The position numbers were made by a program, and so were the translations under genes. A stretch of 63,400 nucleotides of DNA, the filler included. It is 5 parts of 5 records of this genome, joined end to end, with 100 filler letters (N's around TTAATTAATTAA, not from the genome) between each part and the next. Parts side by side here need not be neighbours in the genome. Positions count along the whole stretch, not along the records: positions 51,171 to 63,400 come from SRR31156797_2392; 4 more parts are not named here. The stretch is one strand, 5' to 3'. The notes under the pieces were generated by a model. That model did not search any database and had not been told where the DNA came from. It saw only the letters and a program-made list of their open reading frames with translations. How positions within the stretch are numbered: position 1 is the first letter of the stretch; each line of letters begins with the position of its first letter. Positions 1 to 63,400 of this stretch are shown piece by piece.

Positions 1-107
1 GCAATGATTTTCTGCTACACCATACCCCGTTCGCTTGCGGCGTGGGTTTTTGATTCTTTGTTGAATTAAAAAATCTATGAAAAACAATATAATAGAGGAG
101 AAAAAGA

Positions 108-1709
108 ATGTATAAAGTTTTGATTGTTGATGATGAAGCACCAGCTAGAAGAATGTTGAACTATCTGATCAACTGGGAAGATAGTGAATTTGAAATAGTT
201 GATACTGCTGTAAATGGAAAAGACGCAATTGAGAAATACAATAAATATCAACCTGAACTAATAATTACTGATATACAGATGCCTGTAATGGATGGCTTAG
301 AGATGATAGAGAAAATCAGAGAAGAGGATGAAACGCAAAAATTCGTAATTTTGAGTTGTCATGAGAATTTTAATTACGCTAAAAGAGCACTGAAATTAGG
401 TGTAAAAGATTACCTGATAAAAGATCTGGTAACAGAAGAAAATCTATATGAGCTTTTACTCAGATTAAGCAAAGAGTTAGAAGATGAGCAAAATAAAATC
501 AGCGAAGATGATAGAGAGAAGTATAACAAATTAAAACCGGTAGCTGAAACATTAACAGAGATATTTGCATTAGATACACTGCTTCAAATAGAGGAGACTG
601 AGTTTAGCAAAGAGATGTTTGGAATCAAAGAAAAATTCATGGCAGTTTTATCTATTCATATAGATTCCTATGCCGAATCAAATCTTAATTTTGAAGATGT
701 AGCTTATTTTGCTTATGAAATAAATGAAATATTGAAAATCGAAGGCGGAGGACAGGTTTTTTCCATTAACGGAAATGGACAACTCTCTGTACTTGCTGGT
801 TTTAAAGGTGGAGCGAGTAAAAGAGATGTAATAGAGAGTTGTAATGCGATACTGCAAAAGATACGAAATGCATTTATGCAAATTGATTGGGAGATGGGTA
901 TTACAATAGGAATAAGTAATTTTTATAGTGAAATAAATACATTAAGAGAGCATATTGAACAGGCTGAAAATGCAATGAAACTTAAGCTTTTCATTGGAAA
1001 AAACAGAAATATTTATCACAGCCTTTTTCCGGATAATTTTATGGAAGTCAGTCCGGAACTTTTCAAAGAAAGAATGAAAAAACTATCCTCTCACTTAGCT
1101 GTAAATGATGAAGAAAAATTAATTCAGGAGTTAAAGAGACTTTACAACGAAGAAGTAAAAGGTTTCATGCAGTACAATTATCTTAATTATGTTAACTCCA
1201 AACTATTAAACTATGTGATCTATGAAATGGATAAAAGTGAGATTCCGTACAAAGAGGTATTTGGGGAAAACTATATTCCTACAAGAACTCTCAATAATCT
1301 GGAAACTGTTGATGAGATCTGCGAATGGTTCATCAGAGTTTTCAAGACAGTTCTGGCTATCAGGAAAACAGACACAAAAGTTATATATAGCAAACATGTA
1401 AGTGATACACTGGAATTAATAGAGAAAAAATACTCGGATAATGAAATTGGATTAAATATGATAGCCTCGGAACTGGGACTTCATAAAGTATACCTCTGTA
1501 GAATCTTCAAAGAGGAAACAGGTAAAAATATAAAAGATATAATTCAGCATGAGAGAATAGAGCGTGCAAAAGAGCTTATTTTAAACAGTAACTACAGACT
1601 GTATGAGATAGCCTCAATGATTGGTTACTCTACTCCGCAACAACTGAATATTTATTTCAAAAAGATAACAGGAAAATCACCAAATGTATATAAAACAGAA
1701 AATAGTTGA
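108..1709 (+). CDS. YesN-family response regulator (REC + AraC HTH)
   Basis: N-terminal receiver (VLIVDDE...IITDIQMP...K); C-terminal AraC-type HTH (YLCRIFKEETG...FKKITGKSP); GAGGAG RBS. Confidence 0.9.
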   Translation: MYKVLIVDDEAPARRMLNYLINWEDSEFEIVDTAVNGKDAIEKYNKYQPELIITDIQMPVMDGLEMIEKIREEDETQKFVILSCHENFNYAKRALKLGVKDYLIKDLVTEENLYELLLRLSKELEDEQNKISEDDREKYNKLKPVAETLTEIFALDTLLQIEETEFSKEMFGIKEKFMAVLSIHIDSYAESNLNFEDVAYFAYEINEILKIEGGGQVFSINGNGQLSVLAGFKGGASKRDVIESCNAILQKIRNAFMQIDWEMGITIGISNFYSEINTLREHIEQAENAMKLKLFIGKNRNIYHSLFPDNFMEVSPELFKERMKKLSSHLAVNDEEKLIQELKRLYNEEVKGFMQYNYLNYVNSKLLNYVIYEMDKSEIPYKEVFGENYIPTRTLNNLETVDEICEWFIRVFKTVLAIRKTDTKVIYSKHVSDTLELIEKKYSDNEIGLNMIASELGLHKVYLCRIFKEETGKNIKDIIQHERIERAKELILNSNYRLYEIASMIGYSTPQQLNIYFKKITGKSPNVYKTENS

Positions 1710-1803
1710 TTTAGAATTAGTAAAAAATAATAGAAAGCATCATTTTTTTAAACAAAGTCAAATTAGAATATTTTTGACTTAAAAAAACAGTTGAGGTATC
1801 TAT

Positions 1804-2988
1804 ATGAAAAAAAGAAAACTATTAAAATATATATTATATTTTTTATTTATCACAATAGTGATACTTATATCTAGTAGAACAACTACAGTAAAAGAAAAAG
1901 CAGAATATGATATTTCTGAGTTAATTTCAACACTTGCCTTTCAATTGGAAAGAAGTGATGGAAATAAATTATTAGAGGAAATGATTAGCAAATTTTATCC
2001 CAAGAGACCTTCTGATCCCAAATCATTAATGCCTGCTGACTCTGAGTATTGGTTTGATGAAGAGTTTCCCGGATATAATATTAGAAAGAGTGACCGTTTC
2101 CCTTCTCCAAATCAATCAGTCCAAGGGAAAAAAGTTATTTTGCTAAAAGGAGAAGCACATCCATACTGGTCAGCTTTTGAGAGAGGTTTTACAAAAGTTG
2201 CAAAACTATTTGAGATAGAGTTTGAAGTGATGAATAGTGAATGGAATATTGACCTGCAACTATATCAAACAGATCAGGCAATTAAAAAAAATCCCGATAT
2301 GATAATATTCTGCCCTGTTAATCCGGTGGCAGCAGTACCAATATTTAAGAAAATCAGAAGTGCAGGAATACCTTTATTCGTTGCAAATCAAGTACCTGCA
2401 GTAGAAGCATTTGATGATATCATAGCCTGGGTAGGGCCTGATGATTGGGGAAATATGCGATTACTTGCACGTGCCATGGCTGATAAACTGGAAAAACAGG
2501 GAAATTATGCTGTGATTGGACACATGGAAGGTACTAACGTATATGATGCCAGAGCTTTTGCGCCAATTACTGAGCTGAGAAATTATGCACCTGATATGAA
2601 ACTTTTAGACCTGAAAAGTGCGAATCTTAATCCTGATACAACTAAGCAGCTGGTATATGATTGGTTAGTAAAATATGGTGATGATCTAAACGGAATAATT
2701 GTACCTGATGCAGGTGGAAGTATCGCGGGAGTGTTAAAGGCACTGGAAACAGCAGGACGAAAAGATGTAGTAGTAGTATCATCCGGTCACAGTAAACAGG
2801 GACTTGATTATGTGAGATCAGAGGATATATACGCAATTACTTATCAATCAGCGGAATCAGAGGGAGCTACTATACTTTATACAGCTATTAGATGGTATGC
2901 TGGTTATGAGATTAGACCGATACAGTATCTGAAACCAACAGTTATTTTCAAAGACGATGTAGGGAATTATCTACCGGCTGAGTGGTAA
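1804..2988 (+). CDS. RbsB/XylF-type sugar-binding protein with N-terminal membrane anchor and extension
   Basis: Hydrophobic N-terminus; Peripla_BP_4-like segments (HPYW...GF, PDMIIFCP, AWVGPDD..., AITYQS...EG). Confidence 0.8.
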   Translation: MKKRKLLKYILYFLFITIVILISSRTTTVKEKAEYDISELISTLAFQLERSDGNKLLEEMISKFYPKRPSDPKSLMPADSEYWFDEEFPGYNIRKSDRFPSPNQSVQGKKVILLKGEAHPYWSAFERGFTKVAKLFEIEFEVMNSEWNIDLQLYQTDQAIKKNPDMIIFCPVNPVAAVPIFKKIRSAGIPLFVANQVPAVEAFDDIIAWVGPDDWGNMRLLARAMADKLEKQGNYAVIGHMEGTNVYDARAFAPITELRNYAPDMKLLDLKSANLNPDTTKQLVYDWLVKYGDDLNGIIVPDAGGSIAGVLKALETAGRKDVVVVSSGHSKQGLDYVRSEDIYAITYQSAESEGATILYTAIRWYAGYEIRPIQYLKPTVIFKDDVGNYLPAEW

Positions 2989-3046
2989 GACGGGTAGAAT
3001 TTGTTTTGTAGGGATATTGCATATGCCTGGATAATATAACTTATAT

Positions 3047-3078
3047 AGGGGCAGAATCAATTTCTGCCCCTCTTTATT
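3047..3078 (+). terminator. Intrinsic terminator
   Basis: AGGGGCAGAA-tcaat-TTCTGCCCCT hairpin followed by T-rich tail. Confidence 0.75.
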
Positions 3079-3113
3079 TCTCTAATATTTTCTAATAGAT
3101 TTTATTTAAAAAT

Positions 3114-3142
3114 TTGACAAATCAGCTAGATAGTGATATATT
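3114..3142 (+). promoter_or_regulatory. sigma70/sigmaA promoter of the sulfatase gene
   Basis: TTGACA-17 bp-TATATT with extended TG. Confidence 0.7.
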
Positions 3143-3268
3143 CAAAATAAAGAATAATATTTTCCTTGAATATCGTTTATGAATAAATAAGTTTATCATA
3201 AAATTAAAATCAATGTGCACAGTTGAGAATTTTGATGGATTTATCTAAACGATAATTTATTTTTCATC

Positions 3269-3290
3269 CAAAGCTAAACGTTTAGCTTTG
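3269..3290. promoter_or_regulatory. LacI-family operator
   Basis: Perfect palindrome CAAAGCTAAACGTTTAGCTTTG with central CG, just upstream of the sulfatase RBS. Confidence 0.8.
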
Positions 3291-3312
3291 TCGTGGAAGC
3301 AGGAGGAAAAAA

Positions 3313-4815
3313 ATGAAGAAAAAACCAAATATTTTATTTATCATGTCAGATGATCATGGTGCAAATGCTATTAGTAAGTACGGTTCGAGGTTGAGTAAAA
3401 CTTTGCCGACACTGCATATAGATAGTATTGGAAATGATGGCTGTACTTTAAACAATGCTTTTTGTGCAAATGCAATTTGTACTCCAAGCAGAGCAACTAT
3501 CTTAACAGGACAGCACTCTCATATTAATGGTGTAAGGACACTGTCTGATTGGATGAGTCCTGACGCTGTGACCTACCCTAAACTTATGCAAAATGTAGGT
3601 TATGAGACAGCAGTTATAGGAAAATGGCATGTACATACCAAACCAACAGGTTTTGATCATTATGATGTATTACCATGTCAAGGTGTATATTTTAATCCCA
3701 GTTTTATAGATCAAACTATCGATTGGGAGGATTTTGAGAAGGATTCGTATAATAATCATTTTGGAAAAAGACATGAGGGGTATGTGACGGATATTATTAC
3801 GGATAAATGCTTAGATTGGCTGGAAAATAGAGATAAGGATAAACCTTTCGTGCTTATGTGTCATCATAAAGCACCACATGATGACTTCGAATATCATCCC
3901 AGATATGAGAATATTTTTGATGATATTGAGATACCTGAACCGGATAGTTTGTGGGAGGATAAAGATCACAGGTCAGATGGATCACGAGATTATGGAACTA
4001 CTGTTTCTGAGAGAAATATCAGGCGAAATGCAGTGAAGCACATGAGTCAGCCTGATTATCCAACAGGTCAATTGGAACTGAGAGGACTTGATTCAACAGG
4101 GAGAACGAAGGCTGCATATCAGAAATATCTGAAAGATTATCTGAGAGTGGTTAAGGGAATAGATGATAATGTTGGTAAAATGTTGAAGTATCTAAAAGAT
4201 AATGGATTGGAGGAAGATACAATTATTATTTATACTTCCGATCAGGGAATGTTCTTGGGTGAACATGACTATATTGATAAGAGATGGATATATGAAGAAG
4301 CACTTCAGATGCCATTTTTGATAAAATATCCAAGAGAGATAGAGGCGAATATTCAAAATGATAATGTAATAAGTAATGTTGATTTTGCGCCAACTTTACT
4401 TGATTATGCAGGAATAGAGATACCTGGATGTATGCAGGGCAAGAGTTTTCGAGACTTGTTAAATAATGGGAGCAAAGAATGGACAGATGAAGCATATTAT
4501 AGATACTGGATGCATATGGCTCATCATGATAATCCTGCACACTATGGTATCAGGACAAAAGAGTATAAATTAATATATTTTTATGGATTAGCGCTTGATG
4601 CAGTAGATGCGATCGAGTACCCTACACCTATTGGATGGGAGCTCTATGATTTAGTTAATGATCCCAATGAAATGAGAAATGTATATAATGATCCTGAATA
4701 TAAAGACGTTATAATAAAATTAAAAGCAAGATTGAAAGAAATGAAAGAGGAGATAGGCGATTCAGATGAAAAGTATCCTGAGATGCTTGAACTTCCGGAA
4801 AATATGTATGTTTAG
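3313..4815 (+). CDS. Cys-type formylglycine sulfatase (S1 family; resembles GlcNAc-6-sulfatase-like S1_11 enzymes)
   Basis: PNILFIMSDDH, CTPSRATILTG (CxPxR), GKWH, HKAPH, YTSDQG, ELYDL..DP.E; no signal peptide. Confidence 0.9.
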   Translation: MKKKPNILFIMSDDHGANAISKYGSRLSKTLPTLHIDSIGNDGCTLNNAFCANAICTPSRATILTGQHSHINGVRTLSDWMSPDAVTYPKLMQNVGYETAVIGKWHVHTKPTGFDHYDVLPCQGVYFNPSFIDQTIDWEDFEKDSYNNHFGKRHEGYVTDIITDKCLDWLENRDKDKPFVLMCHHKAPHDDFEYHPRYENIFDDIEIPEPDSLWEDKDHRSDGSRDYGTTVSERNIRRNAVKHMSQPDYPTGQLELRGLDSTGRTKAAYQKYLKDYLRVVKGIDDNVGKMLKYLKDNGLEEDTIIIYTSDQGMFLGEHDYIDKRWIYEEALQMPFLIKYPREIEANIQNDNVISNVDFAPTLLDYAGIEIPGCMQGKSFRDLLNNGSKEWTDEAYYRYWMHMAHHDNPAHYGIRTKEYKLIYFYGLALDAVDAIEYPTPIGWELYDLVNDPNEMRNVYNDPEYKDVIIKLKARLKEMKEEIGDSDEKYPEMLELPENMYV

Positions 4816-4836
4816 AAAAAAATGAAAAAATATAGT

Positions 4837-4875
4837 AAGACGACACTTTGATTTATAAGGTGTCGTTTTACTTTT
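4837..4875 (+). terminator. Intrinsic terminator
   Basis: AAGACGACAC...GTGTCGTTTT hairpin with T tail after the sulfatase. Confidence 0.65.
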
Positions 4876-4997
4876 GGAAAGCATCCGTTGAAAAATGATT
4901 AAAATAGGGATAGAATGTATTGTTAGCAGTCGAAATAACTACAAAAAATACAAAAACAAAGAAAATTACCAAACATCTCCAAAAATTCCATTTTAAA

Positions 4998-5011
4998 GCG
5001 AAACGTTTCGC
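4998..5011. promoter_or_regulatory. LacI-family operator next to a -10 box (TATAAT 5014-5019)
   Basis: Perfect palindrome GCGAAACGTTTCGC. Confidence 0.75.
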
Positions 5012-5143
5012 AGTATAATCCTATTGTTAGATAATTTACCAGATATTTTCAACGTGCACATTGAAAAAATGATTGGTCTAAATTAGGCAAATGGAACATT
5101 GAGAGATTTTTAAATATTTTAAATCAAAATTCAGGAGGTTTCA

Positions 5144-6496
5144 ATGAAAAGAAGATTATTGACAATTATGTTATTAGGATTAATGGTATCAGTTGCAAGT
5201 TTCGCAGGTATTTTCGATATATTCAAAAAGAAAGATAAAGTAAAAGATGAAAAGGTTAAAATATCATTTATGACAAGATTTACCGGAGCTGATACAAGAA
5301 CTGTATATTATGAAAGATGGGTAAAAGAGTTCGAAGAGTTATACCCAAATGTTGAGGTAGAAAACTTATCGATTTCGGAAGAAACAGCTTATAATAATAA
5401 ATTAAAAACTTTAATAGCTACAGGAAGTGCACCGGGATTTTTCTATTATCCAGGAGTGGCAGGAATCAAACACTGGGCTGAAAATGGAGTAATTATGGAG
5501 ATATCTGAATTAACGCAAGATAAAGAGTGGGCAGAAGGATTCGTATCAGGAACATTTAATAACTGGGATTTAAGCAAATATGGTGTAGAAGGAAAATTTG
5601 GAGTACCATTCTCATTAGCACCAGAGGTTATGTTCTATAACAAAAGACTTTTTGCAGAAGCTGGAATTACTGAAACACCGAAAACAATGGAAGAGTTATA
5701 TGTTGCGTTTGATAAACTAAATGCAATCGGTGTTACTCCTTGGGGAGCCGGAGCTAGAAGTAACTGGAGAACAGGTCACATTCACAATAATGTTATTTAT
5801 AAAACTGTAGGTGTAGAAAAAGTAAAAGAACTAGGTACAAGAGATGCTGATTGGACAGAAGATGGAGTAGTAGAATCGTTACAGTTAATGAAAGATTTTA
5901 AAGCAGCTGGGGCATTTGAAAAAGGGTTTGAAGGAATTGACTATGATTCAGAAAAAACAGGATTTTTTACAGGTAAATATGCAATGGTATGTAACGGAGC
6001 ATGGATGATTACAGATATTTTAAAAGATGAAATTCTAAATGATCCTAGCAGTGACTACAACCCTGAAGATTATAGTTTCTTCCCATTTCCATATTTATCA
6101 GATAGACCTGAATACAAAGATAATCAGGTATTATTTACACCAGGATTTTTCTTAGATGGAAATATGAAAGGTGAACAAAAAGAGTATACAATTAAATTCT
6201 TAAAATATGTTACAGATAAAGAAAGACAACAACAACTACTTGATGGAATTAGCTTAATCGGTTCAAGAAAAGATTTAGTAGCTGATTCAAGTGCACCGGT
6301 TATTTTACAAGATATGATTAAATACTTAGGAACTATTGAGGTTGCTGGTGGAGATTACTTCAATTATGATCCAAATCCTGCAATGATCGATAGAAGTAGA
6401 AGTGCAATTGTAGATATGCTTATTGGTGAGACTGCTGAACAGACAGCGCAAGACATGAAAGATATTGTTGATGCTTATGTTAAAAATTATGAATAA
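5144..6496 (+). CDS. Carbohydrate ABC transporter substrate-binding protein (CUT1)
   Basis: Signal peptide without lipobox Cys; FEELYPNVEV, GVPF...MFYNKRLF..AG, F.TGK.AM..NGAW motifs. Confidence 0.9.
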   Translation: MKRRLLTIMLLGLMVSVASFAGIFDIFKKKDKVKDEKVKISFMTRFTGADTRTVYYERWVKEFEELYPNVEVENLSISEETAYNNKLKTLIATGSAPGFFYYPGVAGIKHWAENGVIMEISELTQDKEWAEGFVSGTFNNWDLSKYGVEGKFGVPFSLAPEVMFYNKRLFAEAGITETPKTMEELYVAFDKLNAIGVTPWGAGARSNWRTGHIHNNVIYKTVGVEKVKELGTRDADWTEDGVVESLQLMKDFKAAGAFEKGFEGIDYDSEKTGFFTGKYAMVCNGAWMITDILKDEILNDPSSDYNPEDYSFFPFPYLSDRPEYKDNQVLFTPGFFLDGNMKGEQKEYTIKFLKYVTDKERQQQLLDGISLIGSRKDLVADSSAPVILQDMIKYLGTIEVAGGDYFNYDPNPAMIDRSRSAIVDMLIGETAEQTAQDMKDIVDAYVKNYE

Positions 6497-6520
6497 GAAT
6501 CAGAGCTAAAAAATTATAGG

Positions 6521-6603
6521 GCTGGCTGAAAAGGTTTTATTTTTCTCCCAAATATCTACTTAAAGTTATAGTGTAGATATCGAGAGAAAACTTTTAAGCC
6601 AGC
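6521..6603 (+). other. Long intergenic stem-loop between binding-protein and permease genes
   Basis: Nested stems GCTGGCT/AGCCAGC, AAAAG/CTTTT, TTCTC/GAGAA, ATATCTAC/GTAGATAT. Confidence 0.65.
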
Positions 6604-6762
6604 TTTGATTTTTGAAAAAAATATCAAAAAGACGAACAATATACACTTAAAAAAAGCAGATTTTATTTAAGCTAACAAATTCTAATGAGTTTTTTCGAAA
6701 AATAGAACATTTTCCGTACTCAAAGAATTTCTAAGCCTAGCGAGAATCATAAGGAGGACGTT

Positions 6763-7656
6763 ATGTTACGTACAAAATCCACCTCAAGATTTATGGTGAT
6801 GTTTTTAGTACCTGCAATATTAATATATTTTACTTTTGAAGTTTTACCGGTTATTTCGACATTCTACTTTTCATTTAACTTTTGGCCCGGAATAAAATCA
6901 GTTCCATTAAAATTTGTTGGATTTAAAAATTACATGATTTTATTTAGCGATAAGGCATTTGGAAAATCATTAATTAATGTATTGTTCTATATTGTGATAA
7001 ATATAATAGGTCAGGTTGGGATAGGTTATACATTGGCATTTTGCTTATTTTTCGCAAAAAAAGGGTTAAGGTTCTATAAAGCGGCATTTTTTATCCCAAT
7101 GATAATTTCTGCAACAGCTACATCTTTATTATGGGGATTTATCTATTTTCCGGGAAATATGGGAGTTTTAAATAACTTTCTGGCAAAAATCGGTTTAGAG
7201 AGATTTGCGAAGGCGTGGTTAGCTACACCTAGTACAGCTTTAATTTGTGTTTCGTTTGTAACAATTTGGTGTGGAATAGGTTACTATATGACGATTGGTT
7301 TTGCTGCACTTATGAGTGTACCTGAGTCACTGCTAGAAGCAGCTACAATAGACGGAGCTAGTCTATTTACTAAGGTTTTTAAGATAATATTACCATTAAT
7401 ATGGAATTCAGTTGTAATATCTGTAATTATGGTAATCACTGGAGTGCTTAAGGTATTTGACGTTATTTATGTAATGACACCAGGTGGAGGGCCTAGCGGT
7501 TCAACTCATGTACCAGCGACACTTATGTACGATCAGGCTTTTAAATTTAACACATACGGACTGGGAAGTGCAACAGCAACAGTAATATTTATACTTAGTA
7601 TTACTCTGACTCTTGTTAGTTTCAAGGTTCTTAGACGAGAAAAAATAGAATATTAG
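6763..7656 (+). CDS. Carbohydrate ABC transporter permease
   Basis: Multiple TM helices; EAA motif (LLEAATIDGAS). Confidence 0.92.
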   Translation: MLRTKSTSRFMVMFLVPAILIYFTFEVLPVISTFYFSFNFWPGIKSVPLKFVGFKNYMILFSDKAFGKSLINVLFYIVINIIGQVGIGYTLAFCLFFAKKGLRFYKAAFFIPMIISATATSLLWGFIYFPGNMGVLNNFLAKIGLERFAKAWLATPSTALICVSFVTIWCGIGYYMTIGFAALMSVPESLLEAATIDGASLFTKVFKIILPLIWNSVVISVIMVITGVLKVFDVIYVMTPGGGPSGSTHVPATLMYDQAFKFNTYGLGSATATVIFILSITLTLVSFKVLRREKIEY

Positions 7657-7671
7657 GAAGGGAGAAAAAAG

Positions 7672-8556
7672 ATGGCTGAAGCAGCTCAAACTTATGATAA
7701 ACCAAATACAGATAATAATTTAACAGTATTAGTAAAAACTAAATTTAGAAGAAAAGTATTTTATATAGTATTAACTTTATACTCGATATTGAATATGTAC
7801 CCTATATATTTCTCCATAGTTTCATCGATGAAACCAAGTGGAAAAATCTTTGAATCTCCTTTTTCATTGCCAACTTCCATATATATGGATAATTATATAA
7901 GTGCAATTAAGACAGGTAATATGGATAGATATTTTATGAATACAGTGTTTTTAACACTTTGTACATTGCTGCTATCCGGAATGGTTGCTTCAATGGCTGC
8001 ATATGTACTTGCAAGATTTGATTTTAAACTTAAAAAACTTTTATTTATGTTTTTCGTATGTGGAATGATGATACCTGTACAAGCTTGTATAATTCCACTT
8101 GCATGGGGATTTGGTAAATTAGGACTTTTTGACAACTATATTGCGCTTATTCTACTTTTTACAGCGTTCAATATACCGATGTCAGTATTTATACTAACGG
8201 GATTTATGGAATCTATCCCCAGGTCACTTGAGGAAGCTGCGATTATTGATGGTTGTAAACCAGCACAAGTATTCTGGAAAATCATATTTCCTCTATCAAT
8301 GCCAGCAATAGGAACAGTATCAATATTTAACTTTATATTAGTATGGAATAATCTTTTATTTCCATTAGTGCTTATTAGAAATGAAAAGTTGATGACTATC
8401 TCATATGGACTTCTTAGTTTCTTCGCAGAAAAAACAAGTGACTATGGAGGGGTAATAGCAGGAGGAGTTATAGCGATGTTGCCACCGATGATAGCATACA
8501 TTTTACTACAGGAAAAAGTTGAAAGAGGAATGACAGCTGGTGCTGTAAAAGGTTAG
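7672..8556 (+). CDS. Carbohydrate ABC transporter permease
   Basis: EAA motif (LEEAAIIDGC); C-terminal GMTAGAVKG. Confidence 0.92.
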   Translation: MAEAAQTYDKPNTDNNLTVLVKTKFRRKVFYIVLTLYSILNMYPIYFSIVSSMKPSGKIFESPFSLPTSIYMDNYISAIKTGNMDRYFMNTVFLTLCTLLLSGMVASMAAYVLARFDFKLKKLLFMFFVCGMMIPVQACIIPLAWGFGKLGLFDNYIALILLFTAFNIPMSVFILTGFMESIPRSLEEAAIIDGCKPAQVFWKIIFPLSMPAIGTVSIFNFILVWNNLLFPLVLIRNEKLMTISYGLLSFFAEKTSDYGGVIAGGVIAMLPPMIAYILLQEKVERGMTAGAVKG

Positions 8557-8649
8557 ATTTGCTTGAGTTTAATTTAGTAAAAATCATGTGGTATACTTGA
8601 AGCAGAATGAGACATAATGATAAATTAAAACAGGGTGGCTGATGGAATT

Positions 8650-10467
8650 ATGACTGAGTATATTGAAAAATTAAAAAACTTGTACAAAGATATATCAATA
8701 TCTAAAAAAATCTATAGTGTAAATTTTGCATTGATTATTGTACCAATAATTTTACTTGTACTTATTACAACATTTATTTCATCAAATATTCTAATAAGTG
8801 GAACAAAAAATAGTTCTATACAAAACTTAAAACTGGTATCACAAAATTTAGAGAACTTGATTTCAACGACAGAAAAAACAGCAAATATAATTATCCCCTA
8901 TCCGGAGATACAAAAGTTTACAAATATATCAAAATTTGATGATGAGTTATATAAATATGAGCAAGAGAGTTTTCTAAGCACTATTATTGACAACATCATC
9001 ACTCATGGGGATAAAGTTTCAACAGCTACAATAATGGGTAGAAATGGTCTAAAAGTACTATCAGGTGCAACAGTGAAAACAGAGTTTAATAAAACTATAA
9101 TAAGTGAGGACTATATCAAACATGGAGAAATAATGAAAGATGTGAATTCGAAATGGTACGGTCTGCATAGTTATAATTATAATGAGATGTCGAAACATGG
9201 AAATGCGATATCATATAAAAAGAATATAAGAAACGGAGATACAGGAGAGAGAAGAGCAGTCTTAGTACTAAATGTTGATGAAGAAACTATTGCTAAAAGT
9301 TATCTAAATATTGATTATGGTAAAAATGGGAAATTATTTATACTAAATAAATATGGCGATATAACCTCGGCTGGAGATAAGAGTAAATTATATCGAAATA
9401 TATCTTCGGAAAAATATGTGAAATGGATATTAAATAATAATATGGCAGGTAAGATATTTAGACTGGAGGGAAAGAGGCACTTGGTTACAGTAGTAAAGTT
9501 TGATAAATTTAACTGGTCTATTGTTGGTCTTATTCCTCTAAAAGACTTACTTGCTAATCAGAAGATCATTACATATCTTATACTGATAATAGGTATAGCA
9601 TTAGTATTTATAGCTCAAAAGGTAATGAGATTAACCTCTCAAACTATATCAAAACCAATTGTAGATCTGTGTGAAACAATGGAGCAAGTAGGTAAAGGAG
9701 AGTTTGAACTTGAATTAAGCAAGATAGGAAATGACGAAATAGGACAATTAACAGAGAGTTTTAATAAAATGACTAGAGAGATTTCAGAGTTACTTGAGAT
9801 TAATTTCCAGCAAAATAAGAAACAGAGAGAACTTGAATTTATAGCGATACAAGCACAGATTAATCCGCATTTTTTATACAACACTTTAGAGAGTATATGT
9901 TCACTGATATTATTAGGTGAAAAGGATGAAGCGTACAAGATGACCAACTCTTTATCCACATATTACAGAACTTCTCTTAGTAAAGGTAGGAAAATAATAA
10001 CAATTGAAGAGGAGATGTTGAATATCATTTCATATTTAACTATTCAAAAAATTCGATATGGAAATAAATTTGAATATGAGATAGATATACCTAATGAGAT
10101 TAAGAAAAAATCAATAATAAAACTTTCTATTCAACCCTTAGTTGAAAATGCAATCTATCATGGAATCAAGCTAAAAAATGGTAAAGGTAGAATAATCATT
10201 CAAGGAAAAGTAAAAGAGGATGATATCTGCATATCGGTAATTGATGATGGTGTTGGAATGCCTGAAAATGCTATGAACTTTATTCTTAAAACACCGGAAA
10301 GTGAAGATAATCAAAAGTCTTTTGGAGTAAAAAGTGTTGATGAAAGAATTAAACTGGTATTTGGAGATCAGTATGGATTGAAGATAGAGAGTGAATTAGA
10401 TTTGGGAACAAAGATAGATATATACCTACCTAAAGAATCAAAAAAAGGGAATGATATTTATGATTGA
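8650..10467 (+). CDS. YesM/LytS-family sensor histidine kinase (Cache, HAMP, His_kinase, HATPase)
   Basis: QAQINPHFLYNTL, IQPLVENAIYHG, DDGVG; two TM helices; ATG at 8650 preferred over GTG at 8635. Confidence 0.92.
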   Translation: MTEYIEKLKNLYKDISISKKIYSVNFALIIVPIILLVLITTFISSNILISGTKNSSIQNLKLVSQNLENLISTTEKTANIIIPYPEIQKFTNISKFDDELYKYEQESFLSTIIDNIITHGDKVSTATIMGRNGLKVLSGATVKTEFNKTIISEDYIKHGEIMKDVNSKWYGLHSYNYNEMSKHGNAISYKKNIRNGDTGERRAVLVLNVDEETIAKSYLNIDYGKNGKLFILNKYGDITSAGDKSKLYRNISSEKYVKWILNNNMAGKIFRLEGKRHLVTVVKFDKFNWSIVGLIPLKDLLANQKIITYLILIIGIALVFIAQKVMRLTSQTISKPIVDLCETMEQVGKGEFELELSKIGNDEIGQLTESFNKMTREISELLEINFQQNKKQRELEFIAIQAQINPHFLYNTLESICSLILLGEKDEAYKMTNSLSTYYRTSLSKGRKIITIEEEMLNIISYLTIQKIRYGNKFEYEIDIPNEIKKKSIIKLSIQPLVENAIYHGIKLKNGKGRIIIQGKVKEDDICISVIDDGVGMPENAMNFILKTPESEDNQKSFGVKSVDERIKLVFGDQYGLKIESELDLGTKIDIYLPKESKKGNDIYD

Positions 10468-12061
10468 TGTGATGATAATAGATGATGAATATTTAATACG
10501 TGAACTAATTAAAAAACTAGTTGACTGGGATGAGCTTGGTCTTAGAGTTGTAAGTGAAATAGAGAGCGGAAAAAATGCAATGGCTGAGATTGAGAAAGTT
10601 AAACCTGATATTATCCTTATGGATATCAATATTCCTTTTATCAATGGTATAGAATTATCTAAGTTGATATATGAAAGATACCCTGAGATTAAAATAATAA
10701 TCCTAACGGGACATGGTGAATTTGAATATGCAAAAGAAGCAATAAAAGCCAAAGTTGTGGAATATCTGCTGAAACCAATTAATAAAGAATTATTAAAAAT
10801 AGTTCTGAAAGATACTACTAAAACAGTAATTGAAGATAGAAAATTATCAAATATAATAAAAAATGCAAGTAAATTAGAAGATGAGCTTAACAAAGAAAAG
10901 TTTGTATACTCTCTTCTAAATAAAAAGAAGAGTTTTACCGAATCAGAATTAAATGAAGGTTTTAAGAAATATTTTAATAAAATAGATAAAAAAGGTCTGT
11001 TAGCTTTTGCTGTATCAATAGATGATCTTGAAATCAGATGCAGTACTCTAAAAGAGCGAGAGGAAACTTTGCAATATGTAAAAGAGTTATTTGTAGGATA
11101 TATAAATACATACAAAAGTTATGAATTTATTATAGCTAATGATATGTGTATCTACTGTATCTATTCTCATGAGTTTGATGAAAATATTTATATTAATGAG
11201 TTGAAAAAACTATTTGAAAATGTTAAGCAAGAGCTGTCTAAGATTAATAATCAATCAATTAATATGGTAGTTTCCAAAAATGTTGAATATGTTGAAAATT
11301 TACCTCAAGTTATGAAAAATCTAAAAAAACAATTAGCGAAAAAATTTGTAAATGGACGATCAAATTTTGGAATAGCACAAGATTATTATCCGGTCGGAGA
11401 TTTTGAGTTTGAGATTTTTTATAATAAAGAGGAGATTCTCTCTGCCCTTCGATTAGCAAATATTAAGGAGTTAAGAGAGTTAATTAATGAAATATTTGAT
11501 GAGTTACGCCTTATAAAATGCTCTAAAGAGTATGCTGTTTTTATAATTAATCATCTATTTTCAGTATTTATAGAATATTTCCATGATACTAAAAATGAAA
11601 ATAGTGAGTTTATGACTAAAAATCATGAACTATTGGAAGAGCTTAATTCAAAAGAGTTTTTAGTTGATATGGAAAACTCGCTAAATAACATTGTTAGTGA
11701 ATATTTAGTGGTTAAAAGTAAGCAAAAAAACAGCACTCAGAAATTACTGGAGAAAGCAAAAAAGATAGTTGATGATGAGTATCATAAAAAAGATATCTCG
11801 GTTGAGTATATAGCGGACAAGATAAATACAAATGTAAGTTACTTAGGGCATGTATTTAAAGAAGAGTTTGGAATAACTCTCAAAAGTTATATAAGTGACT
11901 GTAGGCTAAACAACGCTAAAAGAATAATAGATGCAGACAAAGAGGTACTACTCTATAAGGTAGCTGATATTATTGGTTATGATGATCCCTACTATTTTAG
12001 TAAATGTTTTAAGAAAAAATTCGGTATAACTCCAACAAAATATATGGAAAATAGAGAATAA
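10451..12061 (+). CDS. YesN-family response regulator (REC + AraC HTH)
   Basis: IIDDE...DIILMDINIP receiver; YYFSKCFKKKFGITP; overlaps kinase stop; start may be 10460. Confidence 0.92.
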   Translation: MIFMIDVMIIDDEYLIRELIKKLVDWDELGLRVVSEIESGKNAMAEIEKVKPDIILMDINIPFINGIELSKLIYERYPEIKIIILTGHGEFEYAKEAIKAKVVEYLLKPINKELLKIVLKDTTKTVIEDRKLSNIIKNASKLEDELNKEKFVYSLLNKKKSFTESELNEGFKKYFNKIDKKGLLAFAVSIDDLEIRCSTLKEREETLQYVKELFVGYINTYKSYEFIIANDMCIYCIYSHEFDENIYINELKKLFENVKQELSKINNQSINMVVSKNVEYVENLPQVMKNLKKQLAKKFVNGRSNFGIAQDYYPVGDFEFEIFYNKEEILSALRLANIKELRELINEIFDELRLIKCSKEYAVFIINHLFSVFIEYFHDTKNENSEFMTKNHELLEELNSKEFLVDMENSLNNIVSEYLVVKSKQKNSTQKLLEKAKKIVDDEYHKKDISVEYIADKINTNVSYLGHVFKEEFGITLKSYISDCRLNNAKRIIDADKEVLLYKVADIIGYDDPYYFSKCFKKKFGITPTKYMENRE

Positions 12062-12086
12062 ATAAGTGAAAACATATGGAGGAGTT

Positions 12087-13610
12087 ATGGTAAAAATAAA
12101 TAAATACCTGGAACAGATAGATGAAGTAATCCAAAATGGAAAGTTTAAAGATAATTGGACATCATTGCAGGCTTGCAATGAACCTCAGTGGTATAAAGAC
12201 GCAAAGTTTGGAATATTTATTCACTGGGGAGTGTACTCAGTACCTGCATTTGGTAGTGAATGGTATCCTAGAAATATGTATCGTAAAGGAACTAAGGAGT
12301 ATGAACATCATATAAAAACTTATGGTAGTCATAAAGAGTTTGGATATGAAGATTTTGTACCGATGTTTAAAGCTGAAAATTTTGATCCGGAGGAGTGGAT
12401 TGATCTGTTTGCAAAATCAGGTGCAAAATACTTTATGCCGGTAGCTGAGCATCATGACGGATTTCAGATGTATGGAAGTGAGATATCAAAGTGGAATGCA
12501 GTTGATATGGGGCCAAAGAGAGATATACTGGGTGAGCTTAAGGAAGCAGGAGCAAGAGAAGGTTTAGTTTTCTGTGCTTCAAGTCACAGAGCTGAAAACT
12601 ATTGGTTCTTCTCAGGAGCAAGAGAGTTTGACTCTGGGATACAGGATATAAGATGTCAAGAACCATATGGTTATGCTGATGAAAACTATAATATAGTTGA
12701 AACAAAGCATGGTCATGATCAAGTTATTGAAACACAGAATATATATGGGAAAGCACCTAGTAAAGAGCATTTGGATGACTGGTTAGTAAGAACATGTGAA
12801 CTAATAGATAAATATCAACCAAAAGTTGTTTGGTTTGATTGGTGGATACAAAATGTAGCATTCAAACCATATCTAAAGAAATTTGCAGCTTATTATTACA
12901 ATAGAGCACTTGAATGGGACGAAGAGGTAGCAATAAACTACAAAGAGGATGCATTTGCTCTTGGAACAGCGATATTTGATATGGAGAGAGGTCAATTAGC
13001 TGAGATAAGACCTAGATTCTGGCAAACTGATACAGCAGTTACAAAAAATTCATGGAGTTATACAGAGAGAAATGACTACAAAACACCTGAATCAATAGTT
13101 GCAGATCTAGTAGATATAGTTAGTAAAAATGGGTGTATGCTGTTAAACATTGGACCAAAAGCAGACGGGACTATTCCGGCAGAAGATAGAGAGATATTAT
13201 TGGATATTGGTAAGTGGTTAGATGTAAATGGTGAAGGGATATATGATACGACATTTTGGAGTGTTTACGGGGAGGGGCCTACTGAAATAATAGAGGGAAC
13301 CTTCCAAGATGTAGATAGAAATAGCTTCACAAGTGAAGATATTAGATTTACTTACAAAGCTCCATATATCTATGCACATGTACTAAAATGGCCAAAAGAT
13401 AATCAAGTAAAGATTAAATCTCTAGCTCTACCTGTAACAACATTAGAGAAAGAGGGTAGTAAGTATTTTAAAAGTGATATACTAGGAATTGAAGTTCTTG
13501 GATATGATGCAGAAGCTAAATATTCGCAAGATAAAAAAGGGTTAAATATTAGTGTAGCTGGAGATATAGATACAACATATCCAGTTTGCTTAAAGATAAA
13601 AATTGATTAA
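12087..13610 (+). CDS. Alpha-L-fucosidase, GH29
   Basis: WYKDAKFGIFIHWGVYSVP, EHHDGF, WFD (nucleophile region), VSKNGCMLLNIGP; GGAGG RBS before ATG 12087; no signal peptide. Confidence 0.9.
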   Translation: MVKINKYLEQIDEVIQNGKFKDNWTSLQACNEPQWYKDAKFGIFIHWGVYSVPAFGSEWYPRNMYRKGTKEYEHHIKTYGSHKEFGYEDFVPMFKAENFDPEEWIDLFAKSGAKYFMPVAEHHDGFQMYGSEISKWNAVDMGPKRDILGELKEAGAREGLVFCASSHRAENYWFFSGAREFDSGIQDIRCQEPYGYADENYNIVETKHGHDQVIETQNIYGKAPSKEHLDDWLVRTCELIDKYQPKVVWFDWWIQNVAFKPYLKKFAAYYYNRALEWDEEVAINYKEDAFALGTAIFDMERGQLAEIRPRFWQTDTAVTKNSWSYTERNDYKTPESIVADLVDIVSKNGCMLLNIGPKADGTIPAEDREILLDIGKWLDVNGEGIYDTTFWSVYGEGPTEIIEGTFQDVDRNSFTSEDIRFTYKAPYIYAHVLKWPKDNQVKIKSLALPVTTLEKEGSKYFKSDILGIEVLGYDAEAKYSQDKKGLNISVAGDIDTTYPVCLKIKID

Positions 13611-13617
13611 ATATGTT

Positions 13618-13649
13618 AAAAGAGTTCGGCGTAAGCTGAACTCTTTTTT
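13618..13649. terminator. Bidirectional intrinsic terminator
   Basis: AAAAGAGTTCGGC-gtaa-GCTGAACTCTTTT between convergent genes. Confidence 0.85.
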
Positions 13650-13650
13650 G

Positions 13651-14448
13651 TTAAGGCATTAATTTAGAATTTCTATATTTTGAAGGTGAAATATTAAAAT
13701 GCTTCTTGAAAGTTGTTGAGAAATGGAACTGATTGCAAAACCCAACTTTTTTAGAAATTTCTTCAATTGATAACTCACTGTTCAATAATAAAGCTGTTGC
13801 TTCGTTTAGTTTAGAGTTTAAAATATACTGATATGGTGTTATGCCAAAATTTTGCTTAAACAGTCTTAAAAAATATGATTTATTTAAATAAACAGTCTCA
13901 GCAATTTCATCTAAAAATATCTCTCGCTCAAGATTTTTGTCGATGAAGTCAACAGCAGGTTTTAGTTTGGTATATACAGAATAGTTAATTTTAATGAAAT
14001 TATCTTTTCCACTGATTAATAATTCCGAAATAATAGCAAGTAAAGTTGAATGTAACTGCAGGCTCTCACCTAAATTTACGCTATTAGAAAAGACCCTTTC
14101 AATAATTTTATAATCAAAATTATTAAATAGTTTATTATCAAAATCCCACGAATAAAAATTCTCAAGTTTACTAAGGTGCATATTCAAGTATAGTGAATCA
14201 GGAATAAAATGAATCCAATACATATCAATATGATCAGAACAGATATTTTTTTCAAGTTTATGCGTATCTAAAAAGTAGATTTTATTTTTTTCTAATTTAT
14301 ATAATTTTCCATCAATAATTGTTTCAGCGTATCCATCTGTAATTACATATAATTTATAACATTTATCGCCATTCTGAAATGTCATATTCCACTCTTCTTT
14401 ACAACGGTTAAAGCCTCCTTTTGTCAATCGTATATTTAGATTATCCAT
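13651..14448 (-). CDS. AraC-family transcriptional regulator
   Basis: Cupin-like N-terminus (WIHF); HTH with YFLRLFKQNFGITP and GFCNQFHFSTTFKKHFNISPSKYR. Confidence 0.92.
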   Translation of the reverse strand: MDNLNIRLTKGGFNRCKEEWNMTFQNGDKCYKLYVITDGYAETIIDGKLYKLEKNKIYFLDTHKLEKNICSDHIDMYWIHFIPDSLYLNMHLSKLENFYSWDFDNKLFNNFDYKIIERVFSNSVNLGESLQLHSTLLAIISELLISGKDNFIKINYSVYTKLKPAVDFIDKNLEREIFLDEIAETVYLNKSYFLRLFKQNFGITPYQYILNSKLNEATALLLNSELSIEEISKKVGFCNQFHFSTTFKKHFNISPSKYRNSKLMP

Positions 14449-14634
14449 ATTTTCTCCTTTTATGAGTTATATTACTAAAATTAACATTTACTAGCTTAGT
14501 TTAATATAATTTTATCTTATTAAAATAGATATGTCAATTATACGTATAAAATAGTGTGTTTTACTTATGGTGTTTTTACTTATATTTAGCTATACTTATG
14601 TTAAGAAAAAAACAAGTAAATGAGAGGAGAAAAT

Positions 14635-15666
14635 ATGAATAGTATAGAACGATTTTTTGCGACACTTGAGAGAAAATCAGTTGATTATCCGGCATCTTGG
14701 TTAGGTGTGCCTGTTCCATCAGCTGAAAAGGGACTTAAGGAGTATTTTAAAATTGATGATATCACCGATATGACATTAGCTCTCGACTCTGATGTACATG
14801 CAGTAGAGATGCCATATAATTCACCATATGCAAAAGAGATATATAATGCACTTAATTTTGCTAAACATTTTGAAGCTAACGCTGAAGAGAGAACACTAAC
14901 GGAAGAGGGTTTCTTCGCTAATTATAGTGATCCAAGTAAAATTGATGATTTTAAGTGGCCTGATCCAAAGTTATATATAAAAGCTGAAGAATGCTTGAGA
15001 GTAGTAGAAGATACTCCGAAAGATAAGGCTATTCTAGGAGTTTTGTGGTCATCACATTTCCAAGATGCATGTGCTGCATTTGGTATGGAAAATGCCCTGA
15101 TGAAAATGATACTTGAACCAGATATGTTCCAAGCGGTGATAGATAGAATAGTTGAATTTTATCTAGAAGCAAACAAGATATTTTATGAAGCAACTAAAGG
15201 GAAAGTGCATGCAATACTTATAGGGAATGATCTGGGAAGTCAGAGTGCACTAATGATATCACCAGATGATATCAAAAGATTTGTGCTACCGGGAACAAAA
15301 AAATTAGTTGAGCAAGCTAAAAACTATGGTTTGAAAGTTATTCATCACTCTTGTGGAGCAATAAGAGATATAATTCCTGATTTGATAGATGTAGGAGTCG
15401 ATGTAGTTCATCCAATCCAAGCATTAGCTACAGGAATGGAGCCAGATGGATTAAAGAATGATTTCGGAGAGATAGCTTCATTTTGTGGAGGAGTAGATGC
15501 ACAGAATCTATTGGTAAATGGTAGCCCGGAAGAAGTAGAAGCAAAAGTGCAAGAGCTAAAAAGTATATTCCCAACAGGGTTAATACTCTCACCTAGTCAT
15601 GAGGCTATTTTACCTGATGTACCGCCAGCAAATATAGATGCACTGTTTAGAGCCGTAAAGAGATAA
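14635..15666 (+). CDS. Uroporphyrinogen decarboxylase / MtaA-CmuA methyltransferase superfamily protein
   Basis: MNSIERF start, G.E.AL, GNDLGSQ..LMISP, HSCG, HPIQ, GGVDAQ..L..G.PEEV, SPSH; GAGGAG RBS before ATG 14635. Confidence 0.85.
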   Translation: MNSIERFFATLERKSVDYPASWLGVPVPSAEKGLKEYFKIDDITDMTLALDSDVHAVEMPYNSPYAKEIYNALNFAKHFEANAEERTLTEEGFFANYSDPSKIDDFKWPDPKLYIKAEECLRVVEDTPKDKAILGVLWSSHFQDACAAFGMENALMKMILEPDMFQAVIDRIVEFYLEANKIFYEATKGKVHAILIGNDLGSQSALMISPDDIKRFVLPGTKKLVEQAKNYGLKVIHHSCGAIRDIIPDLIDVGVDVVHPIQALATGMEPDGLKNDFGEIASFCGGVDAQNLLVNGSPEEVEAKVQELKSIFPTGLILSPSHEAILPDVPPANIDALFRAVKR

Positions 15667-15698
15667 ATCATAAAAAACTAACTGAGGAGATAAAAGAG

Positions 15699-17120
15699 AT
15701 GGAAAAAAAGAGAGAGTTTCAACTTGATTGGTCAAAATTAGAGAGAGAATGCCCGGAATGGTTTCGAGATGCAAAGTTTGGGATATATTTTCATTTTGGT
15801 CCATATAGTGTACCTGCATATGATAGTGAGTGGTATTCAACAAATATGTATAGAGATGCACCAAGTGATAATGGTGTAGATGTAAAAAAATATCATGAAG
15901 AAACATATGGAAAAATTTCTGAATTTGGCTATAAAGATTTTATACCGATGTTCAAAGCTGAAAAATTTGATGCATCTGAATGGGCAGAACTTATGTATAG
16001 AGCAGGTGCAAAATACGGCGGCCCTGTAACTATCCATGCTGATGGCTTTGCTATGTGGGATAGTGAGGTAAATAGATTTAATTCTAAACTGATGGGACCG
16101 ATGCAAGATATAGTAGGTGATATGGAACGAGAGATAAGAAAAAGAGATATGAAATTTATAGCAACTTTCCATCAACATTGGAAATGGGGCTGGTACTCAT
16201 CAAATGATCCTTTTGCTGATAGTTCTGAGCCAGAAAATTTTGATCTCTATGGAGAAGTTTTACCAATAAGTGCATTTAGACGAGAACCCGACCTAAACTT
16301 TCCTATTCCTATGCCTACTGAGAGATTTAGCAGACAATGGAGAGATGAGATAGTTGAAGTGGTAGATAAATATAAGCCTGATTTAGTTTATTTTGATAAC
16401 AGAGCAGAGATAATTGATGAAAAGTATAGAAGAGATTTCATGGAATATTATTATTATTCTGCTGATAAAGAAAATAAAGAAGTACTAGTGACATATAAAC
16501 ATAATGATTTTCCACGAGATACAGCCGTTGAAGATTTAGAGTGTGGTAGAATGTCAGAAGTAAGAAATTTTGTCTGGCAAAATGATGATAAAATAGAGTG
16601 GAATTCATGGTCATATGTAGAAGAATCAAAGTTTAAAGAACCAGCAAGAGTAATTCATTCTCTGATAGATGTAGTCAGTAAAAATGGTAATTTATTGCTG
16701 AATATTGGACCAAAAGCTGATGGTACTATTCCGGAGGAAGCTAAACAGATATTATACAGAGTTGGGGATTGGTTAAAAGTTAATGGTGAAGCAATTTACG
16801 CAAGCAGGCCATTTAGGGTAAGTGGCGAGGGGCCTACTGAAGTTATAGAGGGACATTTCTCTGAAGCAAAACAGCTGGATTTTACTTGGCAAGATATGCG
16901 ATTTACTTGTAAAGGAGATACATTATATTTATTTGTGTTAGGAGAAGCAAGTGAGGATATAGTAGTCAAAAAATTAGGAAAAGATGGCTATAAAGAGATA
17001 AGTTCTATCGAACTACTTGGGAGTGATGAAAAAATTGATTGGAAGCAGGAAGAGAGTTTAATTATTGAGAAGCCTAGGGAAATTCCTTTTAGTGAAGCAT
17101 TTGTGTTTAAGATAAAATAG
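15699..17120 (+). CDS. Alpha-L-fucosidase, GH29 (second paralog)
   Basis: WFRDAKFGIYFHFGPYSVP, HADGF, YFD, VSKNGNLLLNIGP; no signal peptide. Confidence 0.88.
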   Translation: MEKKREFQLDWSKLERECPEWFRDAKFGIYFHFGPYSVPAYDSEWYSTNMYRDAPSDNGVDVKKYHEETYGKISEFGYKDFIPMFKAEKFDASEWAELMYRAGAKYGGPVTIHADGFAMWDSEVNRFNSKLMGPMQDIVGDMEREIRKRDMKFIATFHQHWKWGWYSSNDPFADSSEPENFDLYGEVLPISAFRREPDLNFPIPMPTERFSRQWRDEIVEVVDKYKPDLVYFDNRAEIIDEKYRRDFMEYYYYSADKENKEVLVTYKHNDFPRDTAVEDLECGRMSEVRNFVWQNDDKIEWNSWSYVEESKFKEPARVIHSLIDVVSKNGNLLLNIGPKADGTIPEEAKQILYRVGDWLKVNGEAIYASRPFRVSGEGPTEVIEGHFSEAKQLDFTWQDMRFTCKGDTLYLFVLGEASEDIVVKKLGKDGYKEISSIELLGSDEKIDWKQEESLIIEKPREIPFSEAFVFKIK

Positions 17121-17135
17121 AGAAACCGGAGAGAT

Positions 17136-17173
17136 AAAAAACAGCTTAGAGCAAATGCTCCAAGCTGTTTTTT
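17136..17173. terminator. Bidirectional intrinsic terminator
   Basis: AAAAAACAGCTT.GAGC...GCTC.AAGCTGTTTTTT between convergent genes. Confidence 0.85.
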
Positions 17174-17184
17174 ATTTAAAATTC

Positions 17185-17952
17185 TTATTTATCGTAGTAC
17201 CCATTATCAAATTTAGCTTTGATTTTATCATATACACCATTACTATAGATCATATCAAGCCCCTTATTGAATTTATCTCTCACGTCTGTATTGTCAGAAT
17301 GAGCTTTTGTTAAAATAAGATGAAACTTTCTAGTAGAAAGTGGTTTTGGATTATATGCGATTCTGTCTCTTTGAGCTGCGCTTAGAGTTGTTCTCATAAA
17401 ATAACCTGCAACATTTGTTTCATATGGGATTGCATCAATTCTACCAGCTAGTAATCGCTTGAATAAAATGTCATAACCTCCCAGTCTTTCGAAGTTAAGT
17501 TGATCTTTTTTAGCATAATTTTCAAAAACAGGGTATTTCGCATGAAGAGTTAATCCAATTTTTTTACCAATTAAATCATCTAATGTATCCCATTCAATAG
17601 GTTTTTTCTTTGCGTAATATACAACCAAAGGATCAGAAACTACAGGTTTTGTATAATAGAATGATTTTTCTCTTTCAGGTGTTCTAACCCATAAGATAGT
17701 CCCGTTTATTTTTCCCCCGTCAACATCTTCTCCGTCTTCTGCATATGAAAATGCTCTTTTCCATGGTAAATATACATATTCAACATCTACTCCAACTTCA
17801 TCAAATGCCGCTGTAACTATTGCAGTTCCAAACCCTCCATCATTTAGTTTTTCAGAAAGGTAAGGTGGCCATTGACCAGTGGTTAAACGCACTGTTTCTG
17901 CAAAACTACTTAATGATAAAACTAAGATTAAAAGTACCAACATTTTTTTCAT
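17185..17952 (-). CDS. Stand-alone periplasmic substrate-binding protein (SBP family 3)
   Basis: Signal peptide; WPPY, LPWKRA, L.AGRIDA, FNKGL motifs. Confidence 0.8.
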   Translation of the reverse strand: MKKMLVLLILVLSLSSFAETVRLTTGQWPPYLSEKLNDGGFGTAIVTAAFDEVGVDVEYVYLPWKRAFSYAEDGEDVDGGKINGTILWVRTPEREKSFYYTKPVVSDPLVVYYAKKKPIEWDTLDDLIGKKIGLTLHAKYPVFENYAKKDQLNFERLGGYDILFKRLLAGRIDAIPYETNVAGYFMRTTLSAAQRDRIAYNPKPLSTRKFHLILTKAHSDNTDVRDKFNKGLDMIYSNGVYDKIKAKFDNGYYDK

Positions 17953-18035
17953 AAACCTCACTCCTTTTTGTTTTTAAGACTCACGTAATTATTATACTAG
18001 TTTAGTAAGGAATATCCTTGTTTTATATTGGAAAA

Positions 18036-18067
18036 TAAAAAAAGAAGTTCCATTTTAAGAACTTCTT
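18036..18067 (-). terminator. Intrinsic terminator after the AEC transporter gene
   Basis: AAGAAGTTC...GAACTTCTT hairpin; + strand A-run gives a U tail on the - strand. Confidence 0.65.
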
Positions 18068-18085
18068 GTGAGTTTATCTAAGATA

Positions 18086-19009
18086 CTAAATTAATGCAAT
18101 AATTGCTATTCCGGCAAATGAAACGAATGTGTAGAGAAGAACTGAATTACTAAAAAAACTAACTTCATTTACCCTTTCTTTATTAATAAAAACAGGAAGA
18201 ACATATACTGGTGGAAGCATGAAATATCCTAAAAATAGCTTTGGAAAAATGGGGTCAATTTTTCCAATAAAGTTGTTTATCAGGAAAAAAGAAGTAAGTG
18301 CCAGAATTATTGCTCCCAAAAGTCTAATACTAATATACTTAAAGTTTTGCGAAATATTTATGTTGTTCAATTTCATAGAGTAACCTAGTATTAGAAGTAT
18401 CATAGCAGTCGCGATATTAGCAAGTGTCTGCATCAGATTCATTGTTCCGACTACAAAGATATTAGTTTCAATCAGATTAAAAATACCTGTGATATTTAAA
18501 GTTAAACCTATTACTATTGAGAGTAAAATAGGTGATTTAATCATAGAAGATAGATATTCTCTTATATTAACTGATGAGTTATTCTTGTACTCAATTAATG
18601 GAATATAGAGAAACCAAATAAATATAACATTTCCAAGACTGATGAGTGATAGCAGAGGTAGTATCTCCATTCCCCATAATGCAGTAAATATCGGTATTCC
18701 TATCATTCCGTTTTCAAATCCGGCTAAGTACCATGATGCATATTCATGATCAAATTTATTTTTAAGGAGTTTTCCTATATACATCATTATACAACCACTG
18801 ATAAAAACAGCTGCAAATATTAGCAGGTATTCCATCTGAATATCTGCCTTTATATAGGAGATAAAGAGTATAGACGGGATAGCCATATTAAACATAATAT
18901 ATTTGATTCCTTCGATTACATCGTCTGTTATTTTGTTATTAAACTGCATACGATATCCCAGAAAAATCAAGATAAACATAGGCATAAATTTTGTTATTAA
19001 TACTTCCAA
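18086..19009 (-). CDS. AEC (auxin efflux carrier)-family transporter
   Basis: About 10 TM helices; N.G.IG.PI and SP.L.SI..G motifs; directly downstream of LacI. Confidence 0.75.
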   Translation of the reverse strand: MEVLITKFMPMFILIFLGYRMQFNNKITDDVIEGIKYIMFNMAIPSILFISYIKADIQMEYLLIFAAVFISGCIMMYIGKLLKNKFDHEYASWYLAGFENGMIGIPIFTALWGMEILPLLSLISLGNVIFIWFLYIPLIEYKNNSSVNIREYLSSMIKSPILLSIVIGLTLNITGIFNLIETNIFVVGTMNLMQTLANIATAMILLILGYSMKLNNINISQNFKYISIRLLGAIILALTSFFLINNFIGKIDPIFPKLFLGYFMLPPVYVLPVFINKERVNEVSFFSNSVLLYTFVSFAGIAIIALI

Positions 19010-19010
19010 T

Positions 19011-20009
19011 TTATAACTCCTTCACTGAATCATTTATTTTTATATCTGCCTTCAACCTGTTAATTGAAGGAAAGTTCTTTTTATCTCCATTTAATCTTGT
19101 TAATAATAGATCAGCCGCTTTTTTACCCAGGTTTTTAAGAGGTTGCTCAACGATAGACAGTGCAGGTTTTACAACCTGAGATAATTGCATATTATCAAAG
19201 CCTATTAGTGATAATTCCTCAGGAATCTTAACATCTAACTTATTAATTGCCATAATAACACCTACAGTCATCTCATAGTTTGTAATAAATAAAGCTGTGG
19301 GTCTGTCTTTTGATTCCCATAACTCTACAAACATGTTATAGCCGCCTTCAATAGTATAATTTCCATATTTAACATAGTTTGGATTTACTTCCAGATCATA
19401 ATCTTCGTGTACCCTCTGATAACCCTTTAATCTTTCTTTAGCTGTATAGAGCTCTTCAGGACCTAAAATTATCCCTGTTTTCTTATGATTTCTAACTATT
19501 AATTGCTCTACTGCATCATATGATGCCTTGGCATTATCAAGTAAAACCAGATCAGATTTTAAATTTTTAAGCATTCTATCCATGAATACTACCGGGATAT
19601 CATCTCTGTTTAATTCTTTAAAAGTTTCAGCATCGATTTTGTTTGGTACCATAATTAAACCGTCAATGTTTTTATTAAGCAGGAATTTCAACTTACTTTT
19701 TTCCAAGTCTTCATCTTCTCTATAATCACAGAACAGAGTACTATAGCCATATTTAATCAGCTCATTTTCTATCTCAGAACTAATAGTTGTAAAGAATATA
19801 TTTTCAAAGCTGGGAATCAATATTCCTATAGTCATGCTCTTTTGTGTTTTAAGACTTCTAGCTGTCAAATTAACTCTATAGTTTAACTTTTTTATTGCGT
19901 TTTCTATTAATATTTTGTTTTCGCCAAGGACATTACCGCCGTTTATATACTTTGATATTGTAGCAATTGATAAACCGGTATGTTTGGCGAGATCCTTCAT
20001 AGTTGACAT
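19011..20009 (-). CDS. LacI-family transcriptional regulator
   Basis: TMKDLAKHTGLSIATISKYIN HTH, hinge N..ARSL, IPEELSLIGFD. Confidence 0.95.
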   Translation of the reverse strand: MSTMKDLAKHTGLSIATISKYINGGNVLGENKILIENAIKKLNYRVNLTARSLKTQKSMTIGILIPSFENIFFTTISSEIENELIKYGYSTLFCDYREDEDLEKSKLKFLLNKNIDGLIMVPNKIDAETFKELNRDDIPVVFMDRMLKNLKSDLVLLDNAKASYDAVEQLIVRNHKKTGIILGPEELYTAKERLKGYQRVHEDYDLEVNPNYVKYGNYTIEGGYNMFVELWESKDRPTALFITNYEMTVGVIMAINKLDVKIPEELSLIGFDNMQLSQVVKPALSIVEQPLKNLGKKAADLLLTRLNGDKKNFPSINRLKADIKINDSVKEL

Positions 20010-20040
20010 TCCAAATTCCCCCTAATTATTGCGAATCCCA

Positions 20041-20053
20041 TAAAACGTTTCGT
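20041..20053. promoter_or_regulatory. Degenerate LacI operator upstream of the LacI gene (autoregulation)
   Basis: TAAAACGTTTCGT shares the AAACGTTT core and one half-site. Confidence 0.55.
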
Positions 20054-20232
20054 TGTTATTATGAATGTTTTATTAAATTACTGATATAAATTTTATCTTT
20101 ATTTCGCGAAAAAGTCAAACTGATAATTTGTCTGAAAATTTAGATCTATTTTCATGATGCTAAAAATCATAATAAAATAAAAGGTTTTAGACTTATTCAA
20201 AGAAAATAACCTAAATAATAAAATTTTTGTTA

Positions 20233-20261
20233 TTGACTTTTACAAATTAAATGAGTATACT
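20233..20261 (+). promoter_or_regulatory. sigma70/sigmaA promoter of the FGGY kinase gene
   Basis: TTGACT-17 bp-TATACT. Confidence 0.75.
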
Positions 20262-20268
20262 CATATTG

Positions 20269-20284
20269 AGCGAAACGTTTAGCT
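20269..20284. promoter_or_regulatory. LacI-family operator at the transcription start
   Basis: AGCGAAACGTTTAGCT. Confidence 0.8.
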
Positions 20285-20379
20285 TTTGATAAGTTACCTC
20301 TTTCATCCTTTAAAATAAGTTTTTATTTAGATTTTGTTTCATAATAATGAGTCGGTAGATTCTCTTTTTTTAAACTTAA

Positions 20380-20395
20380 AGCGAAACGTTTAGCT
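20380..20395. promoter_or_regulatory. LacI-family operator (second identical copy)
   Basis: AGCGAAACGTTTAGCT, 111 bp downstream of the first copy. Confidence 0.8.
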
Positions 20396-20421
20396 CTTAT
20401 TATTCAATTGGAGGTAAGTAA

Positions 20422-21945
20422 ATGGATAAATTATTATTAGGTATTGATCTCGGTACTTCGGGATGTAAACTTACTTTCTTTAATTTAGAGGGAGAAGTTG
20501 TAGCAAGTAAAACAGCTGAGTACTCTACTTTTTATGGAGAAAATAATGTTGTTGAACATGATGCAGATGACTGGTGGAGTGTTGTCTGTAAGAGCATTAA
20601 TGAGATGCTTGTAGAAAAAAATATTAATAATGAAAATGTAGCAGGAATAGGTATAGACGGACTTAGTTGGACATGTTTACCTGTTGATATTAATGGTAAT
20701 CCACTTCGTAAGGCAATGATTTGGCTGGACAGAAGAGCTAAAGAAGAAACAGAGTGGATGAGAGAAACCTGCGGTGAGCGAAATCTCATTAAATTAAGTG
20801 GTAATCCGGTTGATGCATCATATATTGCACCGAAAATTCTGTGGATGCAGAAAAATGAACCGGAATTATATGAAAAAACACATAAATTCCTACAGAGTAA
20901 TGCTTATATCGTATTAAAACTAACTGGTGAGTTTACTCAGGATTATTCGCAGGCATATGGTTTTCATTTCTTTGATATGATCAATGGAAAATATGATGAA
21001 AAAATTGCGAAACAATTAAATATTCCGCTTGAGAAGATAGCACCACTTAAGCAATGTCATGAAATTGTCGGTAAAGTAACAGAAAAAGCAGCTCAACTTA
21101 CAGGCTTAAAAGTTGGAACACCTGTAGTTGCAGGAGGATTGGATGCAGCATGCTGTACTTTGGGAGCCGGAGTAATCAATCCCGGTGAAACTCAGGAACA
21201 AGGTGGACAGGCCGGTGGAATGAGCATTGCACTGGATAGACCGCTAATTCATCCGAAACTTATACTTGGTTATCATGTTCTTCCGGACATGTGGCTACTT
21301 CAGGGGGGAACTGTGGGAGGAGCCGGTACACTTAACTGGTTCAACAGACATTTTGGTGAAGCGGAGCAGATGCTGGGTAGAAAAGAAAATATGAGCCCGT
21401 TTGAAGTAATGAGTGACGAAGCATCAGAAATTAATGAAGGAAGTAATGGTTTACTATTCCTGCCGTATATGGCTGGTGAAAGATCACCTATCTGGGATAG
21501 TGATGCAAGAGGAGTATTCTTCGGACTTGATTATAAAAAGAGCAGAAAACATGTAATAAGAAGTATCATGGAAGGTGTCGGGTACTCTCTTCAGCACAAT
21601 TTACACACAGCAGAAGAAGTAGGAGCCTATGTTGACAAATTAGTAAGTGTGGGAGGCAGCTCCAACAGTGAAGTTTGGACACAGATAAAAGCTGATATTA
21701 CAGGAAAAACAATAGATGTACCAAACTCTGATTATGCAACAACACTGGGTGCAGCTATTCTAGCAGGTATTGGTGTAGGAGTATATGACAGCTTCGAAGA
21801 TGCTGTTAAGAAAACAGTTAAAGTAAAGAGAAGGCATACACCAAATGATCTAAATACTAAGAAATACTCGGGGTATTATGACATCTATTTAGAGCTTTAC
21901 GGAAATCTAAAAAGTTCATTTAAAAGATTAAGTACTATGGGATAG
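20422..21945 (+). CDS. FGGY-family carbohydrate kinase (xylulokinase-like)
   Basis: GIDLGTSGCK, WLDRRA, FLPYMAGERSPIWD..ARG, GGSSNS..W.QI.ADI.G. Confidence 0.92.
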   Translation: MDKLLLGIDLGTSGCKLTFFNLEGEVVASKTAEYSTFYGENNVVEHDADDWWSVVCKSINEMLVEKNINNENVAGIGIDGLSWTCLPVDINGNPLRKAMIWLDRRAKEETEWMRETCGERNLIKLSGNPVDASYIAPKILWMQKNEPELYEKTHKFLQSNAYIVLKLTGEFTQDYSQAYGFHFFDMINGKYDEKIAKQLNIPLEKIAPLKQCHEIVGKVTEKAAQLTGLKVGTPVVAGGLDAACCTLGAGVINPGETQEQGGQAGGMSIALDRPLIHPKLILGYHVLPDMWLLQGGTVGGAGTLNWFNRHFGEAEQMLGRKENMSPFEVMSDEASEINEGSNGLLFLPYMAGERSPIWDSDARGVFFGLDYKKSRKHVIRSIMEGVGYSLQHNLHTAEEVGAYVDKLVSVGGSSNSEVWTQIKADITGKTIDVPNSDYATTLGAAILAGIGVGVYDSFEDAVKKTVKVKRRHTPNDLNTKKYSGYYDIYLELYGNLKSSFKRLSTMG

Positions 21946-21974
21946 TTATTATTGGGAATTATTTTTTTTAAGCA

Positions 21975-21996
21975 CAAAGCTAAACGTTTAGCTTTG
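21975..21996. promoter_or_regulatory. LacI-family operator
   Basis: CAAAGCTAAACGTTTAGCTTTG, identical to 3269-3290. Confidence 0.8.
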
Positions 21997-22033
21997 AAGA
22001 TAATAAACTTTAAATTAAGATGAGGTGGAATTA

Positions 22034-23068
22034 ATGAGTAATATATTTAAATTAGCAACAGATGCAATAGATGTAAACTTAGTACCAAAAAGAAAATTAT
22101 ATACAGGAGATGAGATTCCTGCAGTTGGGCTTGGAACATTCGGTTCAGACAGATTTACACATGATGAAGTAGCAGATGCAGTAGAGGAAGCAATCTCGAT
22201 CGGTTACAGACATATTGACTGTGCTTCTGTTTATAGTAATGAGAAGCACATTGGTGAGAAATTAGCGAAAGTTATAGATAGTGGAGAAGTAACAAGAGAA
22301 GAGTTATGGGTTACATCAAAGGTTTGGAATGATATGCATGGAGAGGGGCAAGTAATAGAGTCGTGCAAGCAGTCTTTAGCTGATCTTAAACTTGACTATC
22401 TTGACCTTTACTTAGTTCACTGGCCATTCCCGAATTTCCATGCACCAGGTTGTACGGTAGATTCTAGATCACCAGATGCAAAACCCTATATTCATGAGAA
22501 TTTCATGAAAGTATGGAGACAGATGGAGCAATTAGTTGAGATGGGATTAGTTAAAAACATAGGAACATCAAATGTAACTATTCCTAAGATGAAGTTAATT
22601 TTAAAAGATGCAAAGATTAAACCAGCTGTAAATGAGATGGAACTTCATCCGCATTTCCAACAACCAGAGTTATATGATTTTATGAGAGAAAATGAAATTC
22701 AACCAATAGGTTTCTGTCCTATCGGTTCTCCTACGAGACCTGACAGGGATAAAACAGAAAATGATACTGTTGATATTGAAGATCCTGTAGTTCTTAAAAT
22801 AGCAGAAAGATTAAAAGTACATCCGGCAGTTGTTTGTATCAAATGGGCAGCTCAGAGAGGGCAAATTCCAATTCCTTTCTCAGTAAGAAGAAATGAGTTT
22901 ATGAGTAATCTAAAATGTGTTACTGAAAATTTATTAACAGATGCTGAGATGGCAGAATTATCAGAGATAGATAAAAATTGTAGATTGATCAAAGGTGATG
23001 TATTCCTTTGGCAAGATTCAAAAGGTTGGGAAGATCTTTGGGATTTAGATGGAAGCATAGCTAAGTAG
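22034..23068 (+). CDS. Aldo/keto reductase
   Basis: GLGT, GYRHIDCASVY, TSKVW, LDYLDLYLVHWP, IGTSN. Confidence 0.92.
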   Translation: MSNIFKLATDAIDVNLVPKRKLYTGDEIPAVGLGTFGSDRFTHDEVADAVEEAISIGYRHIDCASVYSNEKHIGEKLAKVIDSGEVTREELWVTSKVWNDMHGEGQVIESCKQSLADLKLDYLDLYLVHWPFPNFHAPGCTVDSRSPDAKPYIHENFMKVWRQMEQLVEMGLVKNIGTSNVTIPKMKLILKDAKIKPAVNEMELHPHFQQPELYDFMRENEIQPIGFCPIGSPTRPDRDKTENDTVDIEDPVVLKIAERLKVHPAVVCIKWAAQRGQIPIPFSVRRNEFMSNLKCVTENLLTDAEMAELSEIDKNCRLIKGDVFLWQDSKGWEDLWDLDGSIAK

Positions 23069-23086
23069 TAGTCTAAAATCAAAGTC

Positions 23087-23227
23087 GCAACCTGCGCGGT
23101 TGCATTGGCAAGCCTTACGCTTGACCGTTGAAATGAAATCAATAAGTTTGTGGTTAATTTTATATTTAATCGCGATTGAGTTTAATTAGTTTTAAGAACG
23201 ATTGAACGTAAGGTTCGCGCAGTTTGC
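23087..23227. repeat. Imperfect long inverted repeat at contig end (REP/MITE-like)
   Basis: 23087-23097 pairs with 23217-23227 (10/11); 23113-23129 pairs with 23197-23213 (13/17). Confidence 0.5.
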
Positions 23228-23233
23228 CGCGTA

Positions 23234-23333
23234 NNNNNNNNNNNNNNNNNNNNNNNNNNNNNNNNNNNNNNNNNNNNTTAATTAATTAANNNNNNNNNNN
23301 NNNNNNNNNNNNNNNNNNNNNNNNNNNNNNNNN
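23234..23333. other. Artificial contig linker
   Basis: 44 N + TTAATTAATTAA (six-frame stop) + 44 N. Confidence 0.99.
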
Positions 23334-25016
23334 TTGGAATGCAATTTGGTCAATTACAGTAATAGACTCTGCAATTGCTGTTGTTTGTTCGTTGATTTCA
23401 TTCATAGACTCAACTGTCAACTTAGCTAAATTTTGTCCATTTGCAATTGACTCAGTTAAGTTATTTGAATAACTTGCCATTTGTGAAATATTTTGTGTAG
23501 TTTCAATTATTGTAGAAGTAATCTCTTCTAAAGAAGCTGATGTTTCTTCTAGTGAAGCAGCTGTTTCATTTGAAGATTTATTTAACACATTTACATTTTC
23601 TAACAGTTGTTTGGCATTGTTTTCTAAAGTTTGCCCTAGTTTATAGTTTTCTTGTAACATTTCATTGATAATGTCACATAAACCATTTAAACCTTTTGAT
23701 ACTTTACCATTTGCATTTGGAATATTATTAACAAAGTTGAATTTAGAATATTCATCCAATGAAGATAGAATAGTATTTATATCACTATTTACATTTTCAT
23801 TAATAGTTTTAATCATATCATTTAAAATATCTCTTAATTCATTTAAAGATTTGTTAGATGATTTTTTCTCTACTTTTACATCTAATTTTCCATCTTTTAT
23901 TTTATTAACTGTACTTTTTACATCTTCGATTAAACTTCTATCTTTGTCGATGTTAATTTTAACACTTTCAATCTCTGCATCAATTTTTTTGGCCATATTT
24001 CCGAACTCATCGTTTGTATTTATGTTTAACATTGATACACTGTTTGTTTCACCTTTTAAGTACTCAAAGAATCCATTAAGTCCATCTTCTAAAGTTTTTA
24101 GTGGATTTAAAAGTCTTCTAAGTAAGAAGTAAATTAAAGCAAGAATTATTACTAATAGAACTAAATATAAAACAATCTCTGTATAAATATCTTTTTTGAT
24201 ATCTTTAAAAATTGAATCTTTTTCTATCTCAACAACTAGATACCAAGACGAAAAGGGAACTTGACTATAACTAACTAATTTTTCAACTCCTTGGTCTTCA
24301 GTATCAGAAAACTTATCTTTTTCATCGCTTTTGATTTTTGCAAAAAGTTTGCTTGGTTTTTTTAGAAGTTCTTTTTCTTTATGAATTAAATATTTTCCAT
24401 CCTCTGATAAGAGGTAAGCTAAACCTGTTTCACCAATTTTAAGATTTAATATCTCATTTACAACAGTATCTAAGAATATATTTGCTCCAACAACACCAAT
24501 TAACTTCCCATCAATTTTATATGGTGCAAAAACAGTAATAACTAATCTTTTTGTAGTATTATCAACAAAAGGTTCAGTTACACCTTTTCCATCAATTTTT
24601 TTTGATTTTTTATACCAAGGTCTTAATCTTGCATCGTAATTCATAGTAGCAATACTTTTTAAACTACCATCAAATTTGATTAAATCCCCACTATCTTCTA
24701 AACCTAAATACATACTTGCAAAATTACCCGACTTTTTTCCAAGCATTAATTGGTCAATCAAAACCTTATTTTCAACAGTAAGATTTTCATTTTTTATCAT
24801 CTCTACAACAGATGAAACAACTTGAATCTTTGATTCCAAATAATCATTGATAAATTTAGAAGTCTGTTTTGCCAATGTCAACTTATCATGTTTTACTAAG
24901 TTATACTCAGACTCAAATTTATTTGAAGTATTATAGAAACCAAGAATCAAAAATGAGCATGAGATACTAATAAGCAAAAGTATCAACAATTTTGATTTTA
25001 TGCTAGACAACTTCAT
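23334..25016 (-). CDS. Methyl-accepting chemotaxis protein (dCache, HAMP), 3'-truncated by contig end
   Basis: YDARLRPWY Cache motif; SLEETSASLEEI...IDQIAFQ signalling domain. Confidence 0.92.
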
Positions 25017-25057
25017 CTTTTTCCCTTTTTTTAGATTATTTAATAATACTATAGAAA

Positions 25058-25077
25058 TATGTCATTAGGATGACATA
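25058..25077. promoter_or_regulatory. Palindromic putative transcription-factor site upstream of the MCP gene
   Basis: TATGTCAT-tagg-ATGACATA. Confidence 0.45.
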
Positions 25078-25117
25078 ACTATAAATATTGTACACAAAAT
25101 TTATTTATTTGTAACTT

Positions 25118-27877
25118 CTAAAGAAAAAAGGTAAGTAAAAATACTGCACCTTTAAATTCTGCATCATTATATATAAACCTTTCATTGTAAGCTTCAATTG
25201 TACCCGTGTGCCTTTCTCTTATAATCTTATCACACATCGATAAACCAAGTCCAGTTCCTATAGACTGATGTTTTGTAGTAAAATATGGTTCAAATATTTT
25301 ACTAATAACTTTTTCATCTATTCCCCCTCCATTATCTAGAAATTTAACTTGTAATGCATTTTCCGAAATTTTCTTTGTAGATATAAAAAGATATCTATTA
25401 TTTTCATTTTGGTTAATCTCTTTTAATTTATCTTTTGCATTATTAATTATATTGATAAAAACTTGTCCCAATTCACTTTTATTTCCATCTATAATTAAAT
25501 CATCTTCAATATTTATAATACATTGAATATGATTACTAGTAATTGTAGCTTTTGTTAAGCTAAATGAGTTTTCCAATGCTTCTTTTATACTTATAGTTGA
25601 ATGATGCATATCTGACTTAATAAAGTTTCTAAAATCATCTATTGTTTTAGATAAATATTCTGCTTGGTTAATTATTTGATTAGAAAATTCAAAAATATCT
25701 TCTTTTTTTACATTTTCTTCTAAATCAGCTTTTAATGATAAACCAGAAGCACTTGTTGTCATAATACTTAAAGGTTGTCGCCATTGATGTGCAATATTTC
25801 CTATCATTTCCCCCATAGAAGCCAGTTTTGATTGGGATTCTAAAAGTTTCATTGATGTTAAATCTTTTGCAGTTAGAAGTAATCTATTTTCATCTGGCAT
25901 TAGAGAAATTGACATATTTATAAAAATTCTTCTTGAATCTTTTCCTAAACATACTTTCTCAAAGTTATCAACATAACTTTTTTTATGAATATTTTCAATC
26001 ACATATTTAGTATCTTCTTTATCTTCTGAAACTATTATATCTATCAGATTTTTTGATAAAAGTTCCTCTTTTTTATAATCTAAAATTTTTAAATATGCAT
26101 CATTGAAATCAATAAAATCTGCATTTAAATTTAGTATTGCAATACCATCTTTGCTGTATCTAAATATTGCCTCAAACTCCTCTTTTTGTTTGATAAGTTC
26201 TTTTTGTGAATTATAAAGTTTTTCATTTACAAGTTTTATTTCTGTATTAGTTTTTTTCAAAACTCGATATCTCCAAACTCCTAAAGAAAGAAATATAAAA
26301 ATAGCTGCAAAAACTTTATATATAAAACTATAATCAACTACTTTATGAATTTTAACATCTGTCCAGTTTCGTAAAAGAGTATCAAGTTTTGATTGGGGAA
26401 TATTATTAATAAATTTATTCATAATTGAAAGAAGTTCAGGTTCATCCTTTCTAGTTCCTATTGATATTTTTAGAGGCTCAATAATTCTACCTATAATTTT
26501 TAAATCAGAATTTTTTCCTTTTGATAAATAATACCTAGCAATAGGATAAAGCGATAAATGTATATAAACCTCTGACTTCTTTACTAAATCTAAACCTTCA
26601 TTTATATTTGTAGTGATTATAAACTCTATTGAAGGATGTTCTTTTTTTAATTTTTCTACCAATAATGTATCTGAGATAATAGATATTTTTTTCCCATCTA
26701 ACTCAGATAATTCAGAAAAGAATTTTTTATCACTTTTTCCTATAGCAACATAGGGAATACTCAAATAGGGTTGAGTAAAATTGAAATATTTTTTATCTTC
26801 TCTATATTCCAATGTAGGTATGAGATCACAAGTTTTATTTTTTAGTGCATATATAGAATCTTTTAATGTACTTTTTTTAATTAGATTTATATTTATGTCT
26901 ACTTTAGTCTTCAATTCATCAATTAAATCTAAAACAATTCCTTGTGGCTTGGAGTCTTGCATATCACTTAAAGGCATTAAATCAGGTAAAATACATACAT
27001 TTATAGTATCCTTATTTTTTAAATATTCTTGTTCTTTAATGCTTAAAAAAGATTTCCCAACACTTCCAAACCAATTTTCTTGTAACTTGTTTAAAGTATC
27101 TATATCAGTATATATGTATGATTTATTTAATATTGATATCAATATCGATTGTTCTTTTAATGTAGCAAAATAATAACTATCTAACTCTCCGTTTTTTATT
27201 TCTAAAACATTATTTGATATTTTTAAATTAGTAAAACCATATTTTTTAATATAATAGTTTGCTATATTTTTATCATTCATAATAGCATCGACTTTTCCAG
27301 AAGACAAAGCTTCAAGCTTTTTCTTTAAATCATTGAAATAAAGTTTTTGTATCTTTGGATACCTACTAACAATAGAGTCCTCTATCCAACCTTTACTAAC
27401 TGCTATTTTTTTACCCTCTAATTGTTTTAAACGACTTATATCTGCATCTTCTTTTCTAAGAATAAAAGAATTGTTTCCAATAAGGTAAGCTTGAGAAAAA
27501 TACATACTTTTTTCTCTGGCATCACTTTTATAAATAGTATGCATTAAATCAATTTTACCAATAGAGATATTTTTTAATAATTCAACCCAACTTTGTGTTA
27601 TATAATTAACTTTTAATCCTGCTTTTTTTGATAGAATATTAATCAAATCAATAGAATAACCTACTGGAATTCCATTTATATTAAAATCCATTGGTTCATA
27701 ATCAAATTCATTTGATACATTAATTACTTTTTTAGATTTTATATAAGAGATTTCTTCTTGTGTCAAATATTTTTTTAGATTTGGATCAATTTTTAAATTA
27801 GTGCTATTCGCACTTAAAGAAGAAAAATAAACTAATAAAAATAAAATAATTAATCTATTCAAAATCAATCCAATCAA
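25118..27877 (-). CDS. Sensor histidine kinase with two SBP_bac_3 periplasmic domains and PAS
   Basis: Tandem binding-protein domains, TM helix, PAS, MGEMIGNIAHQWRQPL H-box, DNGGG, FEPYFTTK, GTGLGL. Confidence 0.9.
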   Translation of the reverse strand: MIGLILNRLIILFLLVYFSSLSANSTNLKIDPNLKKYLTQEEISYIKSKKVINVSNEFDYEPMDFNINGIPVGYSIDLINILSKKAGLKVNYITQSWVELLKNISIGKIDLMHTIYKSDAREKSMYFSQAYLIGNNSFILRKEDADISRLKQLEGKKIAVSKGWIEDSIVSRYPKIQKLYFNDLKKKLEALSSGKVDAIMNDKNIANYYIKKYGFTNLKISNNVLEIKNGELDSYYFATLKEQSILISILNKSYIYTDIDTLNKLQENWFGSVGKSFLSIKEQEYLKNKDTINVCILPDLMPLSDMQDSKPQGIVLDLIDELKTKVDININLIKKSTLKDSIYALKNKTCDLIPTLEYREDKKYFNFTQPYLSIPYVAIGKSDKKFFSELSELDGKKISIISDTLLVEKLKKEHPSIEFIITTNINEGLDLVKKSEVYIHLSLYPIARYYLSKGKNSDLKIIGRIIEPLKISIGTRKDEPELLSIMNKFINNIPQSKLDTLLRNWTDVKIHKVVDYSFIYKVFAAIFIFLSLGVWRYRVLKKTNTEIKLVNEKLYNSQKELIKQKEEFEAIFRYSKDGIAILNLNADFIDFNDAYLKILDYKKEELLSKNLIDIIVSEDKEDTKYVIENIHKKSYVDNFEKVCLGKDSRRIFINMSISLMPDENRLLLTAKDLTSMKLLESQSKLASMGEMIGNIAHQWRQPLSIMTTSASGLSLKADLEENVKKEDIFEFSNQIINQAEYLSKTIDDFRNFIKSDMHHSTISIKEALENSFSLTKATITSNHIQCIINIEDDLIIDGNKSELGQVFINIINNAKDKLKEINQNENNRYLFISTKKISENALQVKFLDNGGGIDEKVISKIFEPYFTTKHQSIGTGLGLSMCDKIIRERHTGTIEAYNERFIYNDAEFKGAVFLLTFFL

Positions 27878-28063
27878 ACTTATTTAATGTATATTTCAAC
27901 AAATTATAATATCCTACTATAGAACACTTAATCTAAATATTAAAGTTTAAAGTTAATCTAAAATAAAATAATCTTTTTATTTATCTTTAAGGGAAATTAA
28001 TATCATTTGTAATCACAATAAAAGCTATATTTTAATAAAATTCAAAAAATTTAAGGCGATTTA

Positions 28064-28816
28064 ATGTTAGGATACAAAAAGATTGGTTCAGGTAAGAATA
28101 TTATAGTTTTTTTACATGAGCTTATGGGTGACCACAGAAACTATGAAAATATATATCCATATATTGATGAAGAAAACTACACATACATATTTGTTGATCA
28201 CAGAGGGTATGGATTATCAAAAGATATTACAGGTGAGTACTCTTGTAAAGAAGCATCAAATGATGTAAAAGAGTTAATAGACTATTTGGAATTTGATAGT
28301 TACTGTTTAGTTGGACACTCAATGTCTACTCTTATAGCACAAAAAATAGCTTTAATAGATAAAAGAGTTTCAAAACTTATACTTATCACACCCATTCCTG
28401 CTTTTGGAATAAAAATGAGTGAAAAATCAAAAGAGTTATTGTTAAATGAGATGTTAGAAGACAATAACAAAATAGAACAAATAGTAGAAGACTCTTCAAA
28501 AAGATATAACAACAGTTGGAAAAAATATAGAACTGAAATGGCTTATAGTTCATCTATATTAGAAGCAAGAGTTGGATATATGAATATGTACCTAAATACT
28601 AACTTTCAAGAAGAAGCACAAGAGGACATAAAAATACCTATAAAAATAATTGTAGGAAAATATGATTTCCCAGTATTTGCTTTTAATCAAGTTAATAAAA
28701 ACTTTTCACAATATAATGATGTAGAAATAATCGAATGTCAAGAGGCTGGTCATTATCCAATGATAGAGTGTCCAGTATACTTTGCATCAAAAGTTGAGAG
28801 CTTTTATCAAGAATAA
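28064..28816 (+). CDS. Alpha/beta fold hydrolase
   Basis: DHRGYGLS, GHSMS nucleophile elbow, AGHYPM. Confidence 0.85.
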   Translation: MLGYKKIGSGKNIIVFLHELMGDHRNYENIYPYIDEENYTYIFVDHRGYGLSKDITGEYSCKEASNDVKELIDYLEFDSYCLVGHSMSTLIAQKIALIDKRVSKLILITPIPAFGIKMSEKSKELLLNEMLEDNNKIEQIVEDSSKRYNNSWKKYRTEMAYSSSILEARVGYMNMYLNTNFQEEAQEDIKIPIKIIVGKYDFPVFAFNQVNKNFSQYNDVEIIECQEAGHYPMIECPVYFASKVESFYQE

Positions 28817-28934
28817 ATAAATACCAAAATATCATTATTTTCAAACAGTTTTATTTATTTCTTAGCTTTAAACTATGCTATTATAAGTACTAAGTGAATA
28901 TAATTCCAAAAATTTAAACTTAGGAATAAATAAC

Positions 28935-30080
28935 ATGACTAAACAACTTTTCCCCTTAGCATTAGGTGGATTAGGAATAGGAACAACTGAGTTTGTTATT
29001 ATGGGACTACTACCAGATATTGCAAATGATATTGGTGTAAACATACCAACAGCTGGACATCTTATTTCATCTTATGCCTTTGGAGTAGTAGTAGGAGCTC
29101 CTATTTTAGTAGCTCTTAGTGCAAAATTTCCACCAAAATATATTTTAATATCTTTAATGATTTTATTTACTATATTTAATTTCTTATCAACAATTTCACC
29201 AGATTATTATACACTTATGATATCTAGATTTTTAAGTGGTTTACCACATGGTGCTTTTTTTGGGGTTGGTACAGTAGTAGCTTCAAAACTAGCTAAAAAA
29301 GGTAAATCCGCACAAGCTATTGCTTCCATGTTTACAGGTTTAACCTTGGCAAATCTTGCAATGGTTCCTTTAGTTACTTTTATTGGTCACCATTTACATT
29401 GGAGATATGCTTTTGGTATTGTAAGTCTTATAGGAATATTAACAATCGCTTTTTTATATTATTGGTTGCCAAAGCAAAAACCATTAAGAACTGTTACATT
29501 TAAAGAGGAATTAAAGTTTTTTAAAACAATAAAAGCGTGGCATATATTAACTATTGTTTCTATTGGTTTTGGAGGTCTTTTTGCTTGGTTTAGTTACATT
29601 GCACCTTTATTAATCCATGTTTCAAACTTTGATGAATCAAGTGTATCTTACTTAATGGTTGTAGCTGGTGCAGGAATGGTTATAGGGAATATCTTTGGAG
29701 GATATTTAGCTGACAAAAAAGACCCTATGCTTGTATGTATACTTCTTTTATCATTGATGGTTTCAGCCTTAATATTAGTATTTTTATTTTCAGATAATAA
29801 AATTGTATCTGTAATATTAACTTTCATTTGTGGAGCATTAGCTATGTCTATTGGTTCTCCTATTAATATGATTATGTTAAAAAGTGCGAAACACTCTGAG
29901 ATGTTAGGGGCTGCATTTTTACAAGCTGCGTTCAATGTTTCTAACACTTTAGGAGCTTTCTTTGGAGGTATTCCATTAGTTTTAGGATTTAGCTATAATT
30001 CACCAGCATTAGTTGGGGCAGGAATGGCAACATTTGGTGTTGTATTATGTATTTTATTCTTTAGGAAATATAAGTTTTAA
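28935..30080 (+). CDS. MFS transporter, AraJ/DHA1-like
   Basis: GTTEFVIMGLLP, RFLSGLPHGAFFG; about 12 TM helices. Confidence 0.88.
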   Translation: MTKQLFPLALGGLGIGTTEFVIMGLLPDIANDIGVNIPTAGHLISSYAFGVVVGAPILVALSAKFPPKYILISLMILFTIFNFLSTISPDYYTLMISRFLSGLPHGAFFGVGTVVASKLAKKGKSAQAIASMFTGLTLANLAMVPLVTFIGHHLHWRYAFGIVSLIGILTIAFLYYWLPKQKPLRTVTFKEELKFFKTIKAWHILTIVSIGFGGLFAWFSYIAPLLIHVSNFDESSVSYLMVVAGAGMVIGNIFGGYLADKKDPMLVCILLLSLMVSALILVFLFSDNKIVSVILTFICGALAMSIGSPINMIMLKSAKHSEMLGAAFLQAAFNVSNTLGAFFGGIPLVLGFSYNSPALVGAGMATFGVVLCILFFRKYKF

Positions 30081-31072
30081 TGAAAATAAAAGTAGGAACT
30101 TTCAATCTTTTTCAATATTGTGCTCCACCTTTTTCTTGGTATATAAGAAAAGATAAATTCAACCAAGATGAGTGGGAAACAAAAAATCAATGGATAGAAG
30201 AAAAACTTCTAGAGATGAAATGTGATATCATAGGTTTTCAAGAGGTTTTCTCAATAGAAGAGTTAAAAAAACTTACTTCAGAACTTGGATATAAATATTT
30301 TGTATCAGTTGATTCTCCAAGAAAAAGAAATGGCAAAGATATTTATACATCAACTACTTTAGCATTAGCTTCAAAGTTTCCTATAAAAGAGATACAAAAA
30401 GTAAAACCCCATGGGAAAAGTATTTTAAAATACAATTTTAAAGGGCATTTTAGATTTTCTAGAATTCCTATAAAAGCAATTATTGAACTTCCTAACAATA
30501 TAGATATTGCTGTTTATGTAAACCATTTCAAATCAAACAGATTAAATGAATTTGAATATATTTTTAATAAAAACACACCATTAAAAGAGAAAATAGAAAC
30601 TATAAATAGTGCATTAGAAAAAGATTTTTCCCCTGCACTTAGACAAAGATTGTGTGAAACCTCATCTTTATATTATGATTTTAGAAAAACAAGACTTCCA
30701 ACTATTTGTTTATGTGATTTAAATGACAAACAATACTCTTTATCAATTGATGTTCTAACAAACAATGCTTATCATCAAAACTTAGAAAAAAACTTTTTCC
30801 ATCTTTTTGACGCTTATAATATTTGTGACCAAAAAGAATATAATCCTCATCCAGAAAAGAAACAACGAAGAACACCCACAAGTTACTATCAAAGTAAAGG
30901 CAATGTAATAGACTATATTTTTGTATCAAAAGAGTTTTATGAAAACTCACAAAAAAGTATTGCAAAGATTAGTTCTTATGAAGTTTTTGGCCAACACCTA
31001 AAAGACAATAAAGATGGTTCACTTTTACAAAGTGACCATGCTCCTGTAGCGTGTGAAATATCTTTTAAGTGA
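30080..31072 (+). CDS. Endonuclease/exonuclease/phosphatase-family protein
   Basis: GTFNL, GFQEV, HFKS, CDLN, IDYIF, SDHAPV. Confidence 0.85.
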   Translation: MKIKVGTFNLFQYCAPPFSWYIRKDKFNQDEWETKNQWIEEKLLEMKCDIIGFQEVFSIEELKKLTSELGYKYFVSVDSPRKRNGKDIYTSTTLALASKFPIKEIQKVKPHGKSILKYNFKGHFRFSRIPIKAIIELPNNIDIAVYVNHFKSNRLNEFEYIFNKNTPLKEKIETINSALEKDFSPALRQRLCETSSLYYDFRKTRLPTICLCDLNDKQYSLSIDVLTNNAYHQNLEKNFFHLFDAYNICDQKEYNPHPEKKQRRTPTSYYQSKGNVIDYIFVSKEFYENSQKSIAKISSYEVFGQHLKDNKDGSLLQSDHAPVACEISFK

Positions 31073-31582
31073 CTATAATAAAGCGTTTAGTTTATAAGCC
31101 CAAACTTTATATGCAGTTTGACCTAGATGTAAACCATCTGTAGTTAATTCTTCTTTTAATAAACCTTTATCATTTTCAAAAGATTCATTCAAACATAAAA
31201 ATTCTATATTCTGTTTTTGACAAAACTCTTTTACAAAGCCATTTAGTTTTACAACTTTTTTATTTACTGCTGGCATTTGAGTAATAAAGATTGCATTTAC
31301 AATAATATTTGAACCTGTAGTTTTTAATTTTTCTAATATTTTTTTATAGTTTTCAAAAACCTCATCTAAAGGTATTGATAAACACAAATCATTTACGCCA
31401 ATCATAAGAATAATAGTTTTAGGCTCAATTGTTTGAATAGAGTCTATTCTTTCTAATACACCTTTTGTTGTATCTGCCTCAACTCCTAAATTCAAAGTTA
31501 ATTTATTTTCTAGTAGGTTTTTCCAATCACCCTTTGCTATTAAAGAATCTCCTACAAGAACTACTTCTATGTTTTTTTTCAT
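31073..31582 (-). CDS. GDSL/SGNH hydrolase
   Basis: GDSL, IGVND, DGLH. Confidence 0.9.
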   Translation of the reverse strand: MKKNIEVVLVGDSLIAKGDWKNLLENKLTLNLGVEADTTKGVLERIDSIQTIEPKTIILMIGVNDLCLSIPLDEVFENYKKILEKLKTTGSNIIVNAIFITQMPAVNKKVVKLNGFVKEFCQKQNIEFLCLNESFENDKGLLKEELTTDGLHLGQTAYKVWAYKLNALL

Positions 31583-32274
31583 TTTATTGCTTCTTCTACA
31601 GCTTTTATTGCGTGGATTTGTGTTGTATCAAAAATAGGAATATCCACATCTTCTTGTTTTATTAGCATAGATATTTCAGTACAACCCAAAATTACACCCT
31701 CACAAGACTCTTCTACTTCTAATCTTTTTATAATCTCTTTATATTTTGTTCTTGAAGTATCATTACACTTACCTAAACAAAGCTCTTCATAAATCACTTT
31801 GTGTATTAGATTTTGCTCCTTTTCATTAGGAACTATAACTTCTATATCAAAATTATTTTCGATTCTGCCTTTATAAAAATCTTCACTCATTGTAAATTTT
31901 GTTCCCAAAAGAGCTATTTTTTTTATGCCAAACTCTTTTAGTCTGTTAGCTGTTGCATCAGCAATGTGAAGAATAGGAATATTTATGTTTTGTTCTATTT
32001 GAGGTACAACTTTATGCATAGTATTTGTGCATATAATAAGAAAATCAGCACCAGCTTTTTCTATAGATTTAGCTTCATTAGATAATATTTTTGCAGTTTC
32101 ATCCCACAAAGATTTGTGTTGTAGCTTTTCTATCTCATCAAAATCAACACTTGATAATACAATCTTCGCACTATGTAAGCCACCTAGTTTATCTTTTACT
32201 TCTTCATTTATCAGTTTGTAGTAAGTTGAAGTACTCTCCCAACTCATTCCACCAAGCATTCCAATTTTTTTCAT
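31579..32274 (-). CDS. Aspartate/glutamate racemase family protein (YgeA/RacX-like)
   Basis: GGMSWEST, CTNTMH, LGCTEI with both catalytic Cys. Confidence 0.92.
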   Translation of the reverse strand: MKKIGMLGGMSWESTSTYYKLINEEVKDKLGGLHSAKIVLSSVDFDEIEKLQHKSLWDETAKILSNEAKSIEKAGADFLIICTNTMHKVVPQIEQNINIPILHIADATANRLKEFGIKKIALLGTKFTMSEDFYKGRIENNFDIEVIVPNEKEQNLIHKVIYEELCLGKCNDTSRTKYKEIIKRLEVEESCEGVILGCTEISMLIKQEDVDIPIFDTTQIHAIKAVEEAIK

Positions 32275-32340
32275 TATTATCCAATTTTAGCTTTTCTTAG
32301 ATTCTAACAAATTTTTATTGTACTTGAGTTTATAATTGCT

Positions 32341-32994
32341 TTAAGTTATTTTTTCTAAGCCTTGTTTATTTAGTTTATACACAGTTGGTGCAAGTTTTTC
32401 AATAAATGTTTTATGGTGAGATACTATTATCATAGATTTTTTTATTGAGTTTAGAATATCAATTATTCTTTTTTCTGCATCTTCATCAAGGGCATTTGTT
32501 GGCTCATCAAGAAGAATAATTTTAGGTTTAGTAATCAATATTCCAGCAAGTGCAACAATTTTTTGTTCCCCTCCACTTAAATCATAAATATTTCTATTTT
32601 CTAAATGTAAAATCCCTAACTCATCCAAGATTTCACACGATTTTTCATATGCTTCATCTTTTTTTACACCCTTTGCTCTTAATGCAAACATCACATCTTC
32701 TATAACTGTTGGGCACAAAAAGTGATCACTTACCTCTTGTGGCAAATATCCAATATCTGCTCTAAAGGTTTTAAAATCTTTTATATTTTTCATCTCTTCA
32801 TGAAAAAGGAAAACTCCCCCAGAACTTTGTTTAATTAGACCTGCTATGATTTTTAAAAGTGTACTTTTCCCACTTCCATTTGCTCCAATAATAGCAACTT
32901 TTTCTTCATGGGAAACATTTAAAGTCACCTCTTTAAAAACCTCTTTTGTTGTATTTTTATAACTAACTTCTTTTAAATTTATTGAACAACTCAT
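32341..32994 (-). CDS. cbiO: ECF-type Co/Ni transporter ATPase (CbiO/NikO)
   Basis: GANGSGKST, LSGGEQK, LLDEPT; ATGA overlap with the cbiQ stop. Confidence 0.8.
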   Translation of the reverse strand: MSCSINLKEVSYKNTTKEVFKEVTLNVSHEEKVAIIGANGSGKSTLLKIIAGLIKQSSGGVFLFHEEMKNIKDFKTFRADIGYLPQEVSDHFLCPTVIEDVMFALRAKGVKKDEAYEKSCEILDELGILHLENRNIYDLSGGEQKIVALAGILITKPKIILLDEPTNALDEDAEKRIIDILNSIKKSMIIVSHHKTFIEKLAPTVYKLNKQGLEKIT

Positions 32995-33638
32995 ACAATT
33001 ACCTCTTTTACATAAAGCATACAAACTAAAAATATTAGAATAAAATCATAAATACTAAATTTTGAATTACTCATCAAATATATTCTTCCCTTAAAACCTC
33101 TTAACTCAAAAGAGTCTTGTAACATTGAAGCTTTTTTTATTGACATCACAAATATTTGCCCAAATAGGTTTCCATAAGTTTCATAAGCAAAAAGCGAAGA
33201 GTTTGCTCTAAAACCTCTTGCTCTCAATGTCATCTTTAGTTTTTTGAATTCATCTGTTAGTGTTTGAATCATCTTAAGGGAAAAATATACAGAACTAACG
33301 AACTTTTTTGGAAATCTAAGTTCATTTAGTGCCCGTACAATATCATAGCCACTAGATTTTGAAAAAAGCAAAAGATTAAAAAATATAATCATATTGGTTC
33401 TAATATAAATATTAAGTGCATTTTCCAAATCATCTTGGATTAAAAGAAAAAAGAAAATCATTCCTATAAATATATTTAAGACTAAGATTTTTTTTAATAC
33501 TTTTAATAGATTTTCATATTCACAAAATAGTGCAAATACTATAGGTAAAACAAACAACCATTCTACTTTGTTAAAACTAATAAGTACAGAATATAAAACT
33601 GCACTTATTAATACAATAGAAGGGTTTAGTTTACTCAT
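32991..33638 (-). CDS. cbiQ: ECF-type Co/Ni transporter T component (CbiQ/NikQ)
   Basis: TM protein with ARGF and LRGF coupling motifs. Confidence 0.8.
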   Translation of the reverse strand: MSKLNPSIVLISAVLYSVLISFNKVEWLFVLPIVFALFCEYENLLKVLKKILVLNIFIGMIFFFLLIQDDLENALNIYIRTNMIIFFNLLLFSKSSGYDIVRALNELRFPKKFVSSVYFSLKMIQTLTDEFKKLKMTLRARGFRANSSLFAYETYGNLFGQIFVMSIKKASMLQDSFELRGFKGRIYLMSNSKFSIYDFILIFLVCMLYVKEVIV

Positions 33639-34033
33639 TTTTTAATTCTTTTTAGTGCAAGAAAAATCAATGCTAAAACTAATGCAGCCAATAAAGATTG
33701 AATCAAAGTATTATCTTTAACCTCTTTATTATGGTCTTGAAGGTTTTTAACTTCAAATTCACTTTGAGCTGCATGTCCACCTAAGGCTTCTGCTTTTATT
33801 ATTAGTTTAGGTTTTAATGTTTGAACAACATATTCACCTTTTTCGTTTGTTTTTCCCTCTTCTAAAAGTTTATGGTTCTCATCATAAACATCTATTTTAC
33901 AGCCATTACAATAAGTTCCTGAAGCAAAATATGCGCTAGCTATCACATGATTGTTTTCATCAAATACAAAAAGGTTTAACTTATGAGCAAATAAAGAACC
34001 CACAATACATAATAAAAGGATTATCTTTTTCAT
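33635..34033 (-). CDS. CbiL/NikL-like accessory protein
   Basis: Signal peptide then AHKLNLF, G.T.E.G, GH, C-terminal TM; position in cbi operon. Confidence 0.65.
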   Translation of the reverse strand: MKKIILLLCIVGSLFAHKLNLFVFDENNHVIASAYFASGTYCNGCKIDVYDENHKLLEEGKTNEKGEYVVQTLKPKLIIKAEALGGHAAQSEFEVKNLQDHNKEVKDNTLIQSLLAALVLALIFLALKRIKK

Positions 34034-34086
34034 AGTTTAACCTCTTCTAAAAGGGAAGGAATTGATTTTTTTAAATAGTTTATTAA
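34030..34086 (-). CDS. C-terminal fragment of an upstream gene, probably CbiM/NikM
   Basis: Reads LINYLKKSIPSLLEEVKL*, ATGA overlap with next gene; call rests on operon context. Confidence 0.45.
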   Translation of the reverse strand, partial: LINYLKKSIPSLLEEVKL

Positions 34087-34186
34087 NNNNNNNNNNNNNN
34101 NNNNNNNNNNNNNNNNNNNNNNNNNNNNNNTTAATTAATTAANNNNNNNNNNNNNNNNNNNNNNNNNNNNNNNNNNNNNNNNNNNN
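34087..34186. other. Artificial contig linker
   Basis: 44 N + TTAATTAATTAA + 44 N. Confidence 0.99.
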
Positions 34187-34639
34187 TCTTTCTGGTTGAA
34201 ACTCTTCATCTTTTAATGTTAGATTTTCCATAAGTTCAGAGAAAAGTTCTAGAGATTTATCCATATTTTTTGAACTAGATTTTATATAATATTTAGTGTA
34301 ATCAAATGAAGTAGATGCATTGTTTACACCACCAAAACCTTTTACTATCTCATCAAATTCTCCCGCACTTAGGTTTTTTGTTGATTTGAAGTTTAGGTGT
34401 TCTAACATATGAGCAATTCCTGATTTACCCATAACTTCATTTCTACTACCAACATTATAGAAAATATTTGTAGAAACTACATTTGAGCCATTATCCATTG
34501 GAATAACAACTATCTTTAAACCATTTTCTAAAGTTTTTGTATAATATTTCGGTAAACTTTGAGCCATTAAATCTCCCATAAAAATTGTTAATATTGAAAA
34601 ATGAATAAATAATAGTTTCAGAATTTTTGAAAATTTCAT
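34187..34639 (-). CDS. M16 (pitrilysin-family) zinc peptidase, 3'-truncated
   Basis: GIAHMLEHL inverted HxxEH motif, NASTSFDYT; start uncertain. Confidence 0.9.
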
Positions 34640-34652
34640 TTTTCTTTTATCC

Positions 34653-35714
34653 TTAGTCTTTTAAATCAGAACCAATTACTTCAGAGATGTTGTTAAAACC
34701 ATCTTTTTTCATAAGTTCCAAGATCCCTTCGTTTATATTTTTAACCATTGAAGGTCCTTCAAAAATCATTCCAGAATAAGACTGAACTAATGAAGCACCA
34801 GCTTTTAATCTTCTGTATGCTTCATTTGCATCTGAAATACCACCAACAGATACAAGCACAGTTTTTCCATAAAGCTCTTTTGCTATAGCTTTAAACATCT
34901 CATATGATTTTTCTCTTAAACATTCACCACTTAAACCACCAAAGTCTTGAGCATTTGGCACAAGAGAATAATCAATAGTAGTGTTTGTTGCAATAATACC
35001 TGCTGCACCTGCTTCAACTGCAGTATTACAAAGGTTTATTGCTGCTTCAACTTCCATGTCTGGTGCAATTTTTAAGAAAATTGGTTTTGTTGTTAACTCT
35101 TTTGCCATTGAAAACAGTTCCTTAATAAACTCTTCATTTTGAAGGTCTCTTAAGTTTGGAGTGTTTGGACTAGAAATATTTATAACTAGATAATCACTTG
35201 TGTCTTCAAACTTTCTAATTAAAATTTTATAATCTTGAAGAGCAAACTCTTCAGGAGTAATTTTGTTTTTCCCTATATTTGCACCAACAGGAATTTTATA
35301 AGGATAAACTTTTTTTAAGTTCATTAAAACTTTTGCTGAGCCTTCATTATTAAAACCCATTGCATTTTGAACAGAATTTAGTTCTGGATATCTAAACATT
35401 CTAGGTTTTGGATTTCCATCTTGTGGTCGTGGTGTCATAGTACCAATCTCTGTATACCCAAATCCTAATGCCATCATAGATTCAATCATTGTAGCATTTT
35501 TATCAAAACCAGCTGCAAGCCCTACAGGGTTTTGAAATGTTATTCCACATATTTCTTGTTGAAGTCTTGAATCCACAATAAAATTTCTTTTTACCATGTA
35601 ATTATCTACAAACTTTAAATGAGGAAGAAGTCTTAATCCAAATTCTGCTAAATTGTGTGCTGTTTCAGGTTGAAATAAAAAAAGTATCTTTTTTAAATTT
35701 TTATAACTAAACAA
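34653..35714 (-). CDS. pyrD: Quinone-dependent dihydroorotate dehydrogenase
   Basis: GLAAGFDKNA, GNPKPRMFR, NISSPNTPNLR, KIAPD, GGLSG. Confidence 0.97.
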   Translation of the reverse strand: MFSYKNLKKILFLFQPETAHNLAEFGLRLLPHLKFVDNYMVKRNFIVDSRLQQEICGITFQNPVGLAAGFDKNATMIESMMALGFGYTEIGTMTPRPQDGNPKPRMFRYPELNSVQNAMGFNNEGSAKVLMNLKKVYPYKIPVGANIGKNKITPEEFALQDYKILIRKFEDTSDYLVINISSPNTPNLRDLQNEEFIKELFSMAKELTTKPIFLKIAPDMEVEAAINLCNTAVEAGAAGIIATNTTIDYSLVPNAQDFGGLSGECLREKSYEMFKAIAKELYGKTVLVSVGGISDANEAYRRLKAGASLVQSYSGMIFEGPSMVKNINEGILELMKKDGFNNISEVIGSDLKD

Positions 35715-35783
35715 AGAGTTCCTTTATTGAAAATTTTGTTATTTTATCTAAAAACTATTGAAAAAAAGTTGATAGGCAAAATA

Positions 35784-37493
35784 TTAGATATTTGCAAGGT
35801 TATAAAGTCTTTGATATTCACTACAATTTTTAAGTAAATTCTCCTCTTTATCGATGCAAACAATCTTACCTTTTTTGAAAACTGCAATTTTATCTGCGTT
35901 TTTAATTGTACTTAGTCTGTGAGCAATTACGAAAGTAATTCTTTCTTCACTGATTTCATCAATAACTTCTGAAATAATTGATTCACTTTCATTGTCAAGA
36001 GCAGAAGTAGCTTCATCTAAAATTAAAACTTGAGGGTTTTTATATAAAGCTCTTGCAATGGCAATTCTTTGTCTTTGTCCACCACTAAGATTTGTTCCAA
36101 ATTCATCCAAAGGAGAATAGATTCCTTGTTCCATATTTGAGATAAAATCATAGGCATGAGCTTGTTTTAATGCTTTTACTACTCTTTCTTCATCTATTTC
36201 ATAACCATATGCTACATTTGCTGCAACCGTATCGTTAAATATATAAACTCTTTGAGTTACTATTGATACGCTATTTCTTAAGGACTGGATGTTTATATCT
36301 CTTAAGTTTGTATTGTTAAATAGAATTTCTCCAGCATTTGTATCATAAAATCTAATCAATAGATTTATTAAAGAGGATTTTCCTCCTCCACTATCGCCAA
36401 CAAGTGCAACTTTTTCACCTTTTTGAGCTACTAAATTAATATTTTTTAAAGCATATAAATTGTCATATTTTAAATCAACATCTTTAAATTCAATCTTTTC
36501 TATACTTTCCGGGAAGTTATTTTCACCACTTTTAATAGTAGGTACAATTGAATAAATAGTAAGTATTCTTTCATGTGCAGCAATTGCATTTTGTAATTTG
36601 TTATATACTGCTGATATTCTTTTTATTGGAGTATAAAGCATAAATAATGCAGCAATAAAAGATAAAAAAGAACCTGCTGTAAGTTCACCTGAAATTACCT
36701 GGCTCCCACCATATAGTATTACTATTCCAGCTGCTACTGCACCTAAGAACTCCATAATTGGTGATAAAAGTTCTGAAGTTTTTACAGACTTAATATTTAT
36801 TTTGAAAAACTTTTTATTGTGTTTTTCAAATTTTTCAAGTTCAATATTTTCTGTGGAATTAGCTTTGATTATTTCAACATTATTGAAAACTTCACTTAAA
36901 TGAGAAGTGATATCAGAAGCACTTTCTTGAGATTTAAAAGAAAGTTTTTTCATTTTTTTTGCCAATACTGTTATTGGATAGATAGCTAATGGCATAACAA
37001 TTAAACCATAAAAAGCAAGCTCTGGACTTAAAAATATTACATAGCCAATTAAAGCTATGATTGTTAAACTTTCTCTTATTAAATCTGCAATTTGTGTTGA
37101 TACAGCTGATTGAATTCTATTTATATCATTTGTTATTCTAGAAATTAATTCTCCACCATGTTTTTTTTGAAAAAACTCAATATCCAAAGTAAGAATATGG
37201 TTTAATAGTTTATCTCTAACAATACGAATAATATCTTGACCAATGTAAGATACATAATAAACCTGAATGTATTTTCCCAAACCTTGTGAAGTTTGAGCTA
37301 AAATTAATAATACAGGTACAACATATAGCATAACCTGATCTTTTTCTATAAAAACTTTATCCAATAAAGGTTTTATAGTATAAGCTAATGCTGCACTTCC
37401 TCCTGCAACTAATAAAATACCTATAAGAGCGAAAAATATTTTAAGTTTATAGTTTTTGTAATAAGGTACATAATATAAAAAAAAGTCTTTCAT
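35784..37493 (-). CDS. msbA: Lipid A export ABC transporter MsbA-like
   Basis: TMD+NBD fusion; GDSGGGKS, LSGGQRQR, LDEATSALD. Confidence 0.8.
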   Translation of the reverse strand: MKDFFLYYVPYYKNYKLKIFFALIGILLVAGGSAALAYTIKPLLDKVFIEKDQVMLYVVPVLLILAQTSQGLGKYIQVYYVSYIGQDIIRIVRDKLLNHILTLDIEFFQKKHGGELISRITNDINRIQSAVSTQIADLIRESLTIIALIGYVIFLSPELAFYGLIVMPLAIYPITVLAKKMKKLSFKSQESASDITSHLSEVFNNVEIIKANSTENIELEKFEKHNKKFFKINIKSVKTSELLSPIMEFLGAVAAGIVILYGGSQVISGELTAGSFLSFIAALFMLYTPIKRISAVYNKLQNAIAAHERILTIYSIVPTIKSGENNFPESIEKIEFKDVDLKYDNLYALKNINLVAQKGEKVALVGDSGGGKSSLINLLIRFYDTNAGEILFNNTNLRDINIQSLRNSVSIVTQRVYIFNDTVAANVAYGYEIDEERVVKALKQAHAYDFISNMEQGIYSPLDEFGTNLSGGQRQRIAIARALYKNPQVLILDEATSALDNESESIISEVIDEISEERITFVIAHRLSTIKNADKIAVFKKGKIVCIDKEENLLKNCSEYQRLYNLANI

Positions 37494-37536
37494 TAAAATC
37501 CTATGTTTTGAATTAAGGTTAATATTTTATCTAAAA

Positions 37537-38841
37537 CTACATAAAATAGAGTGATTTTAATCTTTTAAATCCAAACTCTTTAAAAGTTAGAAAAAGTAAG
37601 ATAAATCCACTTAGAGTGCTTGCAAAAGCAAGCCCTGCAGCTTCATATGGAATTATAAGTGCTAAAGAGAAAACAATATTAAAAGCCAAAGCTTTCATAG
37701 AAATTTTCGCCGCTAAAAACTGTTTTTGGTGAGCATAAAGCCATAAAGAAAAGATTTTTGCTAAACCATAAGGTAAAAGACCTATTAAATACATTGTTAA
37801 AACCAATGAGGTATTAGCTGTGTCACTTGAAGTAAATGCTCCTCTTTCAAATAGCAACCATATTATTTCATCGTTAAATACTATTCCTATTAAAGTTGAA
37901 ACAGAAAGTAGTGCAAAAAGTATAACAGAAGATTTTTTCATCAGGTGTAAAGCTCTATGTTCATTTTTGTTTTTTATTGCTTTTGCTATCATTGGAAACA
38001 ACGCAACAGAGGTTGCAATTGCAAATAGTGCAAGAGGTAACTGGAAAACTCTATTTGCATAATATAGATAAGATATCGAACCAGTAACTAAAAATGATGC
38101 TAACCAAGTATCTAAAAAAGCAGAGATATGAGCAGTTGAACTACCTAAGGTTGCGGCAAAAAAACTATTATAAAATTTGTTTTCCTCTTTTTTCTTTTTT
38201 TCATGTTTAAAAGTAAAAATTTTACATAAATTATATTTTTTTACTGCTATTAAGTGAACTAAAACTTGTAAAATTCCACCTACTAAAACTCCATAAGATA
38301 GATAAAATGTAATATCATATTTTTCCATACCATTAGAGATAAGAAGTGCAACTATTAAAGCTATATTCAAAAGAGCAGTTGAAAATGCTGTTGTTGCAAA
38401 GTGATTTTTATATTGAAGTAGGGCAGCCATAAATGTTACTGCAAATATCAAAGGCAAGTAATAAAAGTTGATTGCAACAAGTGGTGATGCTAAATCAATA
38501 GTGTTTTTATCAAAACCAAAAGCAACTGCTTTTGTGATTAAACTAGAAAATAAAGTTACAAATAAAGATAAAAAAATTAAAAAAGCAAAAAGTTGTAAAA
38601 AAACAATTGAAGAAAACCTAATCTTATATTTTGATTTTGCATAAGATGGAATAAATGCTTGAGTAAATGCACCTTCTGCAAAAACTCTTCTAAATAGATT
38701 TGGAAGTTTAAAGGCTACAAAAAATATATCTGAATAAATATTTGCGCCCAAAATTGATGCAGTTAATAGGTCTCTAATAAACCCTAAAATTCTTGAAAAT
38801 AAAATTCCACTGCTATTTGTAAAAATTGATTTAATTAACAT
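37537..38841 (-). CDS. murJ: Lipid II flippase MurJ
   Basis: SRILGFIRD, PNLFRRVFAEGAF, YYANRVFQLPL. Confidence 0.95.
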   Translation of the reverse strand: MLIKSIFTNSSGILFSRILGFIRDLLTASILGANIYSDIFFVAFKLPNLFRRVFAEGAFTQAFIPSYAKSKYKIRFSSIVFLQLFAFLIFLSLFVTLFSSLITKAVAFGFDKNTIDLASPLVAINFYYLPLIFAVTFMAALLQYKNHFATTAFSTALLNIALIVALLISNGMEKYDITFYLSYGVLVGGILQVLVHLIAVKKYNLCKIFTFKHEKKKKEENKFYNSFFAATLGSSTAHISAFLDTWLASFLVTGSISYLYYANRVFQLPLALFAIATSVALFPMIAKAIKNKNEHRALHLMKKSSVILFALLSVSTLIGIVFNDEIIWLLFERGAFTSSDTANTSLVLTMYLIGLLPYGLAKIFSLWLYAHQKQFLAAKISMKALAFNIVFSLALIIPYEAAGLAFASTLSGFILLFLTFKEFGFKRLKSLYFM

Positions 38842-40381
38842 TTATGTCGCTTTTGTTGTGAATTACTAATTGTGTATCATCTCTATAATATCCAATCTGT
38901 GCTCTTTTTATGTGAATTGTTGAGCCATTTTTAGGGATATCATTTTTATTTAAAAAATAGATTTTAATCGATTTATTATTAAAAAAAAGTTTTTTATCTT
39001 GATAAACACCTTTAATATTGGAAATAATTTCATTTTGATTTTTTATATTTGATATTTGTAAATTTTTATTATGATAAAGATTTTTATACTCTTTTATTTT
39101 TTCTATCTCTTTTAATATTTCAAATTTCTTAATCTCTTTTAATCCCATATATGTATCAATTTCATCAACTCTAAGATTATAAGAAAAACCCTCTTTTAGA
39201 AGTTTGTGGTTTTGATAGATATAAATAGCTCTATCATTTTTTTGTTTTATTATTGCACCTTTTTTATCTTTTAAAAGGACAATAACATCTCTTAAAATAA
39301 CTGGTTCGAGTAACTTTTCTTTTTCATATAAGTTTGAGATTTTATTTATTTTTTCATTTTTTATATTTTTTAATGGTTTTCTATCTATTTTGTTTGTTGA
39401 AAAACTTGCCATAATTGGAAGATGGTCTGAAAAACCTTTTCCTATATGTTTTTTTCCCTTTATTTTCCATCTGAAAATTTTATTGTTTTTATATAAATAT
39501 TCTGGTTTAAAAACTTTGAAACTGTTTGGTATGTAAGATATTTTTTTATTATCAAAAAGTGCATAGGGTACAAGTATATTATCAGGAGTGATTTTATCTC
39601 CTCTAAAAAAAGATGAGAATCTATCTTTATAATTTAAATCTAACCATAAGTTGTAGTGAACTTTTGTATCTTTTTTATTCATATCTTTATAAGTTATGAA
39701 TTTTTTGTCTAATGTAGTATTCAAAACTTGGTTTATACCTGTAACACCTTGAGCATCATTTAGGTTTTCTTCTTGAAATATAGTTTTGTATTCATTGTAG
39801 TTTGAGTTAAAATCCCCAAGTAGAATATAGTCATAATCTAAAGGGATTTCTAATAATCTATCATAAAGGGTTTTTGCATATTTTATTCTATAACTTTCTC
39901 TTGATCTTTTTGAGGGCCAATGGTTATTAAAAACTTTAAACTCTTTATTTTCAAGTAAAAAAGTACTTTCCAAAATAGGTCTAAAAATTTTGTTAGAAAA
40001 CTTCACATTTATAGTTTGATTTTTGATAATCTCAATTTTACTTAAAAATCCAATTCCTACACTTGCATTATTGTATTTTGAAAAACTGAAATATTTATAT
40101 TTTGGAAACTTTTTTTTAAGTAGTTGTAGTGTTTGTTTATTTTCAATCTCTTGTAAAGCTAAAATATCACAATCTAAATCTTCAATAACTTTTGAAATAT
40201 TTGATATTTTTTGATAAAAAGTTTTTTTATTCCAATTTGAATTTGTATTAGGTATATACTCTTTATATTCTGTTTTGTCATAGTTTAGGTCAAATAAGTT
40301 CTCAACATTATAAGAACAAACAGAAAACTCTTTTGAGTATAAAGAAAGGGCTAAAAGTAAATATAAAAGAATTTTTATCAA
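38831..40381 (-). CDS. Secreted endonuclease/exonuclease/phosphatase-family protein
   Basis: Signal peptide; SYNVENLFD, LQEIE, NHWPS, GDFN, SDHLP. Confidence 0.85.
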   Translation of the reverse strand: MIKILLYLLLALSLYSKEFSVCSYNVENLFDLNYDKTEYKEYIPNTNSNWNKKTFYQKISNISKVIEDLDCDILALQEIENKQTLQLLKKKFPKYKYFSFSKYNNASVGIGFLSKIEIIKNQTINVKFSNKIFRPILESTFLLENKEFKVFNNHWPSKRSRESYRIKYAKTLYDRLLEIPLDYDYILLGDFNSNYNEYKTIFQEENLNDAQGVTGINQVLNTTLDKKFITYKDMNKKDTKVHYNLWLDLNYKDRFSSFFRGDKITPDNILVPYALFDNKKISYIPNSFKVFKPEYLYKNNKIFRWKIKGKKHIGKGFSDHLPIMASFSTNKIDRKPLKNIKNEKINKISNLYEKEKLLEPVILRDVIVLLKDKKGAIIKQKNDRAIYIYQNHKLLKEGFSYNLRVDEIDTYMGLKEIKKFEILKEIEKIKEYKNLYHNKNLQISNIKNQNEIISNIKGVYQDKKLFFNNKSIKIYFLNKNDIPKNGSTIHIKRAQIGYYRDDTQLVIHNKSDINVN

Positions 40382-40449
40382 ACTCTCTCCAAAAGATAAA
40401 ATAATTTAACATTTTATCCAAGAGTAGATAAAACTCTACTCTTTGGAAT

Positions 40450-41103
40450 TTATTTTTTAGTATTTAATCTTGATTGATACTCTTGTGGGTGTTTACAAAC
40501 TGGACACATTTTTAGTGCTTTTTTACCTCTGTGAACATGTCCACACACTTCACAAATCCATTCTTCTTCATCATCATCGCTTTCGAATTCTTTTCCTGAT
40601 TCAAGTCTTTCAAGAAGCATTTTATACATATTTTCGTGCTCAATTTCAATTTTTCCAATCATCTCAAGCATTTTTGCAAGTTGTTTTTTACCTTCATCTT
40701 TTGCAACTGCTGCAAAATCTGGATACATTGTTACATTTTCATAGCTTTCTCCAGCAATAGCATCTTTAAGGTTTTCAACTGTATCACCTAACTCTTTACC
40801 TTTAATCATTTCATTATAAGCTCTAAGTTCTAGGTTTGCGTGTTTCTTTTCGTTGTTTGCTGCTCTTTGGAAGTGCTCTGCAATATCTCTATAACCCTCT
40901 TTTTGAGCCACTTTTGCATAATATTCATATTTGTTTCTAGCCATAGATTCACCAGCAAAAGCTTTCATTAGGTTTACAGCAGTCAAGTTTTCTGTAATCA
41001 TCTCCATAGCTTGTCCACAGCAGTGAAGTTCTCCACCACCAACATTTTGTACTTCTACTACATTTCCACATTTGTTACATTTGTACGATTCATACTGTCT
41101 CAT
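40450..41103 (-). CDS. Desulforubrerythrin (desulforedoxin + rubrerythrin + rubredoxin domains)
   Basis: CNKCGN...HCCG; AFAGES.ARNKY, E..HA, E..H; CEVCG...CPVC. Confidence 0.9.
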   Translation of the reverse strand: MRQYESYKCNKCGNVVEVQNVGGGELHCCGQAMEMITENLTAVNLMKAFAGESMARNKYEYYAKVAQKEGYRDIAEHFQRAANNEKKHANLELRAYNEMIKGKELGDTVENLKDAIAGESYENVTMYPDFAAVAKDEGKKQLAKMLEMIGKIEIEHENMYKMLLERLESGKEFESDDDEEEWICEVCGHVHRGKKALKMCPVCKHPQEYQSRLNTKK

Positions 41104-41343
41104 TTTCTCTCCTTATAAATATTTTAAGTTTCTCTTATCAAAAGAAAAAAATTTTCCTTTAGACCCATTATATGTTATAATAACTTACAGTAGTTTTAAT
41201 CTTAAAAGAAAATTATTTTCTTTTACTAATTATAATTGATAAAAGATACAAAAAGTTTTATATACTAAGATTGCACAATGAAAAACTGCGAATAAGTAAA
41301 ATTTAGTAAATTTTATGTAAAATACGCGGGAAAGGAAGAGATT

Positions 41344-41745
41344 ATGTTCAATAGTTCTATGCTGTTAAAAGAGTATAACTTAAAAGTAACGCCTCAGAGG
41401 GTTGCAATTGTTGATGAATTGTATACAAATGGGCATATGAATATAGATGAGTTATATCAAAATTTATTAAAAAAATTCCCTTCTATTTCCCTTGCAACTA
41501 TTTATAAAAATGTAAATGCAATGGTAGAAAAGATTTTTTTAAAAGAGGTTAAAATTCCTGAGTCTAAATCAGTTTATGAATTAGCAAAAGAGGAACACTC
41601 ACATTTAGTATGTTCATCTTGTGGAAAAATTGAAGATATAAATGTTGATACTTCAATTTTAAATGATTCAATATTAACAATGTCAAACTTTAAAGTAAAA
41701 GACACAAAAGTTGTTTTTACTGGTGTTTGTTCAGACTGTCAATAA
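41344..41745 (+). CDS. perR: Fur-family regulator, PerR-like
   Basis: KVTPQR, SLATIYKN, HSHLVCSSCG, CSDC; divergent from rubrerythrin. Confidence 0.75.
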   Translation: MFNSSMLLKEYNLKVTPQRVAIVDELYTNGHMNIDELYQNLLKKFPSISLATIYKNVNAMVEKIFLKEVKIPESKSVYELAKEEHSHLVCSSCGKIEDINVDTSILNDSILTMSNFKVKDTKVVFTGVCSDCQ

Positions 41746-41766
41746 AAAATAGTTTCAAAATAGCTT

Positions 41767-41901
41767 CTAAAGGCTATTTTGAATAACTAATCCTAATACA
41801 ACTATCAATACTATACCTGCACTTTTATTATAAAGTTTATTTGCTGTTATAAATACTAACATAAGTGATAATATAAATGCAGCTGCAATATCAAAGAAGT
41901 T
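41767..41901 (-). CDS. C-terminal fragment of a membrane protein (possibly Ca/Na antiporter)
   Basis: Reads NFFDIAAAFILSLMLVFITANKLYNKSAGIVLIVVLGLVIQNSL*; truncated by contig end. Confidence 0.45.
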   Translation of the reverse strand, partial: NFFDIAAAFILSLMLVFITANKLYNKSAGIVLIVVLGLVIQNSL

Positions 41902-42001
41902 NNNNNNNNNNNNNNNNNNNNNNNNNNNNNNNNNNNNNNNNNNNNTTAATTAATTAANNNNNNNNNNNNNNNNNNNNNNNNNNNNNNNNNNNNNNNNNNN
42001 N
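41902..42001. other. Artificial contig linker
   Basis: 44 N + TTAATTAATTAA + 44 N. Confidence 0.99.
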
Positions 42002-43652
42002 AACTAATAATGTAGATACAAATAGTAGAACTTGTATGGCAAGTGCAGTTGTAGCATATAAAAAATCTTTGGGAGCAGATTATGTTCCCGTTAGAATGAA
42101 TGATATAGAAACAGCAAATCTTCTTATATTAGTTGGAGCAAATACAGCAGAAGCACATGTAGTTTTTCATAATAAAATAAAAAGAGCAAAGAAAAAAGGT
42201 CTTAAGATAATTGTTATAGACCCAAGATACACAGATACTGCAAAAATAGCTGACTTACACCTTCCTATAAAACCAGGTGGAGATATAGACTTTTTTAATC
42301 TTTTATCAAAAAGAATCATTGATGAAAATTTAGTAGATGAAGAGTTTGTAGAAAAAAATGTAAACAACTATGAATTACTAAAAAATAAATTTAAAAGAAT
42401 TGCCATAACAAAGATGTTAAAAAGAACTGGACTTTCAAAAGAACAATTTGAAGAGTTTTGGCAAATATATAAAGAGAATGAAAACATCATAACTGCTTGG
42501 ACAATGGGACTTAATCAATCAGTTCAAGGAGTTGATAAAAACTTAGCACTAATAAATACTCACCTTTTAACAGGAAAAATATTCAAAAAAGGGAATGGTC
42601 CTTTTTCACTAACTGGTCAACCAAATGCAATGGGTGGAAGAGAAGTTGGTGGACTATCAACTATGCTTGCAGTTCATTTAGGTTTTGATAAAGAATCTAT
42701 TGAAAAAGTTTCAAATTTTTGGGGAACAAAAAATATTGATAATAAACCAGGACTTACTGCAACACAAATGCTTGAAGCAGACCTTGATGTCTTAGTGATT
42801 TGCCATACAGACCCAATTTATCATTTACCAAACAGAAACAAGATGGAAGAGTTAATCAAAAAAATTCCAATGGTAATAGAGATAAATGCTTATGAAAACT
42901 CAGAGAGTGCAAAATTTGCTCATATTAGACTTCCTGCAGCTCCTTGGGGAGAAAAAGAGGGAACACAAACAAACTTAGATAGAACAATTACAAAACAAGA
43001 AAGACTAACAAGAACATCTATAGATTGTAAACCTGATTGGGAGATATTCCAACTTTTGGCTCAAAAATTAGGTTTTTCATTTGCATTTAATTACTCTCAT
43101 CCAAAAGAAATTTTTGAAGAATTTCAAGAGATGACAAAACTAAGTGACCACATGAATATACATGAAGCAAACTATGATGAACTATCAACTACACCATTTA
43201 TTTGGGGTGAAAATATCTATAAAAAAGGTGAGTTTCTTACAAAAGATAAAAAAGCAAATCTACATTTTGTAGAAAATAAACTGCTTAGTGAAAGTGCATC
43301 TTTAGAATTTCCTTTTATTCTTTTAACAGGAAGAACAAGAGACCAATGGCATAGTGGAACAAAAACAAATCTTCCTAAAACTCTTTTAAAATTTAAAGAG
43401 TTAGATTTTTGTGAAATAAATCAAGTTGATGCTATGGAATTGGGAATTTTAGATGGAGATAAAATAAAAATATCTTCAACAAGAGGTTCAATAGTATCAA
43501 AAGCCTTAATCACAAATAATATAAGAGAAAAAACAATCTTTTTACCAGTAAGTAATAGAAATATTAACTACCTTACAAATGATATATATGATAAAGAATC
43601 ATTAGAACCTGATTATAACCATAGTGCAGTAAAAATAGAAAAAATAGGATAA
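42002..43652 (+). CDS. nasA: Assimilatory nitrate reductase catalytic subunit (molybdopterin), 5'-truncated
   Basis: NNVDTNSRTCMASA, GPFSLTGQPNAMGGREVGG, LTGR.RDQWH; upstream of nirBD. Confidence 0.85.
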
Positions 43653-43656
43653 AAAA

Positions 43657-46110
43657 ATGAAAGAAAAATTAGTAGTAATTGGAAATGGTATGAGTGGTCT
43701 TCGAACTATTGAAGATCTATTAGAACTTGATTATTCTAAATATGAGATAACTATTTTTGGGGAAGAGCCATATGTTAACTATAATAGAATAATGCTTTCA
43801 TATATACTCTCTCAAGAAAAAACTTTTGAAGATACAATTATAAACCATCAAGAATGGTATGACAACAATAACATAACACTTTATAAAGCAGATAAAATTG
43901 TATCTATAAATAAAGATGCAAAAAAAGTTATTTCAGAAAGTGGAAAAGAAGTTGAGTATGACAAACTTTTAATTGCAACTGGTTCTACGCCTTTCATTCC
44001 TAAAACAACTGGAAGTGAACTTAAAAATGTAATTGCGTTTAGAACAAAAGCAGATGTAGATACTATTATTGACACAATTGACAAATCTAAAACAGCAGTA
44101 GTTGTAGGTGGTGGACTTTTAGGGTTGGAAGCTGCTTATGGTATTGCTATGCATGATGTTAAAACTATCTTAGTTCATAGAAGCGGTTCAATTTTATCTC
44201 AACAACTAGATTCAACAGGTGGAAAACTTTTACAAAAAAACTTAGAAAGCTATGGAATTGAGTTTAAACTAAATACAACAGTTACTAATATTAAGGGTTC
44301 AAAGAAAGTAGAAAAAGTTGAGTTTAGTGATGGAACAACAGTCCAATCAAATATAGTAGTTTTTGCAACTGGGATTATTCCACACAAACAATTAGCTCTT
44401 GATGCAGATTTAAAATGTAACAAAGGGATTGTGGTAGATGATTTTCTAAAAACATCAGATGATTCTATTTTTGCAATTGGTGAATGTGTAGAACATAGTG
44501 GAAATACATATGGATTAGTTGCACCACTATATGAACAAGCAAAAGTTTTATCAAAATACTTAGCAAACAAAGAAACAGAAGGATATAGTGGTTCAACACT
44601 ATCAACAAGACTGAAAATATCAGGGGTAGATTTATTTTCAGCAGGTAATTATTTAGGTGATGAAACAACTGAAGAGTTAATCTTACTTGATGAAAAAATT
44701 GGAATATATAAAAAACTAGTAATTTTTGATAATAAAATCATAGGTATAGTTCTTTATGGAGAAACAAATGATGCTTCATGGTATCTAAAACTTCTAAAAG
44801 AAGAAACAGATATAAGTGATTTAAGAAGTAAAATACTATTTGGAAAATCTGCATTAGGTGACAGCGGTCATGGTGGAGATGATGTGAATGCAATTGCAGA
44901 TGATGAAGAGGTTTGTGGATGTAATGGTGTTTGTAAAGGTGATATTGTAAATGCTATCAAAGATAAAGATTTAAAATCACTTTCAGATGTTAAAGCCTGT
45001 ACAAAAGCTGGTGCTTCATGTGGATCTTGTAGTGGTTTAGTTGAACAAATTCTAGTAAATACTTTAGGTGATGAATACAATGCAGTTGAAGAGGGAATTT
45101 GTTCATGTACAACTCACCCACACAAAGTGATTAAAAAAACTATTGACGAAGGTGAGTTTGAAACAGTTTATGATGTATTTAGAAAACTTGATTGGAAGAC
45201 AGAAGATGGTTGTGCAAAATGTAGACCAGCAGTTAACTACTATTTATTAGTTAAATACAATGATGATAAATATAAAAATGACAAAAGAAGTGCTTTAGTA
45301 AACGATAGAATGTTTGCAAATATCCAAAAAGATGGTACTTATTCTGTGGTACCTAGAATTTGGGGAGGATTAACAAGCCCACAAGAGTTAAAAGATATTG
45401 CTGATATTGCAGTTAAATATGATGTACCAACAGTTAAATTCACTGGGGGACAAAGACTTGATATGCTAGGAGTTAAAAAAGAGCAACTAGAGCCTATGTG
45501 GAAAGATTTAAATGATTGTGGTTTTGTATCAGGACAAGCTTATGCAAAGGGTTTAAGAACTGTTAAAACCTGTGTTGGAAATACTTGGTGTAGATTTGGT
45601 ACACAAGATTCTATGAATATGGGTGTAAGACTTGAAAAACTTACATGGGGAAGCTGGACACCACATAAATTTAAAATTGCGGTATCAGGATGTCCTAGAA
45701 ACTGTGCCGAAGCAACTATCAAAGATTTAGGAGTTATTGGAGTTGATTCTGGATGGGAGATACATATTGCTGGAAATGGTGGTATTAAAGTTAGAGTAAC
45801 AGACCTTTTATGTAAAGTTGAAACAGACGAAGAGTTAATAGAATACACAAAAGCATTTATGCAGTTTTATAGAGAAGATGCATATTATCTAGAAAGAACT
45901 GCCCACTGGGTTGAAAGAGTTGGACTTCAATATGTAAAAGATGTACTTTTTGATAAAGAAAAATTAGACTTTTATGCAAGAAGATTTGAAGTATCTCAAG
46001 AGTCTGCACAAATTGACCCTTGGGCAAAAGCAATTGAAGATGGGTTTACAAAAGAGTTTAATCCAATAGTTATTAACCCTTCACAATCACATAGCTTTGA
46101 AGCAAAATAG
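43657..46110 (+). CDS. nirB: NAD(P)H nitrite reductase large subunit
   Basis: GNGM, NYNRIMLS, GGGLLGLEAA, BFD-like Cys clusters, ANIQKDGTYSVVPR, VKTCVG..WCRFG, SGCPRNCAE. Confidence 0.96.
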   Translation: MKEKLVVIGNGMSGLRTIEDLLELDYSKYEITIFGEEPYVNYNRIMLSYILSQEKTFEDTIINHQEWYDNNNITLYKADKIVSINKDAKKVISESGKEVEYDKLLIATGSTPFIPKTTGSELKNVIAFRTKADVDTIIDTIDKSKTAVVVGGGLLGLEAAYGIAMHDVKTILVHRSGSILSQQLDSTGGKLLQKNLESYGIEFKLNTTVTNIKGSKKVEKVEFSDGTTVQSNIVVFATGIIPHKQLALDADLKCNKGIVVDDFLKTSDDSIFAIGECVEHSGNTYGLVAPLYEQAKVLSKYLANKETEGYSGSTLSTRLKISGVDLFSAGNYLGDETTEELILLDEKIGIYKKLVIFDNKIIGIVLYGETNDASWYLKLLKEETDISDLRSKILFGKSALGDSGHGGDDVNAIADDEEVCGCNGVCKGDIVNAIKDKDLKSLSDVKACTKAGASCGSCSGLVEQILVNTLGDEYNAVEEGICSCTTHPHKVIKKTIDEGEFETVYDVFRKLDWKTEDGCAKCRPAVNYYLLVKYNDDKYKNDKRSALVNDRMFANIQKDGTYSVVPRIWGGLTSPQELKDIADIAVKYDVPTVKFTGGQRLDMLGVKKEQLEPMWKDLNDCGFVSGQAYAKGLRTVKTCVGNTWCRFGTQDSMNMGVRLEKLTWGSWTPHKFKIAVSGCPRNCAEATIKDLGVIGVDSGWEIHIAGNGGIKVRVTDLLCKVETDEELIEYTKAFMQFYREDAYYLERTAHWVERVGLQYVKDVLFDKEKLDFYARRFEVSQESAQIDPWAKAIEDGFTKEFNPIVINPSQSHSFEAK

Positions 46111-46119
46111 GAGAAAATA

Positions 46120-46425
46120 ATGGCGTGGTATAAAATAGTTCAAATTGAAGATATCCCTCAAATGGGTTCTAGAAAAATTGTTATTGAAGAAACAGAAATT
46201 GCAGTGTTTAAAACTAAAGATGGTTCAATCTTTGCAGTGAATAATACCTGTCCCCACAAACAAGGAAAACTTTCTGAAGGATTAGTACATGAACACATGA
46301 TTACTTGTCCTTTACACAATACAGATATTGATTTAAATTCTGGCGAAGCTATTGGTGAAGATTATGGATGTGCAAAAACTTATGAAACTAAAATAGAAGA
46401 TGGAGTGTTATATCTATCTTATTAA
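46120..46425 (+). CDS. nirD: Nitrite reductase small subunit (Rieske-type)
   Basis: CPHKQG.LSEG...CPLH; follows nirB. Confidence 0.92.
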   Translation: MAWYKIVQIEDIPQMGSRKIVIEETEIAVFKTKDGSIFAVNNTCPHKQGKLSEGLVHEHMITCPLHNTDIDLNSGEAIGEDYGCAKTYETKIEDGVLYLSY

Positions 46426-46433
46426 AAGGGCTT

Positions 46434-47921
46434 TTAGCCCTTTGGTATAGCTCTAACTACCCTATTTCTTCCTGTATTTTTTGCTTTATATAGAAGTTCA
46501 TCTGCTTTATGCAAAATCTCATCTATTGATTCATTTTTATTTTCTTTAAATACAACTCCCATAGAAATTGTAAACTTAATAGATTTATCTCTTACTTTTA
46601 TTAAAGAATTTTCACATTTATGTCTTATCTTTTCAGATAACTCATAAACTTCATTCTCTTTTTTATCAAAGATTGTTATTGCAAATTCTTCTCCACCTAA
46701 ACGACCAAAAACCATATTCTTTTTGATAATTTCATTTACTGTATTACAAAAATCAATTAAAACTTTATCTCCGGTATCGTGACCATAAGTGTCATTAATC
46801 TTCTTAAAATGATCAATATCAATCATTAAAATTGCAAAGTTTTTATTTTCATTATTTGATTTTTTAAGAAGTTTTATACTGTTTTCAAAAAAGTTTGCTC
46901 TATTTCTAATACTTGTCAAAAAGTCAGTATGTGCAAGTTTATAAAGCTCTTTATTTTTATTCTTTAAACTTCTATAAGCTCTTGTTAGCTGCTTTGTTCT
47001 TTTTTCAACTTTTTCATTTAAAAGCTCATTTTGTTCTATTATCAATTTTTGTTTTTGATAAATAACTATAAATACTATCAGTAAAATTAAAGCACCTATA
47101 AAATTAAAAACTGTTATTGTATTTTTACCTTGAAGGATAATTGAGTTTTTATTTGATGTTATAAATGTTGTTAAGTATTCATTTTTAAAATTGAAAAACT
47201 CTATGGTATTAGTAATACTATTTCCACTAATTTCTACATATGCTTTTACATTTTTTAAGTGTTTTAAATTAATATTTATATCAGATTTAGTTTTTAGCAT
47301 ATCAATATTTTTTAAGACTATATCATCAAATATTGAACTTGTAATTTGTTTTAAATAATCTAAATCAACATGCTTGACAGCAAGTATATATCCTCTATAT
47401 TGTCCTAAAAAATCACTTCTTAGAATATTAGATTTAAAGACATAAAATAACTTGTTATCAAATTTATATAAAGTTGAGAGTTCAGGACTGTTTCTTAGAT
47501 TTTTAATTAAATCAGTTTCAAGTTTATTTTTATTTATGTGAGATATACCTACTCTCTTATTATATGTAGAAAAAACAATTTCCTCGTTTTTATTAACAAA
47601 TATAAAAGCATCTATATTTAAATCTTCTAAGGTCTGAGAATCTTTTCTAAAATTTTCATAAATAAATATATCATTTTTATTTTTTATAAAATTATAGGCT
47701 TCATCCCATTTAGAGTAATCATTTGTGATTTTTTCTAAATCAATTAAATCTTCATTTAAAATATTAACAAGAGAAACAATATTATCTTTATTTTGTCTCT
47801 CTTCTAATGAGATAAAATCATCAATAAAAAATTTATAACTTAATGAACCTAAAAAAACACCCAAAAATATGTATGTTGCAATCAATGAGAGAAGTGTTTT
47901 TGTAGTTTTTCTACTAGCCAT
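46434..47921 (-). CDS. Membrane-bound diguanylate cyclase (CHASE4 + GGDEF)
   Basis: DYSKWDEAY (CHASE4-like), DIDHFKKINDTYGH, RLGGEEF. Confidence 0.9.
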   Translation of the reverse strand: MASRKTTKTLLSLIATYIFLGVFLGSLSYKFFIDDFISLEERQNKDNIVSLVNILNEDLIDLEKITNDYSKWDEAYNFIKNKNDIFIYENFRKDSQTLEDLNIDAFIFVNKNEEIVFSTYNKRVGISHINKNKLETDLIKNLRNSPELSTLYKFDNKLFYVFKSNILRSDFLGQYRGYILAVKHVDLDYLKQITSSIFDDIVLKNIDMLKTKSDININLKHLKNVKAYVEISGNSITNTIEFFNFKNEYLTTFITSNKNSIILQGKNTITVFNFIGALILLIVFIVIYQKQKLIIEQNELLNEKVEKRTKQLTRAYRSLKNKNKELYKLAHTDFLTSIRNRANFFENSIKLLKKSNNENKNFAILMIDIDHFKKINDTYGHDTGDKVLIDFCNTVNEIIKKNMVFGRLGGEEFAITIFDKKENEVYELSEKIRHKCENSLIKVRDKSIKFTISMGVVFKENKNESIDEILHKADELLYKAKNTGRNRVVRAIPKG

Positions 47922-48005
47922 TTTTTCTTTCCTATAAAATTATTTATTTATAAAAAATCAACTAATGTTTATTCTAATAATTATATCATTTCTATAGAAA
48001 AAATA

Positions 48006-49007
48006 CTAATTCTTTAAATTTTTATTTCCAATATTTTCAATTAAAACTGTAGCATAAGAACTTTTTTGTAAAGTAAAACTTATTTTTAATTTTTCATTTT
48101 TTTTGTCATACTTTGTTTCAATATTAGAAGGGAAAACTATGGCATCACGCCTAAAACCTCTTTCTTGTATATACATGTCATCAAATAGTTCTTCTAATTC
48201 TCTAGCTTTCCCTAAACTTCTAAAAACTTTTCTTCCAGGTAGCAAACCAGTTGGAACAATCTGTTTATTTAAAAAGTTTTCCATGATTGTTTCATTTATT
48301 TTTTTAGGTGTAAAAAACTTATCTTTTTTGTATTCTTTGAAAACATCTCCATCCAACAAGCTAAAAGTTTCATCACTTAACTCTATTCTTTTTGCAAGCC
48401 AAGAATTAAAAAATTCACTTTGATATTGTGAAATCAACATTTTCGATAGTTTCTTATCCTTGATTGTTAAGTCTCCATATATTAAAGCTTTTGCCTTTTC
48501 TAAGTTATCTTCAACATCTTTTCCAAACCTTTGATACCCAAAATAGTTTGGCATACCAACTTTTGATATCTCTTTTATTACTTTTTCAATTTTATATAAA
48601 TCATCTTGCTTAACCTCATGTAGGTTTATAATAAAATGGTTACCGACTAAATCTCCAATATTTAAACTTGATGTGTGAAGTGTAGTCTCTAATATTTCTA
48701 TATTTTTTGATTTAAATTTTTGTATCTCTTTTGAGTATTTTTTCGGGATTGAGATATATTGTGTAGTTGTTGCATTTTTGTCTTTTAGCCCTGCATATCC
48801 TAATTCATTTTCATATATTTTCAGTTGTTTTGAAAGTTTTGCTAACAGGTCCCATGTACCTAAATCTTTTTTTCTTATTTTTGCAATTATAAAGTTTCCT
48901 CTGTTTGCAAATTTTATAGGTTGTTCTTCAACAATAAAATCTTCATTATTTTGAAAAAATTTGAAACCTATTGGTTTATGATTTTGTATAAATACTCTTT
49001 TTCCCAT
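48006..49007 (-). CDS. truD: tRNA pseudouridine(13) synthase
   Basis: EDFIVEE, GYAGLKDK.A.T.Q, PNYFGYQRFG, SYAT. Confidence 0.95.
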   Translation of the reverse strand: MGKRVFIQNHKPIGFKFFQNNEDFIVEEQPIKFANRGNFIIAKIRKKDLGTWDLLAKLSKQLKIYENELGYAGLKDKNATTTQYISIPKKYSKEIQKFKSKNIEILETTLHTSSLNIGDLVGNHFIINLHEVKQDDLYKIEKVIKEISKVGMPNYFGYQRFGKDVEDNLEKAKALIYGDLTIKDKKLSKMLISQYQSEFFNSWLAKRIELSDETFSLLDGDVFKEYKKDKFFTPKKINETIMENFLNKQIVPTGLLPGRKVFRSLGKARELEELFDDMYIQERGFRRDAIVFPSNIETKYDKKNEKLKISFTLQKSSYATVLIENIGNKNLKN

Positions 49008-49066
49008 CTCTATTCTTTATTTTAAATTTTGGTATTATACTGTCAAACTACTAACAAGGGTTTAAA

Positions 49067-49414
49067 ATGGATTTAAAAAATATAGAAAACTTAATTGCTA
49101 AATTTTCCAAAGATAGAGACTGGGATAAATTTCATAATCCAAAAAATTTAGTTATGGCGATGAGCGTTGAAGCTTCTGAATTAGTTGAAATATTTCAATG
49201 GCTTGATTTTGAACAAGCAAAAAACCTATCTGATGATAAAAAAGAACATGCAAAACAAGAGATTGCAGATATCGTAATCTATCTTACTAGAATATGTATG
49301 GCTTATGATATAGATTTAGAAAAGGCAATTCTAGAAAAAATGAAATTAAATGAAAAGAAATATCCACTTTTTGATAAGAATGGAAATAAAATAGAATACG
49401 GAAAGAAAAAATGA
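49067..49414 (+). CDS. MazG-like nucleotide pyrophosphohydrolase (dCTP pyrophosphatase-like)
   Basis: RDWDKFHNPKNL, EASELVEIFQW, EIAD, K...N..KYP. Confidence 0.9.
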   Translation: MDLKNIENLIAKFSKDRDWDKFHNPKNLVMAMSVEASELVEIFQWLDFEQAKNLSDDKKEHAKQEIADIVIYLTRICMAYDIDLEKAILEKMKLNEKKYPLFDKNGNKIEYGKKK

Positions 49415-49902
49415 AAAAAATATATATAGCTGGACCTGATGTATTTGAAAAAGATTCTATAGAGTTAGGAAAAGAGTATGTAGATCTTTGTGAGAAATAT
49501 GGATTTGAAGGTTTATATCCTTTAGATAATGTAATCGATTTTAATCAAGAGAAAAGAAAAATTGCAAAAGATATATTTGAAGCAAATAGAAATCTAATAG
49601 ACCAATGTGATATAGTTATTGCAAACCTAAACTCTTTTAGAGGGAAAGAAGCTGATAGTGGAACAGTTTGGGAGTGTGGGTATGCAAGTGCATTAGGTAA
49701 AAAAGTGTATGGATATATAAATAGAGCAAACTATTATATTGACCAGTTTGATGAAACTGAAAAATATAAAGAAAATGATTCTTATTTTGACAATGAAAAT
49801 AGAGCTATTGAAGATTTTGATTATCCTCTTAACCTTATGATTTCTTGTTCTGTAGAAGATATAATTTTAGGTGATTTTGAAGAGGTGTTATCACATTTAT
49901 GA
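49411..49902 (+). CDS. Nucleoside 2-deoxyribosyltransferase / nucleotide N-glycosidase family protein
   Basis: IYIAGPDVF, DSGTVWECGYA, NLM. Confidence 0.9.
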   Translation: MKKIYIAGPDVFEKDSIELGKEYVDLCEKYGFEGLYPLDNVIDFNQEKRKIAKDIFEANRNLIDQCDIVIANLNSFRGKEADSGTVWECGYASALGKKVYGYINRANYYIDQFDETEKYKENDSYFDNENRAIEDFDYPLNLMISCSVEDIILGDFEEVLSHL

Positions 49903-49945
49903 TATAATATTTTTAATAATTTATTATTTCAATTAAGGATTTATT

Positions 49946-51070
49946 ATTTCAACAAAAAAACTTATAAATCAACTTAGAATCAAATATTCTTTAATTTTTA
50001 TAGTTATATCTGTAGTAACATATTTTATCCTTAATTTTATTGCCCAAGACAATAAAAAAAGATATCTAATACATACAACTGACACATATAAAATGGCTTA
50101 TAATAGTATTTTATATCAATACAAAGAACTTTCAGAAGTTATTTATACTGGTCTTTTAAAATTTACTAGAGTTGATGACAAATTATACCAAATAGAAAGA
50201 AAATCTCCTGAAGAAAGAATAGAGATTAGAAAAAGCTTATATCTGCAAACTATTCATAGATTTACAAGCTTAAAAGATAAAAAAATATTAAGTATAAATT
50301 ATATTCTTCCTGACAATACTCTTTTTTTAAAAATGAGCAACCCTTTAAAATACAATACTAAAATTAATGAAGACAAAGAGCTTATCAAGTATGTTCAAAG
50401 AAGTAAAAAAGAATTTTATAGTTATGAAGTTGTTAATAATGGATCAGGTTATAGATTTGCTTACCCAGTAATAAAAAATGATTCTTTTGTAGGTATTATT
50501 TGCATAACTTTCAGTGAACAAGCAATGACCTCTTCTATAATGAAACAATATGGAGTTGTTAGTAACTTCATAATTAAAAAAGATAAGTTAAATGAAGACT
50601 ATCTAAAACAAAGTAATAAATATCAAGATTCTCGTATAGAAGGTTTTTTACATAATAAAAATGTTTTGGAAGATATTAAAAACAACGCAAATAAATCAAT
50701 AAAAATGTTAAAACCAAATATAGAAACATCAAAATTTTTATACTCTTTAGGTAAAAAAAAGGAGGCAACTTCTGTTTTTATCAATGAAAGAGATTTTGTA
50801 GTTACATTGATTCCTGTATATCATCAAGTTACAAATGAATATCAAGGATTCATAAGCATAATAAGCAAAGGAAATATTATAAACTTGATAAACAACAATT
50901 ATCATACAATTTTTTCATTGTTTATATTTTTATATTTTGCAGTCTCTTTACTATTTTTGCAACAAAAAACAAAAAATATTTTAGAAAAAGAAAATATGGA
51001 AGAGATGTTAAAAAAAGACCAACAACTTCTAGAACAAGCTAAAATGGCACAAATGGGTGAGATGATAGGA
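49946..51070 (+). CDS. Sensor histidine kinase, 3'-truncated, probable ATT start
   Basis: Ends in QAKMAQMGEMIG (H-box lead-in); frame stays open 49 codons upstream of ATG 50093 and encodes the first TM helix. Confidence 0.75.
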
Positions 51071-51170
51071 NNNNNNNNNNNNNNNNNNNNNNNNNNNNNN
51101 NNNNNNNNNNNNNNTTAATTAATTAANNNNNNNNNNNNNNNNNNNNNNNNNNNNNNNNNNNNNNNNNNNN
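51071..51170. other. Artificial contig linker
   Basis: 44 N + TTAATTAATTAA + 44 N. Confidence 0.99.
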
Positions 51171-51189
51171 CATAATTTCCTATTATCCT

Positions 51190-54100
51190 TTATTTATTAT
51201 TATAGTTATTTAATTCTTTGTCTAAATCATTAACAAGTTTTGAAAAATATTTTTTTACGTCATCATTTATATATTCATATGAATCAATAATTTCATTTAT
51301 AGTAAATTTTTCTTTTTTTAATCCATATATTAAAAAACCTTTGATCGTATTAAATAATATATCTATATCTCCATCATCAATATCCTCTGTTTCTGATGAA
51401 AAACCATTTGTTTGAGGCCAATATATTTGAACTTTATTAGTAATAAAAGGTTTTCTATCTTCAGCGATACCATAATCATTTGGAAAAAACTTATTCATCA
51501 GGGAACTTGAAATATAATTTCTTTTAAAACGAATATATGAGTCTTCTAGTTTTTTTATATTATTAAAACTACTCTTATAACAATAACTGTAAAAGTCAAT
51601 ATTTATAAAAATACAATTATCAAATATAGTATTTGTAAAATAACAATCTCTCATATTTATATTGTAAAAGTAGGAATATGAAAAATTTACATTCTCAAGT
51701 TCTAAATATTTTAAAGTATAAGGATTAATAAATTTTTGAGTGTTAATTCCTATAAAAAAATTATTTGCCCATTGAGGAGTTCCTGTAGTATAAAGATATG
51801 ACCAATCATTCATCATACTAAAGAAGATCTCTGCTGAATTTATAGTTGAGTTAAAAAATTGTTCTTTTTCAATCTTTGTATATAATATATTTCCTACGAG
51901 TAATGCCATCCATTTATCTATATTGTGTGGTGTTCTTGAAAGAACTTCCGTTTCAATCTCTAAAACTTCATCATCAAATAAAGCCTTGTGAAAACTTGCT
52001 TTTGTAGTTAAATATTCATGTTTAGATTCAAGTATATTTTTAGCTAAATTAATAACTAAATTTAACTTTTCATCATCTATGCACCAATCATCTAGTAGTT
52101 TTTTAGGGATACCTTTTGAACTATCAAGTTTTACAGGTTTAAGCCATTCATACCATAAACTTTCACATCTTATATTTTTATTGTGTTTTTCAGTAGCTAA
52201 TGAAGCCATAAGAGGAAAAAGGAGTTTTCTTTTTTCTTTTTCTTTATTATTACAACTATCTTTTAAAAGTTGTAGTAGCTCCTTAAAAAATTCCATAGTT
52301 TGAGAGGTTGGTTCTCCTAAATTTAATAGAATTCTTGCATCTTTTACACTTGAAGTATCATCAAGTGCAAATTTTATAAAGATCTTTAAATAGTATTCTG
52401 CAAGAAGCATCTCTGCAAAAGATTGATGCTGAAAGTGTAAAAGATCATCTTTTGCACCAAAATATGAGTGAGAAAGAAACTTTATATCTGAAACTTTATC
52501 ATCTTTAAATTGTTCTAATACTTTATTATCATCTTCATTTATTTTATCACTTTCAAGTACTCTAAAAATATCTGCTTTTTTTAATGTACCTTGCTTACCT
52601 TGGTGTTTTTCATACATCCAAAGTGTAGCTATAGCATGAAGCACATTTCGAGACTCTATCTCATCTTTAAGATTGTATTCATGATCTTTGTCATCTATAT
52701 GTTTTGCTTCTTTTGTAAGAAGATTTAAAAAAGATAAATAAACTCCTGTTTTACCTATAGTTGAAAAGTCTATATTATTTATAATGAGCTGATAAACCAT
52801 ATATGCAAAGATAGGTCTTTTAAGTTCTTCTTCTGTAAGAGTTTCATTTTTTGTGAGTAAAGAATGAATATCTATCTCTTTTTCTTTTTTTATATTATCA
52901 ACTATTTTTTTAGTAAAGTTATTTGTTTTTATTGTATCTATTTTTAAATACTCTTTTATACTTGATTTTATCCAATCATTAAATTGCTCTTTTTTAAACC
53001 CGTGAACAGAAATATAGTATTGATTATTGTCTTTATCAGTATATGGAAGATGTTCTTTTATTTTTGAATCAAGACCATCGTCAAAAGGTCTTGATGTTAT
53101 GATAATTCGGTTATCTCTATTTGTAAGCGAATCATCTAAGTTTTGAATTTCTTTTATAGAATTTATAACATCTTCTACAGAGTGTTTATTTAAATCACCG
53201 CTTTCATCAAGTGAATCAACTAAAAACATATATTTTTTATTTTTAAAATCATCACTTGTTATATCAATTGCATACTCTTTTTTTAGAAAATCTGCTATCA
53301 CACCACATTTTGTATTAGATTGATAATTCTTATAATTCCTTAAATTAAAATATATTGGGATATATCCCTCTAAAGTATCTATGTACTCTTTTGCCAATTT
53401 AGAAGCATATTGTTTTAAAAATATTGATTTACCTTTACCGAAGTCAGCTATTATAAATACTATTTCTCTTAAGCATATTTTTGTTTTTTGTAAATAATAT
53501 TGATCTATTAGATCTTCTACCAAAAATAAATTCTCTTCATCATTCTTTTTATCTGTATTTAAAAGATTTGATATATTTTCCCATTTACCATAAGTATCTT
53601 CATATTTTAAATCTTCATCTTCTTTAAAACCTATTTTTTTAAGATTATACATGTCATATAAAAGTTCTGTTTCTCTTTCATTCAATATAAACTCTTTTAC
53701 CTCTTCTTTATGTCTTAAATAATTATCAGTACCAAAACATGTAACAATTGTATTTTCTATATTCTCGTTAAAATTTTTGAAAAATACTGTGTGCGAAACT
53801 GGTGAAAAACAAAGCTCATTAAAAAGTTTTTTTATATTTTCTTTTACAAAAACTACTATTGGGTGATACTTAGGTTGAAAAACTGTTAAAATTTCATCTG
53901 TATCAAATATTTCAATTTGAGTTTTTGTAATATCTTGAATAACTCTAATAACTTTTTCAATATCTTGAATATCTTTTTTCGGTAGTGCTACTTTTAAAGA
54001 TTCTCCAACTTGTATCAATGACGCCTGTAAATATATGGATAAACCATAGTTTTCAAGTTTCTTATCTGATTTTTTTTCAAAGTATACATCTATCTTATCT

Positions 54101-54255
54101 TTAGCAAAAAGCTTTATTAATATTCCTACTACTCCATTTGCATCATCTATTGTATCTTGTCCATTTTTATCAAATGAATCTTTTATAAAACTACCAAACT
54201 GCTTTAACATATCCGGCATAACTTTTGCTATTTGCTGTATTTTTTCTTTTTTCAC
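51190..54255 (-). CDS. NACHT-type STAND NTPase with C-terminal pentapeptide-like repeats
   Basis: Walker A ADFGKGKS, PIYFNLR, Walker B FLVDSLDE, IIITSRP, F.HQSF.E.L.A; ENVNFSYSYF.NINMRDCYFTNTIFDNCIF repeats. Confidence 0.8.
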   Translation of the reverse strand: MKKEKIQQIAKVMPDMLKQFGSFIKDSFDKNGQDTIDDANGVVGILIKLFAKDKIDVYFEKKSDKKLENYGLSIYLQASLIQVGESLKVALPKKDIQDIEKVIRVIQDITKTQIEIFDTDEILTVFQPKYHPIVVFVKENIKKLFNELCFSPVSHTVFFKNFNENIENTIVTCFGTDNYLRHKEEVKEFILNERETELLYDMYNLKKIGFKEDEDLKYEDTYGKWENISNLLNTDKKNDEENLFLVEDLIDQYYLQKTKICLREIVFIIADFGKGKSIFLKQYASKLAKEYIDTLEGYIPIYFNLRNYKNYQSNTKCGVIADFLKKEYAIDITSDDFKNKKYMFLVDSLDESGDLNKHSVEDVINSIKEIQNLDDSLTNRDNRIIITSRPFDDGLDSKIKEHLPYTDKDNNQYYISVHGFKKEQFNDWIKSSIKEYLKIDTIKTNNFTKKIVDNIKKEKEIDIHSLLTKNETLTEEELKRPIFAYMVYQLIINNIDFSTIGKTGVYLSFLNLLTKEAKHIDDKDHEYNLKDEIESRNVLHAIATLWMYEKHQGKQGTLKKADIFRVLESDKINEDDNKVLEQFKDDKVSDIKFLSHSYFGAKDDLLHFQHQSFAEMLLAEYYLKIFIKFALDDTSSVKDARILLNLGEPTSQTMEFFKELLQLLKDSCNNKEKEKRKLLFPLMASLATEKHNKNIRCESLWYEWLKPVKLDSSKGIPKKLLDDWCIDDEKLNLVINLAKNILESKHEYLTTKASFHKALFDDEVLEIETEVLSRTPHNIDKWMALLVGNILYTKIEKEQFFNSTINSAEIFFSMMNDWSYLYTTGTPQWANNFFIGINTQKFINPYTLKYLELENVNFSYSYFYNINMRDCYFTNTIFDNCIFINIDFYSYCYKSSFNNIKKLEDSYIRFKRNYISSSLMNKFFPNDYGIAEDRKPFITNKVQIYWPQTNGFSSETEDIDDGDIDILFNTIKGFLIYGLKKEKFTINEIIDSYEYINDDVKKYFSKLVNDLDKELNNYNNK

Positions 54256-54277
54256 TTTTTACTCCACTTTAATATAA

Positions 54278-55321
54278 TTAACACAATCCACTCCACCCAA
54301 ACTCATCAACATACTTCAAAAGATTTTTAGGTCTATACCCACTATCCCCATCCCATCTCTGCTTTACAGAGCTATGGATCAAAACTTCACTTTTTCCATG
54401 ATCAATTTTTCTATAAAATTTCTTTTTAAGTTTATAAAACTTTGTTCGAGAGTTATGTTTACTTGCAAGAGGATTGATATGGAGACTTTCTTTTAGATGA
54501 TCTTCTACTTTTAGTCCTACTTTTTTAGCTTCTTCTACAAGCCATAAAAGTGGAATATCTGAAAGTAAACCTCCATCATTATCAGGAGCATAGCTTCCAC
54601 CAACATTACTATGCGCTCCTATAAACCAAACTTGTTTTAGATCTGTTTTTCCATTTTGTTTCCAGATAGTTGGTTCAAAATCTTTTCTATGTTCATCTAT
54701 AGCTAAGGCGTGTCTTGCATATTTGATATTGCTTCCCATCTTTGTATCATAGAATTCATCTTTTTCTTCAAAAAAACCTAAAAATGACACTGGGATTCCA
54801 AGAGCTCCGACAGTATCCCATACCCCAACAAAAGTCACATCTTTTGATGGGTGGGAGTGTTGTTCTCTAAACTCTTTTGATTTTTCTCCACTTGGTTTAT
54901 AAGACTTGTCTGGATTCTTGTAGTGTTCATATGCTTCTTGGATAAGATTTGCATCATCTCTTTTTATAATTCCACAATTGTTGATAAGTCCACAAAGACT
55001 TCTTACTGTAAAAGCCCCTCGACTAAAGCCAAAAAGATATATCTCATCACCATCTTTATAGTTTTGAACAATATATCGATAATCATCCATGATGTTTTTC
55101 TCTATCCCTTTTCCTGTGGCTCCTGCGATTTTAGAATCATGGTATGAACCTAATCCCCAATCGTAAAACACCTGTTGGGTACAAACGATATGTGTTTTTT
55201 CATCTACGTCTACTGGACTTATAGCACGAGCAAGTTTTAAGACATTGGTTGGGTGTTCTTCATTCGGACTATTCCATGTTCCATCTGCACAAATAATGAT
55301 TCGTCTTTTTATATTGGACAT
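54278..55321 (-). CDS. DUF2235 (Tle1-like) alpha/beta hydrolase, putative phospholipase
   Basis: DGTWN, TNV, GFSRGA, GVWDTVG, HALAIDE.R..F, QVWF.GAHSNVGG. Confidence 0.9.
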   Translation of the reverse strand: MSNIKRRIIICADGTWNSPNEEHPTNVLKLARAISPVDVDEKTHIVCTQQVFYDWGLGSYHDSKIAGATGKGIEKNIMDDYRYIVQNYKDGDEIYLFGFSRGAFTVRSLCGLINNCGIIKRDDANLIQEAYEHYKNPDKSYKPSGEKSKEFREQHSHPSKDVTFVGVWDTVGALGIPVSFLGFFEEKDEFYDTKMGSNIKYARHALAIDEHRKDFEPTIWKQNGKTDLKQVWFIGAHSNVGGSYAPDNDGGLLSDIPLLWLVEEAKKVGLKVEDHLKESLHINPLASKHNSRTKFYKLKKKFYRKIDHGKSEVLIHSSVKQRWDGDSGYRPKNLLKYVDEFGWSGLC

Positions 55322-55359
55322 ATCTTGCTCCTCTACTAGTAAATTTTCTGTAATAGATT

Positions 55360-55393
55360 AGCATATCAAAAAAGTGTCAGAATTCCCGTCACA
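55360..55393 (-). promoter_or_regulatory. Tandem-repeat box promoter of the DUF2235-NACHT genes
   Basis: Sense strand TGTGACG-GGAAT-TCTGACA-N9-TATGCT. Confidence 0.65.
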
Positions 55394-55436
55394 CTTTACT
55401 ACTTTTTTTGCAAATTTTTCATTTTTTTTAGATACC

Positions 55437-55470
55437 TGTGATGTTACCTGTGACATTTACTTTGTAGAAT
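55437..55470 (+). promoter_or_regulatory. Tandem-repeat box promoter of the acyltransferase gene
   Basis: TGTGATG-TTACC-TGTGACA-N9-TAGAAT; TACCTGTGA repeated exactly with a 12-bp period. Confidence 0.75.
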
Positions 55471-55497
55471 TTACAAAATGATTATAAAGGAGAAAAA

Positions 55498-56262
55498 ATG
55501 TTTTACATTAACAAAAACACAGTACTAAATCAATTAGAAGAGGTGGTATATACCAACTACCAAAAACAGGTATCACACTTACCTGATAGTTTCCAACAAG
55601 AACAGTTAAAAGCGATAGAGATCTTTAAAAAAAGATTCCTATTTGAAGAGGTGATCGAAGAGGCGATCAGTTTTAATAAAAAGCTTAACTGGGATTATGA
55701 AAATCCAAATGTACAGCTTACTACCACAGCTGAAGAGCTTATAGAGGTTTTTAAACTACGAAGTGATGTGTATGATTCTATCAACTATCTTCATGAGTTT
55801 CCTGATACTATTGAGGGATTAAACTTTGATAAGTTTGATAAGCACTCTGCTATTATTTACTATAAAAACAATGGAATGATCACAGGATCTGTAAGATTGA
55901 TACATGACTCAAATATGGGATTACCCACAGAGAAAACTTTTGGATTTGATTCTATTAGAGAGGATCATAAACTGATCGGTGAGATCTCTAGAAATGTGGT
56001 ACTTAACGCAGGAAGAGGTCTCAATCTAGAGTTCAAATATCTCATGTGTGGTATTTATAATATCTTTATAAATAATGATATAGATATCGCTTTATCAGGG
56101 ATCAAACAAGATCATTTAAAGCTTTTTCAAAAGTTAGGTGGTGTAGATATTGTGCATGAGATGGATGGGTATGGATCATTGACTACTCCATTTTACATCA
56201 TCTCTTACAACCCTGAATTTGCCTCAAAGTTTTTTAAAAAGGTGTTTTTAGAAGAAAAGTGA
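55498..56262 (+). CDS. FeeM-like N-acyl amino acid synthase (GNAT / autoinducer-synthase fold)
   Basis: EELIEVFKLRSDVY, D.FD, GSVRLIHDS..GLP.E..F, GEISR, H..LFQKLG match my recollection of FeeM/LuxI-fold acyl-ACP acyltransferases; AAGGAG RBS. Confidence 0.72.
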   Translation: MFYINKNTVLNQLEEVVYTNYQKQVSHLPDSFQQEQLKAIEIFKKRFLFEEVIEEAISFNKKLNWDYENPNVQLTTTAEELIEVFKLRSDVYDSINYLHEFPDTIEGLNFDKFDKHSAIIYYKNNGMITGSVRLIHDSNMGLPTEKTFGFDSIREDHKLIGEISRNVVLNAGRGLNLEFKYLMCGIYNIFINNDIDIALSGIKQDHLKLFQKLGGVDIVHEMDGYGSLTTPFYIISYNPEFASKFFKKVFLEEK

Positions 56263-56943
56263 TCACTCATCTGCTATTTTAAAACCAATATTAGGAACAG
56301 TTTCAATCAAACTTGTTGGGAGTTTTTTTCGTAGCCTATAAATGATAGTCCGTAAAGTACTGTCTTTTATAGGTTTATTTTTCCATACTTTATATTCAAG
56401 ATCTTTAAAAAACACTACTTTCTTATCAGCTTCTATTAAAACCTTTAAAAGTTTTTTCTCTGTTTTTGATAAGACTATAATATTTTCTTTATATTTGAGT
56501 TCATTAAGTCTATAGTCATAAAGATAGTCTTTGTTGATCTGTAAGCTTGGCTCAGATAATCGATATTTTGAGTTTTTGTATATCCCTAAAATAATATTTG
56601 ATTTAAGCTCTTCAATATTAAAAGGTTTGATCAAATAACAGATAGGATCTGTCTCTAAGGCTTTTTTAATAGTATCAGTATCTGAATATGCTGTTGAATA
56701 TATCACTGGAATATCATTGTTTTTTAGATATGCTCCTATCTCTATTCCATTCTCTTTTGATCCTAGATTGATATCAGCAATCGCTATATCTGGTCTACTT
56801 TCTGCAACATTTTGTTTTACTTTATTAAATGTTTTTGCGATTGATGTCACATAAAAGCTCTCTTTTTCTAGTGACCTTTTCATATCCAATGCTACTACCA
56901 CATTATCTTCAATAATCAATACATGTATTGTTTGATTCTCCAT
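56263..56943 (-). CDS. Response regulator (REC + OmpR-type winged helix), RR1
   Basis: VLIIED, ADINL, STAY, KPF; STLRTIIYRLRKKL...IETV...G; AAGGA RBS before ATG 56943. Confidence 0.9.
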   Translation of the reverse strand: MENQTIHVLIIEDNVVVALDMKRSLEKESFYVTSIAKTFNKVKQNVAESRPDIAIADINLGSKENGIEIGAYLKNNDIPVIYSTAYSDTDTIKKALETDPICYLIKPFNIEELKSNIILGIYKNSKYRLSEPSLQINKDYLYDYRLNELKYKENIIVLSKTEKKLLKVLIEADKKVVFFKDLEYKVWKNKPIKDSTLRTIIYRLRKKLPTSLIETVPNIGFKIADE

Positions 56944-56973
56944 TTTATCATCCTTACTAAGCGAGTATTTTAG

Positions 56974-57007
56974 ATTATACAACAAAAGTGTCACCATAAC
57001 TGTCACA
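56974..57007 (-). promoter_or_regulatory. Tandem-repeat box promoter of RR1
   Basis: Sense strand TGTGACA-GTTAT-GGTGACA-N9-TATAAT. Confidence 0.75.
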
Positions 57008-57038
57008 AATAAAAAAAATCAATTATTTTTTTTATATT

Positions 57039-57054
57039 TGTAACAATGTATAAT
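57039..57054 (+). promoter_or_regulatory. HK1 promoter: single TGT-N-ACA half-site next to the -10 box
   Basis: TGTAACA-atg-TATAAT. Confidence 0.45.
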
Positions 57055-57074
57055 AAAAACAAAAAGAAAGTTTA

Positions 57075-58937
57075 ATGATGATGTTACAAAAGAGTATTCT
57101 ATTTTTAATCTTATTATCAATATTTTGTAGCTCTATTTTTGCTAAAACTTTTTCTATTAACAATGACACAGATAGCGTTAAACTCATACCACATTCCCAA
57201 ATCTATATCGATAGAACACAAAAACTTACGATTGAAAATATCACAAAACAAGAGTTACCATTTAAAGACTCACACAAAGAGCTTCTTGCTTTTGGATATT
57301 CGCCAGAGTTTAATGTTTGGATCAAACTTACTTTTTTTAATGATTCTGATACAAAACTCTCAAAAGTGATTGAATATGTAAACCCTTTAACGACTCATGT
57401 ATCCTTTTATGATCCAGATAAAAAATATGAACAACAACTAGGAGGTGTGTTTTTCAAACAAAAAGACCATACTTCACTCAATTCTATATTTCATATAAGC
57501 TTAGAGCCAAAAGAGACAAAAAACTATTATCTCAAAGCATCATCACATATCACTACTTTAATTGTAGAGCTTACTTTATGGGATGAACATAGTTTTTATA
57601 CAAAAGAGATCAAACACCAGATCATCCTCTCTTTATTTTTTGGAGCCATGATGATCTTAGGGATCTACAATCTTTTTATCTTTTTTTTCACCAAAGATAT
57701 CAGCTATCTCTATTATGTCACATATATCTTTGGTCTTATTTTACATCAGCTTGTATATGTAGGCGTTGCTGGGACTTACTTTTTCTCTTCAGAAGAGATG
57801 AGAAGAATGATTGAATACTCTCCTGCTTTAGTAGCTCTTCCTGTATTTGCGCTAGGTTTATTTACAAAAAGCTTTTTACATACAAAACAATATATCATCT
57901 ATAATAAGATCTTAAATCTTTTTTTAGTTTTAATCCCTTTAGGAACACTATTTTTTCTTCTAACAGATCAATATGATAGTTATCGAAATATCTTTACGAT
58001 GCTTTTATTGCTCTATCTTTTATATCTTACTATTTATGCAAGTTTTAAAAAGAATAAACAAGCCTACTTTATCCTTTTTGGATGGAGTATCTTTGTCTTT
58101 ACTGGAATGTTAATGTTTTTATCAAGTCTAGGAGTCTTTTCAATTAGCAACTATTTTCCTTATCTAATCGAGTTCTCTTTTTTACTTGAAGCGATTATTT
58201 TCTCTATTGCCTTAGCAAATAAGATCAATAATCTACAAAAAGAGAAAAATAAAGTTCATAAACAGCTTATCAAACAAAAAAAGAAAGAGACCAAAAGATT
58301 AGAAAAACAAGTAAAAAAGAAAACAAAAAATCTTGTAAAAGCATTAGATGAAAAAAATATTCTTTTAAAAGAGCTTCACCATCGTGTCAAAAATAATATG
58401 CAAACTATCATCTCTTTAATTCGACTTCAACTCACCGATGTGGATGATGAAAAGCTAGAATCTCAGCTGAAAACAATTCAAAATAGGGTCTCCGCTATGA
58501 GTCATCTTCATGAATTACTCTATAAACAACATGACTTTAATAAAATCAAAACCCATGAATACTTCAATATCATCATAGCTGAACTACGAGATAGCTATGG
58601 AAGTGATGTAAAAATAGATCTAAAGATCACTGCGGATCTTACAATGGATGAGGCTATCTACTGTGGTCTTATTTTAAATGAACTTATTACTAACTCTATG
58701 AAATACGCTTTTCAAAATATTGAAAATGGTATGATATGGGTATCTTTATCAAAAAACAATACTCTTTATAGTTTTGAAGTAAAAGATAATGGAATAGGAT
58801 ATGAAATAGATAAAGGATATAATTCTTTAGGGCTTACACTTGTAGAGACTCTTGCAACTGGTCAACTTGATGGTATATTTAAAGTTGAATATAGAGAGGG
58901 AACACACTCTAAAGTACTTTGGGAACACAATGAATAA
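57075..58937 (+). CDS. 7TM-DISM sensor histidine kinase (7TMR-DISMED2, 7TM, HisKA_2, HATPase), HK1
   Basis: Signal peptide, FGYS....WIK extracellular domain, G....L..YNLF.F....D..YL.Y 7TM region, ELHHRVKNNMQ, NELITNS.KYAF, DNGIG. Confidence 0.88.
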   Translation: MMMLQKSILFLILLSIFCSSIFAKTFSINNDTDSVKLIPHSQIYIDRTQKLTIENITKQELPFKDSHKELLAFGYSPEFNVWIKLTFFNDSDTKLSKVIEYVNPLTTHVSFYDPDKKYEQQLGGVFFKQKDHTSLNSIFHISLEPKETKNYYLKASSHITTLIVELTLWDEHSFYTKEIKHQIILSLFFGAMMILGIYNLFIFFFTKDISYLYYVTYIFGLILHQLVYVGVAGTYFFSSEEMRRMIEYSPALVALPVFALGLFTKSFLHTKQYIIYNKILNLFLVLIPLGTLFFLLTDQYDSYRNIFTMLLLLYLLYLTIYASFKKNKQAYFILFGWSIFVFTGMLMFLSSLGVFSISNYFPYLIEFSFLLEAIIFSIALANKINNLQKEKNKVHKQLIKQKKKETKRLEKQVKKKTKNLVKALDEKNILLKELHHRVKNNMQTIISLIRLQLTDVDDEKLESQLKTIQNRVSAMSHLHELLYKQHDFNKIKTHEYFNIIIAELRDSYGSDVKIDLKITADLTMDEAIYCGLILNELITNSMKYAFQNIENGMIWVSLSKNNTLYSFEVKDNGIGYEIDKGYNSLGLTLVETLATGQLDGIFKVEYREGTHSKVLWEHNE

Positions 58938-59622
58938 TATAAAAATAATGATTGTAGAAGATGAATCGATCGTAGCATTAGATATAAAAAAAGCACTTCA
59001 AAAACTAGGCTATCAAGTAGTAGGTACAGCCAATAAATATGAAAAAGCTATAAAAATATTTAAAGCAGAGAATCCAAGTATTGTATTTATGGATATCAAT
59101 TTAAGAAATAGTTCAAAAGATGGTATTGAAGTAGCTAAAGAGCTACAAAGAATACAAAATGTCCCTATTATCTATCTTACTGCTTTTAGCGATGAAAAAA
59201 CTTTAAAAAGAGCCATTCAAACTAATCCTGTAAGTTACTTAGTAAAACCTTTTAAATTTGAAGAGTTAAAATCAACAATTCTTTTAGCGCAATATAAACT
59301 AAACCAAGCAAACCATCCTGAAGTGGATCATAACTGTGCAAGCTTAGGGTTTGGATACTATTATAATAGAAAAGATGAGATTTTATTTTATGAAAATATC
59401 TATTTAAAACTTAGCTACAATGAAAGAAAACTGATGAGTCTTTTACTTGATGCTAAAGGAGCAATTGTACCTTATAGAGATATCGAATATATGTTATGGC
59501 CAGATGAGCCTGTATCTCAAAGCTCTTTGCGAACTCTTATCTATCGTTTACGAGCTAAGCTAGAACATAAACTTATAGAAACTGTCCATTCTGCAGGATG
59601 TAGACTTACTCCCCACTATTAA
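58930..59622 (+). CDS. Response regulator (REC + winged helix), RR2
   Basis: IMIVEDE, MDINL, LTAF, KPF; SSLRTLIYRLRAKL; overlaps HK1 stop. Confidence 0.9.
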   Translation: MNNIKIMIVEDESIVALDIKKALQKLGYQVVGTANKYEKAIKIFKAENPSIVFMDINLRNSSKDGIEVAKELQRIQNVPIIYLTAFSDEKTLKRAIQTNPVSYLVKPFKFEELKSTILLAQYKLNQANHPEVDHNCASLGFGYYYNRKDEILFYENIYLKLSYNERKLMSLLLDAKGAIVPYRDIEYMLWPDEPVSQSSLRTLIYRLRAKLEHKLIETVHSAGCRLTPHY

Positions 59623-59625
59623 AAG

Positions 59626-60315
59626 CTACTCCAAAGCTTTTTTAGCTGCCTCAACCGCATGGATCATAGTGGTATCATACACTTTTATAGCTACATCTTC
59701 AGGTTTGATCAAAAGCCCAATCTCTGTACACCCTAAAATCACCCCTTGTGCCCCTTGATCTATAAATCTATTGATAATATTGATATAGTTTTGTTTTGAC
59801 TGTTTTTCTATTTTTCCAAGACATAGTTCATCATAAATTATTTGATGGATGATTTTTCTATCCTCTTCATTTGGGATTAACACTTCTAATCCAGCATTTT
59901 GTAACCTTTGTTTATAAAACTCTTGCTCCATCGTAAAGGCAGTCCCTAAAAGGGCTACTTTTTGTATCTTATCTTTTAAAAGTACCTCTAAAGTAGTATC
60001 TGCAATATGGATAATTGGAATATCAATAGCTTGTTCTATTTGAGGGACGACTTTATGCATAGTATTGGTGCAGATCACTAAAAAATCTGCTCCTGCATTT
60101 TGTATATTTTTTGATGCAGATGAGAGAATCTCAGCCGTTCCTTCCCAGTCTCCTTTGTGTTGCAATACTTCGATCGGTTCAAAATCAACGCTTACCATAG
60201 CGATCTTTGCACTATGGAGTTTTCCACATCTCTCTTTTATGGTTTCATTGATAATTCGATAATATTCAACTGTACTCTCCCAACTCATACCACCAAGCAA
60301 GCCTATAGTTTTCAT
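59626..60315 (-). CDS. Aspartate/glutamate racemase family protein (YgeA/RacX-like)
   Basis: GGMSWEST, CTNTMH, LGCTEI; AAGGAG RBS before ATG 60315. Confidence 0.92.
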   Translation of the reverse strand: MKTIGLLGGMSWESTVEYYRIINETIKERCGKLHSAKIAMVSVDFEPIEVLQHKGDWEGTAEILSSASKNIQNAGADFLVICTNTMHKVVPQIEQAIDIPIIHIADTTLEVLLKDKIQKVALLGTAFTMEQEFYKQRLQNAGLEVLIPNEEDRKIIHQIIYDELCLGKIEKQSKQNYINIINRFIDQGAQGVILGCTEIGLLIKPEDVAIKVYDTTMIHAVEAAKKALE

Positions 60316-60326
60316 TGCATCTCCTT

Positions 60327-61013
60327 TTATTTTAATCGACACCCAGAGCCTTGAACTGTTTCAATAAGTTTATGTTCTAGTTTTCCACGTAAACGATACA
60401 CTAAAGTTCTAAGGGTACTACTTGAGACTGTACCCTCTTCCCAAATAGAATACTCTAAAGTTTCAAAAGAGACAATATCCCCTTTGGCTTCAAAAAGTAT
60501 TTTTAAAAGTTGTTTCTCTTTTGTACTTAATTTTATATTGTGCTCATGAAAATAGAGCTCTCCACCTTTTATATCATAATAGTATCCAAACCCTAAAGGC
60601 TCTAGACCTTTTTTTAAAAAGCTTTGTTTTGATTGATTGATCTTAAAAAAAGCAAGATGTATTAAAGACTTTAGGTCTTCTCTTTTAAAAGGCTTATTTA
60701 AATATCCTACTGGATTAAGTTCAATCGCTCTACTTATGGTTTTATCATCATTAAAAGCAGTTAAAAAAATCACTGGGATATCTTTGATCTTTTGCATATC
60801 AATAGCAGTTTCAATCCCATCTTTTGAATCGTGAAGATTGATATCCATAATGGCTAAATCAGGAGCATAATCCTCCACATCTTTTAAAGCATCTTCATAG
60901 TTTACAGCATGTGCGACCACGTCTACTCCAATTTTTTTTAAAGCACTTTGAATATCTAGAGCCACTATACTCTCATCTTCAACAATTAATACCTTTAAAT
61001 CTTTTAACTCCAT
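60327..61013 (-). CDS. Response regulator (REC + winged helix), RR3
   Basis: VLIVEDE, MDINL, LTAF, KPF; STLRTLVYRLRGKL; overlaps HK2 stop. Confidence 0.9.
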   Translation of the reverse strand: MELKDLKVLIVEDESIVALDIQSALKKIGVDVVAHAVNYEDALKDVEDYAPDLAIMDINLHDSKDGIETAIDMQKIKDIPVIFLTAFNDDKTISRAIELNPVGYLNKPFKREDLKSLIHLAFFKINQSKQSFLKKGLEPLGFGYYYDIKGGELYFHEHNIKLSTKEKQLLKILFEAKGDIVSFETLEYSIWEEGTVSSSTLRTLVYRLRGKLEHKLIETVQGSGCRLK

Positions 61014-62827
61014 ATTATCTCAACCTTTACACCATTTTGAGTTTCTTTTTTTAGCTTTCCTTTTAACTGTTTTGTTGCTAAAGTCTGTACTAAAAGAGTC
61101 CCTAAGCTTTTTACATCTTTTTGATCACTATACCCTTTTCCATTATCACTCACCTGCAAATAGTAATTATCCTCTTGTTTTTTTAAGATGATATTGATCT
61201 CCCCATCTTTTTCAAAAGCATATTTAAAAGCATTAGTTACAAGCTCATTGATAATAAGACCACAATAGACTGCTATCTCACTTGGAAGATTGGTATCTAT
61301 CTCATATTTTATTTTGATACTTTCATTTTCAAATCCCTCTTGAAGTTCCGTAATCAAAAGTTCAAAATATTTTCGTGTATCAATATAGGAGATATCACTT
61401 TGTTTATATAAAAGCTCATGCAAACACCCCATAGCATTTATCCTATTTTGGATTGTTTGCAAAAGCTCTATTGTTTTTTGATCCTCATATTTATCACTTT
61501 GTAGTCGAATAAGAGAAACAATCGTCTGCATATTATTTTTCACCCGATGATTCAGCTCTTGAAAAAGAAGACTCTTTTCATCTAGTGCCTTTTGAAGCTC
61601 CGAGGTCTTTTGCTCAACTATATGGGCAAGTCTAATCGTCTCGATCTCTTTTTGCAAAACTAGTTCCATACTTGCTTCATTTTTTCTACTCTCAAGTTGA
61701 TTGATCTTATCTGCTAATGCAATTGAAAAAATAATCCCCTCTAAAAGTAACGCTATCTCCACAAAATATTTAAAATGTTCAAAAACCTCTAGTATCCCTA
61801 CACTTGAAAGATACATAAAAATAAATGCAAAGATCACGATTACCCATCCAAAAAGGACAAAATATGCTTGACGATTACGTTTCCAACTTGCATAAATAGT
61901 AATAACTAATAATAATACAAGCAATATAAGGGAAGTAAGATTTCTAAGATGTGCAATATCTTCAAAGAATAAAAAAGCCACTAAAGTAAATGGATAGATA
62001 AACAGATATAAACGAAGAGATTTATCTAAAAATGGATATTGACTGATCTTTAAAAATGATCGAACAAGAAGAGCAAAAATAAAAATAGGGAAAGCTACTA
62101 TAAATGCAGCTGATTTTATAGTAAAGATCACAAACTCATTGGAAAAAAGGTATACTGACCCAAAACCACTATATAAAAGCTGATGGAAGATCATCCCTAA
62201 CATATATACTACATAGAGTAAGTAGTTTCTATCTTTTGTGAAAAAATAGATAAATAAATTATATATGGTTAAGATCAGCATTGAAGCAAAAAACATAGAA
62301 AGTATCATGGTATGGAGATAACTTTGTTGTTCAAAGGTTTGACTATCTAAAAGGTTTAATTTAATTATAAGAGTAGTGATCTTTGAACTTGTCTTTAAAT
62401 AATAGGTTTTACTCTCATATGGTTCTAAAAAGAGATAAAAAATAGGATCAATACTGAGTCTATCTGTGTTTAATTGATACAATCCATCTTTATAAAGCTT
62501 TTCTCCATCATAAAACTCAATATGAGTACTTAAAGGATTTCCATACTGTAAAACCCTTTTAATTTTTTTATTAGAATTATTTTTTAAAGTAAACTTTACC
62601 CACACATTAAAATCAGGGGAGAGTCCATAGGACAATATAGACTTATTATTATCAATAAACTGTTGCTTTTTTATCATAGATATATCTAACGAATTACTTT
62701 GGTCTATATAGATTTTTGATTTTGATAAAAGCTCTATTTTATCACTATTTTCATCAAGTATTATCTCATTGGCACTCAACATAAAAAAAGGGATAATGAA
62801 AATAATCAAGAGTTTTATAAATTGCAT
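61004..62827 (-). CDS. 7TM-DISM sensor histidine kinase, HK2 (paralog of HK1)
   Basis: YGLSP...WVK, YNLFIYF..KDRNYL.Y, ELNHRVKNNMQ, NELVTNAFKYAF, DNGKG; ATG at 62827. Confidence 0.88.
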   Translation of the reverse strand: MQFIKLLIIFIIPFFMLSANEIILDENSDKIELLSKSKIYIDQSNSLDISMIKKQQFIDNNKSILSYGLSPDFNVWVKFTLKNNSNKKIKRVLQYGNPLSTHIEFYDGEKLYKDGLYQLNTDRLSIDPIFYLFLEPYESKTYYLKTSSKITTLIIKLNLLDSQTFEQQSYLHTMILSMFFASMLILTIYNLFIYFFTKDRNYLLYVVYMLGMIFHQLLYSGFGSVYLFSNEFVIFTIKSAAFIVAFPIFIFALLVRSFLKISQYPFLDKSLRLYLFIYPFTLVAFLFFEDIAHLRNLTSLILLVLLLVITIYASWKRNRQAYFVLFGWVIVIFAFIFMYLSSVGILEVFEHFKYFVEIALLLEGIIFSIALADKINQLESRKNEASMELVLQKEIETIRLAHIVEQKTSELQKALDEKSLLFQELNHRVKNNMQTIVSLIRLQSDKYEDQKTIELLQTIQNRINAMGCLHELLYKQSDISYIDTRKYFELLITELQEGFENESIKIKYEIDTNLPSEIAVYCGLIINELVTNAFKYAFEKDGEINIILKKQEDNYYLQVSDNGKGYSDQKDVKSLGTLLVQTLATKQLKGKLKKETQNGVKVEIIWS

Positions 62828-62832
62828 TTTCA

Positions 62833-62865
62833 ATTATAACAGATTTTTGTCACAATAGCGTCACA
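62833..62865 (-). promoter_or_regulatory. Tandem-repeat box promoter of HK2-RR3-racemase
   Basis: Sense strand TGTGACG-CTAT-TGTGACA-N9-TATAAT. Confidence 0.75.
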
Positions 62866-62948
62866 GTAATATTTTCCTTTAAGCATAAAGATTTGAAAAA
62901 TATTATTTTTTATGGTAGCATACTTAAAAATAATATGGAGGATCAACA

Positions 62949-63161
62949 ATGTCTACAACAACACAAATAGAAACAATCAAATTAGCAGGGACAAAAGAAG
63001 GAACAATCAGTATTGCAAATATTACTGATCCATATGGTGCTGGAACAGGTGAAGTTACAAGTATAGGTATCTCTTTAGTTGGAGATGATGTGGAATGGAA
63101 AGTTCATATTCCAAAAGAGAATATTGATCAAGTGATCGAAGCTTTACAAAAAGCGAAATAA
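62949..63161 (+). CDS. Small hypothetical protein (70 aa)
   Basis: GGAGG RBS, protein-like composition, followed by a terminator. Confidence 0.75.
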   Translation: MSTTTQIETIKLAGTKEGTISIANITDPYGAGTGEVTSIGISLVGDDVEWKVHIPKENIDQVIEALQKAK

Positions 63162-63171
63162 CTACTCTTAT

Positions 63172-63204
63172 AAGCTAAACTTTTATTTAAGTTTAGCTTT
63201 TTTT
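63172..63204 (+). terminator. Intrinsic terminator
   Basis: AAGCTAAACTT...AAGTTTAGCTT followed by T-run. Confidence 0.75.
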
Positions 63205-63279
63205 ATATAATAATAACTAATATCAAATTAACTTTAAAAGTGCTACTATACAGTTTAACTTTTTAACAAAAGGACTTCC

Positions 63280-63400
63280 ATGAAACATCTTTTACTCACT
63301 CTTGTGTTTTTCACCTCACTCTTTTCAAACGATGGCTTCTTAGAACCAGAACAAGCCTTCAAAACAACCCTAGAAGAGAAACAAGATAGTGTTGAATTTA
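63280..63400 (+). CDS. N-terminal fragment, probably thiol:disulfide interchange protein DsbD
   Basis: AAGGA RBS; MKHLLLTLVFFTSLFSNDGFLEPEQAFK gives a signal peptide and FL.PE.AF motif; cut by window end. Confidence 0.55.
   Translation, partial: MKHLLLTLVFFTSLFSNDGFLEPEQAFKTTLEEKQDSVEF

Follow-up and report, generated by a model that had tools for sequence, protein, structure and literature searches.

The neighbouring genes for a DUF2235 hydrolase and a NACHT-pentapeptide protein in the analysed window, i.e. the whole stretch of 63,400 nt, probably represent two unrelated elements on one likely transcription unit. According to this reading, to which we assign a probability of about 0.65, the hydrolase is driven by a signalling circuit and the NACHT gene is a self-contained mobile element, and the two do not form an obligate sensor–effector pair. 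The window is a chain of joined metagenome contigs with linkers (N...TTAATTAATTAA...N) at 23278, 34131, 41946 and 51115, and the contig that carries the pair extends from 51171 to 63400. The relevant gene layout is as follows:

51071..51170, no strand: artificial contig joint with N runs around TTAATTAATTAA; sequence left of it comes from a different contig
51190..54255, minus strand: NACHT-pentapeptide STAND NTPase gene, 1021 aa, GTG start, GC content 24.6%
54256..54277, minus strand: spacer of 22 nt between the DUF2235 and NACHT genes, with a GGAG ribosome-binding site 7 nt before the GTG
54278..55321, minus strand: DUF2235 (Tle1-like catalytic domain) serine hydrolase gene, 347 aa
55498..56262, plus strand: FeeM-type N-acyl amino acid synthase gene (PF21926, E 5e-19), given as context outside the pair

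Only 19 nt separate the NACHT stop codon from the contig end, and because of the joint at 51071..51170 the ORF 50093-51118 is no true neighbour of the NACHT gene. The assembly of this region is matched by an independent Logan contig of run X1, probably the source sample (12,230 nt), which covers positions 51172-57200 with zero differences and ends at the same terminal base. A first-pass annotation had described two co-oriented genes 22 nt apart, with no evident terminator and divergent from the synthase. This layout was confirmed by the ORF calls (54278-55321 and 51190-54255, both on the minus strand), by a simple scan that detected no terminator-like site (hairpin plus T-run) in the spacer and its surroundings, and by the location of FeeM on the plus strand across an intergenic region of 176 nt. 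A promoter scan found no sigma-70-like match on the minus strand within the DUF2235 gene, and such a scan describes Campylobacterota promoters poorly. Pfam matches to both proteins agree with the proposed identities of the 1021-aa NACHT protein and the DUF2235 protein. The reported lack of VgrG, PAAR or immunity genes alongside also holds for the contig 51171-63400, which ends 19 nt past the NACHT gene: none of its nine annotated genes encodes VgrG, PAAR, Hcp or an immunity protein.

The pairing of the two genes is not conserved. None of 60 NACHT-homologue loci, 54 of which include 1 kb or more of sequence upstream, contains a DUF2235 gene in its flanks, and three genomes with NACHT homologues lack any DUF2235 match genome-wide at E<=1e-5. 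Conversely, no NACHT gene adjoins DUF2235 in the 19 genomes with this gene for which the flanks were read or in 16 metagenome DUF2235 loci; in the relative G507, the contig extends past DUF2235 by 240 nt, which contain none. Among the loci examined, a NACHT gene behind DUF2235 was seen in the window only. The synteny across strains that had been put forward as a check was accordingly not found, and the same counts (60 loci, 19 genomes) speak against the proposed dedicated NACHT sensor with a DUF2235 effector. A conserved two-gene sensor–effector system is therefore not supported. The alternative offered by the same annotation, that DUF2235 belongs with the signal system and NACHT arrived later, provides a better fit, with a repeat box ahead of DUF2235 in six and an adjacent FeeM gene in five of the 19 genomes.

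This repeat box and its promoter geometry are represented in the window by the following features:

55360..55365, minus strand: candidate -10 hexamer TATGCT of the DUF2235 promoter, 10 nt after the box
55376..55392, minus strand: DUF2235 box GTGACGGGAATTCTGAC, GTGAC-N7-CTGAC, ending 54 nt before the DUF2235 ATG
55438..55454, plus strand: FeeM box GTGATGTTACCTGTGAC, ending 43 nt before the ATG and located within a 12-nt tandem at 55433-55456
56990..57006, minus strand: third box GTGACAGTTATGGTGAC, with 46 nt between its end and the downstream start of the response regulator RR1 at 56943 (Met22 of the ORF as listed)

Exactly three sites in the 63,400-nt window, all on one contig, match the pattern GTGAY-N7-NTGAC, compared with a mean of 0.36 in shuffled sequences, only 1 of 100 of which reached three. 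The shared box noticed in the first-pass annotation thus stands, its DUF2235 copy being correctly oriented and spaced. A TAnnnT hexamer is located exactly 10 nt past each box (TATGCT for DUF2235, TAGAAT for FeeM, TATAAT for RR1), the same box-to-hexamer layout is present in G507, and the CTGAC second half-site of the DUF2235 box, in place of GTGAC, recurs at a FeeM orthologue (L106). The DUF2235 gene consequently fits the box regulon as we defined it, by a box 29-54 nt before the start codon and a hexamer 10 nt past the box; the pattern scan of the window revealed no box of its own for the NACHT gene. All 13 relatives with a strong FeeM orthologue carry a GTGAC-type repeat at the same position upstream of FeeM, and in 12 of them a kinase and a regulator adjoin the synthase. 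Perfect boxes outnumber those of a reversed-pattern control in G068 (25 versus 5), G507 (10 versus 2), G518 (20 versus 5) and G278 (4 versus 0), and 14 of the 20 boxes examined in G068 sit 29-52 nt upstream of an ORF start. The background is low, with five loose matches (one of them perfect) in 688 kb of NACHT loci, or about one loose match per 137 kb; none of these 60 loci has a well-placed box, and the 16 metagenome DUF2235 loci are devoid of box matches. Further box-linked genes encode an Asp/Glu racemase and an MFS_4 transporter. On sequence grounds, the module formed by FeeM, a 7TMR-DISM kinase and an OmpR-type regulator has this box as a conserved promoter element.

Regulons of the OmpR/PhoB type use direct-repeat boxes that overlap the -35 position. 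The box resembles them in its tandem repeat with a period of 11-12 nt, its fixed distance to the -10 hexamer and the nearby Trans_reg_C regulator genes. Among described regulons we found none that matches the combination of a GTGAC half-site with FeeM, racemase, MFS_4, DUF2235 and immune-type content, and a literature search retrieved nothing that joins “N-acyl amino acid synthase” with “7TMR-DISM”.

The association of DUF2235 with this circuit recurs in several relatives. In G507, whose DUF2235 protein is 70% identical, the order is kinase, regulator, FeeM remnant, box, 44 nt and DUF2235; the adjoining FeeM copy comprises the last 102 residues only, and DUF2235 and its box are kept. The window and G507 arrangements may share one ancestral event. 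G735 exhibits the order regulator, box, FeeM, box, 50 nt, DUF2235, and G518, G520 and G521, closely related genomes that count as one lineage, harbor the regulator, a box, FeeM, another box, a 513-aa DUF2235 and a class-3 lipase in one gene string. In G068 a box is located upstream of an operon containing a 65%-identical DUF2235, and a second, lipoprotein-type DUF2235 lies 29 nt downstream of another box, both genes being distant from FeeM. Thirteen of the 19 DUF2235-bearing genomes have neither box nor FeeM near the gene (in ten of them within flanks of 1.5 kb only), which makes the association with the circuit lineage-specific.

The DUF2235 protein matches the full profile of PF09994 (T6SS_Tle1-like_cat; E 3e-86) and contains the GFSRG motif. 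An alignment of 18 sequences documents the conservation of D13-G14-T15, G98-F99-(S100)-R101-G102, D169-T170-V171 and H237, of which S100, D169 and H237 are the predicted catalytic triad. The profile of these 18 sequences reaches the solved Tle1 structures 9j3f, 4o5p and 6sjl, T6SS effectors that share the PF09994 family and the aligned GxSxG serine, DTV and HS(N/D)VGG motifs. However, the solved effectors have 560-884 aa, compared with 347 aa and the catalytic domain only in the window, where the T6SS setting is also lacking: the contig has no VgrG, PAAR, Hcp or immunity gene, and there is no evident secretion signal, inspection by eye having revealed no signal peptide. In contrast to Tle1, the window protein belongs to a stand-alone subfamily of about 345 aa, which is 62-73% identical across phyla and has varied, in many cases housekeeping-type, neighbours; its core role may therefore be unrelated to signalling. 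In two genomes outside the FeeM module, DUF2235 directly follows a 7TMR-DISM-GGDEF-EAL receptor gene.

The NACHT protein has a three-part structure:

53470..54255, minus strand: N-terminal domain, residues 1-262, all-helical (AF2 model with pLDDT 78 and 11 helices)
52981..53460, minus strand: NACHT NTPase module, residues 266-425 (Pfam NACHT, 27.8 bits, cut-off 26.7)
51586..51699, minus strand: pentapeptide repeats, residues 853-890 (Pfam match)

Across 25 homologues, its Walker A (GKGKS, G273-S277) and Walker B (DSLDE, D347-E351) motifs show no or hardly any variation. For the N-terminal domain, Pfam scores stayed below a meaningful level (best E 0.008) and Foldseek yielded nothing at E<=0.001; only an NNH-type lead came from the Atlas. 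Neither Pfam nor Foldseek revealed a recognisable enzymatic effector domain in the protein, which leaves room for a partner in trans. Full-length members of the family (about 1000-1050 aa, 41-73% identity) occur in Campylobacterota, Bacteroidota, Aminicenantes and others, and clustering of the neighbours recovered no conserved partner except in one syntenic Bacteroidales clade of nine loci. The gene is AT-rich relative to its flanks in five of seven loci checked (e.g. 0.27 versus 0.46). Integrase, transposase, toxin-antitoxin, restriction-modification or defence-type neighbours are present in about 22 of 45 loci according to Pfam and manual classing, the rest being housekeeping. Among up to four nearest ORFs per locus in these 45 loci, 15 of 150 match PADLOC at E<=1e-10, and about nine of the 15, in nine loci, are specific by manual reading. 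The PADLOC search that had been suggested for the pair gave no support for a known defence system, as no model of PADLOC-DB 2.0 matches NACHT, DUF2235, FeeM or three NACHT homologues.

The paper of Kibby et al. (bioRxiv 10.1101/2022.07.19.500537) gives D[GAS]hDE as the Walker B signature of bacterial NACHT proteins and includes NNH-type helical N-termini and pentapeptide repeats among its domain abbreviations. The window gene resembles anti-phage NACHT genes in the NACHT module, in D-S-L-D-E, which fits the signature, and in the single-gene three-part layout. It differs from them in the lack of a PADLOC match, in an N-terminal domain that falls in no Pfam family and in its position in a probable operon behind a putative signal-controlled promoter.

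We propose that DUF2235 is a small cytoplasmic serine hydrolase, lipase- or esterase-like in type, and that its gene has within this lineage repeatedly come under the GTGAC-N7-GTGAC box. The phosphorylated regulator is likely to bind the direct repeat with its 12-nt period abutting the -35 position, and would then activate the promoter with the -10 hexamer 10 nt downstream. With the circuit switched on, DUF2235 would be made, most likely as a lipolytic output enzyme. The NACHT-pentapeptide gene would represent a horizontally moving single-gene STAND (NLR-like) module that joins a helical N-terminus to a NACHT NTPase and ends in pentapeptide repeats; its product would probably act as a sensor in conflicts or against phage, with an output of its own. 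Transcripts that start at the box promoter probably run on into this gene, which is located 22 nt behind DUF2235.

Three other explanations have to be weighed against this reading. A two-gene abortive-infection module, in which a NACHT sensor and a membrane-attacking DUF2235 effector are switched on by the autoinducer circuit, would account for the shared orientation, the short gap free of terminator-like sites and the single box upstream; it could also explain why no enzymatic effector can be identified in the NACHT protein, which starts with 262 helical residues of no known family, and the G068 box regulon does combine immune-type genes with both DUF2235 paralogues. Nevertheless we consider it improbable, given the complete lack of co-occurrence on both sides (0/60 NACHT loci, the three NACHT-bearing genomes at E<=1e-5, 0/19 genomes), the missing PADLOC matches for either protein and a hydrolase subfamily that is conserved across phyla, unlike the usual fast-changing effectors. 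It is very unlikely that the neighbourhood is accidental and devoid of regulatory meaning, with a box that serves FeeM alone and separate promoters for DUF2235 and NACHT. Within the 176-nt intergenic region, 45 nt separate one box from the other, the DUF2235 copy has the variant half-site, and the sigma-70 scan performs poorly on Campylobacterota promoters. However, the DUF2235 box has its own orientation, its 54-nt spacing and a -10-like hexamer in the layout seen at FeeM, RR1 and G507, and boxes before DUF2235 in 6/19 genomes contrast with the sparse background of loose matches.

DUF2235 might instead act on the signal itself, either by hydrolysing the FeeM N-acyl amino acid (turnover or quenching) or by freeing an acyl chain for FeeM, with NACHT as irrelevant cargo. 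The direct adjacency of FeeM, box and DUF2235 in the window, G507, G518/G520/G521 and G735 is compatible with this scenario, as are the position of DUF2235 behind the receptor gene in two genomes outside the module and the box-linked racemase and transporter, which suggest a small-molecule pathway. We nonetheless regard it as distinctly doubtful: both box-linked DUF2235 genes of G068 are remote from FeeM and one encodes a lipoprotein, the gene string of G518 with its class-3 lipase looks more like lipolytic output, and G507 retains DUF2235 and its box although the adjacent FeeM is truncated. Moreover, we know of no amidase activity for the DUF2235 fold.

On our preferred reading of a circuit-driven hydrolase next to a mobile NACHT gene, the pair is no new two-gene defence system and should not be catalogued as one. 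The analysis rather identifies a cis-element with fixed promoter geometry that joins a FeeM-type synthase, 7TMR-DISM two-component systems and a non-T6SS DUF2235 in one regulon, thereby suggesting what the uncharacterised stand-alone DUF2235 subfamily might do in the cell and which outputs 7TMR-DISM sensors might have. Quorum sensing is known to control defence systems, e.g. CRISPR-Cas under acyl-homoserine-lactone control. A broader, rather speculative version of such control, which we hold to be unlikely, is that in this Campylobacterota lineage a FeeM-made N-acyl amino acid, sensed by 7TMR-DISM kinases, serves as a population signal and via the box turns on an innate-immunity battery that differs between species, together with DUF2235 lipases. 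The battery would consist of NACHT here and of TIR, SIR2-TPR, KAP-NTPase and HetE-N/TPR in G068, and the window operon would represent a freshly assembled unit with the lipase perhaps as a shared membrane-damaging output. As in quorum-controlled defence, a population signal would raise immunity. The components would differ: a FeeM-type synthase would make the signal, a 7TMR-DISM two-component kinase would sense it, and STAND, TIR, SIR2 and KAP-type genes would respond to it. Whether bacteria put NLR-like and TIR/SIR2 genes under population-signal control is a testable question. That a signal controls defence genes in this lineage stays a live idea because the box regulon includes several immune-type genes in at least one relative: in G068, not only both DUF2235 paralogues but also genes of the TIR, SIR2-TPR, KAP-NTPase and HetE-N/TPR kinds have the box ahead of them.

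The gene pair under study lies at the start of the last contig of a pseudo-molecule, in which metagenome-bin contigs (segment GC 0.267 to 0.325) are joined by four linkers of the type N...TTAATTAATTAA...N (23278, 34131, 41946, 51115), and genes that flank a linker are not shown to be neighbours. A 12,230-nt contig of run X1, its probable source, matches positions 51172-57200 without a difference and has the same end base; the 1.5 million contigs of this run identify it as a metagenome. The uninterrupted match documents that the junction between the DUF2235 and NACHT genes is real. The NACHT stop codon is located 19 nt from the contig end, and due to this end and the adjoining linker the ORF at 50093-51118 is no neighbour of the NACHT gene. 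A possible nucleotide-modifying pair is encoded on a different contig (49067-49902, plus strand), where the reading frames of a MazG-like gene (PF12643) and a nucleoside 2-deoxyribosyltransferase gene (PF05014) share 4 nt. The relevant features are:

51171-63400: contig carrying the pair
51190-54255, minus strand: NACHT-pentapeptide gene, 1021 aa, GTG start with GGAG seven nt ahead
54256-54277, minus strand: gap of 22 nt between the DUF2235 and NACHT genes
54278-55321, minus strand: DUF2235 gene, 347 aa
55392-55376, minus strand: repeat box for DUF2235, 54 nt to the ATG, TATGCT 10 nt after the box
55438-55454, plus strand: repeat box for FeeM, 43 nt to the ATG, TAGAAT 10 nt after the box
55498-56262: FeeM-type synthase gene (PF21926, E 5e-19)
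57006-56990, minus strand: repeat box for the response regulator RR1 (Met22 of the listed ORF, 56943), 46 nt to the ATG, TATAAT 10 nt after the box

The co-orientation, close spacing and lack of an evident terminator described in the first-pass annotation are borne out by the ORFs and by a simple scan, which detected neither a terminator-like site in the gap nor a sigma-70-like promoter on the minus strand within the DUF2235 gene. Its description of a pair divergent from the synthase and preceded by a shared repeat box also holds, as the FeeM-type gene begins across an intergenic region of 176 nt that contains the 12-nt tandem TACCTGTGATGT/TACCTGTGACAT and one box for each direction. The pattern GTGAY-N7-NTGAC has exactly three matches in the 63.4 kb, compared with a mean of 0.36 in shuffled sequences, of which 1 in 100 reached three. 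The minus strand at 59626-62833 carries a gene string with another 7TMR-DISM kinase, a regulator and an Asp/Glu racemase (TIGR00035, E 8e-70), and an N6-spaced variant of the box, GTGACgctattGTGAC (minus strand, about 62849-62864), is found 16 nt before the listed kinase start. A racemase is box-linked in a relative as well (locus L116), a hint that the FeeM product may contain a D-amino acid.

The conservation of the box was investigated in related genomes. FeeM is present at E<=1e-6 in 17 of the 401 genomes of the phylum sample, 13 of which harbor a strong orthologue with 44-63% identity. A GTGAC-type direct repeat precedes FeeM at the same place in all 13 (one copy is degenerate), and a 7TMR-DISM kinase and an OmpR-type regulator adjoin the gene in 12 of them. 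Perfect GTGAC-N7-GTGAC boxes outnumber a reversed-pattern control in four of the five genomes searched, namely G068 (25 versus 5), G507 (10 versus 2), G518 (20 versus 5) and G278 (4 versus 0), the fifth being G001 (1 versus 3). With 2-5 control matches per genome, some of the perfect boxes are bound to be chance occurrences. Loose matches arise at a background of roughly one per 137 kb, judged from five (a single one perfect) in 688 kb of NACHT loci. Fourteen of the 20 boxes examined in G068 are located 29-52 nt ahead of an ORF start, and thirteen boxes of this genome carry the identical 17-mer GTGACAGAAACTGTGAC. Given the regulator genes next to it, and by analogy with well-known sites of this type, the repeat is inferred to be bound by an OmpR-family regulator. 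Our literature search found no work joining "N-acyl amino acid synthase" with "7TMR-DISM".

DUF2235 genes occur in 5 of 401 genomes in the phylum sample and 17 of 401 in the order sample, with matches in 7 of 184 genomes (full-length in five) in the family of G278. The union of these samples comprises 21 genomes, and flanks could be read in 19 of them, G567 and G731 having given no locus. In six of the 19 a box precedes DUF2235. The arrangement in G507, whose DUF2235 protein is 70% identical, consists of kinase, regulator, FeeM remnant, box, 44 nt and DUF2235; all that is left of this FeeM are the last 102 residues (L123, 14425-14730), while kinase, regulator, box and DUF2235 are kept, and no NACHT gene occurs in the 240 nt from DUF2235 to the contig end. 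The order regulator, box, FeeM, box, 50 nt and DUF2235 is found in G735. The mutually close relatives G518, G520 and G521 exhibit regulator, box, FeeM, box, about 390 nt of tandem repeats and a 513-aa DUF2235, followed by a membrane protein, a lipoprotein-like ORF and a class-3 lipase. In G068, FeeM is located on another contig, and a box precedes an operon with a 65%-identical DUF2235; a second, lipoprotein-type DUF2235 of 441 aa has a box 29 nt ahead. What looked like small ORFs ahead of DUF2235 and behind the box in G518 and G520 was discarded as translated tandem repeats, which read as recurring 27-aa units of a spurious ORF (L124, 9464-9861; corresponding position in L126). The 186-aa and 184-aa ORFs that follow DUF2235 in G068 and G518, respectively, proved to be unrelated.

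Neither a box nor FeeM was seen near DUF2235 in the other 13 genomes, with flanks of only 1.5 kb in ten, and 16 metagenome DUF2235 loci contain no loose box match. The link between DUF2235 and the box is thus lineage-specific, but it is recurrent and involves different arrangements and different DUF2235 subtypes. Among the 13 box-less genomes, DUF2235 is located beside a patatin gene in one, beside a Sel1-repeat gene in another, and directly after a 7TMR-DISM-GGDEF-EAL receptor in two. In the latter loci, from higher-GC Campylobacterota (L069, 8675-12197; L070, 7948-11566), it overlaps the end of the receptor gene, so that DUF2235 is connected with 7TMR-DISM sensors in yet another way.

The 347-aa protein matches the whole profile of PF09994 (T6SS_Tle1-like_cat, formerly DUF2235; E 3e-86). 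Conservation of D13-G14-T15, G98-F99-(S100)-R101-G102, D169-T170-V171 and H237 in an alignment of eighteen relatives suggests that the Ser-Asp-His hydrolase is probably intact. An alignment profile reaches the solved Tle1 effectors 9j3f (E 6e-13), 4o5p and 6sjl, and a phmmer search of the PDB with the single sequence gave no match. The earlier assignment to the Tle1 catalytic domain is accordingly retained at the level of the family, but a role as type VI effector disagrees with the genomic context, the lack of an immunity gene on the contig and the size, given that the solved Tle1 chains have 560-884 aa and the protein represents the bare catalytic domain. The protein belongs to a stand-alone subfamily of about 345 aa (62-73% identity), with members in Gammaproteobacteria (Shewanella, Dasania, Thiohalobacter), Planctomycetota, Desulfuromonas, Zixibacteria and other groups. 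The genes around it in metagenome loci differ from case to case, many being of the housekeeping type, and provide no functional clue. The closest homologue (P0121, 73%) stems from a genome that was not found in the family, order and phylum samples. The papers listed for "DUF2235" deal mostly with type VI secretion.

The Pfam NACHT domain at residues 266-425 barely exceeds the cut-off (27.8 versus 26.7 bits), and pentapeptide repeats occupy residues 853-890. Walker A (GKGKS) and Walker B (D-S-L-D-E) show little or no variation among 25 homologues, and the latter fits the D[GAS]hDE signature by which Kibby et al. (bioRxiv 10.1101/2022.07.19.500537) define the NACHT clade. Sequence and layout agree with those of bacterial NLR-related proteins, although the protein is absent from the PADLOC models. 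Residues 1-262 are predicted to form an all-helical domain (AlphaFold2 model from 33 sequences; pLDDT 78, pTM 0.70), for which Pfam at E<=10 returned no convincing family (two chance-level hits, best E 0.008) and Foldseek no PDB match at E<=0.001. A weak Atlas pointer to "NNH3/NNH1", i.e., "NACHT N-terminal helical" (score 0.92, 143 shared features), serves as a lead. The previously suggested defence module finds no counterpart in PADLOC, where the window NACHT protein, three of its homologues, DUF2235 and FeeM are all without a family; NCBIfam likewise has none for NACHT and DUF2235.

Full-length members of the NACHT family (about 1000-1050 aa, 41-73% identical over about 99% of the length) occur in Campylobacterota, Bacteroidota, Aminicenantes and others. 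The gene is AT-rich relative to its flanks in five of seven Campylobacterota loci checked (GC 0.33 vs 0.46, 0.26 vs 0.41, 0.27 vs 0.46, 0.27 vs 0.35 and 0.25 vs 0.29), and the window copy has a GC content of 24.6%, the remaining eight genes on the contig having 28-35%. No homologue was detected in a plasmid collection (tblastn, E<=1e-20) or a phage collection (tblastn, E<=1e-10). Up to four nearest ORFs per locus were inspected in 45 loci (150 ORFs; ten syntenic Bacteroidales loci and L056-L060 left out), revealing housekeeping genes mixed with integrases, transposases, toxin-antitoxin pairs and some defence genes. By our own classing of Pfam matches, about 22 of the 45 loci have a neighbour of the mobile, toxin-antitoxin or defence type. 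PADLOC matched 15 of the 150 ORFs at E<=1e-10, and about nine of these, in nine loci, look specific (LmuB, PifA-like KAP, RT, Fic, MNT, MTase and others). Such neighbourhoods are compatible with a mobile conflict gene, without being proof of it. The homologue of Sulfurimonas sp. SAG-AH-194-C21 begins 13 nt downstream of an MNT/HepT toxin-antitoxin pair (PDC-S09; L033, 388-1015), another instance of a NACHT gene tightly behind unrelated genes.

The first-pass annotation had interpreted the two adjacent genes as a possible NACHT sensor and DUF2235 effector. A scan for NACHT homologues with one genome per species retrieved 60 loci, 54 of them with at least 1 kb of upstream sequence, and a tblastn search with the DUF2235 and FeeM of the window gave no match to either one in any of these loci. 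Clustering of neighbouring ORFs revealed no recurrent partner apart from ordinary synteny in nine Bacteroidales loci, and three NACHT-bearing genomes, including that of a 71%-identical homologue, have no DUF2235 match anywhere at E<=1e-5. Conversely, none of the 19 DUF2235 genomes with readable flanks contains a NACHT homologue beside the gene. An obligate pair is hence quite improbable. Literature co-mention of "DUF2235" and "NACHT" includes a fungal RNA-seq study, and "NACHT" with "pentapeptide repeat" and "anti-phage" led only to another topic.

The explanation that we favour, with a probability of roughly 65%, is a composite one. The phosphorylated OmpR-type regulator of the FeeM module would bind the box and activate a promoter some 30 nt upstream of the DUF2235 start, and the transcript would continue into the NACHT gene. 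DUF2235 would act as a lipolytic output enzyme, and NACHT as a self-sufficient NLR-like sensor with its helical N-terminus as output or adaptor. A hydrolase beside a synthase could instead make or break the signal itself; this is unlikely, since a lipolytic output is favoured both by the class-3 lipase that accompanies DUF2235 in G518 within one gene string and by the lipoprotein-type paralogue in G068. The complete lack of a regulatory link is very improbable, boxes being placed ahead of DUF2235 here and in six of the 19 genomes. Under the composite explanation a Tle1-type hydrolase and an otherwise ordinary, mobile NLR-like gene, both of known kinds, would share an unusual regulatory setting.

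In relatives, the box is linked not only to FeeM, regulator and kinase genes but also to genes for an Asp/Glu racemase, an MFS_4 transporter and uncharacterised proteins of 257-275 aa. Among the ORFs starting 29-52 nt after a box in G068 are two that together make up a split KAP NTPase (PADLOC PDC-S20, E 9e-33 and 6e-47), as well as ORFs for a TIR protein (PF13676; PDC-S66, E 1e-15), a SIR2_2-TPR protein (Aga_SIR2 model, E 8e-28) and a DUF6161 protein (AbiZ model, E 1e-8). The same set includes a HetE-N protein, separated by about 290 nt with stop codons from a 574-aa TPR protein downstream, an arrangement that resembles a disrupted STAND gene. The box regulon of this genome (L127-L146, L172-L174) further contains the two DUF2235 genes and a giant ORF, exceeding 1500 aa, for which there is no family. 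As several immune-type genes appear to lie under the box in at least one relative, G068, signal control of defence genes is kept as the boldest reading still allowed, and it draws mainly on this one genome. The regulon of G518 (L147-L163) differs and may include DNA-uptake genes, with pseudopilins, a ComEA-like HHH_3 protein and DprA 216 nt from a box; it further contains a chemoreceptor gene with a NYN nuclease gene after it and, behind a small uncharacterised ORF, a gene resembling type I methyltransferases.

Follow-up and report, generated by a model that had tools for sequence, protein, structure and literature searches.

A tandem TGTGAC motif with fixed spacing to the -10 box, a possible mark of an undescribed autoinducer circuit in Campylobacterota

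The window, by which we mean the whole 63.4 kb stretch of DNA analysed here, contains a gene for a putative N-acyl amino acid synthase, a FeeM-family acyltransferase of 254 aa encoded on the plus strand (55498..56262; PF21926, 69 bits against a cut-off of 27). A LuxI-type autoinducer synthase was considered for this gene and rejected, as the Autoind_synth score (16.6 bits) is below the Pfam cut-off of 24. The N-acyl amino acid synthases of PEP-CTERM/exosortase systems (TIGR03694) share with this cluster a FeeM-like acyltransferase tied genomically to a two-component system, but the synthase described here scores only 31.5 bits with that model, below its cut-off of 111.95, and an NCBIfam scan of 10 window proteins gave no exosortase or PEP-CTERM model.

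The synthase is accompanied by two histidine kinases and three OmpR/PhoB-type response regulators, each of the latter combining a Response_reg with a Trans_reg_C domain. RR1 (56263..56943, minus strand) groups with regulators located directly downstream of the synthase elsewhere (a clade of 16 rows, support 97/97), while RR2 (58930..59622, plus strand), whose ATG overlaps the end of the kinase gene HK1, groups with kinase-coupled regulators. HK1 itself (57075..58937, plus strand) carries 7TMR-DISMED2, 7TMR-DISM_7TM and HisKA_2 domains. On the minus strand, a second 7TMR-DISM / HisKA_2 kinase recognised by its domain matches, HK2 (61004..62827), is followed by the regulator coupled to it, RR3 (60327..61013), and by the last gene of this operon, encoding an Asp/Glu-type amino acid racemase (59626..60342; TIGR00035, 235 bits against a cut-off of 93.1), which among the compared loci is present in the window only. 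On the other side of the synthase, also on the minus strand, lie a gene for a DUF2235 / Tle1-like alpha/beta hydrolase (54278..55321; PF09994, 289.6 bits) and, starting 22 bp past it, one for a NACHT NTPase with pentapeptide repeats (51190..54255), which is probably co-transcribed with DUF2235.

The first-pass annotation had reported four promoters in this cluster that share a tandem TGTGACA repeat separated by nine nucleotides from the -10 box. All four are indeed present at the coordinates and on the strands it gave, and the sequence bears out both its repeat periods and the identical N9 spacer. In each case the site is intergenic, the repeats are direct and a TAnnnT box lies 9 bp downstream of the tandem. 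The synthase promoter (55437..55470, plus strand) reads TGTGATG-TTACC-TGTGACA-TTTACTTTG-TAGAAT, with the distal repeat at 55437-55443, the proximal one at 55449-55455 and the -10-like hexamer at 55465-55470; the gene starts with ATG at 55498, preceded by the Shine-Dalgarno sequence AAGGAG. The promoter of the DUF2235 operon (55393 to 55360, minus strand) reads TGTGACG-GGAAT-TCTGACA-CTTTTTTGA-TATGCT (distal repeat 55393-55387, proximal 55381-55375, hexamer 55365-55360), with TGA before the hexamer, as in the extended -10 type, and ATG at 55321. That of RR1 (57007 to 56974, minus strand) is TGTGACA-GTTAT-GGTGACA-CTTTTGTTG-TATAAT (57007-57001, 56995-56989 and 56979-56974, respectively), followed by AAGGA and ATG at 56943. 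These three have a period of 12 bp. In the fourth, which precedes the HK2-RR3-racemase operon (62865 to 62833, minus strand), the period is 11 bp: TGTGACG-CTAT-TGTGACA-AAAATCTGT-TATAAT, with repeats at 62865-62859 and 62854-62848 and the hexamer, preceded by TGT, at 62838-62833. At all sites but this one, a Shine-Dalgarno sequence is followed by ATG 27-38 nt past the hexamer. The ATG of HK2 (62827) lies just 5 nt past it and lacks a Shine-Dalgarno sequence, and thus this promoter can be functional only if the mRNA of the operon is leaderless, as we infer it to be; this is a weak point of the assignment.

It is implausible that the four sites arose by chance. Four matches to the pattern TGTGAY-N7/8-TGACA occur in the window, whereas 100 dinucleotide shuffles averaged 0.06 and none of them reached four (the maximum was 1). 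The proximal part alone (TGACA-N9-TANNNT) was not significantly enriched in the window, with 5 matches found and 4.46 expected, so the signal resides in the tandem. The first-pass annotation had proposed scanning with a weight matrix, and matrices built from other genomes recover these four sites and no others in the window. Trained solely on 71 unique sites from other genomes, the period-12 matrix gave exactly three matches of at least 8 bits in the 63.4 kb, namely the synthase (24.7 bits), DUF2235 (25.7 bits) and RR1 (26.0 bits) sites, and the period-11 versions found the HK2 site alone (32.3-37.8 bits; next best 11.4 bits). No match of at least 12 bits appeared in 20 mononucleotide shuffles, and, according to the matrix scans of the window, HK1 lacks a tandem site oriented along the gene.

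The same architecture, TGTGACR-N5-TGTGACR-N9-TAnnnT, is conserved in relatives. In a survey of loci L002-L043 (718,879 nt), exact GTGAC-N7-GTGAC pairs occurred at 81 unique sites, and TAnnnT stood at an offset of exactly 9 in 71 of them, every other offset accounting for at most 9 sites. When periods from 7 to 21 were compared (59 unique exact GTGAC pairs), 49 pairs had a period of 12 bp and five of 11 bp, with at most three at any other; the proximal repeat stays fixed at both of the main periods. The reversed control, CAGTG, gave no pairs in these loci. The distance from hexamer to start is mostly 20-40 nt and includes a Shine-Dalgarno sequence. Half of the relatives' sites and two of the four in the window have a TGn extended -10, and many hexamers are weak (e.g. 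TAAAGT, TAAACT, TATGCT, TAGAAT).

These data bear on the idea that no dedicated regulator is involved, and that the proximal GTGACA, which is close to TTGACA, is no more than the -35-like hexamer of ordinary promoters, doubled by chance or by promoter duplication. A consensus scan does offer GTGACA-16-TAAAAT at the RR1 promoter (10 of 12 positions) and GTGACA-18-CAAAAT at the synthase promoter (9 of 12); however, it returned 10 promoter-like sites where 11.4 were expected, and thus carries no signal. The spacer behind the proximal repeat is 9 nt, and not the 16-18 nt that a sigma-70 -35 hexamer requires; offsets of 16, 17 and 18 were seen at only 3, 7 and 6 of the 81 sites. Moreover, the matrix columns from other genomes' sites show the distal repeat to be conserved as strongly as the proximal one, and the flanks and downstream genes of the sites are unrelated to each other. 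We thus regard this idea as hardly credible.

The motif accompanies this regulator family across genomes. Of 43 related loci, 31 have a tandem with no more than one mismatch in the 200 nt before the FeeM-like synthase ORF, and the complete form with N9-TAnnnT is present in 28 loci. Many of these loci are closely related (L003 equals L004 in every result), so that locus counts are not independent. L032 has a synthase-upstream tandem in addition to these 31, and L001 has one at two mismatches. No tandem was found upstream of the synthase in 11 of the 43 loci, mainly the Sulfurovum-type L036-L038, L040 and L042, plus L018, L019 and L030. Strict sites also precede 14 synthase-adjacent regulator genes, two kinase genes and one DUF2235 gene; as in the window, a DUF2235 homologue in L043 carries the motif. 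Genes behind motif sites encode, among others, giant RTX/BapA-type adhesins, the DUF2235 hydrolase with NACHT, a TIR protein resembling ThsB and a Tmn NTPase.

In a scan of 101 genomes of the family, 223 exact matches were found in 40 genomes, against one control match. The motif was present in 28 of 33 synthase-positive genomes versus 12 of 68 synthase-negative ones (odds ratio 26, Fisher p = 8e-11), the remaining five synthase-positive genomes having no exact site. It recurs across the Arcobacter family and in some related Campylobacterota. Five genomes with the motif but no synthase were tested, and in three of them a module-type regulator (58, 47 and 41% identity) lay beside the sites. Against the proposed link, G057 has 24 exact sites but neither a synthase nor, at E <= 1e-28, a module-type regulator, and G062 likewise lacks both. 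Up to 24 exact sites occur per relative, and the four window promoters need not be the entire regulon.

All module-linked OmpR-type regulators have in common the recognition helix S-x-LRT-x-x-YRLR, which in RR1, RR2 and RR3 takes the form S-[TSA]-LRT-[LI]-[IVL]-YRLR-x-K, with minor variants in orthologues. Among distant OmpR-type regulators of the same loci (25-30% identical; the nine with an aligned C-terminal domain), eight have a different helix and the ninth a partly similar one. The receiver residues E12, D13, D57, T84 and K106 are intact and invariant, so the phospho-acceptor is kept. The proposal of the first-pass annotation that the motif is the operator of the local regulators gains comparative support from the shared helix, the co-occurrence of motif and module and the strict N9 spacing.

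One could nevertheless assume that some other factor reads the motif, either a CRP/FNR-type protein or the organism's PhoB-type phosphate regulator, as the first-pass annotation had allowed for. TGTGA is the CRP half-site, and the motif matches it. The repeats here are direct, however, and no inverted repeat TGTGA-N6-TCACA, nor any with N4-8, occurs in the window. As for PhoB, GTGACA reads TGTCAC on the opposite strand, and the site table of PMC9934606 shows this hexamer as the half-site of the pho box in E. coli. Equating the two would make the orientation to the promoter inverted. The period is mostly 12 bp instead of 11. Nor are RR1, RR2 and RR3 PhoB equivalogs, scoring 72.3-74.3 bits with TIGR02154 against a cut-off of 296.2, and none of the 37 downstream target proteins scanned has a phosphate-uptake or phosphate-transport domain. 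Together with the co-occurrence of the motif with the synthase/regulator module, this makes an outside factor very unlikely.

We thus favor as probable the view that the tandem TGTGACR-N5(4)-TGTGACR serves as operator for the OmpR/PhoB-type regulators of the cluster itself, RR1, RR2 and RR3 as a group, and that it is a pho-box-like site of class II. The features at hand are direct repeats, a fixed N9 (all four window sites and 71 of 81 in relatives) and a regulator with a receiver, a winged helix and an intact phospho-acceptor. With the hexamer placed at -12 to -7, the half-sites span about -40 to -22, and the tandem would stand in place of a -35 element. This resembles the E. coli pho box as described in PMC9934606, where two direct 7-bp repeats, spaced strictly from the -10 box, replace the -35 region and are bound by a phosphorylated winged-helix dimer; the regulators have the same domain pair. 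Similarly, the operator descriptions in PMC4832192, PMC2275107 and PMC3264566 present the PhoP operators of M. tuberculosis and Streptomyces coelicolor and the KdpE site as direct repeats bound by cooperative OmpR-family dimers. The PhoP-type sites there have an 11 bp period (PMC4832192, PMC2275107), and the operators of this group consist of 7-bp motifs set 4 bp apart or of 11-nt units. The usual period here is longer than the 11 bp typical of the family, with 49 unique cores at 12 bp and five at 11 bp.

In the proposed mechanism, the regulators would receive their phosphate from the 7TMR-DISM kinases HK1 and HK2, and a phosphorylated head-to-tail dimer on the tandem would bring RNA polymerase to promoters that have only a -10 box. 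Its targets would be the FeeM-like synthase, which creates positive feedback on the presumed acylated signal; RR1, again with positive feedback; the HK2-RR3-racemase operon; and the DUF2235-NACHT operon. A variable accessory regulon would also be under the operator's control. The tandem is most likely the point through which this little-studied sensor system turns on its own signal-making enzyme, together with variable accessory genes.

That the effect is activation and not repression is something we infer. To our knowledge, Campylobacterota promoters need no -35 element, and thus a protein bound over -40 to -22 might just as well act as a repressor. A dimer of the local regulators placed there might occlude RNA polymerase at these -10-only promoters, with signalling relieving or imposing the repression. 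The site directly adjoins the core promoter, and those promoters that have a TGn extended -10 could function without an activator. PhoB, too, is described in PMC9934606 as a dual regulator whose effect is set by site position. On the other hand, repressor sites usually allow greater positional freedom, while an activator that contacts polymerase needs just such a fixed orientation and a distance to the hexamer that is exact to one base. Many of the hexamers are weak, and the presence of a site on the promoter of the synthase itself agrees with autoinduction. On balance, we consider repression by the local regulators unlikely, and continue with them as activators.

Our full-text literature searches found no description of a tandem TGTGAC operator. 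Circuits in which a membrane histidine kinase responds to an autoinducer and the synthase is under positive feedback include Vibrio LuxM/LuxN and CqsA/CqsS and staphylococcal Agr. The cluster shares with them a synthase gene adjoining a membrane kinase and regulator, and an operator on the promoters of the synthase and of a regulator gene. It differs in its FeeM-family synthase, in its 7TMR-DISM / HisKA_2 sensor and in having two or three OmpR-type regulators with an identical helix; the signal, too, is only presumed here.

A more far-reaching idea, which we put forward tentatively and hold to be possible but doubtful, is that through the tandem an undescribed circuit of cell-to-cell signalling, spread through Arcobacteraceae and found also in Sulfurospirillum and Sulfurovum, acts on transcription. 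The FeeM-type enzyme would make an N-acyl amino acid autoinducer, for which the operon-encoded racemase may provide a D-amino acid in this organism, and the 7TMR-DISM kinases would sense this lipid-like signal. Two regulator paralogues with one DNA specificity, one kinase-coupled and the other self-induced, would then drive autoinduction. If this were true, the regulon would vary between species, and genomes with kinase, regulator and operator that lack the synthase (e.g. G016) would be listeners only.

The four motif sequences of the window, each a direct repeat of the TGTGACR type followed after 9 nt by a -10-like hexamer, lie exactly where the first-pass annotation had placed them and on the strands it gave. 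They stand in the promoters of the FeeM-family acyltransferase gene (the synthase, 55498-56262, + strand), the DUF2235/Tle1-like hydrolase gene (54278-55321, - strand), the response regulator gene RR1 (56263-56943, - strand) and HK2, which encodes the second 7TMR-DISM kinase (61004-62827, - strand). The looser pattern TGTGAY-N7/8-TGACA has four matches in the window against 0.06 expected, and none of 100 shuffles gave four; the proximal repeat and hexamer alone occur 5 times against 4.46 expected, which is not significant. A weight matrix trained on 71 unique sites, all from other genomes, and run on the 63.4-kb window returned exactly the three period-12 sites (24.7-26.0 bits), with no further match of at least 8 bits, and with the period-11 versions the HK2 site was the sole window match (32-38 bits). 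At three of the sites a Shine-Dalgarno sequence and then an ATG follow, 27-38 nt past the hexamer. At HK2 (62827-62838) the ATG, at which an N-terminus resembling a signal peptide begins, similar to the one of HK1, lies 5 nt past TATAAT without a Shine-Dalgarno sequence; this suggests a leaderless HK2 mRNA and is a weak point of the analysis.

The window has a G+C content of 29%, and the homologues of its synthase bear the names Arcobacter, Aliarcobacter and Halarcobacter; one of them is Abu_1165 of Aliarcobacter butzleri RM4018, a cultured relative in which the module is also present. Its cluster further contains the 7TMR-DISM/HisKA_2 kinase HK1 (57075-58937, + strand), RR2 (58930-59622, + strand), RR3 (60327-61013, - strand) and an Asp/Glu-type racemase (59626-60342, - strand), the final gene of the HK2-RR3 operon; RR1, RR2 and RR3 each combine a receiver with a Trans_reg_C domain. 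No homologue of the racemase was seen in the other 43 loci considered below; its role may be to provide the acyltransferase with a D-amino acid. The gene of a 1021-aa NACHT/pentapeptide protein (51190-54255, - strand), with its pentapeptide repeats at the C-terminus, begins only 22 bp past the DUF2235 gene, and thus the NACHT NTPase is probably under the DUF2235 motif promoter too.

Alignment of synthase homologues gave us 43 loci, which span Arcobacteraceae, Sulfurospirillum, Sulfurovum and unclassified Campylobacterota and in which the usual gene order is kinase, regulator, synthase, regulator. A GTGAC tandem (at most one mismatch, period 11 or 12) lies upstream of the synthase ORF in 31 of the 43; it is present in L032 too, ahead of an interrupted ORF, and in L001 at two mismatches. 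The full TGTGACR-N5-TGTGACR-N9-TAnnnT form was found in 28 loci. Eleven loci have no synthase-upstream tandem, among them L018, L019, L030, L034 (where 71 nt of upstream region could be checked), L036-L038, L040, L042 and L043. Outside the synthase, the genes preceded by a strict site comprise 14 for regulators, 2 for kinases and 1 for DUF2235, and a further 39 clusters of other genes have one too. Because the loci are often close relatives (L003 equals L004 in every result), we also counted unique sequences. Both the bases separating the half-sites and those following them are specific to the lineage, for example GTGACAGAAACTGTGAC in G008, GTGACGCTAACTGTGAC in G057 and GTGACACCAKATGTGAC in G003.

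The geometry was assessed on L002-L043, 718,879 nt in total. Among 81 unique exact GTGAC-N7-GTGAC sites, TAnnnT stands at offset 9 from the 7-mer in 71, and at any other offset between 0 and 19 it accompanies at most 9. The 9-bp distance to the -10 box, which had been described as fixed on the strength of the four window promoters, is thus a general rule rather than a coincidence of four sites. A -35 reading obtained from a consensus scan fails on this same histogram. At period 12 there are 49 unique exact pairs and at period 11 there are 5, with 0-3 at each remaining period within 7-21, and the reversed word CAGTG, taken as a control, forms no tandem. At period-11 sites it is the distal repeat that shifts, while the proximal one stays at N9. 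Phasing exact to one base, together with weak hexamers, favours activation; that the same module proteins act as repressors, on promoters which could function unaided with their -10 box only, seems to us improbable.

As for the protein that would read this operator, RR1, RR2 and RR3 share 38-42% mutual identity, and all three keep E12, D13, D57, T84 and K106. The segment that corresponds in the alignment to the PhoB-type recognition helix reads S-[TSA]-LRT-[LI]-[IVL]-YRLR-x-K in all of them, and almost every module-linked regulator in the 43 loci has it as well, with LRN in Sulfurovum-type loci and YRLK, YRLH, YRTR or YRVR in a few others. Ten other regulators of these loci are only 25-30% identical to RR1-3; nine could be aligned over the helix stretch, which is quite different in eight and partly similar in L009. 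A maximum-likelihood tree unites RR1 in one clade (97/97) with 14 regulators encoded directly downstream of the synthase, most of them with the motif in their own promoter; RR2 is placed among the kinase-coupled regulators, and RR3 has no resolved position. None of the three qualifies as the equivalog of a named regulator, and solved structures are distant relatives only (best full-length match 5dcl, E = 1.4e-15).

We consider it unlikely that a foreign factor, and not the module regulators, reads the motif. In PMC9934606 the E. coli pho-box half-site is listed as TGTCAC, which is the reverse complement of the GTGACA of our tandem, and the 7-mer TGTGACA is itself nearly its own reverse complement, so that it is the central G and the flanks that give it a direction. 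However, the repeats are direct, the window holds no CRP-type palindrome, on which ground a CRP-type reading was rejected, the module regulators are not PhoB (72-74 bits for RR1-RR3 against a cut-off of 296 of the PhoB model), and a phosphate-uptake domain is absent from all 37 target proteins scanned.

Taking the hexamer as -12 to -7, the half-sites of the operator would fall at about -40 to -22, which is the arrangement of the pho box. Since phosphorylated PhoB binds direct repeats as a dimer (PMC9934606), we propose that the module regulators bind as a head-to-tail dimer and bring about class II activation. In such a scheme input would come primarily through the kinase-coupled RR2 and RR3, with RR1 as a self-induced paralogue of the same specificity, and the synthase would be under positive feedback. 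Three elements of this scheme are inferred: that the regulators bind, that they activate, and that there is a signal.

In a set of 101 genomes from the family, 223 exact matches to GTGAC-N7-GTGAC-N10-TANNNT are spread over 40 (1-24 in each), against a single match for the same pattern read backwards. The synthase is present in 33 of the 101, and the motif occurs in 28 of these 33 versus 12 of the 68 synthase-negative genomes (odds ratio 26, Fisher p = 8e-11). Five synthase-negative, motif-positive genomes were checked for a module-type regulator. In G072, G036 and G016 the sites have a regulator next to them, with 58, 47 and 41% identity to RR2, respectively, which points to a motif that tracks the regulator rather than the synthase; in G057 and G062, genomes of unknown completeness, there was none at E ≤ 1e-28. 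G016 holds a kinase, a regulator and three tandem sites together (G016:C1:598000-609000, L063) with no synthase at E ≤ 1e-20, and it could be a listener-only version of the module.

Pfam assigns no family to 24 of the 37 downstream proteins that were scanned. The families found include an AraC-type regulator, an SPFH/Band 7 protein, PAS kinases, beta-barrel outer-membrane proteins, GrpE-like and ComEA-like HHH proteins, DUF2130, a ThsB-like TIR protein and a YobI/Tmn NTPase. Such content suggests a regulon that is small, variable and accessory. A defence-island regulon as a general rule is unsupported: PADLOC matched 2 of 25 proteins (the ThsB-like TIR protein in L023 and Tmn in G005), and neither the NACHT nor the DUF2235 protein of the window. 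In G057, where no synthase was detected, many of the 24 exact sites lie on one contig (G057:C24, L060) and on one strand, several of them within one 20-kb stretch whose ORFs encode, by Pfam, a 2386-aa RTX/BapA-like protein and LysM, MORN-repeat, DUF1439 and C39-peptidase-like proteins.

A close relative of the window is L001 (97.5% identity over 733 nt), contained in the near-identical but fragmentary MAG G001. A scan of G001 yielded the window's own sites, two period-11 sites and two DUF2235-promoter-like sites, and nothing more. The latter two (G001:C17:117-150 and G001:C60:7753-7786) are promoters of the DUF2235-type variant TGTGACR-NNAAT-TYTGACA-CTTTTTT, one of them preceding a ComEA-like helix-hairpin-helix gene. 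L001 can be aligned only rightward of window position 55347 (L001:8224), a point shortly past the DUF2235 promoter hexamer. On the left side (see L001:7430-8240) it has an ORF remnant, tyrosine recombinase-like by eye only, and two paralogous genes (586 and 293 aa, no Pfam family), each behind a period-11 tandem, where the window has DUF2235 and NACHT; thus the synthase flank carries variable cargo.

Synthase leaders show a further feature. In 13 of 21 unique ones (L003:9973-10003, L020, L024-L026, L028 and others) there is a perfect inverted repeat of 6-10 bp whose 3' arm holds the Shine-Dalgarno sequence, for example GTTTGTCCT-AAAAA-AGGACAAAC, with arms that covary between lineages. Among regulator-gene leaders an inverted repeat was seen in 3 of 14, all AT-only. 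The 5' arm of the repeat reaches up to or into the predicted -10 box and would thus be missing from transcripts started at the motif promoter; the repeat could mask the ribosome site only in read-through from kinase-regulator genes further upstream, and a role as DNA operator would be the alternative. The window synthase, which is not downstream of a kinase operon, has no such inverted repeat in the equivalent leader (55465-55500).

The putative operator is of an already known type, that of OmpR/PhoB-family direct-repeat sites, among which its 12-bp period and near-palindromic half-site are unusual. The full-text literature searched, subscription journals being outside its coverage, held no description of the motif or the module. 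With sites on both the synthase and a regulator gene, the layout looks like autoinduction; that the surrounding circuit is a new variant of kinase-sensed autoinduction is possible, though less likely than not. To our knowledge, LuxS/AI-2 is the sole signal discussed for the Arcobacter/Campylobacter/Helicobacter group. For an uncharacterised two-component/synthase module, present in about one third of the sampled Arcobacteraceae genomes, the motif provides a sharp, easily testable candidate operator, and it lets the putative regulon be read directly from any genome. Should the synthase make a signal, we would be dealing with a new class of bacterial communication for which a reporter promoter is already at hand.
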